A DNA stretch of 64,000 nucleotides from a virus. Taxonomy: Duplodnaviria; Caudoviricetes. The position numbers and the translations under genes are program-made. The notes beneath the pieces were generated by a model. That model had not been told where the DNA came from, made no database searches, and was given only the letters and a program-made list of their open reading frames with translations. Of the stretch, positions 1 through 64,000 are shown piece by piece. How positions within the stretch are numbered: the stretch's first letter is position 1; every line of letters starts with the position of its first letter. The DNA lies in IMG/VR virus record IMGVR_UViG_3300022824_000016, positions 14,588 to 78,587 of that record. One strand, 5' to 3'.

Positions 1-555
1 CATCAGCCCGCACTTTTGGCCACAAATAGCCAATGCCCATTACGCTGGCATACTGCAAAACTTTGAGAATCTGAAAAGGAAAATCCGATTCCAAATAAAC
101 GCACTTTGAAACCTTGGTTAGCATTTCCGCAAATTGTTTATAAGCTGGTATGTCCGATCCATAGCCAGCAATTTCCCGAACTTCTGCCAGCGTCTCACAG
201 AATTTTCGAATGTCATATTTCAGTTCGTTGGTAACCAGTGTGGAGCGAGACTTATCCCTGAAAACAGCGTCAAAAATACGCATGTTCTGGCCCAACTCTT
301 TGTAACAAAGTTGTCCTTCAAGGAATCCTTCGCCTTCCTGAATCTGTTCTTCAACCCAACCGACACGTGTACTGCCGGAACTTTCGAATTTTGGTACTTG
401 CCATTGGGTTGTTTCAGGGTCCATGCGCGCATAGTAGGCAAATATAAGTTATTCGTCTACACCATTTTTATTAGCGCAGACTTTCCATGTTACATATACA
501 AAATATAAGTTTATCTATGTCGAGTTAGGTCCATAAATATACAAATTGAACTATA

Positions 556-945
556 TTAATGCCCTTTTTCATATCCTTCACTATGAAGATAACTAATTCG
601 GTTCATTTTGGTTTTGTCCGGTCGCTGATCATAGATTTCCAAATGTCGACGCAAGAATTCTCGATTTAGATTGTTTCTGGCATTGGCCATTTGATGAAGG
701 ATGTGATTGCGCAGATTAGAGCGGATCGGACCTTCAATCATTTCTCGCTGCTCATCTTCCATCTGAATTTTAATTGCTTCCTGTTTTCGCATGCGTTCTG
801 ACCACACTTCCGCATCATGCGCAGAGTTACAAACAATCTTCTCAAATCCATAAGGAGCTGGATAGCGCTCAGGAAGTCCCATACGGATCTCTCCGGTTGT
901 TCCGTCATACCAGTAAACTATTTTTGTGCTTAGTTGAGAATTCAA
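556..945 (-). CDS. Hypothetical phage protein downstream of terL
   Basis: 129-aa ORF overlapping the terL stop by 4 nt, same strand. Confidence 0.6.
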   Translation of the reverse strand: MNSQLSTKIVYWYDGTTGEIRMGLPERYPAPYGFEKIVCNSAHDAEVWSERMRKQEAIKIQMEDEQREMIEGPIRSNLRNHILHQMANARNNLNREFLRRHLEIYDQRPDKTKMNRISYLHSEGYEKGH

Positions 946-3900
946 TTCATTCCTCCAACAGAAACCTTATTCACAGAGCATGATTTCAAAACCAACGGCG
1001 GCATTTTTTCCTGTGGCAAAGCGTACCGCTTTTGCGCTCGGTCCGCAAGAATATCAAAATCATGTGCAGTAAAAAACGATTGTGCGGCGGCGCGTACACG
1101 ATCATCATGCTGCCCGCTTCGATGTTCCATCTTGGATATTCTTCCAGCCGCCGCATGGCGTTCCAGAGTTTTCAATTCCTCAATCAACCATTTTGATGAC
1201 GGTCGATACCAGCCACCATTAACAGCTTCCGTAAAGCGTGTCATCAGAATAGGCACACTCCATACGTTAGAAAACCATCCTTGTTTTTTTCCTGAATCGT
1301 CTTTGATCTTTTTGCTGTCATAACGCCGTGGAACATGGTGCCAATGGAATCCCATCAGCTTGAGTTGATGCTGGCATGTATCACCAGGACGTCCAATTTG
1401 TTCCACGCAAAATTTTACGCCGCGTGAATCCTGTGTATTCTCTCCATACCAGGCTGCCATGCAAGCCGCGAATCCCACGATCTGCGCAGAGTTGATCCGG
1501 TTCGATGTCAGTTCGGCAACCTGATAATCGAATTCATCGCCAAATCGATTCCGTGTCATTGATACGCAGGTTCTGTCTTCATCTTCTTTGCCAAGTCCAT
1601 CAGCCGTATCGATTCCGCAACTGTAGCTATAACCGGCTTTGGGTTCTTCGTACACCAGAAACTTGTCAAAGGTCTCCGTCTCAATTTCTTCGTTAACCGG
1701 CAAAAGTGGAATCAGCACCCACTTGTATTGCTGACCGCGATCTGAATTCCAGAGAATCCGTATACGGTCTTTATCATAATCAATGATCGATTCGTCCGGC
1801 TCAAAACCATCATCGATGGAATCGCCGGTAATCGCATAAGCTTGAACCGGTTTCTTTCTTTCTTTTGTATCGCCTTCCACTTCATAAACATGGTTCTCAA
1901 TTTCCTGAATTGTTTCAAGATCAAAAACGCTGTCGTGGACTCCCGTTAAAGCTTCAAAGTCATCGGCTGCCATCTGAGCCAACCAGATTTTTTGGGTGTG
2001 GTTCTTGCAAGCCTGAAGATAATTGAACTCCCAAAACCATTGCTGTTCAATCGGCATCCTCCAGTCTGCACCCACTACATTAGCCAGATAGGGAGTATTG
2101 CGAATGTAGAGTTCGCAACGCTGCACGTGCTTCCGCGTTACCTCCTGCCGCTTTCTCATAAAATCGGCAGGCACAGGAAATTTACGCACCCAGTCTGGCT
2201 CCGGATACAGATCCGGAACCATAGCCCAGGGAATAAATACCGGGCAAAGCCGGGACTGTCCTTTCGGCCAATCAGCTTTTGCCGACCGCCATGTATTTGC
2301 CAACCAGCCAGTATTGCCTCCTCCAGTTCCTTCAAAAACCATGAACAGGTTGCGCGACGAGTGGGTGGCACGCAGCAGACCTTCCTCAATTACCTTTTCC
2401 GGTTTGGGAATATCAGCGAGTTCCGACACATGAATACAGTTATGGACAGAACACTGCAATGTGGTGAAAGAATGCGCGGCATCATTTATTTCCACGTCGT
2501 AGAACGATTCGCTAAATCCTTCATCAACTTTTTCGATCTTCACATCAATTGCTGAACCATCTTCGTTGTAATGCCAGTGACGAGCTTTTTCGTGGGAGGG
2601 AATATGTTCAAAATTGAGGGCCATTCGATAGCGATAGCCACACATCCCCACCATTACAAGTTTCCAGGTTTCGCGCTTTTTACCACCCCATGGTGATTGC
2701 ATAGCTGCCTGGTGGTAGATCGATGCCCATCCGAAACCCAGTGAAGCCACCAAATCGCGCATCTGAAGCGTGATGGCTTCGCAGATACAGGGAGCAATGA
2801 CGTGATTGGAGTTTTTTTCGCAGTGGCCATCGCCATCGAGATAGCCCTTCAAGAGATAAAGGCAAAAATCGCGGCCTGCTGTCCAAATCCAATCTGGTAC
2901 ATGCTTGTCGTACTTACGACCAAAGTTTTCTGCCAACCAACGGGCCAACCATGCACAGGAAATGCAAACCTGTGAACCGTTTTCACCGTGATTCTTTGTG
3001 TGTATGTATTGGTCTTCGCCTAGCACTGCTTTGATTGCTGTTTCAGTTCGTATAGCCTCACGACGATGCACGGTGAAAGTTACTTCCGACAAATATGGCT
3101 TTTTGTTGAGTTTTCCTATTCCGCTTTCATGGCATGATCCTTCAGCAAGATAAAGCCCGGCAAGGTAGGCAACTACCGGCGAATACGTCAGTTCAAATTC
3201 AATCGCATGCGCTGCATCGATCTTTCCGCGCAGCATTTTTTGTAATGGTTCCCCATCGTTTTCAGCGCGGATTTCGCGGACTGGATAACGTACAAAATCG
3301 CCTACGCCTAAATCTTCTGCTTCGCACCAACCATCAGGAGTCCAGATGCGATGGTCGAGCGTTGATTCAAGCGGCTGATAGCATCCCCATAGCTTGAGTA
3401 TCCGTGTCGGTTCACCATGACGCGAAGTTTTGAAGGAACACTTTACTGCTGCCAATCGACCATCATGGGTCAAAACCCGGTCGCCAAGCGCAAGATCCTC
3501 AATGGCTTTTACACCACCATTAGCAACGCGTACAGGTGTACCCGGTACCAGGCAGGTCGGTGTCCAACCTTGTGCAATGCCGGTGGCCTGCATACCAGAC
3601 TGAATCGAAAGGACCGAACCATTGTCGTAGGCACCCTTCGGCAAGCGCCGCGGCACCAACCACCAGGGACAACGATTATAAGCCGTGTCCAAAATGCGAC
3701 CGATCAATTCCGACTTATCGGATTGCACGGAAGCCATCACGGCCTGAGTATGCGGAACAAAGAGTAAACGATGAAGGAATTTAAGCGCAGTTTTTGTTGT
3801 GACGCCAACCTGTCGCGCCTTGAGAATCATCAGTTCGATGGAGACCTGTTTTTCGTCAAAGCCAGCAATAACTCCATCAAATATTTTCTGAGATAATCGA

Positions 3901-4208
3901 TTTTGGAATTTAAAGATCTGGCCTTTTTCGTCGCAGACCCAGGCATAGCGACTTTCAAAATAGCCGGAGTCCAGACCGCAAAGTGCTTGCTCGTTCTCGA
4001 TCCAGCGCCAGATTTCCTTTTGACGTTTCTGCGTGATGGGACGTTGCAACGTGACATAAGAGGACCGGGAGTTGCTCTCGATCTTAACCAGAGAATCAAT
4101 GTACTGCTTAAATTCCTGTACCTGTTCCAGTGAATGATAAACAGGCATCCAGCCTTCGAGGGCTGCGAATTCGTCCAGATTGCGTAATACAATCCGTTCG
4201 CTATACAT
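942..4208 (-). CDS. terL: Terminase large subunit, interrupted by an intein
   Basis: ATPase motif ELMILKARQVGVTT, Walker-B-like IHVSEL after the intein, C-terminal nuclease motifs (GIDTADG, HDDRV). Confidence 0.85.
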   Translation of the reverse strand: MYSERIVLRNLDEFAALEGWMPVYHSLEQVQEFKQYIDSLVKIESNSRSSYVTLQRPITQKRQKEIWRWIENEQALCGLDSGYFESRYAWVCDEKGQIFKFQNRLSQKIFDGVIAGFDEKQVSIELMILKARQVGVTTKTALKFLHRLLFVPHTQAVMASVQSDKSELIGRILDTAYNRCPWWLVPRRLPKGAYDNGSVLSIQSGMQATGIAQGWTPTCLVPGTPVRVANGGVKAIEDLALGDRVLTHDGRLAAVKCSFKTSRHGEPTRILKLWGCYQPLESTLDHRIWTPDGWCEAEDLGVGDFVRYPVREIRAENDGEPLQKMLRGKIDAAHAIEFELTYSPVVAYLAGLYLAEGSCHESGIGKLNKKPYLSEVTFTVHRREAIRTETAIKAVLGEDQYIHTKNHGENGSQVCISCAWLARWLAENFGRKYDKHVPDWIWTAGRDFCLYLLKGYLDGDGHCEKNSNHVIAPCICEAITLQMRDLVASLGFGWASIYHQAAMQSPWGGKKRETWKLVMVGMCGYRYRMALNFEHIPSHEKARHWHYNEDGSAIDVKIEKVDEGFSESFYDVEINDAAHSFTTLQCSVHNCIHVSELADIPKPEKVIEEGLLRATHSSRNLFMVFEGTGGGNTGWLANTWRSAKADWPKGQSRLCPVFIPWAMVPDLYPEPDWVRKFPVPADFMRKRQEVTRKHVQRCELYIRNTPYLANVVGADWRMPIEQQWFWEFNYLQACKNHTQKIWLAQMAADDFEALTGVHDSVFDLETIQEIENHVYEVEGDTKERKKPVQAYAITGDSIDDGFEPDESIIDYDKDRIRILWNSDRGQQYKWVLIPLLPVNEEIETETFDKFLVYEEPKAGYSYSCGIDTADGLGKEDEDRTCVSMTRNRFGDEFDYQVAELTSNRINSAQIVGFAACMAAWYGENTQDSRGVKFCVEQIGRPGDTCQHQLKLMGFHWHHVPRRYDSKKIKDDSGKKQGWFSNVWSVPILMTRFTEAVNGGWYRPSSKWLIEELKTLERHAAAGRISKMEHRSGQHDDRVRAAAQSFFTAHDFDILADRAQKRYALPQEKMPPLVLKSCSVNKVSVGGMN
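2439..3554 (-). mobile_element. Intein with LAGLIDADG homing endonuclease (372 aa) in terL
   Basis: Starts CLVPGTPV (Cys219), ends VHN with a +1 Cys; LAGLIDADG-like motifs YLAGLYLAEGS and LKGYLDGDG. Confidence 0.9.
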
Positions 4209-4518
4209 TGATCTCCGGTTCGAAGAACGTCAGAATCTATGCCTTCACGGCAGAAGTCTTTGCGGCCCGCTTGCCGAGCGTTTTGATTCGTGGCGTCATC
4301 TTCTTCAATTGAACGAGTTTGGTCGAGTAGATCTGTTTGCCCTTTTTGGTTCTTGCCATGGCTTTCCTCCCTGGAACTGACTGCAAAACAGAAATGGCCC
4401 AAGCCATTTCTGACTTGAGCCATTGCTGATTCCCTGAAGGGGGGCATGTGTCTCGACTGTTGCTTTACATCTATACCCAATCTTTTTTTGCGTCAAGTCT
4501 TAGTTATAAAGCAACAAA

Positions 4519-5355
4519 TCATTCGCAGAGATTGTAGACCGACATGCAGGAACGAACCGGGAACAGTGGAATCTGATCCTCATCGACACTTTCTATGTAG
4601 CGAAAAACATCTGCGCAAGTTGGAATGGGAACCGTACGGCCGTCTTTGGTGATAACGGATTTTGAACAGAAGCGCGATGGAATCTTGTCGGACCGAAACC
4701 ATGTTCGATAGTTTTCTGGATCGTTCGCAGCCTCGTTGGCATGGTTCTCCAAGTCAATCAAACGTGTTTTCAGCTCGGGAAAGAAGCTGATTGCACGTTT
4801 CAATTCTCCCAAACCGGTCATGATGCAAGGCCAACAGCCAACTCTCGTTGCTCCCATAAGATAAAGTGGATTTGGGCGGATATTGTACTTTTCCATCATA
4901 GCGAAACATTGTTCTGCAGACCAGTGCAGCAAAGGCCGCTTGATCCAGTAGCCACCTGCATCATTGAGCCATTCCGACTCGCTCAACTTAGATCTGGAAT
5001 AGGATTCATCGGCGCGAATGCCCTGATAACTGGTCACCTCGTCATCCAGAGATTTAAAATAACGATGCAGCGGAAAAACTTTCAATTCCTGAGTGCAAAA
5101 ACGCGAATGCACACCGGGAACCATTTTTCGGTCAACGACTAATTGTACAAAGCCATCGGAATACTTCTCGCTCTTAAGTGTGACAAGAGCGCCATCCAAA
5201 ACCGTCTGATTGATCTCTTCAACGTAGGCATAGGTAAGTGGATGTTCCCAACCCGTATCACAAAACACAGCCGTAAATTCCGACAGATTTTCCTTTGCCC
5301 AAAGAATCAGAGCCGTCGAATCTTTACCTCCGCTAAAGCAGACAATGTTTTTCAT
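4519..5355 (-). CDS. Phosphoadenosine phosphosulfate (PAPS) reductase family protein
   Basis: PP-loop FSGGKDS, DTGWE, GIRADES and RVGCWPC motifs. Confidence 0.85.
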   Translation of the reverse strand: MKNIVCFSGGKDSTALILWAKENLSEFTAVFCDTGWEHPLTYAYVEEINQTVLDGALVTLKSEKYSDGFVQLVVDRKMVPGVHSRFCTQELKVFPLHRYFKSLDDEVTSYQGIRADESYSRSKLSESEWLNDAGGYWIKRPLLHWSAEQCFAMMEKYNIRPNPLYLMGATRVGCWPCIMTGLGELKRAISFFPELKTRLIDLENHANEAANDPENYRTWFRSDKIPSRFCSKSVITKDGRTVPIPTCADVFRYIESVDEDQIPLFPVRSCMSVYNLCE

Positions 5356-5360
5356 TCAAA

Positions 5361-6218
5361 TTATTCCTTTAGCAGTCTCTGCCGAATTGGTACCAGTTTT
5401 TCCTGCATCGAACTTGCCATAGGGAAAAGATCATCCAGATCGTCATCCTCGCCAAAGACGGCATTTGTTTCCTGCTCTTCTTTTTCCCTGGTGCCAGCCG
5501 GACCAAAGACTGCTTTGCCAATAAATGTTGGTCCCTTCGGCGATGGCAGGAAGCCAAGCGCAGTATCAATGGCGTTTCTGTCCTTATCACCACCAGGCAA
5601 CTGACCGTAAGTAATGCGTGCTTTGGTGATCAGCGGATGAGAAGAGAGGGCAATCACTTTGACCATGCTTGCGGAAGCGGCTTGCATCGCAAACAGAATC
5701 GATCCGGTCAACTGCCGAATATCCAGTTTGGCAGCAATCGCCACAGCCTCCCAGGGAATTCTTTGCCGATCTCCCTCGGGAAGCGAGTCGTACTTTTTGA
5801 GGAATGCCGCAATCACTTCATCCTGCGCCGAAAAACGCATTGCATTAAGAACGCCTTTCAAACCACCCTCAGCATTTTTGAAAAGCGGTGTGATCTGAGG
5901 AGCTTCCGCAACTTTTTCAGGCTTGATCTTCAGACGCTTCAATGCTTCCGCTACCCGATTCTCTTTCTTCAGCGGTCTCGGAACCTGTTTAACGTCCGAG
6001 GAATTCTTTTTCCCTGATTCCGATCCATTCTTCAATCGGTTCGTCGCTTGCACCCTGTTCTTCGCGGATGAGGTCTTCTTCGGTTGGAACACGAGTGACA
6101 ATCGCTTCCCGTCTTTTTGCTGGTTCAGGCCACTGTTTGGCGAATTGTCTTTTTTGCGTGTCATCGATACCTGCCAGTGCTTCTGCAATCTGTTCAAATG
6201 CTGCCACGAGTCGTTCAT
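5361..6218 (-). CDS. Hypothetical protein, possible terminase small subunit; true start probably near 5990
   Basis: Position upstream of terL; helical, basic N-part; the 5' end overlaps another credible ORF. Confidence 0.4.
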   Translation of the reverse strand: MNDSWQHLNRLQKHWQVSMTRKKDNSPNSGLNQQKDGKRLSLVFQPKKTSSAKNRVQATNRLKNGSESGKKNSSDVKQVPRPLKKENRVAEALKRLKIKPEKVAEAPQITPLFKNAEGGLKGVLNAMRFSAQDEVIAAFLKKYDSLPEGDRQRIPWEAVAIAAKLDIRQLTGSILFAMQAASASMVKVIALSSHPLITKARITYGQLPGGDKDRNAIDTALGFLPSPKGPTFIGKAVFGPAGTREKEEQETNAVFGEDDDLDDLFPMASSMQEKLVPIRQRLLKE

Positions 6219-6234
6219 CCAATTCTGTCGTCAT
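5989..6234 (-). CDS. Hypothetical protein
   Basis: 81-aa ORF coupled to the upstream ORF (4-nt overlap). Confidence 0.55.
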   Translation of the reverse strand: MTTELDERLVAAFEQIAEALAGIDDTQKRQFAKQWPEPAKRREAIVTRVPTEEDLIREEQGASDEPIEEWIGIREKEFLGR

Positions 6235-6560
6235 GGAAGATTCTCCTGTTCAACGCAAGGTTCCTCAATCCATTCAGCGTTTCCTTTAAACATCTGAATA
6301 TATTGTTTTCTGGTTTCATCGTCAGCATTTGTAATATACGGAAGCGCAGGATCATTCAACATGCCATCAAGCCGTACACGAAATATTTTTGGCGTAGCTA
6401 TTGATCCAACATCGGCATGAACCTCAAACATCTGCCCATCGCTTCTTAGCGCACGCAGATACTGCACTTCAAAGTGTTCTTCAGTTCCGGATTCGTCAAT
6501 GACGCGCACACCGGAAACCGGCTTCATCCATTGCGTCCTCAACCAGTGCAGTTTATTCAT
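6231..6560 (-). CDS. Hypothetical protein
   Basis: 109-aa ORF in the leftward operon. Confidence 0.55.
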   Translation of the reverse strand: MNKLHWLRTQWMKPVSGVRVIDESGTEEHFEVQYLRALRSDGQMFEVHADVGSIATPKIFRVRLDGMLNDPALPYITNADDETRKQYIQMFKGNAEWIEEPCVEQENLP

Positions 6561-6990
6561 TGCGCTTTCTCAACGATTCAGCGGCTTCCAGCTGAGTTCA
6601 TCAGGATCACTTCGGTGACGGCACCACTCACAATCTTCAATTCACCCGAGGTCCCGCCTGATGTGAATGTACGGATTTCTGTTTCAAAAGGCAGTTCAAG
6701 AGTCAGATTTGACTTCTTGGACGCTGTTTTCATCGGGTTGCTGCAGTCTTTGTGTTCGCAACAATACCATGGAGCAAACCAGCCTACCTTAACGCTGTGC
6801 CATTTATGTGCTCTGAGAATGCGTTTGTGACACAAGCAGCAGATGCGATGCGGATCGCGCGGTGGATTGAAGATCCTGGTGAAACGCTCCAACCATGTCA
6901 ACTTCTTTCGCTTCATGTTGAACCTTCTCCGCGCGCCGCCGCGCATCTTCCCGGAGGCAAATCCGGAACCTTATCAAGCCAACTGCATTG

Positions 6991-7431
6991 TCAGGCTATT
7001 TCCAATTCGTCTGGCTTTCCGGATTCAGCCACAACCGTTCGCCTGGCGTAATGCCGTTTCTTGACGACGATCTTTCCTTCATCATCCTTGGTCAGTGTCG
7101 GCACATCCTGCCCGCTGCGCTCACGCACTGCGTTCAGCCGCGTCTCCAGAGGAATTTCAACACGCGCATCCACCACGGTTTCCTTCACCGCATCTTCACC
7201 CAGCGCAGAAAAATCGGCTTTTGCCGGCGCACCCACAATGATCTTTGTCTTTACCTGCGCCAGATCCAGCCCGCGCAGATTCAGATGTACTTCAACCCAG
7301 CCATCGTAGCCACCAGGATAAGCATCCGATCCCCGCAAATTGCAATCCCCGCGAAGTTTACTATCCGTCTGGTCCAGCACATCGTTGATGATCTCTTCTC
7401 CCGTCAATCCTTCCACGTAATCGTCTTCCAC
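6991..7431 (-). CDS. Hypothetical protein
   Basis: 146-aa ORF with an AAAGG RBS. Confidence 0.6.
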   Translation of the reverse strand: MEDDYVEGLTGEEIINDVLDQTDSKLRGDCNLRGSDAYPGGYDGWVEVHLNLRGLDLAQVKTKIIVGAPAKADFSALGEDAVKETVVDARVEIPLETRLNAVRERSGQDVPTLTKDDEGKIVVKKRHYARRTVVAESGKPDELEIA

Positions 7432-7451
7432 CCTATACCGCCTTTCCTGAT

Positions 7452-7685
7452 TTAAGCTGCCCTCTCCCGGTCATACTTCGCCTTCAACGCCTGAAACTTC
7501 CTCAACGTCTCCGGCCACGGACTTACCTTCCCTGCCTCAATCTGCTGAACCGTCCTGCGACTCAACTCCAGCACCTGAGCCAGCCTTACCTGCGTGAACA
7601 GATTCTTCCTGCGAAACTCCACCCACTCGTGGCGCCGCTGCACACGCTCCTTCAAATCTTCTTCGCTCGGCTTCGGTCTCGGCAT
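7452..7685 (-). CDS. XRE-family helix-turn-helix regulator
   Basis: FTQVRLAQVLELSRRTVQQIEAGKVSP HTH pattern; ATG at 7685 with a GAGG RBS. Confidence 0.8.
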   Translation of the reverse strand: MPRPKPSEEDLKERVQRRHEWVEFRRKNLFTQVRLAQVLELSRRTVQQIEAGKVSPWPETLRKFQALKAKYDRERAA

Positions 7686-7719
7686 ACCGCCCTCACTGCT
7701 TCCTAACTTCCATCTAATT

Positions 7720-7922
7720 CTGCGCCCTGTCAAGACCATTTTTTCTCTATCACCTGCTAACTCAAAAGTTCCACATGGAACCTCTGCGCCCCACGAAATC
7801 CGCCCCTCTACACCTACAATCCTTTCCTAACTCTGCGCCTTGATAACTCTGCGCTAAGTCTGCGCTTCTTTCGTTTTTCCCACCAAAATTTTTTAGTAGA
7901 ATAGTCTGCGCCCAAACTGCGC
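7720..7922. repeat. Seven CTGCGC direct repeats
   Basis: CTGCGC at 7720, 7784, 7833, 7849, 7860, 7906 and 7917. Confidence 0.7.
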
Positions 7923-8425
7923 CCTGACCCCTCACCTACAAAATATTTTTCAGAACTCAAAGGCGTCATAGGCATCGCCACCCCCCCGGGGGGCCTGACA
8001 ACTCAAAACGCGACAATATGGCCCGCTTATGCGCGAATCAGAGACAATGCCGCAACCACCGCGCACCCACCGTTTGGTGTAGTTGCTGTAGAGGGATTCA
8101 AACGCGCATCATATATATAGAGATACAAGCCGCACACACGAAACTATACACAAACATATACGGAATTCCTCACTATTGCCTCCAGCACGCCGCGCACAGC
8201 CTCTGTATACATGCGCCTGCTCTGTGCATCTACGCGTGCACTGCGCAGCGCTCACGCGCCTGCAGGGCAGGTTTGAACGCTGTTCTGCGCTCTCTTTTGA
8301 TAGGCGGCCAGGAATTTCGTTCCAGCGTCGAAAAGGTTTCATTTCATGCGGATGTTTTGCGGCGTTGTGTGTGCACAATTGGGGTGTGTTTGTATTTTGA
8401 GATTGGAGTTTGTTGTGCGGGTGAA

Positions 8426-8665
8426 TATCAGGTTTTGGTGATAATTGCAGGGAAAGTGGGTTTGTGTTGTTGGTGGAGAGTGAATGTATATAGCGTATAG
8501 AGGGATTGTATTAGGCTGACGGTTTTCGACGGGTGCCGGTGAAGCGGGCAGCTTCGGGCATAAGTGAATGTGCAAAGCAGAGCAAGCGTTTTGTTTTGGT
8601 CTGTGTGTGTGTTTGGGATGCAGTTGTTGAGTGATTATCACGTTTTGGTGATATTTACAGGAAAG
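8426..8665. repeat. Imperfect ~210-bp-spaced duplication, each copy with TATCA-N8-TGATA
   Basis: TATCAGGTTTTGGTGATAATTGCAGGGAAAG (8426) versus TATCACGTTTTGGTGATATTTACAGGAAAG (8636). Confidence 0.65.
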
Positions 8666-8784
8666 GTACGAAAGAGGTTTTTTGTGGTGGAGTTGTAATA
8701 CAGAGAGAGTGTGTATATAGGTAGAGAGTTGTATGAAGGGGCGCGGTTTTCGGCACCTGTCGGCAGTCCGGATTCTGGATTCTG

Positions 8785-9018
8785 CTAGTCTTTCGGCGGT
8801 TTGCACATATAGCATTTACAGCCCGGCGCATGAGCTGGGCGCGTATAGTTGGCGGTTTCCGGCAGGCGTGGTGCGGTCTGGTGGTGGTCTTTGGGCGAGA
8901 GTCCACGCTCTATTAAGATGATGGCGGTTTTGTGAACGGTTTCGCCCTGCTTTTTTGCATACGCTTCCAGCGCATCATAAAGCGCATCGGTTAACCGGGC
9001 GGAAAGCATTTTAGACAT
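8785..9018 (-). CDS. Ribbon-helix-helix (CopG/Arc-like) regulator
   Basis: MLSARLTDALYDALEAYAKKQGETVHKTAIILIERGL beta-alpha-alpha pattern. Confidence 0.65.
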   Translation of the reverse strand: MSKMLSARLTDALYDALEAYAKKQGETVHKTAIILIERGLSPKDHHQTAPRLPETANYTRPAHAPGCKCYMCKPPKD

Positions 9019-9088
9019 AGAGCAACTGTATTATAGTGCGCGGTTTTCGGCACAAAAAAACAGCCCGCCGGATCTGGACGGGCTGGGG

Positions 9089-9105
9089 AGTCCAGATTCT
9101 GGACT
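9089..9105. promoter_or_regulatory. 17-bp palindrome AGTCCAGATTCTGGACT (representative of at least 8 copies)
   Basis: Related copies at 8765, 12288, 14155, 17647, 21486, 32577 and 56882. Confidence 0.7.
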
Positions 9106-9107
9106 GC

Positions 9108-9338
9108 CTAACTCTTCAGACTTTTTCGCGCGCGCCAGTATGGCCCATCATCATACAATTCCCAACCTACCGGGAGCACAGCTGCGCATTCTTTCAGGTT
9201 AGGGGACGGTCCTACGGCTTCTTTCGTGCGTGGATCCATCGCAACAAAAGAAAGATTACCGTCGCCTGGTGCATATGAATGAATGATTGCGGTGCGGTCC
9301 CCATCCTCATCCCTACGGTCAATAATCGGGCGCGTCAT
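9108..9338 (-). CDS. Hypothetical protein
   Basis: 76-aa ORF with a GAGG RBS. Confidence 0.5.
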   Translation of the reverse strand: MTRPIIDRRDEDGDRTAIIHSYAPGDGNLSFVAMDPRTKEAVGPSPNLKECAAVLPVGWELYDDGPYWRARKSLKS

Positions 9339-9890
9339 GATTCCTCAATTCTGCCGGATTACCGGCGATTTTCTGTAAATATCAGGAAAACCCGATATTT
9401 ACTTACACTTTCCACTATACCGGTCCACCCTTCCGAAACTACGCACCTTAGTGCGTTTATTTATTGTTCACTTTAACGCGTTTTTATGTTGACACTATGG
9501 TGAAGAAAGGCGCAAAGTAAAGAAGTAATGCGGCATGGTTGAGCGCTTCACCGCTCACAGCCCGGAAAGGATCAAAATGAAAATTTTCCTCTTTGCACAG
9601 CCGTTACCTATTGAGCCAGTCAGACAGCCTATCGGACCGCATTTTGATTATGTGAATCAGGCATGGACGATGAACGGGCGATATATCGCCTGTGAGCATC
9701 CCGGCAAATGCAACTGCTACGGCACTCGGCACGCGGGCGAACTCGCACCGATTGAAAATCTGCCCACCGCTAACGATTGACGGGGTTTTTCCCGTCCACC
9801 AGATAAAACGGTGCTGGTGCTGAATAAGCGCGACTCAGCGAAGTCTAAGCGCGAAACGGGAACATAGTTCCGAGAATCAGGGGATTCAGA

Positions 9891-10838
9891 ATGAACACAT
9901 TCGCACACAATTTTTCTATCGGCGCGGCAATCAATCCCGGAGTAGCTCTCCGCCAGCAAACCCCGCTTACTCTTGATGCACTCCGCCACTTTGCGCCGTC
10001 TGCTTTCGCTACGGCTGCCCACGAATCGCGTTCTATGCGCTATACCTATATCCCTACTTCCGATATTATCGCCGGACTCATGCGTGAAGGATTTAAGCCA
10101 TTCAAAGCCACTCAAGGCCGCTGCAGGATTGCAGGCAAAGCTGATTTTACAAAGCATTTGATTCGCTTTCGCCATCCAGATTCTTTCAACGCGATTCAAC
10201 GTGTAGGCGATTCCGTGCCGGAAGTGGTTTTAGTGAACAGCCACGACGGCACAAGCGCATACAAACTTTCGGCCGGCTTGTTTCGGCTGGTTTGCTCGAA
10301 TGGCCTTATGGTTTCAGATAGCACCGTTCCTATGCTTTCCGTTCAGCACAAAGGGAACATAGTCGATGAAGTTATCGAAGGATCTTTTCAGATTGTTCAA
10401 CAGTCAGAAAAGGCACTTGCGCGCGCCGATGAATGGAATCAGCTCCAGCTTACGGTAGGCGAGCAGATGGCCTTTGCCGATGCAGCCCGCGAACTGCGCT
10501 TTGCGGACGTGGAAGGCACGATAAAAACGCCGATCACCGCTGAACAGCTTTTGCGCCCACGCCGTGAAGCCGATGCAGAAGGAATTATTGACTATCGCAA
10601 ACCAGCCGCACCTAAACCGGACCTTTGGCACACCATGAATGTGGTTCAGGAAAACGTCATTCGTGGCGGTTTGCATGGTACTTTGCGCGGAATTGATCCC
10701 AACACAAAACAGCGCACCTTTCGCCGCGTAACCACACGGGAAGTAAAAGGCATTGACCAGGACGTGAAATTGAATCGCGCTCTCTGGATGCTAGCGGAAC
10801 GTATGGCGGAACTGAAGGACGCGACCGTAGCAGCCTAG
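9891..10838 (+). CDS. DUF932/DUF945 family protein
   Basis: APSAFA...RYTYIPT..I...L.REGF, KHLIRFR, NSHDGTSAYKLSAGLFRLVCSNGL and LNRALW motifs. Confidence 0.85.
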   Translation: MNTFAHNFSIGAAINPGVALRQQTPLTLDALRHFAPSAFATAAHESRSMRYTYIPTSDIIAGLMREGFKPFKATQGRCRIAGKADFTKHLIRFRHPDSFNAIQRVGDSVPEVVLVNSHDGTSAYKLSAGLFRLVCSNGLMVSDSTVPMLSVQHKGNIVDEVIEGSFQIVQQSEKALARADEWNQLQLTVGEQMAFADAARELRFADVEGTIKTPITAEQLLRPRREADAEGIIDYRKPAAPKPDLWHTMNVVQENVIRGGLHGTLRGIDPNTKQRTFRRVTTREVKGIDQDVKLNRALWMLAERMAELKDATVAA

Positions 10839-10846
10839 TTTCTTCC

Positions 10847-10883
10847 AAGTGAACGGGCGGAAACTCTCCGCCCGTTCACTTTT
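10847..10883 (+). terminator. Rho-independent terminator
   Basis: AAGTGAACGGGCGG/CCGCCCGTTCACTT stem followed by T-run. Confidence 0.8.
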
Positions 10884-11197
10884 CCGATGCGCAACCAATG
10901 GGAGAAAAAATGACTATTGACGGAATCATTCAACATTACAGTATGCCCGGGTATGAGCCGTTATCTGTGGAAGAACTTTTTGCGTCCTACGGTAAAAAGT
11001 GGACAAAAGACAACTGGCAAATTGAAAGATTCACAGAACTTTTTGCAATTTGCCATGATGGAATTATCCGCCCGCGCCGCTTGCGATTGACTGATTCAAG
11101 TTTGGTAATTGATACATCGGTGCGCAGTTTCTGAGGTTTTTAACCGGCGTAATGCTCGCCCATTGCAACTACTTTTCACACATCGGGAGTAACGAAA

Positions 11198-11668
11198 ATG
11201 CAAAGCAGCGATATGATTACCGATTTTATTCTCCGCAAAGATTCTTACGTCACACCAGAGGGAACCTTTACGGATTACGAAAAGGCGCGTACAGCTTGCC
11301 CTGGTCAGAATTTAGACCAGTATCACCGCATAAAAATGTCAACAGTTCATTCTTTGTTGAAAGCGATAAATGCGCAATTTGGCGCGCTGGCTGAAGAATA
11401 CAGCTTTAGCCTGGATTTTAATCTGGTGGGTGAGTCTGGCCTTAAAGCAAAACCCGGCGTTTCTCCGTCTCTCATCCCTCAAGACTTCCACGAATTGATA
11501 GCCTATGCCGTTGAAGGCGGTTCAGAAGGCTATTACGTCCATATCTGCGCTTTGTTGCCCAATGGCCATTTTATGCCTTTCGGCATTGCCAAAACATGGA
11601 ATCCCGATAGCGCCTATGAGCTCGCAAAACAGGCGTCCCGTTTCCTCGCTGCAGCACGCTGGAATTAG
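11198..11668 (+). CDS. Hypothetical early protein
   Basis: 156-aa ORF with a GGAG RBS. Confidence 0.5.
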   Translation: MQSSDMITDFILRKDSYVTPEGTFTDYEKARTACPGQNLDQYHRIKMSTVHSLLKAINAQFGALAEEYSFSLDFNLVGESGLKAKPGVSPSLIPQDFHELIAYAVEGGSEGYYVHICALLPNGHFMPFGIAKTWNPDSAYELAKQASRFLAAARWN

Positions 11669-11693
11669 GATATGCCCGCCCGTGGGCTGATAC

Positions 11694-12110
11694 GTGGGCA
11701 AGGAAAAAACAATGATTGATTTTAGCTCTGAAGGAATTTTGCGGGAAGCAAAACACCGCGCGCGCCCAATCAATGAGGCGATTCTAGCGGAACGCATGAA
11801 AGCGTATGACGCGATTAAAGGGCCACGCGTGGGCGATTGGGTAGACACTCCGGTAGGTCGGTTTCGCATTGCCCACCATTGGGGGGATTCTGTTCAGCTT
11901 TCATCTTATGCCGGTGACCACAACGGCATTTATCTGTCTGTGGGTTCCGCGTCCTACAGCGGCGGGCTGGATTCCCCGATTCCGATAGGCCGGATCATGC
12001 CCACGGAAGAAACGCGCACGGCCACGGTTTGGTTTTTCAGCGAAAACTATGTCTGTGCCCACAATGCTGTTTACCTGAAAACGGATTTTCGCGTTTTTCG
12101 TTTGGCGTAA
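11694..12110 (+). CDS. Hypothetical protein of a type seen in mobile-element leading regions
   Basis: 138-aa ORF with GPRVGDWV and SASYSGGLD motifs. Confidence 0.55.
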   Translation: MGKEKTMIDFSSEGILREAKHRARPINEAILAERMKAYDAIKGPRVGDWVDTPVGRFRIAHHWGDSVQLSSYAGDHNGIYLSVGSASYSGGLDSPIPIGRIMPTEETRTATVWFFSENYVCAHNAVYLKTDFRVFRLA

Positions 12111-12360
12111 TCAACAGAAGAAAGGGGGATTCATGCACATCTTATTCACTATCGCTTTGCTTTTTGTGGCGGGGGCTTTGCTGGCATATGCAAAACGGCA
12201 TCTTTCCCGCCTGCTCTATATCATTCTGTGGTTTTTTGCCTCAGCCCTAACAATCACGGCAGGCTGGATCTTTGCATTTTGAAATTGAGTCCGGATTCCG
12301 GACTGCACCAGGTAACTGCACATTCAACCGGCGAAATGCGCCAGACGGTGAGGAAAAACA

Positions 12361-12819
12361 ATGTCTGCATTCATGGTAAGCAAAGGACAGATAGACGCAA
12401 TTATTGCAGTGGTCGCATGCGGCCCGGCACACTCCGAAAAAGATGCGCAGCTATGGGCAGATTCTATGCGCTGGGCTGGCATTTTGACAAAAACACAGAA
12501 TCCGCTCGGAGAGCTGGGCGAGATATTCATCCGCGAAAATCTGGCGAGCATTAACGCGCGCTATCCGAATACAGTCGGCAAGCCTGAGCATGTTCCCGGC
12601 CCGTGTGAGCCTTACTGGTTGGCACCTTATGTCTATCACCAGCCGTCGCGCATTCCTTCCGTGGTTGAAGCACTAAAACTCATTGACTGCTATGAGTATC
12701 AATCTTGTGAGCATGACGGCTGGAAAACTTCGCAGGCAAAGCGACTTTGCGAAAAACTACGCGGGAATCTCATTACCGCGTTGCCTGGCTATGAATCTGC
12801 AAAGTGGTCAATTGACTAG
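12361..12819 (+). CDS. Hypothetical early protein
   Basis: 152-aa ORF with a GAGG RBS; ENLASINARY and CYEYQSCEH motifs. Confidence 0.65.
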   Translation: MSAFMVSKGQIDAIIAVVACGPAHSEKDAQLWADSMRWAGILTKTQNPLGELGEIFIRENLASINARYPNTVGKPEHVPGPCEPYWLAPYVYHQPSRIPSVVEALKLIDCYEYQSCEHDGWKTSQAKRLCEKLRGNLITALPGYESAKWSID

Positions 12820-12870
12820 CCTTGTGATAGCGGTAACTGGAGTCCGATATTATTAAGGCGCAGAGTATCA

Positions 12871-13125
12871 ATGACAGAGGAAACGAGAATGTACACGACT
12901 TTTGAAGATGAGCGCGCGGTATACGTCCACCGTAACGGTGAGGCACTGGTAACGGCGACAATCAACGGCAAGCGCGCATATGTTGCCGCGGTAAAAGACG
13001 GATTACGAACCGATTACCCAATTGACTACGGTACCGGGCAAATTGGCTGGGATAATCCGGAGTGGTTCACAGAGGGATTCAAGAGCAAGGCACGCAAGGC
13101 CATTCTAGCAGGAAAGGGGCTTTAG
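12871..13125 (+). CDS. Hypothetical protein
   Basis: 84-aa ORF in a co-oriented run. Confidence 0.5.
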   Translation: MTEETRMYTTFEDERAVYVHRNGEALVTATINGKRAYVAAVKDGLRTDYPIDYGTGQIGWDNPEWFTEGFKSKARKAILAGKGL

Positions 13126-13395
13126 ATGGAACATATCCGGGCAATAGTGAATCAAGTGGGAATTGCAATGGAATTGCATGAGCACACCGATAAGCCGGTC
13201 ATGCTTAATTTGATCAGCTATCGGGAATTAGGCGCATATCGGGCAGAACTGGCAAAGTCGAATCCAGATATGCAGCACGCGACGATTGGGCAGTTGGCCG
13301 TTATGTACGCTAACCGGAGCTATCAGAACATTACTATCAGCCAATTGCCATGGACGTATAACGCAAGCTCGGACACCTACGAACGCGGGCGGTAA
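13126..13395 (+). CDS. Hypothetical protein
   Basis: Abuts the previous stop codon. Confidence 0.5.
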   Translation: MEHIRAIVNQVGIAMELHEHTDKPVMLNLISYRELGAYRAELAKSNPDMQHATIGQLAVMYANRSYQNITISQLPWTYNASSDTYERGR

Positions 13396-13459
13396 ACCTT
13401 GCATCCGCACGTGGGTCTGTACGCAGGCAAGAATCCACAAGGCACACGGGGGAAACACA

Positions 13460-13837
13460 ATGAACTTTGTAACGCCAATGACCAAAGAACAGGCACAGGC
13501 GTATCAGGATGAGTTACGGGCAGAGCTGGCGCACTTGCTTTTGATTGAAACACCGATCAGATATGAAAGCGAACGTATTTACCAGATTCGGCGTTATTTC
13601 AAAGAGCTGGGCAAGGAATGTGAATCTGCGCGTAAAACGAAAATCGTTGCTCAGTTTGGGCCGGAGTACACCTTTGTATCTGATAGCCAAGATACAGCGC
13701 CGATCAAGGCGGATATAGCGGGCGCGAAAGACTATGACGCGTTTTTCGTGCTTCTTGGAGACGGCGAGTATACGGAAGTTTGGGGTATGGCTGGAATTGT
13801 GCCTTTCCGCTCGAAGCTTGTAACACGGCTGCTTTAA
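13460..13837 (+). CDS. Hypothetical protein
   Basis: ATG at 13460 with a GGGGG RBS, inside track ORF 13286-13837. Confidence 0.5.
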   Translation: MNFVTPMTKEQAQAYQDELRAELAHLLLIETPIRYESERIYQIRRYFKELGKECESARKTKIVAQFGPEYTFVSDSQDTAPIKADIAGAKDYDAFFVLLGDGEYTEVWGMAGIVPFRSKLVTRLL

Positions 13838-13910
13838 CTGCCGCATCCGCGAGTTTTTACTAACCCTTCGCCCGCCCGCGGGCATAGAGTACGCGGGCAA
13901 GGATTGAATC

Positions 13911-14147
13911 ATGCTAAACACTGAAACCAACACGCACGCCATGGAAACGCGGATTTTGAAAGCAGTAAATGGAAAGCTGGTCAATCCGGCGCGCCGTTAC
14001 GTGGAATTTCGTACCTTTTTTGAGCATGGCCAATGGTGGATTGAACATTTGCCAAGCGGCGCGCAGTGGTCTGTCTGCGATGCGTCCGGCCCGAGCTGCC
14101 CGGATGGATTCGACTTCGAGCAAGTGACGCAGGGCGACGAAGAATAG
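13911..14147 (+). CDS. Hypothetical protein
   Basis: 78-aa ORF after a GC hairpin. Confidence 0.5.
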   Translation: MLNTETNTHAMETRILKAVNGKLVNPARRYVEFRTFFEHGQWWIEHLPSGAQWSVCDASGPSCPDGFDFEQVTQGDEE

Positions 14148-14229
14148 CCATCTTAGTCCAGAATCCGGACTTTGATAGGTGACCAACGTTTTTCCAACTA
14201 TCCGGAAATTCCGGAGAATTGAGAACTTC

Positions 14230-14466
14230 ATGAAATTCACACTTGAAATTGAATTGGGCGACGACGCAATGAGAACTCCGTGGGACGTGGCAGTCGCGCT
14301 TTCGTCCGCTGTGATGGCACTGCAAGACAACAGCCGCAACCTCGCAGACGGCGAGAATGGAATACTGCGCGACTTCTACGGAAACACCGTGGGCGGCTGG
14401 GGAGTAAAGTGTGATCTTTGCGCCGCATCCAACGCTGAAAAACAAAAAAGTAAACAGTCTGCTTAG
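14230..14466 (+). CDS. Hypothetical protein, paralog A (MKFTLEIELG family)
   Basis: N-terminus MKFTLEIELGDDAM is near-identical to the next gene. Confidence 0.65.
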   Translation: MKFTLEIELGDDAMRTPWDVAVALSSAVMALQDNSRNLADGENGILRDFYGNTVGGWGVKCDLCAASNAEKQKSKQSA

Positions 14467-14534
14467 TCCAACTTTCTTTGATAGGTGACCAATTTTTTTA
14501 ACCGGGCCGACAATTCGGCAGAACTGAGAACACC

Positions 14535-14855
14535 ATGAAATTTACGCTCGAAATTGAATTGGGCAATGACGCCATGCAAAACGGAACCGATGTGATCAAG
14601 GCAATTCAGGAAAGTCTGAAGGGTGAAGAAAGTCTGCCTTTGGACGCGGGTACTGCGGGACGACTTTGGGACGAAAACGGCAACCTTGCAGGCAGCTGGA
14701 AAGTAATAGAAGATGCGCCAACGCTGCCTGTATCTGTCGTGGCTTCTGTACTCCCGGCTGAAACACCGCATCCTTTTGATGACCACGACACCATGGGATT
14801 CTGCTCTGTTTGTGGCCGGAGAAAGTATGATCCGGACGCGAATCACATCGAATAA
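14535..14855 (+). CDS. Hypothetical protein, paralog B (MKFTLEIELG family)
   Basis: N-terminus MKFTLEIELGNDAM. Confidence 0.65.
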   Translation: MKFTLEIELGNDAMQNGTDVIKAIQESLKGEESLPLDAGTAGRLWDENGNLAGSWKVIEDAPTLPVSVVASVLPAETPHPFDDHDTMGFCSVCGRRKYDPDANHIE

Positions 14856-14934
14856 CTGGGCAACTGGTAAGGATTCCTTACCAGTTCAATCGCAACCAGC
14901 AACAGCCGCATATCGGCAGAATCGAGTATTGATC

Positions 14935-15258
14935 ATGGCACAGGAACCGAAACAAATTATTCCTATCCCCGCATTGAACATTGAAGAAGGCGCGGCACAG
15001 CTAACACTTACCACGGAAAAGTATTTTAACGGTCAGATTGTTTCCGCCGCACACATCTATTTTGCGAAAAATGGCATGATCACCTTTGAACTAGCTGGCG
15101 ACTTCAGGAAGGTGCTTTTGCGCACCCGTGAACGCGCCACACAAAAGGCACTCGACACACAGCACGCGAACACCTTTACCCCCGAAGTCATCGAAGCGCT
15201 AAAAGCTGAAGCACTCGCTTTCTACGCTGAAAAGCGGAAAAGTAAACAGTCTGCTTAA
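14935..15258 (+). CDS. Hypothetical protein
   Basis: Ends KSKQSA*, like 14230-14466. Confidence 0.55.
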   Translation: MAQEPKQIIPIPALNIEEGAAQLTLTTEKYFNGQIVSAAHIYFAKNGMITFELAGDFRKVLLRTRERATQKALDTQHANTFTPEVIEALKAEALAFYAEKRKSKQSA

Positions 15259-15331
15259 TCTATCACTCTCTTTGATAGGTGACCAAATTTTTAGAACCCA
15301 AAGTACATACAGGCCATGGAGGGCCATCCCA

Positions 15332-15886
15332 ATGAATCCAATTCAGTCCCATCCCGGCAGCTATTGGCATAGCAATGACGCAGCTGATATCTGGCTCAAC
15401 ACTTTCGCAGCAGAAAAGCCCGAGACCATCAAAGTATTCGATTCCGGTGCATCGGAAAGCTCTTCCGGTCTGGTAACAATTCCGCTTGTATCACTACGAT
15501 TCATTAGTGCGGGGATCTTCGGAGAAGGCCGTCCCTGCAGTTTCAACTCAAAATCAAAATGGACAGGTGACTCTCACCGCTATGGCGTCTACTTCTTTGA
15601 AGAAGATCCAAACAAACAGCACCCGGTGATCCTTGAGACGCATGGCGGCGGAACACAAGGCGTTATGTTTCCATCCTATACCACAGATTTATGGAGCGTG
15701 ATTGCAGTCGGACTTTTGCCTGAGCAGCTCTGGGATATGTGTCACAACATCATGCAGTATGGCGCCAATATGCAAAGAGCTACAGAAAAACGCATTCATT
15801 CCGCCTTTGTTGAAGACCGACTGATTAAGCGGCGGCGTCATGGAAATGTCTATGTAGAAACCAAACCAGTCGAGCCGCTCCTTTGA
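15332..15886 (+). CDS. Hypothetical protein
   Basis: ATG at 15332 with a GGAGG RBS. Confidence 0.55.
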   Translation: MNPIQSHPGSYWHSNDAADIWLNTFAAEKPETIKVFDSGASESSSGLVTIPLVSLRFISAGIFGEGRPCSFNSKSKWTGDSHRYGVYFFEEDPNKQHPVILETHGGGTQGVMFPSYTTDLWSVIAVGLLPEQLWDMCHNIMQYGANMQRATEKRIHSAFVEDRLIKRRRHGNVYVETKPVEPLL

Positions 15887-15971
15887 TAGAGGACCAAATT
15901 TTTGTCCCCTAACCAAAAAACTCAAACGCAATTCTAACCGGCGCACTGCGCCAGAAAGCAGCGTCAACATC

Positions 15972-16979
15972 ATGGCTACTCTTGCCACTTCCTTCGATGA
16001 AACCGCAGTGCCCTCTATCTCCAAAACTGCCCAGCGCTTCCGCACCTGGGCTGACGCCCTGCAGCCAAAGATCGACCACGCAGGACGACCAATGACGCTG
16101 AATTCCACGCCCAAGCGGAATAAGGAATACCAGTCTCGGCTGCATGATTGCCGCAATCTGGAGCGCACACAGCGGGCATTGCTCACTCTCGCTGACGCCC
16201 ACGAAAACGGAACGATTCTTCCCGAGCTGGCCGGATTTACAAAGAAAAATGAAATTGAACGGATGGTACATAAGGGAATCGACTGCGGCAAAGGCGGTTA
16301 TTATTCTGTGATTGAATCAGACGACTATTCCGACACTTCCGAATCGGCACGGCTCCTGCAGTCTATGATTGACGGCAATTCCACCGAGCGCATCGAACGC
16401 GAACGACTGCGCAAAATCAGCGAACTCGAAGCCGAAATCCAACTATCCAATATTCCTGGATACTTCCCCACGCCTGCGCCCGTAATTGAAATCATGTTGC
16501 GCCGTGCACGGTTGAGCCGACTTAGCAAGGGAATGCGCATTCTGGAACCGGAAGCAGGCAGCGGACATATTGCCGATGCGATCCACGCCGCTTACCCTGA
16601 GTTGGAATTGGAAGTCATCGAGCCGGTTTTGCGGTTGCGCAAGATCCTGCAACTCAAGGGTTACAAGTTGGTCGGAGACGATTTTCTTCAGGTTTCTACC
16701 GCCGAACTCGGAACCTATAACCGGATCATCATGAATCCGCCCTTTGAGCGGCAGCAAGATCTGGACCACATCCGCAAGGCATACTCTTTGCTCGCGCCTA
16801 GCGGCGCTTTGATTTCCGTTCTGAGCCCCAGCTTTGAATTCCGCAACGACCGCAAGAGCACGGAGTTTCGCGCATGGTTGCAATCGCTCAATGCCCAATG
16901 GGAAGAACTTCCGGATGGTTCTTTCAAGGCCAGCGGTACCGGCGTTTCCACGCGGTTGCTAGTGATTGAGCGCTACTAG
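15972..16979 (+). CDS. Amino (N6-adenine-type) DNA methyltransferase
   Basis: Motif I ILEPEAGSG and motif IV IMNPPF. Confidence 0.85.
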   Translation: MATLATSFDETAVPSISKTAQRFRTWADALQPKIDHAGRPMTLNSTPKRNKEYQSRLHDCRNLERTQRALLTLADAHENGTILPELAGFTKKNEIERMVHKGIDCGKGGYYSVIESDDYSDTSESARLLQSMIDGNSTERIERERLRKISELEAEIQLSNIPGYFPTPAPVIEIMLRRARLSRLSKGMRILEPEAGSGHIADAIHAAYPELELEVIEPVLRLRKILQLKGYKLVGDDFLQVSTAELGTYNRIIMNPPFERQQDLDHIRKAYSLLAPSGALISVLSPSFEFRNDRKSTEFRAWLQSLNAQWEELPDGSFKASGTGVSTRLLVIERY

Positions 16980-18009
16980 AAAGATCTTTTGATAGAGCAA
17001 CCACAAATTCAAAGACAGCGGGAAAAAGGAATAAGCCCATGAGCTATGCGCAGATGATGAAGTGGCACCGCACCCACCGCAAGGGAACTCGTCAGCCGGT
17101 TCTGATGTCGACCGGCTCCGGATTCTGGCCCGCTCACAGTTGGCTGGAAAACACTTTTGCGCCTTACGTCGAACAGTGCAAAGCGGCAGACATTGAACCG
17201 ATGGAATGCCAAGCCTATTACAACGCCACACTGAGCGGAGGAATCGGCGATCCACGGTTCGCTGATGATTGACAATCATTCACACTTTGGTGTTTTCCTG
17301 CTATTGACGCCGAGGTGCGAACAAGCGCATTCTTTCAAGAGATCTATTTGATAGAGGGTCAATGGATCTTAAACCATTTTGAAAAACTGGCCCGGCGTTC
17401 CGGGCACACCGAGGCAACCATGAACGCAGCACAGACATACCGGCCACAGCTCCTGATTGATTTGCCGCCGATGGCTGAAAATGCGATCTGGCGCGCTATC
17501 GATCCGCGCGACCGGCACCGCATTGATTGCGACCACATTGGCACGTGCGGAGAACAAGCTATTTGGGCAACTCAGCACGGCAGACTGTACGTCTGCAACT
17601 ATCACCGCTTTGTCTACGAGGTTCAGCGCGCCGTCGAAGCGCTGAAAGTCCAGGATCCGGACTGCGATCAGGATCTCGAACCGGATGATTCGGTACTGGC
17701 ATAAGAGAAATCAGGATGGCCAACGAACGCACAAAACTCCGGCACAAGCCGCTTCCGGCGCTAACGCTGCGCTGTGAATGGTGCAAACGACTTTTTGCGT
17801 GGAAGCCAGGCTGTACCACGCAAGCCATGTTTTTTGTACGCCGCACCTGCTCCAGGTATTGCCGCAGCAGATTGCGCAGCTGGGAACTGGCACATCCATC
17901 ATCGGCTACAATTCTTCTTTGATAGAAGACCAGAAATGCAGTGCTGTTTGGCCTTTTTTTCAATGAGTTTTTGTCGAACTTTTACTTTTCAGATTAAAGG
18001 GAGTCGTGC

Positions 18010-18324
18010 GTGATCGAAGAAATTGTTAAAAAGGTTTATCACTGCACCTGCGATCATGCCGACTGCCGACATGTATGGGATGCCTGGGAAATACCAAAAC
18101 GGTGCGCCAAATGCAAAAGACATACCTGGAACCGTCCAGACCGTCGACACGAATCTCTAGCCAATACGGCGGAGCATAATTGGATACGTTTAAAACAATG
18201 CACAGTCTGTCACGGTACCGAGTGGATCAAGGATGCACAAGGAAAATCAGTTTGTGCTCATTGTGCCGCCGATATAACATCCACCAGGGAGAAAAAGAAA
18301 ACACCAGCAAAGATCCGCAAATGA
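18010..18324 (+). CDS. Small zinc-binding protein
   Basis: Several CxxC pairs. Confidence 0.55.
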   Translation: MIEEIVKKVYHCTCDHADCRHVWDAWEIPKRCAKCKRHTWNRPDRRHESLANTAEHNWIRLKQCTVCHGTEWIKDAQGKSVCAHCAADITSTREKKKTPAKIRK

Positions 18325-18340
18325 AGGGGGTGCTCTTTCG

Positions 18341-18649
18341 ATGACGCATATTTTTTCATTGCGTGCTGCATGGAAATATCGGGGCGCAGCTCCGTATGTG
18401 CCGGGATGCGAGTGGTACACATGGGGCAATTGCAATGTCTTTGTAGGTCTGGAGCAGGTTGGCTGGCACCTGAGTATCAGCACTCCCAATCGCAATCCCA
18501 CGTGGGAAGAGATCAAGCAGGCGCGTTATGATCTGCTTCCTCATGACGTGACCATGGCCCTGATTTTGCCGCCCACTGCAGAATATGTGAACATTCATGA
18601 GTTCTGCTTCCATCTTTACCAAATATCAAATGAGGAGTTACAGCAATGA
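18341..18649 (+). CDS. Conserved phage hypothetical protein
   Basis: WHLSIS...RNPTWEEIK...LPP..EYVNIHEFCFHL motif common in phages. Confidence 0.7.
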   Translation: MTHIFSLRAAWKYRGAAPYVPGCEWYTWGNCNVFVGLEQVGWHLSISTPNRNPTWEEIKQARYDLLPHDVTMALILPPTAEYVNIHEFCFHLYQISNEELQQ

Positions 18650-19389
18650 TTCATCGTGGCCGCATTCCTGGCTGGCATTGCGTCTGCAACCTCTGCGGAT
18701 ACAAGTGGGATTCTATTGCCAAAGATCCACCTGAAGCCTGCGCGAATCACACCTGCCACTCCCGCGAATGGAATGGCAAAAAGATACATGCTCCCAGACT
18801 GACCATTGAACTGCCGAAGCCGAGAAAAGTGCGACACTCTGCATTCGATTGAGAACATGTGAATCGAAAAACATTTAAGATGCGCCTCAAATGCGCTTTG
18901 CGGCTTTTTAATGTTTTTGGACATAGAATAGTGGCATGAAAAAACCGCCCAAAAAGTCCAGCACGCATCGCGTTCCTGATTCCGACACGGAGCCCGACTG
19001 GACCGGAAAATGCGCTGTCTGCGGCGCATCACCAATCGTTCCGGCAACCGGTCTGTGCGGACCCTGCACATGGGGAGAAGCAGACACCGCGGACGGTAAT
19101 TGGTAAACCCGATGAACACGAGGTACACCTCTATGGATCTGCAAATGATTTTGATAAATGTGCTGAGCGCGTTTGTGTGGTGCATGGTTTTGCTGGTGGT
19201 CGGCCTCTGTGCACTTGCTGGTGTTTCTTTGTGCGGCGTACTGAAAACGATTTTTCGCAAAAAGCCAATGCGATAACTCTGTTTATTAAAGTTTAAAACG
19301 TTTATTACTCGACAAAACAAACTAGTTTGTATAATATAAAAATAAACATACTTTTGCTGCGCACAAGCGGCGAGAAATCGAGGAAAAAA

Positions 19390-19893
19390 ATGCCTGGAAT
19401 TTTGCAATTGACACTACCCAGAGAAGAGCCAAAACGGGGCCGCGGTCGTCCGCGCACGCCTCCCGAAGTCATCGCTGAACGGCAGCGCCTTGCAGCCCAG
19501 CAGCAAACTGCACAAATCACCAACCCGGTGGATCAGGCGCGTGCCGTCTTCCGTTCCGGCAATCGGCTTTCTGCCCTGGTTGGGCTGATAATGGGTGGAT
19601 TCGTTCCTCTCGCCTGCTACACGCTGATTCACCTGGAAGTTAGCACCCGTCCCACATTGTGGGTGCTAGTGGCCGGTGGACTGGTATATAGTGCTCTCAA
19701 CATGTTCAGTTGGATGCAGAGACTGTTCGGGAACTGGTGGATGCCGTTAGGATGGGTTGTACTGCTCGAAGGCAGCATGACGGCCAGCAAAATTGCGTGG
19801 CTTAGCCTTACCGGTCTGGCGATTTTGATGATTTTGGATGGCGTAACGACAGCCATTACTATCACTCTCCAGAAACCGAGGGAAGAACAATGA
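19390..19893 (+). CDS. Membrane protein with an AT-hook-like N-terminus
   Basis: PKRGRGRPR followed by about four hydrophobic segments. Confidence 0.6.
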   Translation: MPGILQLTLPREEPKRGRGRPRTPPEVIAERQRLAAQQQTAQITNPVDQARAVFRSGNRLSALVGLIMGGFVPLACYTLIHLEVSTRPTLWVLVAGGLVYSALNMFSWMQRLFGNWWMPLGWVVLLEGSMTASKIAWLSLTGLAILMILDGVTTAITITLQKPREEQ

Positions 19894-19947
19894 TTAACTG
19901 GACCTCTTTGGCAATTGGCGTTGTTATCGGTATTGACCTGACTTCCC

Positions 19948-20388
19948 TTGGAATCAGCCTTTGGAATCTTTGCTACAGGCCCATCAGGCGCACTAATGAG
20001 CCGGTTATCACACATAAATGCCGCGAATGCGGAAAAATTACTGGACACGGGGGAAATAATGATTGTAGCTAGTGTCAATAAGGCGTCGACCAAAAACGGC
20101 AATAACCTATTGCTGTTGATTTTGGAACCTGCAAATCTGGAGAAGTTAAAACTTGGGCAACCGATCATAAAAAACCTTAACCAGTTTTTTCCTCAGTTGC
20201 CCGAAAAAGTCGATTTGATGCTTGCCTACACGCCAGATGCTGAATGGCTTTCTGAACAACTTGCGAACAACAAAAATCTGGTTGATTCCCTTTCCAACAG
20301 TTTGGAACGCCCTGAAGTTTTGATCCGTCCTTACCATGAAGCAGAAGATTTGACTCAACATCAAAAAATAGAGGGAGAAGAAGCATGA
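19948..20388 (+). CDS. Hypothetical protein (start uncertain)
   Basis: Track ORF coupled to the next gene. Confidence 0.45.
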   Translation: MESAFGIFATGPSGALMSRLSHINAANAEKLLDTGEIMIVASVNKASTKNGNNLLLLILEPANLEKLKLGQPIIKNLNQFFPQLPEKVDLMLAYTPDAEWLSEQLANNKNLVDSLSNSLERPEVLIRPYHEAEDLTQHQKIEGEEA

Positions 20389-20633
20389 CCGAAACCTGGG
20401 ATTTCGTCATATTGGTGACTATGATTTTTGTTAGCATTCTGCTCAACTATTGCCAATTCAGCATGCTTGAAAAGCTCCACAAAGAAAGCGAATCGCGTAG
20501 TGACCAGATGAATACGGAATTAACAGCGCGCATTGACCGCATAAATTTTGAACTACACACACGGCTGGACCAGCAGTAATCGAAACGGCATTAAAATTGA
20601 GATACTGGAAAAGAAACCAGTGGATGATACATC

Positions 20634-21113
20634 ATGGCCCACATCTACAACTTTGCCGAATTCCAGGTTGATCGTAAGTCGGATACTCATGGCTGGACTA
20701 TTTCCATGGGTGGCATGGGCGGCAAATCGGATTGCCCGCATCTCCGTCTGCTTTTTGATGAAAACGGTCATACGGTTGAGTGCAAAGACTGTGGCAAAGA
20801 GGTCAGCGCATGGTGGGCATTTATGTCGATTATGGAACGTTTCCAGCACGAATGGGACAAGCTGAAATCCGCACAGGCCATTCTGGAAAAGGCCGAAGCG
20901 CGTGTACTGACTCACAAAGCAGCAATCATTGTGGAAGATGCCTGGCGGCGCCACAAATACGTTCCCACTTGCCCGCACTGCAACAAACCCATTTTTCCAA
21001 TCGATAAATTTGGTCTTAGCTGTATCAGCCGTGAGTACGCGGAAGCCAATGCAAAACCAATGAAATTGAAAGCTAATTTGGAATTAGTACAGACTGCAGA
21101 ACCGGATAAATAA
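20634..21113 (+). CDS. Zinc-ribbon-containing hypothetical protein
   Basis: CKDC and CPHC pairs. Confidence 0.55.
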   Translation: MAHIYNFAEFQVDRKSDTHGWTISMGGMGGKSDCPHLRLLFDENGHTVECKDCGKEVSAWWAFMSIMERFQHEWDKLKSAQAILEKAEARVLTHKAAIIVEDAWRRHKYVPTCPHCNKPIFPIDKFGLSCISREYAEANAKPMKLKANLELVQTAEPDK

Positions 21114-21121
21114 ACCGCATC

Positions 21122-21466
21122 TCAAATACGATGTACGTAGACTCTGATTCCTTTTTTGGTAGCGTAGTCGATCATGTGCTTTGTACCATGGCTTTTGCCG
21201 TCCCACAACGCAATCAATGCTTCAGCATAATCTCCCATCTGTTTATTGCGAACGAATGCCGCATGCGGCCGACCGTATCTTTTCCTGTCGGGAGGAAAGA
21301 GTTTGATGGGGATATTGTTGATTTCTGCCCATTGCTCTCCTAGTGTGTCTACACCTGCCGCATGTCCGGAGACGACTTCGGTGATCTCAAATTCCGATTC
21401 GTGAATCGCGACATCAAGTGCGTCCATGTCGGTAATCGATCGGCTACCAGCGAGAATAACTTTCAT
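21122..21466 (-). CDS. SLOG-family (DUF2493/YspA-like) protein
   Basis: MKVILAGSR, VSGHAAGVDTLGE, RNKQM and WDGKSHGT motifs. Confidence 0.85.
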   Translation of the reverse strand: MKVILAGSRSITDMDALDVAIHESEFEITEVVSGHAAGVDTLGEQWAEINNIPIKLFPPDRKRYGRPHAAFVRNKQMGDYAEALIALWDGKSHGTKHMIDYATKKGIRVYVHRI

Positions 21467-21564
21467 TTTACGTCCTCATGGGAACAGTCCAGAATCCGGA
21501 CTTTTTCAATTATAATTGCGGGCGTGAAAAAAACAGTGTATATTCCCTCTGCTGGAGGAAATCC

Positions 21565-22326
21565 ATGGCAAAGCTGCATGAACTGTTGGCCGTGCTGAGC
21601 AACCTGAGCGGCCAGGCTACCAAAAAGCGCACAGACCTGAAGACGACTTTTGACAAAAAGCGGCATCTCTTTGAGGAAACGCGCAAGACATTTACGTCCA
21701 ATGATGAGCAGGAAAAACCACAGGTTGAAGAGCAGAAGGATATTCAGTCGACTGTGATCGGTGAAATCTCCTGGATCAGACCCGCTCTGGCAAAGGCGCT
21801 GGATGTGGCTTACCAGATAGACGTTGCCAATACTGAGGCCAAAGCTGATGTGGTAACGGAAGATGGCGATATTTTGCTGAAAGAAGTACCAGCAACCACA
21901 TTGCTGCAGCTGGAAAAGCGCGTGGCTGAATGGAAGGATTTGATTCAGGCCATTCCTACCCTTGATCCAGCGAAGGGCTTTCAGCCGGATGAAGCGCGAG
22001 GAAAAGGCTATTACAAAGCACGCGATGTGACGAAGCCACGCACAAAGAAGGTACCAGACGTGATTACGCTGGCACCGGCTACCAAAGAGCATCCGGCTCA
22101 GACTCAGTTGATTTCGGTGGATAAGCCAGTTGGCACGATTTTGGAGCAGGAATGGAGTTCTCTGATTACGCCTGCAATCAAATCAGATCTACTGGATCGC
22201 GTGGAAACATTGCTGCGCGCTGTGTCCAAGGCTCGTTCCAAGGCCAATGACCATGCGGTTGACACGCACGACAAAAAGATTGGGGCGGAGTTGCTGGACT
22301 TTGTTTTTCAGCCGCTCGGTTCCTAA
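21565..22326 (+). CDS. Conserved coiled-coil phage protein directly upstream of the ncRNA cluster
   Basis: ATG at 21565 with GGAGGA RBS; upstream TATAAT adjacent to a palindrome copy at 21486. Confidence 0.75.
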   Translation: MAKLHELLAVLSNLSGQATKKRTDLKTTFDKKRHLFEETRKTFTSNDEQEKPQVEEQKDIQSTVIGEISWIRPALAKALDVAYQIDVANTEAKADVVTEDGDILLKEVPATTLLQLEKRVAEWKDLIQAIPTLDPAKGFQPDEARGKGYYKARDVTKPRTKKVPDVITLAPATKEHPAQTQLISVDKPVGTILEQEWSSLITPAIKSDLLDRVETLLRAVSKARSKANDHAVDTHDKKIGAELLDFVFQPLGS

Positions 22327-22329
22327 AAG

Positions 22330-22426
22330 TTTGGGTGGGGCCGAAAGGTCCGATCCAGGCTCAGACTCAGACTTGTACGCAGACTCAACTCCGGCATCTG
22401 AAAGCCGGATCAGACTTTCACCCAAA
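22330..22426 (+). ncRNA. Candidate Y-RNA-like ncRNA
   Basis: Ends pair (TTTGGGTG/CACCCAAA); GCCGAAAG and GGTCCGA on the 5' strand; four CAGACT; internal TCCGGC/GCCGGA hairpin. Confidence 0.5.
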
Positions 22427-22592
22427 GGTTTATCGCAGTAAACGATAGCGAACCGGGCGAAACTTACGAACGGAAGGCGCGGGTTCGAATCCCGCAGGGC
22501 GCCCCAAAAAAATATGCGCCCTTGGCTCAGGGGTAGAGCGTCTGCATCAGATTAAAAGTTTCGGGCTGGTAAGCAAGGCGTGCTGCACAACC
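22427..22592 (+). ncRNA. Circularly permuted tRNA mimic (YrlA-like)
   Basis: T arm (22479-95), then acceptor strands AGGGCGC/GCGCCCT joined by a loop, then D arm (22525-39); closed by CGAAACTT/AAGTTTCG. Confidence 0.7.
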
Positions 22593-22665
22593 AATCGACT
22601 AGCTCAGTTGGTAGAGCGTCTGACTTGTAATCAGAATGTCGCCGGTTCAAATCCGGTGTCGATAT
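22593..22665 (+). tRNA. tRNA-Thr(UGU)-like, 1-72 mismatch, no encoded CCA
   Basis: Cloverleaf with anticodon arm TCTGA CTTGTAA TCAGA. Confidence 0.7.
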
Positions 22666-22670
22666 TCGTA

Positions 22671-22707
22671 GGGCCGTCCGCGCGGAAGCGGGCGGCCCAT
22701 TAATTTT
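22671..22707 (+). terminator. GC-rich hairpin terminator after the ncRNA cluster
   Basis: GGGCCGTCCG/CGGGCGGCCC stem followed by an AT/T run. Confidence 0.6.
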
Positions 22708-22788
22708 GGATCATGTTTTTGCATTGAAAATGCCTGCACCTGTGCGGCAGCGCTATAATTACGCACGTGACAAACACAGAGGCATGAC

Positions 22789-22881
22789 ATGTCAGGTGTA
22801 AACGTAAAAGACGTTACCGGATTTTTTATGCTTCTGCTGTTTTTTGTTTTGGCGATGCTTTCCAGGAATAAGCGAAATTAA
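22789..22881 (+). CDS. 30-aa hydrophobic peptide MSGVNVKDVTGFFMLLLFFVLAMLSRNKRN
   Basis: AGAGG RBS 6 nt upstream; one TM segment and a basic tail; below the ORF-track cutoff. Confidence 0.45.
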   Translation: MSGVNVKDVTGFFMLLLFFVLAMLSRNKRN

Positions 22882-22985
22882 GCCGTTCCAGAAAAGTGGA
22901 CAGCTTTTCAATTGTGGCATTTAGATGTGTTATTTTAATTGCGCGCATCGCATAAAATCAATAAACTGTTTGCGAGGAGTTTGCG

Positions 22986-25247
22986 ATGATTCAACACTTA
23001 ACCTACGATGACACCTATGTTTATGTGCATGCCGCTGATACGTCGCTGAAAACCACCAAAGCCTTTACGCATGGCACGATTGTTTTTGATATAACATCGC
23101 GCACGGTGGTTTTTGGAAATCTGGACGCCGTGGAGATTCCAAAAGGTCTCATTCTTGAAGCAGGCAAAACGCTCACCTTTCAACTGGTGGGGTCCAACGG
23201 CAAATTGCGCCCGCAGACTCGCTCCGGCGCATTGCTGGGGAATGAGAAACATCCGGAGCTGCTGCGTGTGTCTGGCATGGCAAAGACACCACGCCGATTT
23301 GCCGCTGAAGACGGTTGGGGAAATGCAATCTATAAATTCCGCGCCTACTTTACACATCCCGGAATTGACATGACCTCCGACGGACAGTTCAAAAAATTTG
23401 AAGATCTTCCTGAGTGGCTCAGAGGCTGTATTGAAAGACAAAAAGCGTTATGGAACCGGCTGGCGTGGCTTTGCCGCGATGCGCGGAGAAAATGCTCTCC
23501 GGTTTTGCCTGAGCAGATCGCAGAGTTTGTGGCGAATACAATCCTGCCAGAGATCGATGCTTTCAATCTAACGCGGAGCAGAGACAAAACCAAAGAAAAA
23601 ATGCGGCACCCAGCTAAACTCAAAATAGCAGCACCCGGCGTGGACGGGTTGTGGAGTTTTGTTGGCGAACTGCGCGGGCGGATCGAAAAAAAACTCCCGG
23701 TACCAGATGGGCTGCTCGAAAAGGTGGTGGAATATGCCGAACAGTTTAAACCAGACTATACGCCACTGAATGAGTTTATGCGCGACTTTACAGAGATTGC
23801 TGAAAAAGAGGCTGTGGCATTGGGACTGAAACGCTTTGAGATCCGGCCTACTGTGAGCGCCTTCAAAGCAGTTCTGGACCGACGTAAAACTACCGCAGCT
23901 TCCTGGTCAGAAGGCTGGCCATTGATCAAATATCCTGACGGCCCCAAAGCTGGCAATTGGGGGATACATTATTACTTCAACAAGGCGGGTGTAGGTTCAG
24001 AACTTTTTGAAAACGGCCAAAATATACCGGGCATATGTGCAGGTCCGGCTTTTCAGCCTGCGCAGGGGGGCAGAGGAAAAGACACCATCTCTTTCTTCCA
24101 GCCTTTCGGCAAAATATCTGTTGTTGGCACAGTGACAAAACGAGCCCTACGTCCAGTAGTGATTTCGATTCCTGCAGAGAAAGGAGAGCGATGGGATTTT
24201 CATTTTTCGATCATGGAACACCGCGCTTTGCCGCTTAACTCTCACATCAAGGAATGGAAACTGATCTATCAGGATGGCAAACTTTGGCTGTGTCTGGTAG
24301 TTGAATTGCAGCGTCCAATTCCCAAAAAGGACTCACTTGCGGCGGGTTTGGAAATTGGCTGGCGGAGAACGGAAGAAGGTATCCGTTTTGCCACGCTTTA
24401 CGAACCGACAACGAAAAGCATCTGTGAAGCAACAATCAACTTTCAGCGATCTCCCAAAGATCACAAAGATCGTGTCCCGTTTCGCATTGACTTGGGTCCC
24501 ACACGATGGGAGAAACGTCATATCACTGAATTGCTTCCAGATTGGAAACCGAAAGATGCAATTCCCAATGTGATTGAAATACGAATGGTTTTAGCCGCAC
24601 GCTGTGATTATCTGAAAGATACAGCCAAAATTCGGCTGCGCAAGCATCTGGGCGAAAATACGCCGCCATGGCTGGAGAAAGCCGGAAGCAACGGTTTGCA
24701 CAGGCTGGCGCAGGAATTTATGGAAGACACTACCGTTCAAACCATTGTGAACGAATGGGAGGCAAATAATCGGCGAATTGCAAAATTGTCTGCTTTTTAT
24801 TTTGCTCAAACAACCGAGCGTTTGGAATACGCTCAACTGCAGGTAGCACACGATATTTGCAAGCATCTGCAAGCGAAAGGCATGGGACGGTTGATTTTGG
24901 AAGAAAATTTTCTGTCCAAAATTGCGCAACGGCACGACAATGAAGATCCCGAAAGTCTGAAGCGGTCGCAAAAGTATCGGCAGTTTGCAGCTCCAGGTAA
25001 ATTTGTTTCTGCAGTAAAGATGATCGCAATGAAGTATGGAATCGCAATAGAGAGTCGCGAGAACATTAACCTCACACGTATATGTCATTACTGCGATCAT
25101 CTGAATCCGTCCACCGAAGCAGAAACACTTATCTGTGAAGGGTGCGGACGGGAGATCAAGCAGGACCACAACACGGCCATTAATCTCGTGCGCTTTGAAG
25201 ATCTTGAACTGGCGGAAAAAGCACTGCACGCCGGAAGCAAAAAATAG
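22986..25247 (+). CDS. cas12m: Type V CRISPR effector, Cas12m (V-M/V-U1)-like, with an N-terminal extension
   Basis: HRALP; RuvC-I GLEIGWRRTEEG (E456); RuvC-II RLILEE (E639); AAPG; CxxC...CxxC zinc ribbon (700-720); RuvC-III QDHNTAINL (D727); abuts cas4. Confidence 0.8.
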   Translation: MIQHLTYDDTYVYVHAADTSLKTTKAFTHGTIVFDITSRTVVFGNLDAVEIPKGLILEAGKTLTFQLVGSNGKLRPQTRSGALLGNEKHPELLRVSGMAKTPRRFAAEDGWGNAIYKFRAYFTHPGIDMTSDGQFKKFEDLPEWLRGCIERQKALWNRLAWLCRDARRKCSPVLPEQIAEFVANTILPEIDAFNLTRSRDKTKEKMRHPAKLKIAAPGVDGLWSFVGELRGRIEKKLPVPDGLLEKVVEYAEQFKPDYTPLNEFMRDFTEIAEKEAVALGLKRFEIRPTVSAFKAVLDRRKTTAASWSEGWPLIKYPDGPKAGNWGIHYYFNKAGVGSELFENGQNIPGICAGPAFQPAQGGRGKDTISFFQPFGKISVVGTVTKRALRPVVISIPAEKGERWDFHFSIMEHRALPLNSHIKEWKLIYQDGKLWLCLVVELQRPIPKKDSLAAGLEIGWRRTEEGIRFATLYEPTTKSICEATINFQRSPKDHKDRVPFRIDLGPTRWEKRHITELLPDWKPKDAIPNVIEIRMVLAARCDYLKDTAKIRLRKHLGENTPPWLEKAGSNGLHRLAQEFMEDTTVQTIVNEWEANNRRIAKLSAFYFAQTTERLEYAQLQVAHDICKHLQAKGMGRLILEENFLSKIAQRHDNEDPESLKRSQKYRQFAAPGKFVSAVKMIAMKYGIAIESRENINLTRICHYCDHLNPSTEAETLICEGCGREIKQDHNTAINLVRFEDLELAEKALHAGSKK

Positions 25248-25883
25248 ATGGAGGACGATGATTTCATTTTGATCTCTGCGCTACAGCACTATAGCTATTG
25301 CCAGCGTCAGTGTGCATTGATTCACGCAGAACAGAGTTTTGCGGATAACGTGCACACGGCGCGAGGCAACGCGGATCATAGATTCGTCGATCTGGAAGGT
25401 TATGAATCACATGCAGATGTGCATATCGAACGAGCACTTCCTCTGGTTTGTGAGAAGATCGGTTTGCGTGGAAAAGCCGATATTGTCGAATTTTTCTCTG
25501 ACGGTTCAGCCTATCCCGTCGAGTACAAACATGGTGTGCGTCGCCCGCAGAATCATGACGACATACAACTGGTTGCCCAAGCTCTCTGCCTTGAAGAGAT
25601 GACTGGCCATGTTGTACCGTTTGGTGCAATTTATCACATCGGTAGCCGTCGAAGACGCGAAGTAAAGATCACAGATGAATTACGCCAACAGGTGGTTGAC
25701 ATAACTCAGACAATTCGGGAAATGCTGCAATCAGAAAAGATGCCACCTGCCCCCAACGATGCTCGTTGTACTGAATGCTCACTGATTGAAATCTGTCAAC
25801 CGCAAATGCTTGCAGAACAAGTGAAACGGCAGACTTTGCGCAAAAATTTGTTCAGCGTGGAGGATGATTGCAGATCCTGTTAA
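25248..25883 (+). CDS. cas4: CRISPR-associated exonuclease Cas4 (I-C-like)
   Basis: ISALQHYSYCQRQ, GKADIVE, PVEYKHG, QLVAQALCLEEM and C-terminal CxxCxxxxxC. Confidence 0.95.
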   Translation: MEDDDFILISALQHYSYCQRQCALIHAEQSFADNVHTARGNADHRFVDLEGYESHADVHIERALPLVCEKIGLRGKADIVEFFSDGSAYPVEYKHGVRRPQNHDDIQLVAQALCLEEMTGHVVPFGAIYHIGSRRRREVKITDELRQQVVDITQTIREMLQSEKMPPAPNDARCTECSLIEICQPQMLAEQVKRQTLRKNLFSVEDDCRSC

Positions 25884-26899
25884 ATACTCTTTATCTAACT
25901 CTGCCCGGCTATCTGCATTTAGATAACGATACCTTGCGTTTTGATGTGGAGCGAATTACCCGTTTGCGAGTGCCACTACATCACATTGGAGGCGTTGTCT
26001 GCTTTGGCGACGTGCTGGTTTCGCCTGCGGTAATGGGACGGTTAGCCGGAGAAGGAAAGTCGTTGGTATTTCTTGATCGGAATGGACGCTTTAAGGCTCG
26101 TCTTGAAGGACCAGTCAACGGCAATATTTTGCTACGTAAAGCACAGTTTGCGCATGCTGATTCGCCAATGTTTGTCTTGGCACATGCCAAAGCCTGCATA
26201 GCGGGTAAACTGAAAAACAGCCGTTGCGTGCTCTTGCGTAGTGCACGCGATGCTGGCGAAGAAAGCGATGCCGAACGACTGCGTGAAGTTACGAAATCCA
26301 TTGCTGTCAATTTGCGCTCTCTGGAGTCGGCACCAACGCTCGATGTTGTACGCGGTCTAGAGGGTGAGTCGGCTCGCTGTTATTTTGCGGTGTTTTCTTG
26401 TTTAATTCACAGGGAGCAACGTGCAGCGTTTACGTTGGATGGCCGGAGTCGCCGTCCACCACGGGATCGGATGAACGCATTGCTTTCCTTTCTCTACAGC
26501 ATGGTGATGAACGATTGCCGCAGTGCGCTCGAATCTGTTGGACTTGATCCGCAACTTGGTTATCTTCATACTGTGCGTCCTGGACGTGCATCATTGGCTC
26601 TTGATCTGATGGAAGAGTTTCGTTCCGTTATCGCAGATCGGCTAGCGGTTACTTTGGTCAATCGTAAACAAATCCAAGCAAATGATTTTGAAGAACGACC
26701 AGGTGGCATGGTGCAGTTACGGGATGCTGCACGCAAGACGCTGGTTCTTGCTTTTCAGGAACGCAAGCGAGATCTTACTTCCCATCCATTGCTTGATCAA
26801 AAGTTAACCATAGGATTACTACCTCAGATTCAAGCGCGACTATTGGCCCGTGTTATTCGTGGTGAAGTCGAGGACTATCTTCCTTATTTGGAGGGTTAG
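25868..26899 (+). CDS. cas1: CRISPR-associated integrase Cas1 (I-C-like)
   Basis: [43 protein letters not shown] and [10 protein letters not shown] motifs. Confidence 0.97.
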
Positions 26900-26901
26900 C
26901 T

Positions 26902-27192
26902 GTGCTTATTTTGGTGTGTTATGACGTAGCGACGGATACCCCACAAGGTCGAAGACGCTTGCACCGAGTGGCTAAAACTTGTGAGGCTGTTGGCCAGCGA
27001 GTACAGCGGTCAGTTTTTGAATGCCATGTAAACCAAATAGAATATGAGAAATTGGAACGGAAGCTGCTGGATGAAATTGATCCTTTGGAAGATTGCTTGC
27101 GCTTTTATCGGTTGACCGAACCGTTCAACCAACATTTGAAGGAATACGGTAAATTCAAGGCATTCGATTTTGATGGACCATTGATTGTGTGA
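26902..27192 (+). CDS. cas2: CRISPR-associated Cas2 (I-C-like)
   Basis: LILVCYDV...[10 protein letters not shown]...[11 protein letters not shown]...D.LRFY. Confidence 0.97.
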
Positions 27193-27377
27193 ACCTGTTT
27201 CCACGAACCAGAAGTGACAGACAAAAGGCGGGAGGTTCGCGGAACGCGGAAGTTTCCTGTTTTCAAGGAGATAAGTATGACATACCAATTTTGTGATTAT
27301 GGAAAAGATGTGGAAAAGACGAGGTTCGCGATTTCCACAGGACAAACCATTGATGCTATTATGTTTTTAGTGCCGAA
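27193..27377 (+). promoter_or_regulatory. CRISPR leader
   Basis: Non-coding gap between cas2 and repeat 1; GAGGTTCGCG twice (27232, 27321), a pattern I associate with I-C leaders. Confidence 0.7.
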
Positions 27378-28131
27378 GGCACAATGAACATAAAGTGCAT
27401 CGCACAGATGCAACATGCCCTGATTCAGCACTTCAACGCCCACAACCTATCGGCACAATGAACATAAAGTGCATCGCACAGATGCAACAGAGAAAGCTAC
27501 AGTTCGATCAACGATGCTAGATCGGCACAATGAACATAAAGTGCATCGCACAGATGCAACTGTGAGGCTCGCTGGCTCACGGCCCTTCGTGATAGGCACA
27601 ATGAACATAAAGTGCATCGCACAGATGCAACTCAGCAGCGTGCGTCTGGAGCGGCAACAATACCGGGGCACAATGAACATAAAGTGCATCGCACAGATGC
27701 AACTTATCCGCTGCTGTGCCAACAATACTACCCGACTGGGCACAATGAACATAAAGTGCATCGCACAGATGCAACGTAATCTGTCTGCTCCTGAACAGCA
27801 CTATTTCGCGGCACAATGAACATAAAGTGCATCGCACAGATGCAACCAGAACTACTGGTGAGTTCACTGCCCATTGATCTTGGCACAATGAACATAAAGT
27901 GCATCGCACAGATGCAACCAGAACTACTGGTGAGTTCACTGCCCATTGATCTTGGCACAATGAACATAAAGTGCATCGCACAGATGCAACTGATAGCGTG
28001 CGCCGCCCTGCATCGCAGGTCCGCGGCACAATGAACATAAAGTGCATCGCACAGATGCAACTGAATACCATTCCAACGTTGTTGCGTGATCCAAGGCACA
28101 ATGAACATAAAGTGCATCGCACAGATGCAAC
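27378..28131 (+). CRISPR. Main CRISPR array: 11 identical 37-nt repeats, 10 spacers of 33-37 nt
   Basis: Repeat GGCACAATGAACATAAAGTGCATCGCACAGATGCAAC; TGCATC/GATGCA hairpin at the 3' end; spacers 7 and 8 identical. Confidence 0.99.
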
Positions 28132-28310
28132 CCTCTGAAAAACACGGTTCCGTTGTTTGATGGGAATTTATAGAATTACCAATATATTTTCTTACAGAAA
28201 GTTCAATAGAGAATTTTGAATTCATCAAATAAAAAAGATTTTCTCTGAATTTTTGAACATTAAAAAATCTACGTGAAAAAAATGCCATCGTGATCGCATC
28301 CATTGTCTAC

Positions 28311-28505
28311 TTATGCCACCTTCTTTGGACGACCCCCGTGATATTCCGAACGCGGATGGCTTTTTGCGGCCAATTTTGAGAAATAATCCGTGCCTTTTTG
28401 GCGCACCAGCTTTTCCCCGGCAATTCTCGCAATTTTCGAGTAAAAAAGCGGATCAGCTTTGGTAAGCTTTTTCTTTTTTTCAATTGGATTTGTCTTTTTC
28501 TTCAT
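28311..28505 (-). CDS. Small basic KGG/GsiB-like protein
   Basis: FYSKIARIAGEKLVRQKGTDYFSKLAAK resembles KGG repeats. Confidence 0.5.
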   Translation of the reverse strand: MKKKTNPIEKKKKLTKADPLFYSKIARIAGEKLVRQKGTDYFSKLAAKSHPRSEYHGGRPKKVA

Positions 28506-28616
28506 GCGCGCAGCATAAGACAAATTCAGTTTGGCGTCTACACCAATTTTTACCGTAGACAAAAATTAAAAATCAGAATATTCGTGAAAATACCGAGGAC
28601 CGCAAAGGAGGCGGTC

Positions 28617-29747
28617 ATGCCTGAAGAAACCGTCGTGAATCCTGAACTTTTAATCGCCGGGGTCCCAAAACTACATCATTCCGCCGAGTTCAAAAATATC
28701 TACGCTGCCTTTATTCAGGCGCAGGCGGAATTTACATCCGTGCCAAAAAATAAAACGGCGACAATTCGCAACCAGAAGACAGGCAACGTTTACACCTACA
28801 AATATGCCGATCTGGCCGATGTTTTGGCTATGGCTTTGCCGGTGCTGACCAGACATGATCTGGGCCTCTTACAGCCACATCTTCGGGTGGATGGTCGGTT
28901 GCGGGTTTGCACGCGGTTGATTCACTCCACTGGCGAATGGCTGATGTCGGATGGTGTGGCGATTCTGGAGTCTGGCAGCCCACAGGAGTTTGGCACCGAT
29001 TCAACCTATTACCGTCGTTATGATGCCTGCACATTTCTAGGCATTGTGGCAGACGAAGACATTGACGCACAGAAAAACGCTGAGATTCGGCAATCCACAC
29101 CATCAGTGCGCCAACCTGCAGCCGTTGCTAAACCTGCCACCGGTCCAAAGCTGCAGCCAAAAACTGAACCTTCTCCTGAACCAACTTTGGTTGCCAGCAA
29201 ATCAGAGCAGTTGGTTTCTGAGGAAGCCGATAAGCACCTCACTGAACGTGAAGATCTGATTCTCAAGCTGAAAACTTTGGTCATAGACAACAAAGAACTG
29301 GGCAAGCGGGCTGCAGCGATGTTTCCTCAGCACCGCAGCACCAAAACTTTGATGGTCGCAGACTTGCAACGGCTTTATGAAACCCTGCAAAGCGAAAAGG
29401 AATATCGGGAATCGCTTACGGAAATAGTGAATCCGGCGCCATTTGTTGCTTCAGTGCCACCGACACACAAGGAAACGGCTGATATTGCCACCATGTTTGC
29501 CGAAGGCAAGCTGACCACGGCAAGCAGGATTACAGGCCCGACAATCGGCAAAGGGTTGGCACAGCGGCTGCACAAATTGATTGCCATTCACAAGATTCAT
29601 ACCGAAGAGGAGTTATTGGAAGACTATTTGAAGCCGATGGGTCTGGAACATGCTTCGGACCTGCCACGGGATCTCTACGCATCGTTATGCGACTGGGCAG
29701 AAGGAAAATTGCAGGAAGGAACTTCAAATGGAGAAAATGGCGAATAA
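28617..29747 (+). CDS. ERF-family ssDNA annealing protein
   Basis: AQAEF..VPKNK, YKYADLADV and STYYRRY...LGIVADEDID motifs. Confidence 0.85.
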   Translation: MPEETVVNPELLIAGVPKLHHSAEFKNIYAAFIQAQAEFTSVPKNKTATIRNQKTGNVYTYKYADLADVLAMALPVLTRHDLGLLQPHLRVDGRLRVCTRLIHSTGEWLMSDGVAILESGSPQEFGTDSTYYRRYDACTFLGIVADEDIDAQKNAEIRQSTPSVRQPAAVAKPATGPKLQPKTEPSPEPTLVASKSEQLVSEEADKHLTEREDLILKLKTLVIDNKELGKRAAAMFPQHRSTKTLMVADLQRLYETLQSEKEYRESLTEIVNPAPFVASVPPTHKETADIATMFAEGKLTTASRITGPTIGKGLAQRLHKLIAIHKIHTEEELLEDYLKPMGLEHASDLPRDLYASLCDWAEGKLQEGTSNGENGE

Positions 29748-29973
29748 GGTACCAGAGATGCCGTTAGAACCCGTGGCACACAGCAGTCATGTGGCAGCCA
29801 CCGGTTATGACGAGGATACGGCGCGCATGGTGGTGGAGTATCTGGACGGGAGTTTTTATCGCTGGGAAGGGATTCCGGCTTCCGTTTATTCTGCGATGCG
29901 CGCTGTACAAAGCGTGGGAAAATATTTGCGCACAGTGGAAAAACAATTTGGAAAAGGAATTTGCATGAAATGA
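29728..29973 (+). CDS. KTSC domain protein
   Basis: SSHVAATGYD...VEY.DGSFY.WEGIP..VY..M..QSVGKY. Confidence 0.85.
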   Translation: MEKMANKVPEMPLEPVAHSSHVAATGYDEDTARMVVEYLDGSFYRWEGIPASVYSAMRAVQSVGKYLRTVEKQFGKGICMK

Positions 29974-30301
29974 ATTATTATTTCTCCGTTGTTAAAAAAA
30001 ATACCGGGGAGATGTCTAATGCGAATGTTGGATCAATCCGCAGCTTTTCCGAAGAAAACAAACATCGATCAATATATGCCACTGATCGATGCAGCGCTTG
30101 CAGCCACTCTTGGAGCTGACAAACTACCAAAGGCGGTGCTGGAGGATTACGCTACCGTCGAATTAGCCACAAAGGCGGCCAAAACGATCCGCTATTACGT
30201 TCAACAAAGAAAGATCGACTTATGTGTCGTGCGTCCAAAAGAGTCGAAAACTGTTGCGGTATACAAAGGAAAAACGCAGCGCAGACAGAGGCGAAGCGAA
30301 A

Positions 30302-30985
30302 ATGAACCAAACGCCACAACCAATCAGCCCGCGCCATCCGAATCCCCACAGGCTTAAAATCTCTGGTGGCTGGTTTGAGCCGGACGGACACGTCTATCGT
30401 GACGCTCAGGGAAATCGGGTTCTGAGCGTCACGCAGATCTTTCAGATGCTGGGTTTGGTGAATTATGACGATGTCAGTCCGGATGTTTTGGAACACAAGT
30501 CAGAGGTTGGCATTGCTGTACACAAAGCAGTTGAATTGCTGTTACAGGGTTTGCTGGATTGGGATACAGTCGATGAAGCAGCAATGGCTTACGTAGTAGG
30601 AGCGGAGATACAGTTTCGCAACATGGCTTTTGAATTGGCCGAATGTGAACAACAGGGCATTTTAGAAACTCACGGCATGAAGGTTGGCTACCAGTACGAC
30701 CAGCGTGGATGGATTCTGTATAACGGGCGCAAGAGGCCGGTAATTGTGGATTTAAAGACTGCCGTGCAGGAAAGTGATACATGGGCATTGCAGACGGCAG
30801 CGTATGCGCTGGCTGCGCCCGGATTGAAGGATGGAGAACATTATCTGCGGGTAGTTTTGCATTTGCAGAAAGACGGTCGGGTCAAGCCGCTCTATTATGA
30901 AGATCCGCAGGATGAACGCACTTTTTTGTATATGGCGTATTGTGCTCAGTGGAAACAAAATCACGGATATAAACTTGCCGCGTAA
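30302..30985 (+). CDS. PD-(D/E)XK exonuclease-like protein
   Basis: LSVTQI, G.AVH, VDLKT and LQTAAY motifs. Confidence 0.75.
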   Translation: MNQTPQPISPRHPNPHRLKISGGWFEPDGHVYRDAQGNRVLSVTQIFQMLGLVNYDDVSPDVLEHKSEVGIAVHKAVELLLQGLLDWDTVDEAAMAYVVGAEIQFRNMAFELAECEQQGILETHGMKVGYQYDQRGWILYNGRKRPVIVDLKTAVQESDTWALQTAAYALAAPGLKDGEHYLRVVLHLQKDGRVKPLYYEDPQDERTFLYMAYCAQWKQNHGYKLAA

Positions 30986-30996
30986 AGGAGAATGCC

Positions 30997-31476
30997 GTGA
31001 AAATTGTTTTTCTCGACTTCGATGGGCCAATTATTCCGGTTCAGTCGCATGTACATAATCGCAGTGTTAAAGAAAAAGCGTGGCCTCCTTGCGTAAAAGC
31101 GCTGAATCGAATTACGGATTCAACCGGAGCCAAAATTGTTGTAACCAGTTCATGGCGTGATACCTCCGCAAAAAATCTTTTTTATGGTCAGGCAATAAAA
31201 ATCGTGCAAACACTTTTGAAACAGTGGGGTGTCACTGGAGAAGTTTTGGGACAAATACCGTATTGCATAGAAATTCAAGGAAATTACGCAATTGAAGCGC
31301 CAAGGGGTCAGGAAATAGCCTCTTTTCTAAAAATATGCGATAACGTAGAATCATTTGTCATTCTGGATGATGATGACGACATGGAGGATTTAAGGGAATT
31401 TTTAATTCAGACACCGTTCGAAAAGGGGTTAACGGAGGCTGACGCTGATCGAGCGATCAGGATGTTATCGCAATAA
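30997..31476 (+). CDS. HAD-superfamily phosphatase (HAD_SAK_2-like)
   Basis: IVFLDFDG, IVVTSSWR, RGQEI and FVILDD motifs. Confidence 0.85.
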   Translation: MKIVFLDFDGPIIPVQSHVHNRSVKEKAWPPCVKALNRITDSTGAKIVVTSSWRDTSAKNLFYGQAIKIVQTLLKQWGVTGEVLGQIPYCIEIQGNYAIEAPRGQEIASFLKICDNVESFVILDDDDDMEDLREFLIQTPFEKGLTEADADRAIRMLSQ

Positions 31477-31513
31477 CCAAACAGCAGTAAACCGAGGAGA
31501 AAGCGATGAAGGC

Positions 31514-32206
31514 GTGGAGGATTTTGAATTTGAACCGGCTTCGGAATTAACAACTGATTTAGCGTTACGGGCTGAACCAACGTTGTTGTTGCCCAGCAAC
31601 TTTGACAGTCGCGTAGCAGCATTGCGCAAAGAAATCGACGTTATTCTGCGCCATGCAGAAACCTTCACTGAAATTACCAGTTTGGAGCAACGCGACCGCG
31701 GAATTGAAGCAGGACAGTTGCTTCAGGTAATGTCTAAAAACGTTGCTGAATTTTATAAACCCATCAAACAGGCTATTGACCAGTTAAAACAGCCCATTCT
31801 GGAAATGGAACACGTTGATGCGGACGCGTTGAAAACCGCCAAAGAGCGGTTGGCCATAGCAATTCAGGAGTTTGAAAACCGTCAGGCATTGATTGAAGCT
31901 GCCGCCATGGAGCAGGCACAGCTCGCAGCAGCTGCGGAAACTCCGGATGGAGAGTTGCCGTTGCCGGTGATTGTGCCCGCCGTCGTTCCGGCAAAGACGC
32001 GCGGCAAAGTCGAGACCGCAAAATGGCACGCAGAAGTCGTGGATTTGTTGAAGTTGGTGCAAGCAGTGGTTTCGGGCCAGGTACTAATTCAGGCCGTTCT
32101 GGCCAATCAAAAATATCTGGACAAGCGCGCCGATTCTGACCGGGAAGGAATGAACATTCCCGGCGTGGAAGCGCATGAAACGAAAAAAATTCATTTCAGA
32201 GTTTGA
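31514..32206 (+). CDS. Hypothetical phage protein
   Basis: 230-aa coiled-coil ORF ending NIPGVEA. Confidence 0.65.
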   Translation: MEDFEFEPASELTTDLALRAEPTLLLPSNFDSRVAALRKEIDVILRHAETFTEITSLEQRDRGIEAGQLLQVMSKNVAEFYKPIKQAIDQLKQPILEMEHVDADALKTAKERLAIAIQEFENRQALIEAAAMEQAQLAAAAETPDGELPLPVIVPAVVPAKTRGKVETAKWHAEVVDLLKLVQAVVSGQVLIQAVLANQKYLDKRADSDREGMNIPGVEAHETKKIHFRV

Positions 32207-32544
32207 GCAAGAGTAGAGGGGGGTTCATGAAAACTGCTGTTTGTTTTTTCCTGAGTATCGTTTGTTTGACCGCGCCTGTTTGGGCACAAACATCATCCCA
32301 AAATCCGCAGGACTTGCCGATTGCCGTTTCGGCACCGCAATCGTTGCAGACTCAGATTGATGGTGCCTGGAAAGATGTGCGGATCGCGCAATTGCAACTG
32401 ACCCTGATTGTGCAACAGGCTTTAGCGGGAATGGAAAAGGGTGCGTATTACGACTTTACCCAGCAGAAGTTTTTCCGTCCTGCGGAACCACCGAAAAGCA
32501 CTGTAAAAACGCCGAAAGGAGCAATTCCAGAGAAAAAGCAGTAA
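32203..32544 (+). CDS. Hypothetical secreted protein
   Basis: Signal-peptide-like N-terminus. Confidence 0.5.
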   Translation: MSKSRGGFMKTAVCFFLSIVCLTAPVWAQTSSQNPQDLPIAVSAPQSLQTQIDGAWKDVRIAQLQLTLIVQQALAGMEKGAYYDFTQQKFFRPAEPPKSTVKTPKGAIPEKKQ

Positions 32545-32680
32545 TTGAAACGGCAAGATTGATACATCATGCGGCCAGTCCAGATTCTGGACTGGCCGCA
32601 ACAGAAAATGGAACCTATAGAAAAAGCAGTCTTTTTTAATAGCTCTTGACACAAAAATGGATGCAAAGCAGGATGCAGAT

Positions 32681-32812
32681 GACGCATGTGCCTCGAACAT
32701 GCGTCTATTCGGTCGCGATGCGGAGTCGACCCCTCCAGTTGGTTGCGGCCAGCAAGTCGTGATGGGCTGGTTGGTCCTCGGTGCCGGCCCGTCGCGACGG
32801 GTTCACTCTTTT
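32681..32812 (+). ncRNA. Candidate structured ncRNA or leader
   Basis: Three hairpins (9 bp, multibranch, 15 bp) downstream of TTGACA-17-CAGGAT. Confidence 0.4.
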
Positions 32813-32864
32813 GGGACAAATTAGATTTCCACAACCTTTTTGATTTTTTGGGGAAAAATGTTGC

Positions 32865-32930
32865 GTTTCGGTTCAAAAAGGTCTACCTTAATTGCATCAG
32901 AACGAATAGAATGTTTCGGTTCAAAAAGGT
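32865..32930. repeat. 18-bp direct repeat GTTTCGGTTCAAAAAGGT x2
   Basis: Copies at 32865 and 32913; partial inverted copy near 32833. Confidence 0.8.
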
Positions 32931-32992
32931 TTATAAACGAGCAATTGGAATGGAATAAGTATTCTTGTGCATCCATAACCAAGGAGCAGAGG

Positions 32993-33271
32993 ATGAAATC
33001 CGTTGAAGCCGATCGTCCCTATGAACCGCTAATCAAATCGGAAAAAGCAGCCGAATTTTTGGGTTGTGCCCCCCTTACCGTGCGCCGGATGGCACGCGAT
33101 GGAAGGTTGCCTTCGATTCCCTTTCCGAGAGGAAATGGAAAATTTCAGCATCGTTTTCGCCTTTCAGAATTGCAGGCATACGTGGAGAGTCTGTCACAGT
33201 CATACAACAGGCCAACGTGTCAGGGAACAGACTTCGACGCGCAAAAGCGAAATGACAATCCGGGTGCCTGA
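32993..33271 (+). CDS. Excisionase-like (HTH_17) DNA-binding protein
   Basis: LIKSEKAAEFLGCAPLTVRRMARDGRLP; converges on the integrase. Confidence 0.75.
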   Translation: MKSVEADRPYEPLIKSEKAAEFLGCAPLTVRRMARDGRLPSIPFPRGNGKFQHRFRLSELQAYVESLSQSYNRPTCQGTDFDAQKRNDNPGA

Positions 33272-33328
33272 TTTTTGGTATGCAACGAGCGGCTGTCCAA
33301 CCGCACGATTTGTCGGACAGCCGCTTTT

Positions 33329-34618
33329 TCAGGCCACCAGGTGCACGTCATATTCGCTTTCATGACGACATTTGTCGATAAAGTCGGCCCAGTGCTGCAT
33401 CATTTTAGTGCGGGCAGCCAGATATTTTGCTTTGTTGTAGACGGCGGCAACCTCACCTTTGCCGATATGCGAAAGCTGCATCTCAACATGCGTTGGATCA
33501 AAGCCCTGCTCATTGAGATACGTAGACGCAATGTGCCTCCAGCCGTGTCCGGTCATGCGGCCTTTATAGCCCATCCGATCCAGTGCTTTGAGAATAGTAT
33601 TGTTGCTCATTATGCCCGTGCCACCGTTGTAATCAGGAAAAAGACGATCTGTATCGCCACTGACAGTTTGCAGACGTTTTAGTACGGCAAGAGCCTGTGA
33701 GGAGAGCGGCACAATATGTTCGCGCTTCATCTTCATGCGTTCTGCCGGGATAACCCAGAGATTCTGTTTCCAATCGATTTCTTCCCATCGGCCACCGATC
33801 AACTCCCCGGTACGAATAAAGGTCAGGCTGAGTAGTTCCATGGCCAGCCGGGTCAGAACGTTTCCGTTATAGTTGCGCATCTTTGCAAGCAGTTCCGGTA
33901 CATCACCGATGTCCAGATGGGCGAAGTTCTTTTGAACTACTCTGGACAGGATCTGGCCCGGCTCGATGCTGGCAGCTGGATTTGTGGCATTTTCATCAAG
34001 AAAGCCATTATTCAATCCCCAATCAAAGATCTGACGAATGATCTGCAGATTGCGGCGCGCAATATCGCGGGCACCGCGGGCATCCACAGCCTGAGAGAGA
34101 GCCACGATGTCCATGCGTTTGATCTCATCGGGACGTTTTTTGCCAATTTGAGCAATTACGTCGTTTTCCAGCCGGGCTTCAACATTGGCGGCGTATTTCC
34201 GGTTCTTATCGGCTTTCCACCAGGTAAACCATTTACGGACCAGATACTCGAAACAGTCCGTAGCGGTTTTCTCTTCCTCGGCGCACTCCGCTTTTTTCAC
34301 TTCTTTGGCTTCTTTACGCACAGCCATGGGATCGACGCCTGTGGCCAGAAGAGCCCGAGCTTTGGCATGGCACACACGTGCTTCCGCCAGGGAAACATCG
34401 GGATACTTGCCCAATGCCATTTGTTTTTCTTTTCCTTCAAAACGATAGCGCCAACGCCAGAGTTTTCCACCAGTTGGTGCAACTAACAGATAAAGTCCTC
34501 CTCTATCAGCGAGGTAGTATGGCTTTGATTCTGGCATGGATTTTTGGCATTTCAGATTGGTTAATTCGGCTGAAAGCTTCGATGAATTGCTTGATGTTTT
34601 TTCTTTCAAAGTTTGCAT
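33329..34618 (-). CDS. int: P4-family tyrosine integrase
   Basis: Arm domain (DRGGLYLLV...WRWRYRF.GKE...LG.YP.VSL.EAR); catalytic R (IRTGEL), HGWRH, LSH and VYN. Confidence 0.92.
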   Translation of the reverse strand: MQTLKEKTSSNSSKLSAELTNLKCQKSMPESKPYYLADRGGLYLLVAPTGGKLWRWRYRFEGKEKQMALGKYPDVSLAEARVCHAKARALLATGVDPMAVRKEAKEVKKAECAEEEKTATDCFEYLVRKWFTWWKADKNRKYAANVEARLENDVIAQIGKKRPDEIKRMDIVALSQAVDARGARDIARRNLQIIRQIFDWGLNNGFLDENATNPAASIEPGQILSRVVQKNFAHLDIGDVPELLAKMRNYNGNVLTRLAMELLSLTFIRTGELIGGRWEEIDWKQNLWVIPAERMKMKREHIVPLSSQALAVLKRLQTVSGDTDRLFPDYNGGTGIMSNNTILKALDRMGYKGRMTGHGWRHIASTYLNEQGFDPTHVEMQLSHIGKGEVAAVYNKAKYLAARTKMMQHWADFIDKCRHESEYDVHLVA

Positions 34619-34625
34619 GTTTTCC

Positions 34626-35225
34626 TCATTTTCCTGTTTCTTTGCGAATGGTTTTCAAATCAATACCCAAAGCAAGCAGTTCTTGTATTTGCTTTTCAAA
34701 AGCAGCCCGATTTAAAACCGACAGATTATGGGTCAGATTTTTAAAAGCCAAATTGCTTTCGGCCAATATTTTATGGGCCATGTTTTCGAAATTGCGGCTG
34801 CTTGTAACCAACAATTCGTTCATCAACTTTTCGTAAGCTCGACTACTTGAATTGAGTAATTGAGATGCCAGTTTTTCTTGTGCCAGCATCGCAGCAGCCA
34901 AAATGGATATTTTCTTTTCTTCGCGAAATTCCGCTCTCTTTCTCAATTTTTCAGATTTTCTTTTGGCTATGGGATCAACACCCGTGGCCAGAAGAGTCCG
35001 TGCTTTGGCATGAAGTACGCGTGCTTCCATCAAAGAAATATTGGGATATTTGCCCAACGCCATGAGTTTTTCTTTTTCTTCAAAACGGTAGCGCCATTGC
35101 CAGTGTTTGCTTCCTCTCGGTGTTATCAACAAACACAAACCATGCCCGTCGGTAAGGCGATAGAGCTTCAGACGAGGAGATGCTCTTTGGCAAATCAGAT
35201 CGGAAAGTCTGTTTGTAGCCTTCAT
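34626..35225 (-). CDS. Stand-alone integrase arm-binding domain with an unrelated helical C-terminus
   Basis: N-terminal ~95 aa closely paralogous to the integrase arm domain; no catalytic domain. Confidence 0.8.
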   Translation of the reverse strand: MKATNRLSDLICQRASPRLKLYRLTDGHGLCLLITPRGSKHWQWRYRFEEKEKLMALGKYPNISLMEARVLHAKARTLLATGVDPIAKRKSEKLRKRAEFREEKKISILAAAMLAQEKLASQLLNSSSRAYEKLMNELLVTSSRNFENMAHKILAESNLAFKNLTHNLSVLNRAAFEKQIQELLALGIDLKTIRKETGK

Positions 35226-35484
35226 GTTTCCCCTATTCCGTACATATTTTTCTTCCCAAAAATATGTACGGAATAATTCCGTACACGCATCGTACTTTAT
35301 CTCAAAAAATGTACGTAGTAAATAGCTGCTTCCGGAAAAGTCTCTTAGGGCATTATCGTGTCAGATGAACGAATTTTGGGAGAGGATTGGCATTAAATCG
35401 TTGATTTTAAAGGATAGAAAAGCAGGAAAGAAGTAGAGACACGTCGAGTAATGTTTAGGTAAGTTTAGGTTGAAAAAAGGGAAA

Positions 35485-35503
35485 TGGCTGCCCCCCAGGG
35501 ATT
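35485..35503 (-). other. attP-like core: 3' end of a tRNA (Gln-like)
   Basis: Minus strand AATCCCTGGGGGGCAGCCA = T-stem, acceptor strand, G and CCA; IHF-consensus site at 35394-35406; between int and alpA. Confidence 0.7.
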
Positions 35504-35687
35504 ATGATGTATATGAAAAACAAGGAGTTATATGCGTTTTCCAGAGAAATATCCACAAATATATACATACCCCTAAAAAACACTGCCATCAAAATTCGTT
35601 CAAATAATTCATTTCAAACGTTTCTCGACTTCTCTTCGTTATCTTTCAAAATCGCTTGCAGACAACCAAAAAGCATGGATAATCACT

Positions 35688-35921
35688 ATGGAGTTTGCTA
35701 TGACGAAAACAAGCAAATCAATGGATACAACCTCCTTTCCCCAGATCCTGCGTAAGAAGCAGGTGCTCTCGATGGTGGGGCTGAGTGCCAGCACTGTTTA
35801 CGTGCTGCAGAAGGCCGGAAAGTTTCCCCTTCCCATCAAATTGAGCCAGCGCGCAACCGGATGGTTGGACAGCGATATTACGCGTTGGCTGGCCGACAGA
35901 GCCGCTGAGAGAGCCGCCTAA
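35688..35921 (+). CDS. alpA: AlpA-family regulator / recombination directionality factor
   Basis: ILRKKQVLSMVGLSASTVY...G.FP.PIKL..RATGW. Confidence 0.88.
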   Translation: MEFAMTKTSKSMDTTSFPQILRKKQVLSMVGLSASTVYVLQKAGKFPLPIKLSQRATGWLDSDITRWLADRAAERAA

Positions 35922-36022
35922 AAAGCTCCCACAACCAGTACCTTTTTCAATTTACCCCATGGCCCCTTCAACGGGTCAAAGGGACGTTTCGCGTTTTTTC
36001 AGGATTCAGTCGACGGAGAAAG

Positions 36023-37726
36023 ATGCGTGCCTACTATAACGATTCTGATCCCTTCAAATGCGAAGTGATTAGAGAAGCAATTAAGGCAGGTGCCATCGCA
36101 CCAGGGGACGTGGATGAACGGAGTATTGCCGATGTCGAGCCAGTTGACCTTATGGGATACATCCAATGTCACTTCTTTGGAGGCGGCGAATTTTGGTCTC
36201 TCGCCCTGCGACAGGCTGGATGGCCAGACGACCGCGAAGTTTGGACAGGGAGTTGTCCCTGTCCGAGTTTTTCCGCAGCGGGCAAAGGACAAGGGTTTGC
36301 AGACCCTCGTCACCTCTGGCCTCATTGGGCACAACTCATCCGCGAGTGCCACCCTTCAACAATTTTTGGAGAACAGGTTAGTGCAGCGATTGGACATGGG
36401 TGGCTCGACCTTATTCAAACTGACTTGGAAGCACAAGACTACGCCGTTGGGAAGGCAGTATTTGGAGCGTGCAGCGTCGGCGCTCCGCACATCCGGCAAA
36501 GACTTTACTTCGTGGCCAACTCCTTGCGCGGAGCAAGCCAACGGAGAACCAGAAGCATTTTTGGAGCGGAAGCGACGAGCGGTGATGCGGGGAGTGCAGA
36601 TGGGCGTTGCACTGACCGACCTGAATATGGTGGCGAAACTGAGTTCGTGGCGCAGTCCCAATGCACGACTGAATGGGGGCGGGGACTATTCAGACCCGGA
36701 GAAAGCAGCGAAGCGACTGGAACAAGGACATCAGTTGAATCTCAGCGAAGAGGTGTTGATATCGGCATGGCCGACACCGCAGACGCACGACGACAAGCTG
36801 CGAGGCAACACGGAAGCGGACCATCATTTTTTCCCGCACGATCTGAGCAATGCGGCAACTCTATCCAGTTGGCCGACACCATCGGCAACCGAGAGGAGCG
36901 GTCAGGGACCGTTGAACTCGTCACTGATGCAGGATGCTCGTTTGGCATCGTGGAGCACACCACGGAACGAGGATGCGGAATCGGCGGGGATGCGACACAG
37001 CCGGGGAACGGCGGATACGCTGACGGCGCAAAGTTCGCTTGCAGCGTGGTCCAGTCCATCCGCACGGGATTGGAAGGATACAGCGGAAATGGCGACGACC
37101 GGAACCAATCCGGACGGGTCGGAGAGATCACGACTGGACCAGTTGCCGAGGCAAGCGAACCTGGCGGGCTGGCCAACTCCGATGGCGGGAAGTCCGGCGA
37201 CAGAGAACTACAACGAAGCGGGCAACAACGACAGCAGCCGGAAGACGGTGGAACTGTGTGGATGGGCATCTCCGAAAGTAAACGACGACAATCTGGATCG
37301 GCGCGGCGCAGAGGCGACGAAGAAGGAATGGAATCGCGAGAACGCGAGCCGCAGCAGCCTACCTCTGGAAGTGAAGATGCTGGCTGCGTGGCCGACACCA
37401 AATTGTCCGAATGGTGGCAGGGTGCAGTCGGACGAAGTGACTATGACCCAGCGCAAGACGGATGGAACGAAAGCACAAGCGGCGCTGGAGAACGTAGCAC
37501 GATTGAGCGGTCCGGTCCGGTTAACGGCTGGTGGGCAGGTGCTGACTGGATCGGATGCCGGGATGGAAAGTTCCGGCCAGTTAGACGGGGCTCATTCCCT
37601 TTGGCTCCAAGGTATCCCGGAAGAGTGGCGGAACTTCGTCTCGCAGGCGACGCAATCTGTATCCCTGCAGCGCAGACATTCATCAAAGCGTTCATCGAAA
37701 TCACCGAGGCAAAACGAGGCAAATGA
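36023..37726 (+). CDS. C5-cytosine DNA methyltransferase, alpha-like chain
   Basis: Motifs I (HFFGGG, degenerate), IV (GSCPC), VI (GEQV), VIII (APHIRQR) and X-like (RVAELRLAGDAI). Confidence 0.8.
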   Translation: MRAYYNDSDPFKCEVIREAIKAGAIAPGDVDERSIADVEPVDLMGYIQCHFFGGGEFWSLALRQAGWPDDREVWTGSCPCPSFSAAGKGQGFADPRHLWPHWAQLIRECHPSTIFGEQVSAAIGHGWLDLIQTDLEAQDYAVGKAVFGACSVGAPHIRQRLYFVANSLRGASQRRTRSIFGAEATSGDAGSADGRCTDRPEYGGETEFVAQSQCTTEWGRGLFRPGESSEATGTRTSVESQRRGVDIGMADTADARRQAARQHGSGPSFFPARSEQCGNSIQLADTIGNREERSGTVELVTDAGCSFGIVEHTTERGCGIGGDATQPGNGGYADGAKFACSVVQSIRTGLEGYSGNGDDRNQSGRVGEITTGPVAEASEPGGLANSDGGKSGDRELQRSGQQRQQPEDGGTVWMGISESKRRQSGSARRRGDEEGMESREREPQQPTSGSEDAGCVADTKLSEWWQGAVGRSDYDPAQDGWNESTSGAGERSTIERSGPVNGWWAGADWIGCRDGKFRPVRRGSFPLAPRYPGRVAELRLAGDAICIPAAQTFIKAFIEITEAKRGK

Positions 37727-37733
37727 AAGTTAA
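36090..37733 (+). CDS. Overlapping-frame beta-like chain of the C5 methyltransferase
   Basis: 547-codon open frame inside the alpha gene; nine W-x-[TS]-P modules; motif-IX-like GQLDGAHSLWLQGIPEEW. Confidence 0.65.
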   Translation: MPSHQGTWMNGVLPMSSQLTLWDTSNVTSLEAANFGLSPCDRLDGQTTAKFGQGVVPVRVFPQRAKDKGLQTLVTSGLIGHNSSASATLQQFLENRLVQRLDMGGSTLFKLTWKHKTTPLGRQYLERAASALRTSGKDFTSWPTPCAEQANGEPEAFLERKRRAVMRGVQMGVALTDLNMVAKLSSWRSPNARLNGGGDYSDPEKAAKRLEQGHQLNLSEEVLISAWPTPQTHDDKLRGNTEADHHFFPHDLSNAATLSSWPTPSATERSGQGPLNSSLMQDARLASWSTPRNEDAESAGMRHSRGTADTLTAQSSLAAWSSPSARDWKDTAEMATTGTNPDGSERSRLDQLPRQANLAGWPTPMAGSPATENYNEAGNNDSSRKTVELCGWASPKVNDDNLDRRGAEATKKEWNRENASRSSLPLEVKMLAAWPTPNCPNGGRVQSDEVTMTQRKTDGTKAQAALENVARLSGPVRLTAGGQVLTGSDAGMESSGQLDGAHSLWLQGIPEEWRNFVSQATQSVSLQRRHSSKRSSKSPRQNEANES

Positions 37734-38914
37734 TGGAATCCAAGGTCGATATTTGGATGCCGCTGGCAATCGGAGATTACCTGGCGGATACATCCCATTT
37801 GGACACGACCCAGCATGGCGCTTATCTGCTGCTGCTGATGCACTATTGGCGCAAAGGCCCGTTGCCCAACGATGCGGAACAGCTCGCCAATATCTGTCGA
37901 CTAAGCGCAGAAGCATGGGCAATTAATTCTCGAACCATTCTGCCTTTTTTCAAGATTGAAGAGGACGGCATGTTGCACCAGAAACGACAAGACGCTGAAA
38001 GAGAAAAAGCCCTTAACCAGAAGCGGCGCGGCGTGGCCGGTGCGCAAGGAAAATGGTGTACGAATGGACAGGAAGAGAAGATGAAGCGGTCGCAACGACT
38101 AGCCGAAGCTCGTAAAAAAGGAACTCACACGGCTGCGGAATGGGAACTCTTGCAGACGTTTTGCAGGCATCAATGTGTTCGTTGCCAGGCATCTGACGGT
38201 GACTTAGTGAAAGATCACATCGTGCCTATTTATCAGGGTGGGTCGGACTCGATTGACAACATTCAGCCCCTATGCCGTAACTGCAACGCGAGCAAGGGTC
38301 CAGAGACCATCGATTACCGTCCAAATGGCTGGCAAAATGCCTGCAAAATGCCTACGGAAATGCCTACAAACGTCTGGACATTACCATTACCGTCACAATT
38401 ACCTTCACCAATACCTTCACCAAAAGAAAAAGAACTGCCGGAAATCGCAAAAAACGCGATTTCCTCGTCGAACGGCAAGCCGTTGGACGACAGTCCGGAT
38501 TTCCAACTTACAAACGATTTTGAATTTGAAGAATCTACCACTCAAACCAACCCCAGGAAAAAAACAAAGCCGGAACTGGACAAGGCCGTACGCGAAGTCT
38601 TCGCCTACTACCTCGACGTGATGAATCTTAATCCTTCCACCTACACCCTGACACCGAAGCGCCGTCAAAAGGGATTCAGTCGGCTTTCAGAAGCGCTGCG
38701 CATTTCTCATGGCGATCTGAACAATGCCGTGGAGTTGATGAAGGGAGCAGTCGACGAGTTGGCAACTTCAGACTGGCACATGGGCCGCGACGAACGCACC
38801 AACGGTAAGCGCTATTGCGATTGGGAAAATCATCTTTTCCGTAATACCGAGCAATTTGAAAAATGGCTTCAGCAGGCGCAGGACGCTGCTGCGAGGGAGG
38901 TCAAACATGTTTGA
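37733..38914 (+). CDS. Replication initiator-like protein: YdaU/DUF1376 domain plus internal HNH
   Basis: WMPLAIGDYLADTSHL...HGAYLLLLMHYW; CVRC...DHIVP..GG....NIQPLCRNCN. Confidence 0.8.
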   Translation: MESKVDIWMPLAIGDYLADTSHLDTTQHGAYLLLLMHYWRKGPLPNDAEQLANICRLSAEAWAINSRTILPFFKIEEDGMLHQKRQDAEREKALNQKRRGVAGAQGKWCTNGQEEKMKRSQRLAEARKKGTHTAAEWELLQTFCRHQCVRCQASDGDLVKDHIVPIYQGGSDSIDNIQPLCRNCNASKGPETIDYRPNGWQNACKMPTEMPTNVWTLPLPSQLPSPIPSPKEKELPEIAKNAISSSNGKPLDDSPDFQLTNDFEFEESTTQTNPRKKTKPELDKAVREVFAYYLDVMNLNPSTYTLTPKRRQKGFSRLSEALRISHGDLNNAVELMKGAVDELATSDWHMGRDERTNGKRYCDWENHLFRNTEQFEKWLQQAQDAAAREVKHV

Positions 38915-39287
38915 AGTTCTTGTCCGAATGAATGCTTTGGAACTGAAACTCTTTCGCAGGGCTTTGGCCAAAGCGGCAGACGATGGATTACTGGAACCAA
39001 CAGTTGCCGTACGGCGGATCTGCGAACTGGATGTATTGCGATGGGAAGCGGAAGAGGCAACGAACCAACCATCTGAATTGCCGTTGAAGCGGAGAGTGGC
39101 ATGAATCGACAAAGACCGGTTTACGTGAGGCGTTATGGACTGAGCAAAGGACAGTCAAAGCATATTTTTTCTAACACCAGATTGCTGGATCAACTTGCTG
39201 CCTGCAAAAGCGAAGAGGCACGGAGATTATTGTTGGGCGTTTCAATAAAGACGAATCACGAAGCTGAGCAGAAAGAGAAAATGGCGC

Positions 39288-41033
39288 ATGTCTGAGTTCA
39301 AACCTACTTTCGATCAGGCTTATGCCTACTATGCCTATCGGCTACCGATGGAGCGGTTGCCAAAGCGGGACAGCGTCAATGCGCATTGCCCATTTCACAA
39401 AGACGAGAATCCGTCGCTGAGTCTGAATCTGGCCAAAGGGATTTGGAACTGCCATTCCTGTAACGCGTCGGGAGGAATGCTGGACTTTGAACGAAAGATG
39501 ATGGCCACGGATGTGGAAACGTCCTGGGCGCAGATATATCGCATCACCGGCATGGAACCTCCCAAAATCACGCACAAGCTGGTGAAGGTCTATGACTACA
39601 CGGACGTGACTGGAAAACTGCTCTACCAGAAGCTGCGCTACGAACCCAAGGATTTCAACCAACGGCAACCGGATGGCAAGGGTGGTTGGTGGTACAACCT
39701 CAACGGCGTGAAAAAGGTGCTTTACCGCTTACCGGAGGTGGTGACATCAAAACTCTGCTTTTGTACTGAAGGCGAAAAAGACTGTGACAATTTGCGCAAT
39801 GCGCTAACTGTAGCCGGCATTAAGGACTTTGCAGTAACGACCACCTTTGACGGCGCAGGACATTGGAAACCGGAGTATGCGCCCTATTTTACAGGGCGGA
39901 TGGTAGTGGTGATTCCCGACAACGATGCCAAAGGCAAAGCACATGCACAAACCATTGCAGCCAGCGTGAAGCCGTTTGCAGAAAGAGTGAAATTGGTTGA
40001 ACTGCCAGGATTGCCAGAAAAGGGCGATGTCTCGGATTGGCTGGAAGAATCTGTTATCGGAGCGGCAGATCAATCTATCAGCGAGATTTTACAGACTCGA
40101 ATCAAAGAGTTGTTTTCCTTAATAAAGGCCACGCCTTTGTGGTTACCAGAACAAAGCGAGCATGTGCTACTCGAAGAGATGCGCGATTTTTTGGATCGAG
40201 CTCCGGAAGAGATTGACTGGCTTGTCGAAGGATTGATTCCGGTGCGGACGCGCGGCTTGATGGTGGCAGACGGCAAAGTCGGGAAATCGCCATTGAGCCT
40301 TGATCTGGCACTGGCGCTGGCATCGGGTTCGTCATGGCTGGGCCACGTAGTGCCCAAACGGCGGCGCGTGGCAGTGATTAGCCGTGAGGATGCGCCACAG
40401 GAGACTGCTCGGCGTCTGAAGTTGCTTTCAGCCGGAACGGCGGCGCGCGCCGAATACAACTGGGGCCAGATCTGGCTAAACACCATGGACCAGAGTCCGC
40501 TGTTTCATTTAGACAACTTCGAACACGTAGACCCGCTAATCAAAGAACTGCAGATGGAGCAGTTCGATCTGGTCATTTTTGATGTGCTACGCAATTTGCA
40601 CTCCGGTGACGAAAACGATAACACGGTGATGGCGGCAGTGATGGCAGCGCTGACGCAAATTCAGGTAGAGGCGCGATGTGGAGTATTGCTGTTACACCAC
40701 ATCAGCAAAGCACAAAGCACAAACGTCTTTCGCGATGCGCGCGGAGCCGGCGCGATTCATGGTTGGACGGAATGGGGCGTGGGATTGACGGTAGTGGACG
40801 AAACAGTACCACGGCGTCAATGGGTGCGCAAGGTGGAATTTGAGCTGAAGTATGCTTGTCCAGCTGATCCGGTGCATTTCATGATTGTGGGCGATGAGAC
40901 AGCGTTGCGCATTGAACTGACTGAATCGGAAGAAAAACCAACTATGACACCACGACGCAGCAAAGTACGAGAGATTGCGAATCGAGATTTTCCGCCACAT
41001 TGGACGGAAAAAACAGAAAGAGAAGAAGCATGA
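39288..41033 (+). CDS. Primase-helicase (CHC2 zinc finger, TOPRIM, RepA/AAA_25 helicase)
   Basis: CPFHKDENPSL...CHSC, EGEKD, PDND..G, Walker A GKVGKS and LLHH. Confidence 0.88.
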   Translation: MSEFKPTFDQAYAYYAYRLPMERLPKRDSVNAHCPFHKDENPSLSLNLAKGIWNCHSCNASGGMLDFERKMMATDVETSWAQIYRITGMEPPKITHKLVKVYDYTDVTGKLLYQKLRYEPKDFNQRQPDGKGGWWYNLNGVKKVLYRLPEVVTSKLCFCTEGEKDCDNLRNALTVAGIKDFAVTTTFDGAGHWKPEYAPYFTGRMVVVIPDNDAKGKAHAQTIAASVKPFAERVKLVELPGLPEKGDVSDWLEESVIGAADQSISEILQTRIKELFSLIKATPLWLPEQSEHVLLEEMRDFLDRAPEEIDWLVEGLIPVRTRGLMVADGKVGKSPLSLDLALALASGSSWLGHVVPKRRRVAVISREDAPQETARRLKLLSAGTAARAEYNWGQIWLNTMDQSPLFHLDNFEHVDPLIKELQMEQFDLVIFDVLRNLHSGDENDNTVMAAVMAALTQIQVEARCGVLLLHHISKAQSTNVFRDARGAGAIHGWTEWGVGLTVVDETVPRRQWVRKVEFELKYACPADPVHFMIVGDETALRIELTESEEKPTMTPRRSKVREIANRDFPPHWTEKTEREEA

Positions 41034-41449
41034 AAGAACTGACAAAGGATGTTTCAGTCGAAGCTGCGGAATTAAACGCAGCGCGGGAACATGTGGCCTA
41101 TTGGCAACGGGAGTTGCGTTTGGATCATCTGGATATTGACGTGGAACTGATGCCTCGTGATGAAGATGGCAATCTGGCGTTGTCACTGATCGCTCCGCTG
41201 CATCACCGGCAACGGTTGCGAATACGGCATCCCGAAAATCGAAAGCCCTCGGAATTGCGCGATATGCGGCAGGATCTGGAAACGGCGATTGTACACGAAT
41301 TGCTGCATACAAAAGAAATTCCCTGGCGCGACCATCCATCGGTGCAGAAAGTGCTGGATGAAGACACATGGTTGAAGCACCTGCATGAGGATTCAATTGA
41401 TGCGATTGCAGAAGCTCTGGTACGGGCACGGCGCGGTGAGCGCAGATAG
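41030..41449 (+). CDS. HExxH zincin-like protein
   Basis: IVHELLH motif. Confidence 0.55.
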   Translation: MKELTKDVSVEAAELNAAREHVAYWQRELRLDHLDIDVELMPRDEDGNLALSLIAPLHHRQRLRIRHPENRKPSELRDMRQDLETAIVHELLHTKEIPWRDHPSVQKVLDEDTWLKHLHEDSIDAIAEALVRARRGERR

Positions 41450-41679
41450 GAAGAAACGATGAGGGGAATCAACATCTTTGCTGGCTTTATTCAATGTTGT
41501 GTGAGGTATCCGATTTGGTTTTTTCTTGTTTACACGGTTCTTACCACGATTCATCCGGACCGCCTGATTTGGTTTCTTTTTTGGGTTTATGTGTCATTGG
41601 GGATACTGACCACGTTGGTTCAAGGAGTGATCGAAGTAATTGAAAAGAACGACACCAAAAAGTAAACGCAGGAGACAGC

Positions 41680-44211
41680 ATGTATCAGATTTTGGAGGGT
41701 GATGTGACTGAACAACTAAAGACGCTGGAGAATGCGTCAGTGGACGCCATTGTCACGGATCCTCCGTATGGATTGGAATTCATGGGCAAAGACTGGGATG
41801 CTCCGTGGAAGACCGATCATAGACAGGGATTTTACGGTACCATGCAGATTTCTGACAGCCCATTTGGACGTAGTAAGGTCCGCACCGGAAATGGCGCAAG
41901 TTACGGTGCGGATGCGCACATCATGCAGGCGCTGCAGGACTGGCATTTCCACTGGGCCAGTGAAGCTCTACGTGTGTTGAAGCCGGGTGGTTATCTACTG
42001 GCTTTTGGTGGCAGTCGTACTTATCACCGCTTGGCTTGCGCTGTTGAGGATGCGGGATTCGAAATCCGTGACCAGATTATGTGGATCTACGGATGCCTTG
42101 ATGAGCAGACTGAACTTGTGGCCGAAAGCGGCGTAAAGCCATACCATAAAGCCAGAATAGGAGAGCGCATATTGTGCTACGATCTTGAGAACGGCAAGTA
42201 TTCTTACCAGCCGATTCTGGAGATTGTCGAGTATGACTACTGCGATACCGCCTATCGTCTTATCGGAGATTTTGGGGAGCAAGTTGTTTCCAGAAACCAT
42301 CGTTGCATTGTTGAACAAAACGGAAAAGAAGTATTCCAAGTTGCCGAAACGCTCGGGACCGAAGCGCGTGTACCCATTCTGGAAGGTTTGCCAGAGTTGC
42401 AGCAAGCCCTTTCCGACCTTCAATCGAACACAAGCGGCGCGAAAGAAATCATGCAGCCCGAAGTGTTCCAAGGCGCTGATTGGGAAAGCGAACAGCAGAG
42501 CGACGCCACTAGAGCAAAGGAAAGGGGAGGTAATTACCTGCGTGGTTTGCCGAGCCAAGAAGTGGGTTCCGTCTGCATGGTTGAAGAAAGTAAAGAAGCC
42601 AACATGCAGCCGCAAGTGCAATGGCGTTCTCAGGGGCGCGGAGTGGAAGAAACATGCGCACGAGGGACGGATGCACTGGACGTCGGAGTCGGAGTCGGCG
42701 ATGAAGGTACGGATGACAGGCGAGAGCAATCCGGGGTGGAAGGGCGGGCTAACCTACCGGAAACGCAAGGGCGCTTATGCGGATCAGTCAATCAAGTACG
42801 TCCGCTGTCCGCTGGAATTCCAGAGCATGGCGCGGAAAGACGGCTATGTTATGGAACATCGACTGGTGGTGGCAAAGGCGATAGGACGGCCATTGTTGCG
42901 AGTGGAAGTGGTTCATCATCGGAACCGTCGTGCGGTGGACAACGAACCGACAAATCTGATGCTGTTTGCCACCAATGCGGATCACAAGGCGTACGAGCAT
43001 GGCGCGGACATCAAACCGTTGTGGTGCGGGTTTTGCCATTCCACTATGTCGGAAAAGTCTGGTGCTTGCATGTGCCGACGGGAGCCTTTGTCGCTGTCCG
43101 TAATGGCGTAGCTTTTCCTACCGGAAATAGCGGTTTTCCAAAGTCGCTGGATGTAAGCAAGGCAATTGACAAAACGGCTGGTGCCGAACGGGTGATTGTT
43201 GGCTCAAAGAAAGATTTGCCGGGATACTCACTGAAGCCAGATAAGGGACGTGGTGTTTATTCCCCAGATGGACGAAGCAGTGAAATAGAGTGTGCAATTA
43301 CAGCACCAGCGACCGACGCTGCAAAGCAGTGGGCTGGCTGGGGTACAGCGTTGAAGCCGGCGCATGAACCAATAGTTGTTGCGCGTAAGCCGTTGATCGG
43401 TACCGTGGCGGCAAATGTTTTGAAGTACGGAACCGGAGCACTGAACATCGATGCGTGCCGCGTGGGTGAGTTTGTCAATACAACTCCAAGTGGTGTGGAC
43501 CGGCGCAATCAAACATTGGCCAATATGGGATATCGGCCCAACGCGTATCAGGTTGGACAATCAGAATTGAGCGGGGCCATTGGCCGCTGGCCTGCCAATG
43601 TAATTCACGATGGCAGCGAAGAAGTGCTTGCAGTTTTTCCTGACGCACCTGGAGCGCTGGGGGTGGTTACCGGCGAGGAACCGAGTTCTCCCACTCAGGA
43701 TATTTACGGAAACTTCAAAAAGCGCGCTACCTCCAATCCGCGCGATGGGGAGCCGAGTGCCCAGCGCCGCTACGCAACCAAAGGCGCAACCAACTTCGCA
43801 GCGTTGCCGGGCGAACGTCGGATCGATTCGGGTTCTGCTGCGCGGTTTTTCTATTGTGCGAAAAGTAGCCGCCAAGAACGCAACACGGGCTGCGAAAATC
43901 TTGGCAAAAAACCACTGCTTTGGTCTTTAGGTACCCAATCGCCGGGAACTTTTCAGGCGAAAGGTACCGACCACAGTGCGCAGAATTTCCATCCGACGGT
44001 CAAACCTATTGCTTTAATGGCTTATCTCTGTCGATTGGTAACGCCGCCGCAAGGGACCGTACTGGATCTGTTTATGGGTTCGGGATCGACGGGCATCGCG
44101 GCATTGCGCGAGAAATTCAATTTTATCGGTATCGAAGTAAACCCGGAATACGTGGAGATTGCGCGGCGGCGCATTGAAGCGGATGCGCCGTTATTCAACA
44201 AGGAGGGGTGA
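41680..44211 (+). CDS. N4/N6 DNA methyltransferase (beta class) with an intein
   Basis: VTDPPY, LKPGG, ALKPAHEPI, GRWPAN, RFFYCAK, HPTVKP and LDLFMGSGST motifs. Confidence 0.92.
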   Translation: MYQILEGDVTEQLKTLENASVDAIVTDPPYGLEFMGKDWDAPWKTDHRQGFYGTMQISDSPFGRSKVRTGNGASYGADAHIMQALQDWHFHWASEALRVLKPGGYLLAFGGSRTYHRLACAVEDAGFEIRDQIMWIYGCLDEQTELVAESGVKPYHKARIGERILCYDLENGKYSYQPILEIVEYDYCDTAYRLIGDFGEQVVSRNHRCIVEQNGKEVFQVAETLGTEARVPILEGLPELQQALSDLQSNTSGAKEIMQPEVFQGADWESEQQSDATRAKERGGNYLRGLPSQEVGSVCMVEESKEANMQPQVQWRSQGRGVEETCARGTDALDVGVGVGDEGTDDRREQSGVEGRANLPETQGRLCGSVNQVRPLSAGIPEHGAERRLCYGTSTGGGKGDRTAIVASGSGSSSEPSCGGQRTDKSDAVCHQCGSQGVRAWRGHQTVVVRVLPFHYVGKVWCLHVPTGAFVAVRNGVAFPTGNSGFPKSLDVSKAIDKTAGAERVIVGSKKDLPGYSLKPDKGRGVYSPDGRSSEIECAITAPATDAAKQWAGWGTALKPAHEPIVVARKPLIGTVAANVLKYGTGALNIDACRVGEFVNTTPSGVDRRNQTLANMGYRPNAYQVGQSELSGAIGRWPANVIHDGSEEVLAVFPDAPGALGVVTGEEPSSPTQDIYGNFKKRATSNPRDGEPSAQRRYATKGATNFAALPGERRIDSGSAARFFYCAKSSRQERNTGCENLGKKPLLWSLGTQSPGTFQAKGTDHSAQNFHPTVKPIALMAYLCRLVTPPQGTVLDLFMGSGSTGIAALREKFNFIGIEVNPEYVEIARRRIEADAPLFNKEG
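42094..43128 (+). mobile_element. Intein (345 aa) in the methyltransferase
   Basis: Starts CLDEQTE (Cys139); block-B-like SRNHR; ends VWCLHVPTGAFVAVRNG...TGN with a +1 Ser. Confidence 0.88.
42185..43111 (+). CDS. HNH homing endonuclease in the +1 frame inside the intein
   Basis: CxxC zinc pairs, GESNPGWKGG, YVMEHRLV..K.IGR.L...EVVHHRN...DN...NL. Confidence 0.8.
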   Translation: MRTASILTSRFWRLSSMTTAIPPIVLSEILGSKLFPETIVALLNKTEKKYSKLPKRSGPKRVYPFWKVCQSCSKPFPTFNRTQAARKKSCSPKCSKALIGKANSRATPLEQRKGEVITCVVCRAKKWVPSAWLKKVKKPTCSRKCNGVLRGAEWKKHAHEGRMHWTSESESAMKVRMTGESNPGWKGGLTYRKRKGAYADQSIKYVRCPLEFQSMARKDGYVMEHRLVVAKAIGRPLLRVEVVHHRNRRAVDNEPTNLMLFATNADHKAYEHGADIKPLWCGFCHSTMSEKSGACMCRREPLSLSVMA

Positions 44212-44250
44212 TGTGTCTGAAACGAGAGATGAAAAGAAAGGAGGATCGAG

Positions 44251-45018
44251 ATGCTGATTGACGATTTGGTAAAACCGGTGAAACAGGAACGAAGCGATCT
44301 GGATGAACGTCTGTTGCAGGCGGATCGAAATATTTCAGAAGCTTGGATAGGGTTGACCAAACGGTCGATGCTGATTGGTTGGGAAGGTGCTTTCATCAAG
44401 CGCTACAACGGGTGGGAGCGCTTGGGCTACATGGATGAAAAGCACTATCGGGCTGACAAAGGCATTGGCCGTTCGACCTGGTACAAGATGGTTGGGCTGG
44501 CAGAACACTTTCCCAATGTGAGCAAAGAACAGTTTCTTGCCATGTCAATCGAAAACGCCGAGCAACTGGCAGTAGTGCCACTGGAAGCACGAGAGAATCC
44601 AGCATTGCTATCGGCAGCGGCCACAAAAACAGCGCGGGAATTTGAGAACGATTTGGTATCTGACACGGCGGAGCGCGAGAACAAGCCGGTGAGCGAAGTC
44701 TTTGTCACCATGAAATGGCGTATCAGGCAGGCGCAGCGCGAAGTGATCGAGCGTGGATTGGAAGACTGGCAGCATGAGCACGGCATCGACGATCCCGGCT
44801 ACGCGTTGGAGTTGATGATTGCTGAGGTGCACGACCGACCGACGCTGGTTGGTTTTATGACCGAATCCATTCCGCGACTGAGTCGAGCAGTAATGGCGGC
44901 TGAAAGCCAGGAGGATCTGGAAGATCTACGCAAGCTGTTTGCCAGGCACATTCAGGAGATGGGTGAAATCCTGAAGATGTGTTGCGGAGAATTTAATGCC
45001 GAGCAAGAAGCGGCTTAA
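44251..45018 (+). CDS. Hypothetical protein
   Basis: 255-aa ORF with a GGAGG RBS. Confidence 0.65.
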   Translation: MLIDDLVKPVKQERSDLDERLLQADRNISEAWIGLTKRSMLIGWEGAFIKRYNGWERLGYMDEKHYRADKGIGRSTWYKMVGLAEHFPNVSKEQFLAMSIENAEQLAVVPLEARENPALLSAAATKTAREFENDLVSDTAERENKPVSEVFVTMKWRIRQAQREVIERGLEDWQHEHGIDDPGYALELMIAEVHDRPTLVGFMTESIPRLSRAVMAAESQEDLEDLRKLFARHIQEMGEILKMCCGEFNAEQEAA

Positions 45019-45436
45019 CGATGTCGCCGTCCTGCATCTCCCACTGCCGGTGGGAACGAATCGAAAGCAATTCCGGTTCGCAGGGACGGATTACGTCCCA
45101 CGGAAGTGAAGTCGACTGACGTGGGTTTGGCTCGGGGAGTCTGGTCCTATAAGCACGCTGGATTCCCCGCTTTTTTAAGGATTTTTGAGATGGTTTTTCC
45201 AGCAAACCCAAATGTTTTACGGTCGACCGGATATCGGTTTTTGGAGCTTGGAACATGTGATGGGTGCAACGCGATCGTGGAATGGTGGCGAACGCCAAAA
45301 AAGCGTCAGATACCGATCAATCCAATGCCTGCGGAAACGTCGCCAGCACAGCCTCATTGGGCGATCTGCCCGGTAGTAATGCGGTGCAAACAAAAAACGG
45401 TTGTGAACAAAAACTGAGGAGGAAAGCGATGCGGAG

Positions 45437-45814
45437 ATGTTGGAAAGGTCGAAACAAAAAAACAATTCTGCAGTCCGAAAACTTAAAGACGGCAGAGAAA
45501 TTTGCAATCTGCTGACCAAAGAAGGACGCGATGAATACATGCGGCGCATCCGCACGATGTGGGAGCGGCAGGGACGGCGGTGCTGTCTGGAAGGCTGGAT
45601 CAAAGAGTGTCCAGGAGCTTTGAAAATCAGCGATGCAACTTTTGAGCACCAGGATGGGCGGGGCATGGACGCCGGGCACCGCGACGACAGGATCGAGAAA
45701 CCCGATCCAAAGACGGGCGAGATGAGGCCCTATAACGGAGCGGCGCACGCATGGTGCAACAGCAGAAAGTTGTCGAAACGGATGGACTACACGAACTTTT
45801 ACGAGGTGCCGTAG
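45437..45814 (+). CDS. HNH-like (NinG/Rap-type) endonuclease
   Basis: RCC...C...TFEH...AAHAWCN pattern. Confidence 0.5.
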   Translation: MLERSKQKNNSAVRKLKDGREICNLLTKEGRDEYMRRIRTMWERQGRRCCLEGWIKECPGALKISDATFEHQDGRGMDAGHRDDRIEKPDPKTGEMRPYNGAAHAWCNSRKLSKRMDYTNFYEVP

Positions 45815-45979
45815 TGACAATGCAAAAAGTTTACACATGCAACATTTGCGGCACTGATCGCAAAAATGCCAACCATTGGTTTGTGGTCGGCACATCACTA
45901 CCGGAAAGGTTTATGGCGCAAAACGCAGAACAACCAACGCAATCAACCTCCCGCTGCGGCGGAGAAATGAGAGAAGACA

Positions 45980-46522
45980 ATGAATCGCAGATTCTTCCTG
46001 AAGACTTCAATTCCAACAGGCGTCATGGTAGCGGGAGCACCTTCTCTGTTAACCATGGAGGGATGTGATTCGGCTACGCTGAAAAGTTATCTTAACACCG
46101 TTTTGGATGCTGCCGAAAAAATTTTAGCATTGAGCAGTTCTACCGAATCCTGGTACACCACTCTGACCAAAGCTATTGCGGCATTGAAGGCTACTGAATC
46201 GAGCTGGAGCGGCAGCACGGCGGTGGCTGCAATAATCAGCGCCCTCGACACACTGGAAGCGGTGTTGGCAGTGATTCCACTGACCTCTGGCTATTCAGTC
46301 CTGATTGATTTGCTGGTATCAGTAATCGACACGATTCTGACTACTTTCGTTTCGGCAACAGCACCAGCGGCGATTCCTAAAGCGATGGCTATGGCTAATG
46401 CGCACCGCGGTCGTATACCGCTGAAGAAGCCACACCTTTTTCAGAGCAAAGTCGGTGCTTTTAAGCAGCAATGGAATGAGCTGGTATCTGCCAACCCCGA
46501 TTTGGCAAAAGCAAAACTGTAA
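45980..46522 (+). CDS. Tat-signal lipoprotein-like protein
   Basis: MNRRFFLK twin-arginine motif; lipobox-like MEGC. Confidence 0.6.
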   Translation: MNRRFFLKTSIPTGVMVAGAPSLLTMEGCDSATLKSYLNTVLDAAEKILALSSSTESWYTTLTKAIAALKATESSWSGSTAVAAIISALDTLEAVLAVIPLTSGYSVLIDLLVSVIDTILTTFVSATAPAAIPKAMAMANAHRGRIPLKKPHLFQSKVGAFKQQWNELVSANPDLAKAKL

Positions 46523-46540
46523 TTTCGATGGGAGCAGAAA

Positions 46541-47278
46541 ATGCATTGTCTGGGCAGAAAGGCAGTAAAAACTGATACGCGCACGCTGCGTTTGGCAAAA
46601 TATCTCACCCCAACCCTTCCCTCTCCGCCACCGGCAGTGGACTGGACAAAGGGAATCACGTCGTTTGGCGAAATGCTCAACAATCAGATTGGAGACTGCA
46701 CGATTGCCGGGTTGGGACATGCAATACAAATATGGAGCGCAAACACCAGCACGGAAGTTACTCTTTCCGACACAATCATCCAAAGCGCCTACGAGGATTG
46801 GTGCGGTTATGATCCAAACGATCCAGATACAGATCAGGGAGGAATCGAACTAGATGTTTTGGCCGATTGGCGCAAAAATGGTCTGGGCGGTCACAAACTT
46901 TTGGCTTTTGCTGATTCCAGCGTGGCGAACCTAACCGAAGTGCGCACCGCCATCGACTTGTTTGGGGGCGTCTATATCGGACTGAATTTGCCGATTTCGG
47001 CGCAAACGCAGGAAGTATGGGATGACATTGATTCAAAAGACGAAAATGACAACCTGGCGGGTTCGTGGGGAGGCCATGCGGTTTTTGTGCCAGCTTACGA
47101 TACCAGCAGTTTTACCTGCATCACCTGGGGCACTCTCAAAAAAATGACAACAGCTTTTTGGTTGACGTATTGCGATGAAGCTCATGCGCTGCTATCGCCG
47201 GACTGGATAGCACAGACTGAGCAACCCGGACGCTTTGATCTGGCGACTTTGCAGACGGATCTGGCTCTTATTCACTAG
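46541..47278 (+). CDS. Papain-like cysteine hydrolase
   Basis: NQIGDCTIAG and SWGGHAV catalytic-like motifs; ITWG. Confidence 0.6.
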   Translation: MHCLGRKAVKTDTRTLRLAKYLTPTLPSPPPAVDWTKGITSFGEMLNNQIGDCTIAGLGHAIQIWSANTSTEVTLSDTIIQSAYEDWCGYDPNDPDTDQGGIELDVLADWRKNGLGGHKLLAFADSSVANLTEVRTAIDLFGGVYIGLNLPISAQTQEVWDDIDSKDENDNLAGSWGGHAVFVPAYDTSSFTCITWGTLKKMTTAFWLTYCDEAHALLSPDWIAQTEQPGRFDLATLQTDLALIH

Positions 47279-47299
47279 GTTTAAGCAATAATATAAACC

Positions 47300-47343
47300 A
47301 AAGTGCGGCGCTTGTCGAGTCAAACGCCGCACTTGTTTTTTTT
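47300..47343 (+). terminator. Rho-independent terminator
   Basis: AAGTGCGGCG/CGCCGCACTT stem followed by T8. Confidence 0.8.
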
Positions 47344-47402
47344 GAGTGGCTAAACGAAACAGGCTTGTTAAAATGACACAGTAAACAAAGAAGGAGGAAA
47401 AA

Positions 47403-47810
47403 ATGCAGTGTCCTATTCACAAGGTTGAAATGGTTTGCCCGGTTTGTGTGGGATCAATGGGAGGCAAACGCGGCGGGAAATCCCGCACGGAAACCAAGCA
47501 GAAGGCTGCGCGGAAGAATATCCAGAAAGCACGTGAAGTGCACATCGAAAAGGCACAACAAAGAAAGGCATTGGTTCTGCCACAGGAAAAAATTGACCGG
47601 AAAACGATTTGGGGTATAGATGATTGCCGCACTTATTTTTCAAGGTATCCCAGAAGAAATGTTAAAGCAAGCGATCTAATTGCCGCTGCTTCCCCCACAA
47701 AAAAAGCCAGTGCCCGCCTCTATGCAAGACAACGGCTACACATGCTGGCACAACGCGGCGAGATTGTACAGATCAGCCGAGGGATCTATCACAAGGCTGA
47801 AACGCACTAA
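47403..47810 (+). CDS. Small basic DNA-binding-like protein
   Basis: CPxH/CPxC, GGKRGGK segment and a C-terminal wHTH-like end. Confidence 0.5.
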   Translation: MQCPIHKVEMVCPVCVGSMGGKRGGKSRTETKQKAARKNIQKAREVHIEKAQQRKALVLPQEKIDRKTIWGIDDCRTYFSRYPRRNVKASDLIAAASPTKKASARLYARQRLHMLAQRGEIVQISRGIYHKAETH

Positions 47811-47893
47811 AAGCAAAAAAATTACGATGCGCGCAAATTTTTGTGGACAAATGGCTCCTTTTCTCTTAAATTGGTGGCCAAGTCGAATCCTTT

Positions 47894-49204
47894 TTGAACC
47901 GAGGACTTATGCGAAATACAACAATGATGGAGAAGCTTGCAGCTGTCTTTCCAGTGAGAAAAGAAGAACCAGAAGAAATACTGTTAGACTCTATAACACT
48001 TCCTGTTCCGGTCGAAGAGGAAGTCCCTCCTGCGCCCGAACCCTCAGCAAAACCAACAATTTCGGTTACAAAAGCAAAGAGCACGGTCACAAAAGCAAAG
48101 AAGAAAAAAGTTACACCCGCAAAGAAATCATCTTCCAAAGCAAAAAAAGTTACGACCCAGGTAGAAACCACAGACACTGTGACAATCAGGATTGTAGACA
48201 CTACAAACGTAGACACGAATGAGAGCTTAGGGCCGCGCTATATTCCTAATCCCAAACTGAAAAATCCATTTTCCGTTCATGTCTATCCGGTTCTTGCTCC
48301 GGGACAGAATGATGATCCATATGCCGAAGAGCCGGAAACGCCCGTTTTACCGCTTGAAACAAAGCAGTCTGGTACGGAAGCGGTATCCGGGAAAGTGGAA
48401 GATGCACAGACCCAAGAACCAGTCGTTTTACAAAATGCTCCCTTAGTGGTTGAAACATCTCAACCAGAATCGACTTTGCAGATTGTTGAGGAACTAAAGG
48501 AAGAGTCCACTATGAATGCGACCCAGGCCGTTATTGTTTCTCCTGAATCGGCAGAGAAAATCTCGCTGGTACCCCAACTAAAGTCAGATCTTCCCGTCGA
48601 GATCAAAGATTCCCCCAAACCGGAGGAAAAACCTGCTGTAGTTGTATCTTCATCGTCGAATCTTGAGTGGCTGAATAAACCCACACCTTTTAAAGACCAT
48701 CTGAAAGGGATGGTGGAAAACCTGAGCGATGCCAAAAACAATATCGCGTTCACTCTGGAACAATTGCGAGCACGGCAAAAAAAGCTGGAAAGCGAACTGT
48801 TTGAAGTACAATTTTTGATCGAGCAGCAAAAAGACAATCTGCGACAACTCGACGACACAATCTCTGCCTGTGCCCTTGTCGCAGAACAAAGCGCGAGCAT
48901 ACCACCAGGACTGCTTACTTCTGTTACGGCTCATAAAACACACGCTAAAACAGAGGATTATACCAACGGAAAAATCAAACATCGAGGTCTGGATGATCCA
49001 ACTGCGTGCCACCAGGGGGATATTGTGAAGTTTTTTGCGATGCATCCGAATTCAGACTGGACATCTTCAACAATCCTCGAAGAGTTGCCGGAGATCAAGC
49101 GAGAACACGCAAAAAAATATTTGAACGTATTGCTTCCGACGATGTATAAGGGCGGTAAAATTCAGCGGGTAGGTATCGGCATCTATCGAGCACTGGAAAG
49201 TTAA
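47894..49204 (+). CDS. Hypothetical protein, low-complexity N-part and coiled coil
   Basis: 436-aa ORF. Confidence 0.6.
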   Translation: MNRGLMRNTTMMEKLAAVFPVRKEEPEEILLDSITLPVPVEEEVPPAPEPSAKPTISVTKAKSTVTKAKKKKVTPAKKSSSKAKKVTTQVETTDTVTIRIVDTTNVDTNESLGPRYIPNPKLKNPFSVHVYPVLAPGQNDDPYAEEPETPVLPLETKQSGTEAVSGKVEDAQTQEPVVLQNAPLVVETSQPESTLQIVEELKEESTMNATQAVIVSPESAEKISLVPQLKSDLPVEIKDSPKPEEKPAVVVSSSSNLEWLNKPTPFKDHLKGMVENLSDAKNNIAFTLEQLRARQKKLESELFEVQFLIEQQKDNLRQLDDTISACALVAEQSASIPPGLLTSVTAHKTHAKTEDYTNGKIKHRGLDDPTACHQGDIVKFFAMHPNSDWTSSTILEELPEIKREHAKKYLNVLLPTMYKGGKIQRVGIGIYRALES

Positions 49205-49222
49205 TTTGAAGGGAAGAAAGAG

Positions 49223-49630
49223 ATGGAAGATGAATCCGAATCACTGTGGATTGGGACGTATATTTTGGATGATCAGGGAAATGCTCATCCGGAATATGAT
49301 ATTTTGACATGGGCAAAATGGATGGAAAAATCTGGTCGACCGTTAGTCTGCACTGAATTTGCGTGGGGAAGAGTCTCGACGGTCTTTCTTGGCCTGAATC
49401 ACAATTTTTTTCCAATGAAAAACCCTTTGAATTACAAACCGATCCTATGGGAGACCATGGTTTTTGGCGGCCCACTGGATATGGCGCAAACGCGCTACAC
49501 GTCGCAGGAAGAGGCATTCGCGGGCCATAAAGCGATGGTGGAGAGATGCATTGAAGAACAACAAAATCCGGAAGACAAAGTTTATCTGGAGAGAATGACA
49601 AAAATAGCAAAGCTGATGGAAGATCAATGA
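49223..49630 (+). CDS. Conserved phage hypothetical protein
   Basis: VSTVFLGLNH...WETMVFGG...RY...EEA.AGH motif. Confidence 0.65.
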   Translation: MEDESESLWIGTYILDDQGNAHPEYDILTWAKWMEKSGRPLVCTEFAWGRVSTVFLGLNHNFFPMKNPLNYKPILWETMVFGGPLDMAQTRYTSQEEAFAGHKAMVERCIEEQQNPEDKVYLERMTKIAKLMEDQ

Positions 49631-49643
49631 ACAACGAGGTACT

Positions 49644-50348
49644 TTATTCTTCCCTGCGATGTCGAAATGATTGCGTTAGATCAAAGCCCGCCTTCAAAAT
49701 CTTTTGCCGATTTGTGACCTCAACAGGCGGTTGTTGATCTGGAGCACTGTTCAGAGTATTGCCGACGAAATAGGCCAGATCCTGATACATCCGACTGGGC
49801 GGAATCAACGTTGGCATTCCAACTGTCTGCAAGATCGGGCATTGCCCAGCAATAGTGATACAGGTATTCGATGATTTCCATAAGCCGCAGGCTTCACGCA
49901 CAACAAAGACGGGTGCTTGAATCTGCCTCGATAGATCAACCAAAAAGGGCTGTTCGATTCCATAAGGAAACGAGTGCCTGGCCCAATACCTACGTTTCTT
50001 TTTTGTAATCTCTGCTGTTTCTTCTGGCGATTGCACTTTGAAATTGTTGACATTGGTAAAACGGGAACGGTACATTCCCATTCCCGGCTGAGTCATCCGA
50101 TATAGCTTTGCAGCCACTACCAAAAAAACAGTTTGCGTTTCCTGTTGATCGCGGCAAAACATGCTCGTCAAATCGCGCAGCGGAGAATCGCCCTCTATCT
50201 CAATTTGAAGGTTGGATTCGTTGATCTTATTTCCGTTATTTTTTTGTGGAACTAGACGCTTGCGAACGTAGACTATGCGCGGATCGCCGCCGCCAAACTG
50301 ATTGGCCACAAAGTCGCAGTAATCTTTGAACGGAGATTGAATAACCAC
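49644..50348 (-). CDS. Conserved phage hypothetical protein
   Basis: MVIQSPFKDYCD N-terminus; AGFDL..SFR C-terminus. Confidence 0.65.
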   Translation of the reverse strand: MVIQSPFKDYCDFVANQFGGGDPRIVYVRKRLVPQKNNGNKINESNLQIEIEGDSPLRDLTSMFCRDQQETQTVFLVVAAKLYRMTQPGMGMYRSRFTNVNNFKVQSPEETAEITKKKRRYWARHSFPYGIEQPFLVDLSRQIQAPVFVVREACGLWKSSNTCITIAGQCPILQTVGMPTLIPPSRMYQDLAYFVGNTLNSAPDQQPPVEVTNRQKILKAGFDLTQSFRHRREE

Positions 50349-50414
50349 GATGTTCCTCGATTGTTTTTTGCCGCCTTTGATAAGGTAAACAAAAATAACT
50401 GCCGAATGTCATAC

Positions 50415-50876
50415 ATTGCATCTCTGCGATGCACTCTATGTTCATTGTGCCTTTGAATCAGCCGGAGTGATGGCACTCAAGCATGTTGCATCTGTGCGAT
50501 GCACTTTTGGTTCAGTGTGCCTGCGCTAAACGCCGCGATGGCTGTCATCAAATGGTTGCATCTGCCCGATGCACTGTATGTTCTTTATGCCAAGAAACTG
50601 GGACAGAGAACATGTCTTGGAGGAAATGTTGCATCTGTCCGATGCACTGTAAGTTCATTGTGCCCGATGCCAATCGGTAAGCGTGCAGCCAGCAAGGGGT
50701 TGCATCTATGCGATGCACTTTTGTTCATTGTGCCTCGTTCCGTGATGTGATATGGCGGCACGCACTTCGTTGCATCTATGCGATGCACTTTATGTTCATT
50801 GTGCCGGGGCTACCAATGGCGAATGCGCTTAGTGACGTGGTTGCATCTATGTGATGCACTCTTGATTCAGTAGGCT
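50415..50876 (-). CRISPR. Satellite array 1: 7 degenerate repeats, 6 spacers (33-36 nt)
   Basis: Repeats at 50415, 50485, 50555, 50628, 50699, 50769 and 50840, all variants of the main repeat in reverse orientation. Confidence 0.95.
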
Positions 50877-50914
50877 GGACGACACAAAATGATTCTATCA
50901 CCGATCAAAGACTG

Positions 50915-51469
50915 TCAGGCAACAGAAGATTCGGCTGTATAGGTACCAGCGATGAGCGCTTTGGCGATTATACCGCTGGAATCGGGCCACGCAGCGCGGG
51001 AAGCCAGACCACTCCGATAGCTGGCACGCACAGGATTCTGTTTGATCCATGCATCGTAGGTTGCGTATTGTTGTAGCCGCATTTGAAAGAGCAAAACTTC
51101 CTCTTCCACGGCGTTTACGGCGGCAAGCGTTGCTGGGCCAAAATTTCTGTCAACTACAAGAGAAGCACCTGTTTTGACCAACGCTTTTTGCAGATTTCCG
51201 ATGCCAGTAGGCGTGCCCTGATTGACACAATCGTCTAAAATTTTGGTGGCTACATTTTGATTGGTGATTTGATTGTAAATCGAGTTCCAAAAATACTTCT
51301 GATAAAGCATTGTGGCTTCTTCGGCAGTGACGGGGAGCGAGATACCCAGTTGCACACATTCCGCCGTCGACCAACCGTAACGGGTAAAACCACCTGGATC
51401 GGCACGTAAGGTTCCCGCTTTACCTTCGTGTTGTAGAACAACTGGAATTGCCAAAGAAAAATCAGCCAC
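50915..51469 (-). CDS. GH108 lysozyme (endolysin) with a peptidoglycan-binding domain
   Basis: HEG...DPGGFTRYG catalytic motif; D..VNQG; FGPATLAA. Confidence 0.88.
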   Translation of the reverse strand: MADFSLAIPVVLQHEGKAGTLRADPGGFTRYGWSTAECVQLGISLPVTAEEATMLYQKYFWNSIYNQITNQNVATKILDDCVNQGTPTGIGNLQKALVKTGASLVVDRNFGPATLAAVNAVEEEVLLFQMRLQQYATYDAWIKQNPVRASYRSGLASRAAWPDSSGIIAKALIAGTYTAESSVA

Positions 51470-52052
51470 GGGCTACCCCCAGACTCATCGCAAGTGCGCT
51501 AAGACGCTTGTTCAGATCTTTTTGTCGCAAATATTTACCAAGGTTCCGCAGCACAAGCTGACGACCAACCGGGCCGCAGCGATCTATAAAAAAGATGCCG
51601 TTTAGATGATCGATTTCGTGCTGCACAATGCGTGCTATAGCACCTTTGTATATGCGTTCTATACCAGCATCGGGATCTTCAAGCGTGCCGAACCTGATCT
51701 GTACAATCTCGCTGCGCCAAACTCGTGCATTATTTTTGCCAACTGGAGGAAGACTGAAACAGCCTTCTGCACTTAACAGATCGCGACCACCGAGGTTCAT
51801 TATTTTCGGGTTGACGAGAACTTCAAAATGGCCGGGAACAGTAGCAGCAATAGCCAGCTGCACAAAAATGCCGAGTTGTGGCGCCGCCAAGCCCAGACCG
51901 TCGTGGCGCTGACAATACCGAGTCATGATGCTGAGCAGCTCCGTGATTTCTGACGAAACAGGTTTCACAATCCGCCGACAGGGCTTGCCAACAAGATCGG
52001 ACCGGTAAAACAACAACTCAGGTAGAGTAGACACGGAATGACCTCTGCACAC
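51462..52052 (-). CDS. def: Peptide deformylase
   Basis: GLAAPQLG, EGCFS and QHEIDHLNG motifs. Confidence 0.92.
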   Translation of the reverse strand: MCRGHSVSTLPELLFYRSDLVGKPCRRIVKPVSSEITELLSIMTRYCQRHDGLGLAAPQLGIFVQLAIAATVPGHFEVLVNPKIMNLGGRDLLSAEGCFSLPPVGKNNARVWRSEIVQIRFGTLEDPDAGIERIYKGAIARIVQHEIDHLNGIFFIDRCGPVGRQLVLRNLGKYLRQKDLNKRLSALAMSLGVARG

Positions 52053-52130
52053 GGACTAAATTGCATAATACATGCGTCCGTTTGAGAGGTCGTTATGTGT
52101 TTTGATCAGTCGCAAAAGGTTAAATATGAA

Positions 52131-52541
52131 TTAGCAAAAATCGTTCCAATCGTCGTTTTCGGAAGAACGTTTTGCAGATGCCGATTGGTTGGTGGATTGA
52201 TTGGGAGCAGAACCAGCCAGTACGAGTTCTTCGATTTTGACCTGAACTTGATATTTCTTTTCGCCGGAACGGGGATCTTCCCAGGAGTGCGTTTCGAATT
52301 TGCCCTCGACATAGAGCTTGCTGCCCTTTTGGACGTATTTCTCAATGACATCTGCAATACGTGCGTAGCCAACCAGCGTGTGCCATTCAGTTTTTTCTTT
52401 CCACTCACCGGATTTGTCTTTGTAACCATCACTTGTGGCCAGGGTAAGCGTAGCCACACTCACACCGCTGGGCAGTGCACGGATCTCAGGGTCTTTACCG
52501 ACATTGCCCAGCAGGATTACCTTGTTGATGCTTTTTGCCAT
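52131..52541 (-). CDS. ssb: Single-stranded DNA-binding protein
   Basis: SINKVILLGNVGKDPE...TEWH...KGSKLYVEG; acidic tail. Confidence 0.95.
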   Translation of the reverse strand: MAKSINKVILLGNVGKDPEIRALPSGVSVATLTLATSDGYKDKSGEWKEKTEWHTLVGYARIADVIEKYVQKGSKLYVEGKFETHSWEDPRSGEKKYQVQVKIEELVLAGSAPNQSTNQSASAKRSSENDDWNDFC

Positions 52542-52622
52542 AACGCTCCTCTGTCTGCTGTCTGCGGGCATCATAGCGCAAGTCGAGAAAAACCGCGATG
52601 GCAATCTATTGACTCAGATTTC

Positions 52623-52919
52623 ATTGTATTTGTCTGATGCGCTCTTGGGTCAGCGTGCCAAACGACAGTTCCGTTATGCAATCCTGGAATCGACGTTGCA
52701 CCTGCTCGGTGCACTCCTGGTTCAATGGGTAAATCAAAAAGATATTAATCGCCCGAAATTTTCAGTTGCATCTATCCGATGCACTGTTGAATCGGTGTGC
52801 GTGGCTTATTGAAAACAAACAGGCATCATTCTACGTTGTTGCATCTGTGCGATGCACTTTATGTTCATTGTGCCATCCTAGTCTTAATGTTCAGCGGAGC
52901 GGAGGTCCGTTGCATCTGT
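52623..52919 (-). CRISPR. Satellite array 2: 4 full repeats (1 perfect, 3 degenerate) plus 1 truncated, 4 spacers
   Basis: Repeats at 52623, 52695, 52765, 52838 (perfect) and 52909 (11 nt). Confidence 0.9.
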
Positions 52920-53244
52920 TCCTGGGAGTGCTCCATGCTCAATTGTCAAACCCACTGCTGCCGCTGCGAGCGCAATATCTTTGAGTCTGGTGTTTTCTTC
53001 TTCCAAAGATTGCAGTTGGGCAATTAAAGTGTCAATCATTTTTTTCTGTATAGCTATAAGTTTTGTGCACCAGTAATTGCGCCATATCACCGGCACAGCC
53101 AATAGCATTGCAATAGTAAAATCGGCAATGCACCATCCTCTGTGATGCAAAAGATAATTGATGGTAAAAAAATGCCGAGCGTGAAAAAAAGGATGCAATA
53201 AATTGCATCGAACAGGCTACGGAAAAATACATTGAGTTTATTGT

Positions 53245-53517
53245 TCACAGCCACACCTCTACGATGCAGGGATCATCGTTTGCAAAGCGCCCCATACAGT
53301 AAAGATTTTTAGGAACCTTTGCTTGTATTTCGGTTAAGGTCTTCGCAAAGGCTATCTTGTCGGTAGGAATCACCTTGGAACCGACAATATCCCAACGACG
53401 CAAAACGAACTTATCCGGATAGTCGCGTGGATGGTCGTAAATGACCCATTGTGACATCGTCAGATGAGGCGGTACAGCCAAGTCATTTTCCATCGGAGTA
53501 TCTACCCTGCTGCACAT
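53245..53517 (-). CDS. Hypothetical protein
   Basis: WVIYDHPRDYPDKFVLRRW...DDPCIVEVWL, a phage-type motif. Confidence 0.6.
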   Translation of the reverse strand: MCSRVDTPMENDLAVPPHLTMSQWVIYDHPRDYPDKFVLRRWDIVGSKVIPTDKIAFAKTLTEIQAKVPKNLYCMGRFANDDPCIVEVWL

Positions 53518-53627
53518 GGTACATAGCGATGTGCGCCGCTTGCCAGCGGCGGCGCAGATCCATGCGGTGCATGTCGACAGGTGGTCGCTCGTCGCAAAAG
53601 GGACAATCGGTCGGAATGCCCCAGCCC

Positions 53628-54317
53628 CTACCGGTTCGACGATAGCTGAAAATACTCAGCGCACCGACGGGCAAACTGGCGCGAAGGAAGGTCATTTTCA
53701 CTCGCAATTCTTTCGACAAGCCCCTCGATTTTTCCAACCGTATACGCGACGAACTCGGCTGTAATTCTCGAATCGAATTCTTCGGCTTGCGAAAAGGTAC
53801 GACGCTTTGAGTAGCCATTGATTTTCTCCTCGGTGGGTGTGGATACAACTAAAGCTTTTTGGGATAAATCGGGATGCACTTTTTGCATGTGGTTCGTCTT
53901 TCCTGCTTTGTTTTGCAGAACGCGTCCACAAATATCGCAACTAAAATTCGATTCTTTTTTGCCGGATTTTGGGAATTTCCGGGAGTAAACAGCGGTTTTA
54001 GAATTACCAACCACGTGATGAGACGCACGTCGATGGGATGCCCGACCACGCTTATCCTTGAAAGGCCCCCGTCCACATTCTGGACAAAATAAAGAATTCT
54101 CAGCAGCCGATAAAGGTGTGGGCGACGACACAGGAGGAAGAATGGTAGCTGAACCGTTTTCAACTGAGGGTGCCTCTGGTTGACTTCCAGCCCTGTCCTT
54201 GTTAGGAGTCTTACCCAGACCCAGCTCCTGATATTTTCCAGGATGTTTACTGCGCATGTGATTGCTCAGTGATACCACGTTTTTGATGTCGTCTTTGTCA
54301 CACAATGGGCATTTCAT
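53628..54317 (-). CDS. Protein with three C2H2 zinc fingers
   Basis: CPLC-x12-HMRSKH, CPEC-x13-HRRASH and CDIC-x12-HMQKVH. Confidence 0.75.
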   Translation of the reverse strand: MKCPLCDKDDIKNVVSLSNHMRSKHPGKYQELGLGKTPNKDRAGSQPEAPSVENGSATILPPVSSPTPLSAAENSLFCPECGRGPFKDKRGRASHRRASHHVVGNSKTAVYSRKFPKSGKKESNFSCDICGRVLQNKAGKTNHMQKVHPDLSQKALVVSTPTEEKINGYSKRRTFSQAEEFDSRITAEFVAYTVGKIEGLVERIASENDLPSRQFARRCAEYFQLSSNR

Positions 54318-54414
54318 CTTTTTCCCTCGAAAAATAAATTGCGAGCATACTATCGCAGTTGTGTCTTAAAAGCAAACAAAATCATAGAGTTCCCTCTCCG
54401 AAGCAACCCGGCTT

Positions 54415-54825
54415 CTAACGCTCGGATGCTTTCTGAGGTTCCGGAATCTCAAGACCACTGGTCAGATGGCTTTCGATCCACAATTCTCTGGAAATATCCA
54501 AAGAAGACAATGCCTCCTGTATGGTTTTTCCATCGGCAATGCAGCCCGGCAGTTCGGGATGCTTCGCAATCCAATAGCCCTCGGAATCGTATTGCAAATC
54601 AATACGGTAATTCTTTTCGGATTTGGTTTGTGTCTCTTCTGTCGTATCGGCAAATGCATCATGAACGCGAAAACGCACAATGATCTGCTTGCAATAAGCA
54701 CATTGGATCGAAAGCAACTCATCGGCCAGGACTGCCCATGTAGGCGCGCTGGGATGACAGCGCGAATGCACATACATCGGACCAGTATTGCCGCATCTTT
54801 TGCAATGAGACAATGCTCGTGTCAT
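54415..54825 (-). CDS. Zinc-binding domain fused to a HicB-like antitoxin domain
   Basis: C-terminal YWIAKHPELPGCIADGKTIQEALSSL...WIE...G.EIPEP. Confidence 0.75.
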   Translation of the reverse strand: MTRALSHCKRCGNTGPMYVHSRCHPSAPTWAVLADELLSIQCAYCKQIIVRFRVHDAFADTTEETQTKSEKNYRIDLQYDSEGYWIAKHPELPGCIADGKTIQEALSSLDISRELWIESHLTSGLEIPEPQKASER

Positions 54826-55202
54826 GGTTCGACTCTTCCTCTCAAATTCGCCGGTTCGTTTTTTCTGCGGCGCCGCCGACGAGGCGTTTTTTTGTTGCAG
54901 AACGAAGTTCCGATAAGGATAGAAGCTTCAGTTTTTTTGTCCTTCATAGCAGATCTGCAAACATTTTGAATTTTGGCCAATAGTGAAAAAGCTCGGGGAT
55001 TTTTAAGTGCCAACTCAACCAGTTCATCGTTAGAGATCTGTTGGAGCCGGTTTTCTTCGCAAAATCTGAGAACAGCGGAACAATAGATGCAAACTGTCAT
55101 AGTACCGACGTGCGAAGCGCAATCACCGATCAAATTGCCAGCAGCATCGAGAAGATGGCCGCAGGCAGGACAAGAAATCTCCGGGAGTCGGTATTCATCC
55201 AT
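54822..55202 (-). CDS. Zinc-binding hypothetical protein
   Basis: CPAC and CIYC pairs. Confidence 0.5.
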   Translation of the reverse strand: MDEYRLPEISCPACGHLLDAAGNLIGDCASHVGTMTVCIYCSAVLRFCEENRLQQISNDELVELALKNPRAFSLLAKIQNVCRSAMKDKKTEASILIGTSFCNKKTPRRRRRRKNEPANLRGRVEP

Positions 55203-55224
55203 CGTTTATCCTCGCAAACTTTTG

Positions 55225-55428
55225 CTACGGAAGCCTGTTTTCTACAAACTTGATCTTCAAATCGACGCCCAGCACTTTTGCAATTCGCTCCAGCGTGCGA
55301 ATGGCGCAAACGCGAGAACCTTCCAGACGGGAGATGGCTGATTGTCCGCATTGCAGCAGAGACGCCATCTCCTGCTGGGTGAGTCCCCGGCGCAGTCGTA
55401 GATCTCGAATTTGAGTACCCCAGTGCAT
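55225..55428 (-). CDS. XRE-family HTH regulator
   Basis: LRLRRGLTQQEMASLLQCGQSAISRLE. Confidence 0.85.
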   Translation of the reverse strand: MHWGTQIRDLRLRRGLTQQEMASLLQCGQSAISRLEGSRVCAIRTLERIAKVLGVDLKIKFVENRLP

Positions 55429-55904
55429 TCGTAAACAGGGTAGACCATTTTGAACCGTTGCAACAAAAAATATAGAATTTATGTGATATTTGTATCGAAT
55501 TTAATATCCAAATATCACATTTACCTCATAAAATTAATCAAGTCAGTGTCAAATCAGATTATTGTCCTCGTTTTTCAGTCGTTCATTTTTTTGGTTTTCT
55601 CAGGTTTTTTGCATTTTCTTTGCGTTTGTCCTGACCGCCGCTATTCCAGCGCCAGGTGCGGCAGCTTATGCATCGTTTTTTCAATGGCTTGTCTGGATCA
55701 AAGATCCACCGTGCATTACATAAATCGCAAATACAGATTTTTCCGTCCGTGATCATAGCCTCAATTTAAAACACTTTTCTAGTATTCGCAAAATTCATGT
55801 GTATTGCGGCTACCAATTAGGTATAATTTGCCTAATTGAAAAGTCCGCAAACCAATCCCAACAAGATCTCGAACGCGCTGGAGCGGATGAAGAGGAGTCA
55901 GGTA

Positions 55905-56558
55905 ATGCGAGCAGTGATTTATCTTCACGTCTTCAGGGGAGATGACGCACAACACACAGCCGATCAATTTGACCGGTTGTGTAATTATGTTAAGTCGCAA
56001 AAATGGCAACTGGTACACACCTACCGCGATGCACTCACAGGGAAAAGAAAGGATCGCACGGCCTACCAACAAATGCTTGCTGGGGCAGCCCGGCACAAAT
56101 TTGATGTACTGGTTTTTTGGTCGCTCGACCGACTTAGCCGTGAAGGTATTATGCCTACCATAACGCTATTGCAAAAACTCACTACATTGAATATCGGCTA
56201 TCGCAGTTTTACGGAACCCCATCTGGATTCCCTTGGTCCTCATCACGAGACTTTGATGGAACTATTAGCAACGCTGGGCAAGCAGGATAAAGTACGCTCA
56301 GAGAGCACTAGAATCGGTTTAAAACGGATGCGAGCAAACAATCAGCCTGGTCCGAAAGGTTTTTATGCTCCGGGACGACCACCAGTTCAGATTAACTTGA
56401 AAAAAGCAAAAAGGCTGCGCGCGGAAGGACTTTCGTATGAAAAAATCGCAAAACTATGCGGAACATCGAAAGCGACTCTCTATCGCCTTTTAAATCCCCT
56501 TGATGAAATCGCCCAGAAACAAAAAAAGGCAGCTTCTGAAAGAAACCACCTTTTATAA
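55905..56558 (+). CDS. Serine resolvase/invertase homolog lacking the catalytic serine
   Basis: YLHVFRG in place of YARVST; FDVLVFWSLDRLSR retained; C-terminal HTH. Confidence 0.8.
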   Translation: MRAVIYLHVFRGDDAQHTADQFDRLCNYVKSQKWQLVHTYRDALTGKRKDRTAYQQMLAGAARHKFDVLVFWSLDRLSREGIMPTITLLQKLTTLNIGYRSFTEPHLDSLGPHHETLMELLATLGKQDKVRSESTRIGLKRMRANNQPGPKGFYAPGRPPVQINLKKAKRLRAEGLSYEKIAKLCGTSKATLYRLLNPLDEIAQKQKKAASERNHLL

Positions 56559-56571
56559 AAACGAATTTGTG

Positions 56572-56823
56572 TTAGCTGGCTTTCTTTTCCAGCATCTCGA
56601 TTTTGGCGTCGTGGCGTCCAAGCGTTTGGTAAAACTGTGAGAGATCCGATTGTTGCCGATCAAGCCGTGCATTCAGATCAGATCCCATCCTGTCCATGCG
56701 ACCAGTCAGATCAGAATTCATTTTGTCCATACGTGACTCAAGAGAGCTGAAGCGATTATTATTGAACAACATACCAACAAAAACAGTCACAATCACAGCC
56801 GCAAAGCCGTAAACTTCGCTCAT
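56572..56823 (-). CDS. Small TM plus coiled-coil protein
   Basis: N-terminal hydrophobic helix followed by RMD repeats. Confidence 0.65.
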   Translation of the reverse strand: MSEVYGFAAVIVTVFVGMLFNNNRFSSLESRMDKMNSDLTGRMDRMGSDLNARLDRQQSDLSQFYQTLGRHDAKIEMLEKKAS

Positions 56824-57113
56824 AGGAACACTCCTATCTTATTTTACTCTATTCGTTTCATGCGCGCAATTTAATTCATGCAGTCCGGAATTCGGACTAT
56901 TGCGTTAATCCGAGTTTGGCAAATTCCCGTATCGTAAATTCTTTGCTTTCCGGACTCAGACTGGCCAGGAGCTTCCGTCGACATTCGGCCTCCCGTTCCT
57001 TTTTCCTGCGTACAAATTCTACATGGCGTTTTTCCATTTCAGCTTTTTTAGTTTTCTTTCCTCGATTCATCGCTTTCCCTCCTGCCGTATTACTATAGCA
57101 AAGGGCTTTTTCT

Positions 57114-57470
57114 TTGAGAAAAGAATTAAGTGATTTTCTAAATTCGCCGCGTAGAAATACCTGGTTGTCCACGCCAGAAATGGCGGTCTATTTGCGCAAA
57201 GGCAGACATTTGGGCAGTGACGGTCGCATCCATACTTTTTTAGATATTGCCAGCATTGAAGTGCAACCGGAATTTCGCGATCAAGGGTACTTCAAAGCAT
57301 TTCTGGCTCTCTGTCAGGAGATCATTCCCTATGACGGCATTCTGATTGAAAATGTTCTAAGCGAAATTCTGCATAATTATCTTCATCGCCTCGCGCAACG
57401 GGATCCTTGGTGGATTGAATTGGAATGGCATTTTCGCTGGGAAAACTTTGGCGGGGCAGCCAGGATTTGA
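57114..57470 (+). CDS. GNAT-like hypothetical protein
   Basis: IASIEVQPEFRDQGYF motif A. Confidence 0.55.
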   Translation: MRKELSDFLNSPRRNTWLSTPEMAVYLRKGRHLGSDGRIHTFLDIASIEVQPEFRDQGYFKAFLALCQEIIPYDGILIENVLSEILHNYLHRLAQRDPWWIELEWHFRWENFGGAARI

Positions 57471-57522
57471 ACCCGGAAATTCGGTTTTGGAGACCGACGG
57501 TTTTCCATTAGCCTACTCCCCC
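57449..57522 (-). tRNA. tRNA-Trp(CCA)
   Basis: Cloverleaf; anticodon arm TCGGT CTCCAAA ACCGA; G73 and CCA. Confidence 0.85.
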
Positions 57523-57532
57523 GCTTATCAAA

Positions 57533-57568
57533 GGACAAAAGCAAACCCCGGCATGGGCCGGGGTTTGC
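57533..57568 (-). terminator. Terminator of the HNH-TROVE operon
   Basis: 12-bp stem GCAAACCCCGGC/GCCGGGGTTTGC followed by TTTT on the minus strand. Confidence 0.75.
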
Positions 57569-57679
57569 ATATATTTCAACAGGTTAACCTTGAAGGAGCA
57601 TTACCTTTGTTTAAATCCACACACCACACACGGGAACGAGATGCGACGTTTTCAAAATACATCCATGTGTCTGGCCTTG

Positions 57680-57976
57680 TCAAGAAACAGCTGCTTCCAG
57701 TTCAGCTTTTTCTTTTTCCAATTCAGCCCGGCGCTCTGCCGGCGTCTTGAGGCTCTGCAATTGTGCCTCAATCTGCTTGCGCCGCGCCTGCCGCTTATCA
57801 TCAACCTTCGACGCTATCTCGCGCCGCAACAGTTTGAGTTGGGTATCAACGAATTCGGGTTCGTCTACTTTCTGCGCCTCATACTCCGCACGCAGAATTC
57901 TGCCAAATGCAGCCAGAGCAACCATGTCGTCCACATTCAGACGATCTTTATTAAAGTTCTGAAAATCACTCAGCAC
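57680..57976 (-). CDS. Coiled-coil protein coupled to the TROVE-like gene
   Basis: 98-aa ORF overlapping the upstream stop. Confidence 0.7.
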   Translation of the reverse strand: MLSDFQNFNKDRLNVDDMVALAAFGRILRAEYEAQKVDEPEFVDTQLKLLRREIASKVDDKRQARRKQIEAQLQSLKTPAERRAELEKEKAELEAAVS

Positions 57977-59463
57977 GCTACTGCCTCCTTTCCTACGCTT
58001 TCAAAAACGTCCTTCAACTTCAACAGCTTTGTGGCCATCACTTCGTCGCACAATGAATACCGATTGGTCCTCATAGTGCTGACAAGATTTGGCAGGGAAT
58101 AAAAATCAACGCTTTCGTCAATATCGAAAACCTGCATGTCGATACCGGCAGATTGCATCAAATGGGTAAACGCGTACGATTTGTTTCCACAGTGATACAG
58201 ATATACCGTCGGCTCTTTCCCCGCAAAGGCCGCATATTGCGGATACACATGATGGAAGAACGGTGTCGAGTTCTCTCCACCGTCAGAGACAATGGCAATT
58301 CCGTCGATCTCTTCTTTGGTCTCCAGCATCCGCTGTAATCCACAACCGATCGAGGTTCCTCCATTGGCACAAATGTACTGTGTTGCCTTCTGGATCGCGT
58401 CCAGTGGCGCTCCGGACACGTCAATGGTCTGCGGCTGGGTATCGAAGAAGACCAGCCACACCCTGCCCTTCACCATTTTGGCCAGGGTTCCTGCAATCCG
58501 CCTGGCAATTTCGATGGCCCGCGCCATCGAACCGGACTTATCGCCCAGCACCAGCCAGTTGCCTTCCACACCCATACTCAGCAACTGACGATCCTGCAAA
58601 CCGCGCAGCTTTTCCTTCAAGCCTTCATCGTCGATGGCTTCAGCTGCACGTGTCGTCTTCAACACGTTTTTTTTGCTCGATGCGGCCTTCTTCAGTGCCT
58701 CTTCAAAAGCTCCGCGCAATGCCGGATTGGTCTTCACACCCAGCTTCTCCAGCATTTTGGTGTTGGTCACCACTTCGGTCGGTGACATTTGCTGAATTAG
58801 CGCCAATACCACATTCGGATCCTTCATCTTTTCGCCCAGCGCACCGTTGGCCACAATAAATGGAATTCTGCGACTGATAATCTCGCTGGCCGCTCCCACC
58901 GGACTCATATCTTTCAGGTGTGTTACCACCTCAAAAACCGATCCAGTTGGCAATGGTGCTCTGGTCTTGTCCAGATGACGCCCATAAAGTACAACATTGA
59001 TGCGATCCTTTTCCGGTCGCGCGTGTGCCAAAGAATACAATTCCTTCAACACCTTGTGATGCTGCAGGGCCAGCCGGTCCCAATGCCGGTCATTTTCCTT
59101 TTCGCGCAGCCATGTCCTCACCAAATGGCGAACGGTGCCCATTCTGCTGGCGTTTCCAAAGGCTTCACGACCGGCAAAGCGAAATGCGCGCAACAGCTCC
59201 CGCGGTCCCAGCAGCGCCAAATGCGCCAGAGAGTTTTCCCTTAATTCCGGTGGAAACGCAGGTTCGGCCAGCGTGATTACCGGCAATGCAACCTTTGCAT
59301 CGCGTATTTGTCCGTTGATCCTGTCCCATGCAATCAGATGTGCCAGAAACTCGGGTTCCTGTTTGGCCGCCGTCATTCCAACCGCCAGATAATCCACAAG
59401 CTTGCCGTGCGGCGACTTCGACAACTGAGAAAGAATGTTGTTCTTTGTCAACCCGGTTTCCAT
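57970..59463 (-). CDS. Ro60/TROVE-like helical domain plus vWA domain protein
   Basis: MIDAS GDKSGSM, GGTS and VSDGGEN; N-terminal EPEFLAHLIAWDR...IRD helical repeats. Confidence 0.65.
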   Translation of the reverse strand: METGLTKNNILSQLSKSPHGKLVDYLAVGMTAAKQEPEFLAHLIAWDRINGQIRDAKVALPVITLAEPAFPPELRENSLAHLALLGPRELLRAFRFAGREAFGNASRMGTVRHLVRTWLREKENDRHWDRLALQHHKVLKELYSLAHARPEKDRINVVLYGRHLDKTRAPLPTGSVFEVVTHLKDMSPVGAASEIISRRIPFIVANGALGEKMKDPNVVLALIQQMSPTEVVTNTKMLEKLGVKTNPALRGAFEEALKKAASSKKNVLKTTRAAEAIDDEGLKEKLRGLQDRQLLSMGVEGNWLVLGDKSGSMARAIEIARRIAGTLAKMVKGRVWLVFFDTQPQTIDVSGAPLDAIQKATQYICANGGTSIGCGLQRMLETKEEIDGIAIVSDGGENSTPFFHHVYPQYAAFAGKEPTVYLYHCGNKSYAFTHLMQSAGIDMQVFDIDESVDFYSLPNLVSTMRTNRYSLCDEVMATKLLKLKDVFESVGKEAVAC

Positions 59464-59473
59464 GCCATCCTCC

Positions 59474-60043
59474 TTATGAGATTTTTCTCGCTTTCAGATA
59501 GTTCATAAAAAACTCGTAATCAAGCTTTTTCAGAGTGCACCAATCATTGGGATCCATCGCACCTTTGTCTTTGTTGCAACGACGGCAGCAACTCAAATAA
59601 TTGGAGGTATCATTTTTTCCGCCAATCTCCAGAGGAATGAAGTGATCAATCGTTAACTGCACGTCGCCCATTTGTCGACCGCAGTAGATGCACTTTAGTC
59701 CATCCGCCATCCACACTTTTTGCTGAACAGCGCCAGAGATCTCATAACGCACTTTGCGATGAAACACCTTTTCAAGCGAATCCTGAACAAGAATCTCCGG
59801 CTGATCGGAACGTTGCAGCCAGTCAGTCCACTCTTCTGGTGTCAGGCGAAAGACGGGGGCCACGATATTCGGACCCGATCCAATCAACGGATCCATGAAA
59901 CCGACGTTCGGCAACAATAAAACCGCCTGCGCTTTTTCGCCGCCGATCACCAGACCTTCAATTTTGAGAAGAGAGCCAACATCGCCCCAAAGAGCTGGCC
60001 GATGGCGCAGATCCAACTGATAGAACCTATCTCCGCTGGCCAT
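59474..60043 (-). CDS. HNH endonuclease
   Basis: CIYCG...TIDHFIPLEIGGKN...N...CCRRCNKDKG. Confidence 0.88.
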   Translation of the reverse strand: MASGDRFYQLDLRHRPALWGDVGSLLKIEGLVIGGEKAQAVLLLPNVGFMDPLIGSGPNIVAPVFRLTPEEWTDWLQRSDQPEILVQDSLEKVFHRKVRYEISGAVQQKVWMADGLKCIYCGRQMGDVQLTIDHFIPLEIGGKNDTSNYLSCCRRCNKDKGAMDPNDWCTLKKLDYEFFMNYLKARKIS

Positions 60044-60156
60044 TTTCTACCCTCGGTTATTTTTATAGCTGAAAGTCGTTTTTTACGATTTGGAAGCTGC
60101 CCTGGGGCTTCCGAAGAAGCCCCAATAACTGCTCAGCGAAAATCAACCAAATATGA

Positions 60157-60267
60157 TGGAGGGCATCGGATTCGAACCGATTTAGAGCACCCCGAAAGGT
60201 ACTCTTTTAGCCATGTAGCCGATTCAGGTAGCCATTGCTGGCAAGTCAGAAACGGTTTCTGCCCCCC
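60157..60267 (-). ncRNA. tRNA-like RNA with an Ala-type acceptor (G3:U70, A73) and aberrant core
   Basis: GGGGGGC/GCCCTCC-A; T arm ATCGG TTCGAAT CCGAT; long variable-arm hairpin; no normal D or anticodon arm. Confidence 0.55.
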
Positions 60268-60340
60268 AAAACTCAAAAGGCAAAAGTCGGTTTGCGTTCT
60301 GTGCGTGAAAGGCATGTAAGCAAACCAGTATCGCCTAAAC

Positions 60341-60460
60341 TGGCTGGGGGAGACGGGAGTTGAACCCGCTTGGCAGTCTCCATAGGACTGTGCATGTATA
60401 CGCTCACAGTAGCTGACTGAGCAGCAAGTCGCATGCGTTTCACGTTTTGCTACTCCCCCA
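60341..60460 (-). ncRNA. tRNA-like RNA with an 8-bp acceptor stem, G73-CCA and expanded anticodon arm
   Basis: TGGGGGAG/CTCCCCCA; class II D-arm; variable arm CAGTC/GACTG; T arm GCGGG TTCAACT CCCGT. Confidence 0.6.
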
Positions 60461-60497
60461 AAACTATTCCCCGCAAGTCGTTCGGCAATCCCTTTCG

Positions 60498-60570
60498 GGA
60501 TCAGGGTTGGAATCGAACCAACTACCCTCAGATTACAAATCTGATGCTCTACCAAATGAGCTACATGTAA
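60498..60570 (-). tRNA. tRNA-Thr(UGU)-like with a broken acceptor stem
   Basis: Intact D, anticodon (TCAGA TTTGTAA TCTGA) and T arms; acceptor strands do not pair. Confidence 0.55.
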
Positions 60571-60649
60571 GCCGCACAGTAACGAGGAAACTCAAACGCA
60601 ACGCAATTCAATATACACCTTTTTGAAATGCTGCCACAAAATTATTTTT

Positions 60650-61021
60650 TTACTTTTTCGACCAGTCAAATTCGTTGGAAAACATATCGTTGCCGCTTTC
60701 ATATTCTATTTTAAAATTCATCTCTTCCAGAATCGGCGGTATGATCTGCAGCAGCCCTGGAAGCTTCGGACATTGCATTCCTTTCACCCGTCCAAAAGCT
60801 TTACACAACCACGGCCGCACCGGATAAATCACGCATTGAAAGTTCATCTGATCGAGAAAGGCACAATCCGCCAGACGGCGTTTTTGTGCCGTTAGGCGCA
60901 CGCGTTCCGCTTCAGGTAATGTCGCAATAAAAACGCGAATTTTTTCCAACCTTGCGCAGGAAAGCGGAACCGGTCCGCAACAGCGTGCCTTGCAGGAAGA
61001 ACAAGGAAAGGAATCGCTCAA
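60650..61021 (-). CDS. YkgJ-like CxxCxxCC protein
   Basis: CSSCKARCC...CAFLD...C.IY.VRPWLC. Confidence 0.8.
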   Translation of the reverse strand: MSDSFPCSSCKARCCGPVPLSCARLEKIRVFIATLPEAERVRLTAQKRRLADCAFLDQMNFQCVIYPVRPWLCKAFGRVKGMQCPKLPGLLQIIPPILEEMNFKIEYESGNDMFSNEFDWSKK

Positions 61022-61148
61022 GAAGACACCTCAGTCTTCTTCTTCTTCAACTTCCGCGTCTTCGTCCTCTTCAAAAAAATCACATTCACAATCGTCAGCA
61101 TTGCATTTGCTGTTGCCCGGATAACCCGGATCGCCGCCATGCTCATCT

Positions 61149-61412
61149 TCACTGTGGCCACACAGACAAATCAACATTTTTTCTTCTCCTTAGAGTTTCC
61201 TCTTTGATTTTTTTGCTTCTTGAAGGATCCGTCACTTCCGGAAAGCCACGCTCCAATACCTGATTCAGATTAATGCCATGGAGCGCAATGTAATGGCGAG
61301 GCACAAGCCAGGTACGAATCCCAAAAGTAACCCGGATATTTTCACCCAGTTCATCCACCAGCCTCTGCATCATCCAAGGTTTGCCACATGCGCACATCGT
61401 CTCTTCGATCAT
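61149..61412 (-). CDS. Hypothetical protein
   Basis: 87-aa ORF in the leftward run. Confidence 0.45.
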   Translation of the reverse strand: MIEETMCACGKPWMMQRLVDELGENIRVTFGIRTWLVPRHYIALHGINLNQVLERGFPEVTDPSRSKKIKEETLRRRKNVDLSVWPQ

Positions 61413-61812
61413 GCGCGCAAATATACTACAAAAAACAGCCTTGTGAAAGGAATTTTTCGGGGTAAATTCTTCTTAATTGAGCGTTGAAATTTTCGCAAAA
61501 GCAGCCTTTGTACGCATTTTTTGCCATTCCCGTTGAAACTCGACAAAAATCCTGTCTTCCACATTCTTTGGAAGCATCACGCCATGCTCCATAAATCCGA
61601 CGAAGTCTATTTCGTTCGACATGTCAAAGCAGTCAAGACATAACAAGGACATTTTGTTTTTCTGTGCTTTGGCCACGCTGCCAGCCGTAGGCCAGATCGT
61701 GGCACCACATTGCGAGCAAACAGTTTTTTCGGCATTCGGCATCGGCACAGAGCCGCAGATAAGAACAATCGATTTCTCTTCACACATCTTTTTCCCATCC
61801 TTTCTACTTCCA

Positions 61813-62325
61813 TTACAGCACGGGGGCCGGTTTCGGTATCCATTCAAGTCCAAACATCTTTTTCAATTTCGCCAGCACTATCTTCCGACGCCGACCAGGT
61901 TTTCCATTCGACGTAATATTGGTTACGTAAAAAAACACGGCATAAAGAAGTTGCGCCAAAGCCTGCGGAAAATCAGTCCATTGATGCGGCATCTGAAAAA
62001 GAATAAGCCCGGCAATGAAACCAAATACTATCTGCAATACAATTCGAAACACCGCCTGGAGCTGATCTATTCGCGAACATTCCCTTACAAAGTCTGGACG
62101 CCGATGCAATATCCACATAAAGTAACCCACACTACCAACACAAACAAATTTGAGAGTGACAATGACAGAATTCCAGACCGGAGAGGGTATATATAGTAGT
62201 AAATAGAGCAGGATCATACCCTGCTCCGCACGTTTCTGGCTGATCGAAAACCATTCTTCCAGCCAGAGTAACAACGTTTTTAGTCGGCAAAAAATCCACT
62301 GATCATAACGAATGATCCAATTCAT
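61813..62325 (-). CDS. Membrane protein
   Basis: About four hydrophobic segments. Confidence 0.55.
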   Translation of the reverse strand: MNWIIRYDQWIFCRLKTLLLWLEEWFSISQKRAEQGMILLYLLLYIPSPVWNSVIVTLKFVCVGSVGYFMWILHRRPDFVRECSRIDQLQAVFRIVLQIVFGFIAGLILFQMPHQWTDFPQALAQLLYAVFFYVTNITSNGKPGRRRKIVLAKLKKMFGLEWIPKPAPVL

Positions 62326-62348
62326 GGGCGCAATTATAACGCGGAAAA

Positions 62349-62425
62349 TGGCGACTGTCTTTGGAATCGAACCAGACTCTCCGGATTTTCAGTCCGGTAC
62401 TTTTACCCAGTTGGCCTGGCGCATC
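62349..62425 (-). tRNA. Degenerate tRNA-Phe(GAA)
   Basis: Anticodon arm CCGGA CTGAAAA TCCGG, T loop and CCA present; acceptor and D stems poorly paired. Confidence 0.5.
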
Positions 62426-62434
62426 CAAACGCCT

Positions 62435-62773
62435 CTATTTCCTCTTCAGCCGCTGAAACCACTGCGGAGGCCATTTGCTGTATTCAAAAGCTTGGCGAGT
62501 CCCCTCCCAGAGCCCCTGAAGGACCTCCTGATGCGTCTGCCAGTCATGATTGCTCGGCAACATTAAAAATTGCGATCCATCGCGGTCCCAGGAGTAGGTT
62601 TCATTCCCGGCGCATTCGTATTTATGCGGTGTGAGAGCACTGTCGTAATCTGTCAGCGTCTTCAACCATTGATTCTGTTTTCGCCGCACATTGCGGCGCG
62701 CGATTGTTTTGTCCCTGCTTGCGCTTCTGCATACACAGATGGCGGAGTACGGACGCCGTATCGATCTGCTCAT
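62435..62773 (-). CDS. Conserved phage hypothetical protein
   Basis: MSRSIRRP...DK..ARR.VR N-terminus. Confidence 0.55.
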   Translation of the reverse strand: MSRSIRRPYSAICVCRSASRDKTIARRNVRRKQNQWLKTLTDYDSALTPHKYECAGNETYSWDRDGSQFLMLPSNHDWQTHQEVLQGLWEGTRQAFEYSKWPPQWFQRLKRK

Positions 62774-62825
62774 GTTTTGGTGATCCTTTAGTCACTTACA
62801 ACACGGCAAACCTCCTTCCAGGTTT

Positions 62826-62902
62826 TGGTGGAGCAGGAGAGAATCGAACTCTCGACCTCTGGAGTGCAAAACCAGCGCTCATCCCAACTGAGCTACGGCC
62901 CC
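62826..62902 (-). tRNA. tRNA-Ala(UGC)
   Basis: Cloverleaf with G3:U70, A73 and CCA. Confidence 0.88.
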
Positions 62903-62966
62903 ACTTCATTTATCCGTTTCTAAATTCCGGAGTGCAGGGCCGGGTTCGAACCTGCACACAAATCTT

Positions 62967-63042
62967 TGGAGCTGACGACAGGGATTGAACCTGCGACCCT
63001 CCGATTACAAATCGGAAGCTCTACCAGCTGAGCTACGTCAGC
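62967..63042 (-). tRNA. tRNA-Thr(UGU)
   Basis: Fully paired cloverleaf with CCA. Confidence 0.95.
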
Positions 63043-63318
63043 CAAATTTTTCACTTACCAGTCAAATTTGTCACTTCTGGTAAATTTGAACGGTGGTTTA
63101 AGTGCTGCAAAGATCGCTTTCATCTGCTCCACCGATTGGTCCGATTTACCCATGATGCGCATTGTGACCTTGCCTTCACGCCTGGGATCATGCTTTGTAT
63201 CAAAGTTGCGGAGCATCTGCATGAACTCCCGCGCATAATCGTCAGGGGAGCTGATTTCCAGAAAAACTTTCATGCGCAGGATTTTACCATGGAGGGAGGA
63301 ATGGGAATTTTATTTTTT

Positions 63319-63394
63319 TGGCTGGGAAGGCGGGATTCGAACCCACAACCCCTGCGTCCAAAGCGCAGTGCTCTGCCGGTTGAGCTACTTCCCA
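63319..63394 (-). tRNA. tRNA-Gln(UUG)
   Basis: Cloverleaf with U1-A72, G73 and CCA. Confidence 0.95.
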
Positions 63395-63620
63395 ATCGTT
63401 TTTGTTTCAAACAACTCTGCGCATAGTTCCGTTTTTGCGTTGAACCCAATGCTGGATCTCTAAAATCGATTTTCCCATCATCCATTTAAAAATCGGCGCG
63501 GTGTGTTGAACCCAATTATTTTTGCCGACTTCAATACCAGCACAGGCATAGCCAACATCGATCTGCCACAATTGCATTTTCTGATCCATCGATGCCTCGC
63601 TTATCACGGATTGGAAAAGT

Positions 63621-63931
63621 ATTGCATCTACCCGATGCACTTTTGGTTCATTGTGCCGCAATAAAGAAGTAATTGCTGCCTGCTGTAAGAGTTGCATCTA
63701 TGCGATGCACTGTCCATTCATTATGTTGCAAAGTAAGAGCGGCGAACCAGCGCCATGTAGTTGTTGCATCTATGCGATGCACTTTATGTTCATTGTGCCT
63801 GGGATTTCCTAGCATCATCGTGTTGGGCCTTACAGCGTTGCATCTATGCGATGCACTGTATGTTCTGTGTACCGTTCAACGCTAATCTCACGCTCCTTGA
63901 CATCAAGGGTTGCATCTGTGCGATGCACTTT
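63621..63931 (-). CRISPR. Satellite array 3: 5 degenerate repeats, 4 spacers (33-37 nt)
   Basis: Repeats at 63621, 63691, 63763, 63837 and 63909 (last keeps only 23 nt of the repeat). Confidence 0.93.
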
Positions 63932-64000
63932 CAGTACAGAAAGAAAAGATATTTCATGTTGTCCTTCCTTTAAATCAAGCAGCCACATTTTTAACTTCAT

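Follow-up and report, generated by a model that had tools for sequence, protein, structure and literature searches.

The repeats dispersed through this phage genome end in a short hairpin that very probably serves as the crRNA handle for a Cas12m-like type V system encoded by the phage itself. The reading draws on the kinship of the effector, the constraint on the repeats, their covariation, the RNA strand, and the polarity along the arrays, and we infer that the effector binds and processes the hairpin without a tracrRNA and that the satellite arrays are at present expressed and used. Type V repeats are expected to conserve a hairpin at their 3′ end, and the case here is unusually clear: natural variation by itself reveals the putative handle used by a compact type V effector (~750 aa) that is so far uncharacterised.

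The type V locus and its satellite arrays

The window, that is, the whole 64-kb stretch of DNA analysed, is the right-hand part of a single virus record of 78,587 nt, and zero further repeat copies were found in the remaining 14.6 kb of the record. The virus looks like a temperate phage, with genes for an integrase, endolysin, SSB, primase-helicase, ERF recombinase, and methyltransferases, and a large ORF of the same phage had a weak match to the terminase large subunit. The effector gene (22986 to 25247, plus strand) encodes a Cas12m-like protein of 753 aa with the RuvC residues E456, E639, and D727 and, after these, a zinc ribbon at the C terminus. It is succeeded on the same strand by the adaptation module (25248 to 27192), consisting of cas4 (25248 to 25883), cas1 (25868 to 26899), and cas2 (26902 to 27192), and by a 185-nt leader (27193 to 27377) with a promoter-like site at 27334 to 27362, 16 nt ahead of the main array. 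The main CRISPR array (27378 to 28131, plus strand) is co-directional with the cas genes and contains 11 identical 37-nt repeats and 10 spacers of 33 to 37 nt, one of them duplicated. The identical spacers, at 27847 to 27881 and 27919 to 27953, are adjacent, and one repeat-spacer unit has therefore been duplicated.

Three satellite arrays lie on the minus strand, all co-directional with the flanking minus-strand genes, with 3 to 6 full-length spacers per array and repeats 66 to 100% identical to the main repeat. The array S1 (50415 to 50876, seven repeats) is flanked by two minus-strand genes, the endolysin gene and a phrog_4243 gene, and a minus-strand promoter-like site was found ahead of it at 50918 to 50889; all of its stems are intact, and the copy at 50699 carries a 1-nt deletion. 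The array S2 (52623 to 52874, four repeats) includes a copy at 52838 identical to the main repeat and a 3′-terminal copy (52623 to 52659) with a broken stem. The array S3 (63621 to 63945, five repeats) lies upstream of a minus-strand tRNA cluster, 55 nt from the contig end, and in its first copy (63909) the 5′ 14 nt have diverged and the 3′ 23 nt are perfect. No homologue of the main-array leader was detected upstream of any satellite. The last repeats of S1, S2, and S3 (50415, 52623, and 63621) all end in AAT, not AAC.

A 13-nt repeat stub (52909 to 52921, minus strand), located 71 nt upstream of S2 and in register with it, comprises the loop, the 3′ strand of the stem, and the AC, with 12 of 13 positions matching. 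A small minus-strand ORF (about 52887 to 53047, ~53 codons) has the stub in its 3′ end, where the last codons cross it, and stops within the first S2 spacer. A rearrangement seems to have truncated S2 at its upstream end and joined the array to this ORF. Downstream of S1, a possible eighth repeat at 50336 to 50372 (minus strand) is badly decayed, with 20 of 37 matches and the ending TTCAAT at a spacing of 79 nt; it extends into the start of the next gene downstream, and its score is close to chance. Rfam reported two tRNA-like elements on the minus strand, at 60345 to 60459 and 60505 to 60564 (42 and 51 bits), neither of which was called by ARAGORN, and one of which is 115 nt long.

Constraint, covariation, and strand of the repeat hairpin

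In the sense orientation, defined by the reading of the main array, the repeat is laid out as a stem (positions 19 to 24 with 30 to 35), a 5-nt loop, and a final AC, and the minimum free energy fold of the sense strand is exactly this 6-bp hairpin. The 16 full satellite copies were scored cell by cell against the main repeat. Changes were found in 5/192 stem cells, compared to 20/80 cells of the loop and 63/272 cells of the 5′ 17 nt (stem versus rest, Fisher P = 5e-11; column permutation P = 1e-4). The sequence-only reading had stated that the stem is kept in nearly all satellite copies and had proposed a comparison of stem and non-stem mutation densities, and the counts bear out the statement, with the lower density in the stem. 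When the terminal copy at 52623 was left out, 2/180 stem cells were changed, both of them forming the compensating pair of the 52695 copy. Perfect or compensated stems are thus present in 15 of the 16 full copies, and in the remaining one, 52623 to 52659, three stem positions are unpaired and folding gives no hairpin. All nine loop variants named earlier are present among the satellites, in which A17, G18, A29, and A36 are invariant. The 5′ part, described in that reading as drifting, is not uniformly free, with zero changes at G9 and one at A10.

Since the variable loop is flanked by conserved stem strands, conversion tracts or a recent origin do not explain the pattern, and since every periodic slot of each array was scored, neither does a choice of look-alike copies. 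The comparison supports the view that the satellite hairpin has been under purifying selection while other positions diverged by ~24%; the earlier reading took the degenerate arrays to be still under selection.

The copy that had been singled out for a compensatory double change is the third of the four repeats of S2 (52695 to 52731, minus strand), with the sense 3′ end GTGCACC-GAGCA-GGTGCAAC. Its stem-loop occupies 52697 to 52713 on the minus strand (sense positions 19 to 35), and the constrained block A17-C37 maps to 52695 to 52715. The pair 23-31, formed by the plus-strand bases 52709 and 52701, is C-G in this copy and U-A elsewhere, and the copy folds into the same 6-bp hairpin at -10 kcal/mol. 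The C23-G31 pairing is read directly from the sequence, but a double mutation in place is not required, because the closest relatives, the loci L015 and L016 (effector 82% identical), carry TGCACC/GGTGCA as their standard stem. The same stem was also found in L006 and L036, and the nearest repeat elsewhere, L016:6694, matches the 52695 repeat at 29/37 positions versus 25/37 for the main repeat. The arrays of the family are mosaics in which UC/GA and CU/AG stems alternate within single arrays, e.g., in L003 and L027, and single spacer units are common to otherwise different arrays. With the arrays mosaic and the allele present in relatives, the 52695 pair shows that pairing is required rather than that two mutations occurred in place, and the stem may have been inherited or recombined.

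Homologues of the effector, forming about 100 clusters of 30 to 95% identity, were found in IMG/VR viral contigs, in Acidobacteriaceae and Terracidiphilus metagenome-assembled genomes (MAGs), and in many JGI metagenome contigs; two of the MAG titles name peat sites (bog and SPRUCE). From about 30 related loci, 181 unique 37-mer repeats were extracted by periodicity and single-linkage similarity, and pairing statistics were obtained from an alignment of 150 unique repeats. RNAalifold over all repeats gave only 3 of the 6 pairs, and the named structure was therefore counted directly. Pairing was present in 97.4% of the helix cells and fell to 20 to 47% when the partner columns were slid by 1 to 3 positions. 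Cells changed on both sides numbered 77, compared to 19.7 ± 3.5 in shuffles, and 0/500 shuffles reached the observed value; the repeats are of common ancestry, and the cell counts therefore overstate the number of independent events.

Covariation was observed at four of the six helix pairs. Within the helix, mutual information peaked at 23-31 (UA 130, CG 48, 3 unpaired) and 24-30 (CG 132, UA 36, UG 10); the counts were AU 148, GU 28, and GC 3 at pair 22-32 and UA 169 and CG 6 at pair 19-35. Across the family, the palindromic TGCA/TGCA of the outer four base pairs hardly varies, G18·A36 occurs in 176/181 repeats, and C37 in 93%. The hairpin that had been proposed just 5′ of the spacer thus covaries across the 150 unique repeats as an RNA-level element would. 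In the satellites of four other phage records, 5.7% of stem, 26% of loop, and 22% of 5′-part cells differed from the array consensus.

Within the loop, positions 25 and 29 covary without standard pairing (G/A 139, U/C 14, A/C 6, and C/G 5), perhaps because they form a sheared closing pair or because loop types differ between lineages. Between columns 1 to 17 and the loop, no long-range covariation was detected in the family repeats. The best candidate for a second, 5′ stem (4 to 8 with 12 to 16) was rejected, only 46% of its cells being paired. No CRISPR-DR family of Rfam matched the repeat.

Three sequence tests agree in supporting the strand that runs from GGCAC to GCAAC as the RNA, the orientation given by the sequence-only reading. 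On this strand, G·U pairs outnumber A·C combinations by 43 to 9 (P = 2e-6), and the RNA strand therefore reads from GGCAC to GCAAC; on the opposite strand, the observed G·U wobbles would become C·A mismatches. Unpaired stem positions occur in 8/31 last repeats, 8/232 other repeats, and 0/31 first repeats (P = 1e-4), and the last repeats diverge in their 3′ part (0.86 versus 0.95 identity, P = 7e-5). In the first repeats, the 5′ 17 nt have an identity to the array consensus of 0.79 versus 0.90 in the middle repeats (P = 0.005), and the 3′ 20 nt are kept. This polarity of decay is the one expected if each spacer needs the hairpin of the preceding repeat. One observation counts against the handle reading: two arrays, L027:2931-4158 and L050:1950-2774, have their first four (effector-proximal) spacers in common and differ in the later ones, an unusual pattern if the leader is at that end. 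One of the common spacers is preceded in the two arrays by repeats differing at three variable positions, and the pattern suggests that units were shuffled or converted between repeats.

Relation of the effector and its repeats to Cas12m

In the effector, Pfam and NCBIfam recognised nothing beyond the TnpB/Cas12f zinc-ribbon region at the C terminus. When a profile built from 31 homologues was compared with the PDB, it matched a Cas12m chain (23vw, E = 4.8e-21) in three collinear stretches. With the AlphaFold model of the effector (pLDDT 81), the top four Foldseek matches were Cas12m2 and GoCas12m (E = 1.7e-19 to 1.5e-15, TM by target 0.53 to 0.58), and the next were Cas12f and TnpB at ~1e-11. 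The effector is nearest to Cas12m both by sequence profile and by fold, and on these two grounds we regard it as a distant, enlarged Cas12m relative. Cas-lambda and Cas-phi were rejected as the effector family, with no sequence match at E up to 1 and Foldseek values of ~1e-6 versus 1e-19 for Cas12m.

Type V-M effectors mature their own crRNA, bind DNA without cleaving it, and have a non-canonical RuvC site. The first RuvC position varies across the family described here (D 15, E 12, H 3, and R 1), and the triad of the window's effector is E-E-D. A variable first residue (D, E, or H) is shared with Cas12m, for which the published triads include D-E-D, H-D-D, and N-D-D (PMC11013384). In contrast to Cas12m, with about 600 aa, the effector described here has 753 aa and only ~15% identity by Foldseek, and it is ~150 residues longer, with an extra N-terminal beta-rich part. 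Residues 1 to 121 (22986 to 23350) were predicted as a confidently modelled beta-rich segment of ~120 residues. The type V-M subtype is known from plasmids and some prophages (PMC11656645).

The structure of Cas12m2 contains a non-canonical G(-23)·A(-2) pair, a 6-bp helix joining positions -22 to -17 with -8 to -3, and C(-1) (PMC10442227), and the repeats of the phage family have G18·A36, the 6-bp helix, and C37 in the same register. The 37-nt length is also that of the Cas12m repeat. The family consensus begins with GUAGCAAC and ends with AG, the helix, and AC; it is matched by the Ms and Tf Cas12m repeats in the 5′ GU(A/U)GCAA and in the 3′ AG, helix, and AC, and these two repeats end in CUGAGAC. 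In the window's own repeat, the 5′ end has drifted to GGCACAAUG.

Several features differ from Cas12m. The loop is 5 nt long, compared to 8 to 11 nt in Cas12m, some loci of the phage family carry a full cas4-cas1-cas2 module, and phage genomes hold numerous dispersed arrays whose repeats are heterogeneous. In Cas12m crRNAs, a larger part of the repeat is engaged, through a pseudoknot or triplex for which the 5-nt loop is too short and of which no supported counterpart was found in the phage repeats. As neither a pseudoknot nor a second stem is supported, the analogy to Cas12m holds only in part, and together with the loop length this led us to file the system as a Cas12m-related variant and not as a plain member of the subtype.

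Cas12m functions with no tracrRNA, and its crRNA of ~50 to 60 nt retains 30 to 33 nt of the repeat (PMC11013384; bioRxiv 10.64898/2026.03.26.714355). The hairpin had been assigned to the tracr-independent type V kind, and by analogy this would suit an effector whose nearest relatives are the tracrRNA-free Cas12m proteins. A search for an anti-repeat near the locus yielded no candidate that rose above background (duplex energies of -19 to -26 kcal/mol, background -23.5 ± 3.1), and the intergenic regions contained no reverse-complement repeat copy at 20/37 or better.

A similar arrangement exists in the Cas12a handle, a repeat hairpin placed directly 5′ of the guide and used with no tracrRNA, in which the stem must pair and the loop is tolerant. 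The position of the hairpin, the pairing stem, and the change-tolerant loop are alike in the phage repeats, whereas the effector family within type V is unrelated and the sequence is different. The Cas12a handle also forms a pseudoknot with upstream U residues.

Proposed function of the putative handle and alternative readings

Each repeat ends with G18·A36 closing the 6-bp helix (19 to 24 with 30 to 35), a G-NNN-A loop, and AC before the spacer. In the proposed mechanism, the main array would be transcribed from its own leader and the satellites together with the minus-strand operons that hold them. The effector would bind the hairpin and cut somewhere upstream in the repeat, and the following spacer would serve as the guide. 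That nothing but the hairpin ahead of a spacer matters would account for the drift of the 5′ 17 nt and of the loop centre, for the persistence of stem changes only where pairing is kept, and for the decay of the last repeat. The figure of about 20 nt proposed from the sequence for the handle describes the constrained block, A17-C37 (21 nt), and characterised Cas12m crRNAs keep 30 to 33 nt of the repeat. Taken as a map of the handle, positions 22 to 24 must pair with 30 to 32, the AG, UGCA/UGCA, and AC are fixed in sequence, and variation is free at the loop centre and over most of the 5′ 17 nt. Such a map translates directly into a minimal guide RNA and a set of mutants.

Related phage records, G001 to G006 (those behind the loci L001 to L006), contain many dispersed arrays of the same repeat family. 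One record of 58.7 kb holds 48 repeats in at least five places, other records hold 54, 34, and 23, and repeat sites in G002:C1 are at 5218-5809, 11516, 25064-25582, 30869-31390, and 31840-33415. Some of these arrays are single repeats and some are on the opposite strand. In this phage group, dispersed arrays with diverged repeats are the rule. Viral mini-arrays and single repeat units are likewise short, without adjacent cas genes, and scattered in the virus genome (PMC11656645). The satellites share this layout, but the viral mini-arrays have one or two spacers that target related viruses, repeats identical to those of the host, and borrowed host Cas proteins, whereas this phage encodes its effector, has 3 to 6 spacers per satellite, and carries diverged repeats.

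No description of an enlarged Cas12m-like branch with many dispersed heterogeneous arrays was found in the searchable literature. It is conceivable, and we raise it only tentatively, that Acidobacteria phages carry an undescribed branch of this kind that needs only a 21-nt handle RNA (AG, the 6-bp helix, the G-NNN-A loop, and AC), with leaderless arrays scattered through operons and kept for long as fixed guide sets. With so little of the repeat constrained, such phages could scatter and keep many leaderless arrays. The guides might then silence genes of the host or of rival phages at different infection stages, and the heterogeneous repeats would represent a natural deep mutational scan of the handle.

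A different fate of the satellites would leave the handle a true one and make the arrays decaying relics, with the stem reflecting past selection only, which we consider unlikely. The absence of a main-array-like leader and the eroded ends (the broken 52623 copy, the stub at 52909, and the truncated 63909 copy) would fit decay, and so would the outcome of the protospacer searches. No protospacer was found for the spacers in the phage itself and 65 related loci, in INPHARED phages, where the sole match was an ssb gene, or, for two 22-nt spacer seeds, in IMG/VR. The S1 spacers gave chance-level matches and the repeat itself only in 301 Acidobacteriaceae genomes, and those of S1 and S2 had no protospacer in five effector-carrying MAGs. 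Against decay stand the 15 of 16 full copies with perfect or compensated stems despite ~24% change elsewhere, the shared direction of arrays and flanking minus-strand genes, the promoter-like site ahead of S1, and the many dispersed arrays of the relatives, whose same pattern suggests retention.

It is less probable still that the satellites act as regulatory or decoy RNAs (CreR-, Cracr-, or Racr-like) and not as immune guides, retuning or titrating a Cas12m-like effector that belongs to the host or to a rival phage. Homologous effectors are present in Acidobacteriaceae MAGs, and there is a precedent in Cas12a, for which documented phage regulators resemble crRNAs and retain the handle hairpin in otherwise degenerate repeats (bioRxiv 10.1101/2024.10.29.618823). 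The phage, however, owns an effector, one satellite repeat is identical to the main repeat, and the arrays have 3 to 6 full-length spacers and not single pseudo-spacers. Spacer seeds of 10 to 12 nt had 6 matches in the 78.6-kb phage genome, with ~4 expected by chance, none of them preceded by TTN and none at the cas promoter, and in this the satellites are unlike CreR, CreA, and Cracr, in which a degenerate repeat is joined to a pseudo-spacer with a partial, PAM-adjacent match at a cas or toxin promoter.

A constraint at the level of DNA, with the TGCATC-N5-GATGCA palindrome being the site of a dimeric protein or a Cas1-Cas2 integrase motif, is very improbable. The outer four pairs are almost invariant and palindromic, and integrases of some systems read inverted motifs within repeats. 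As DNA mismatches, however, G·U and A·C should be symmetric, and the imbalance of 43 to 9 lies on one strand; the loss of stems specifically in last repeats is not predicted for a DNA site, the satellites are leaderless, and most loci are without cas1. Least probable of all is an antisense reading in which each repeat, a hairpin with CTTTATGTT after it, would act as a small intrinsic terminator and keep antisense transcripts from entering the operons, for although a terminator scan flagged nearly every antisense repeat (12 sites versus 3.3 expected, and 14 versus 1.5), the antisense tail of the family consensus is TNAAAC and not T-rich, the wobble pairs turn into C·A mismatches on that strand, and the stem has only 6 bp with 3 G-C pairs.

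Under the favoured reading of the hairpin as a crRNA handle, the uniformity of the arrays can be set beside the presence of cas1. The three cas1-adjacent arrays are the most uniform, with 1 variant in 11 copies in the main array of the window (27378 to 28131), 1/22 in L055:10334-11872, and 5/15 in L006:12423-13458. The ~25 arrays without cas1 in the fetched locus are all heterogeneous, and often no two of their repeats are alike. The most economical explanation is that, once an array stops gaining units, its repeats are no longer made uniform and drift, constrained at the handle only, and the association of repeat uniformity with cas1 bears on how CRISPR arrays evolve after adaptation stops. 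Repeat divergence may also limit recombination, as had been suggested, but the absence of cas1 is the simpler correlate. Rearrangements occur in both kinds of array, as a duplicated unit in the main array and as truncated spacers of 8 to 25 nt in the heterogeneous arrays.
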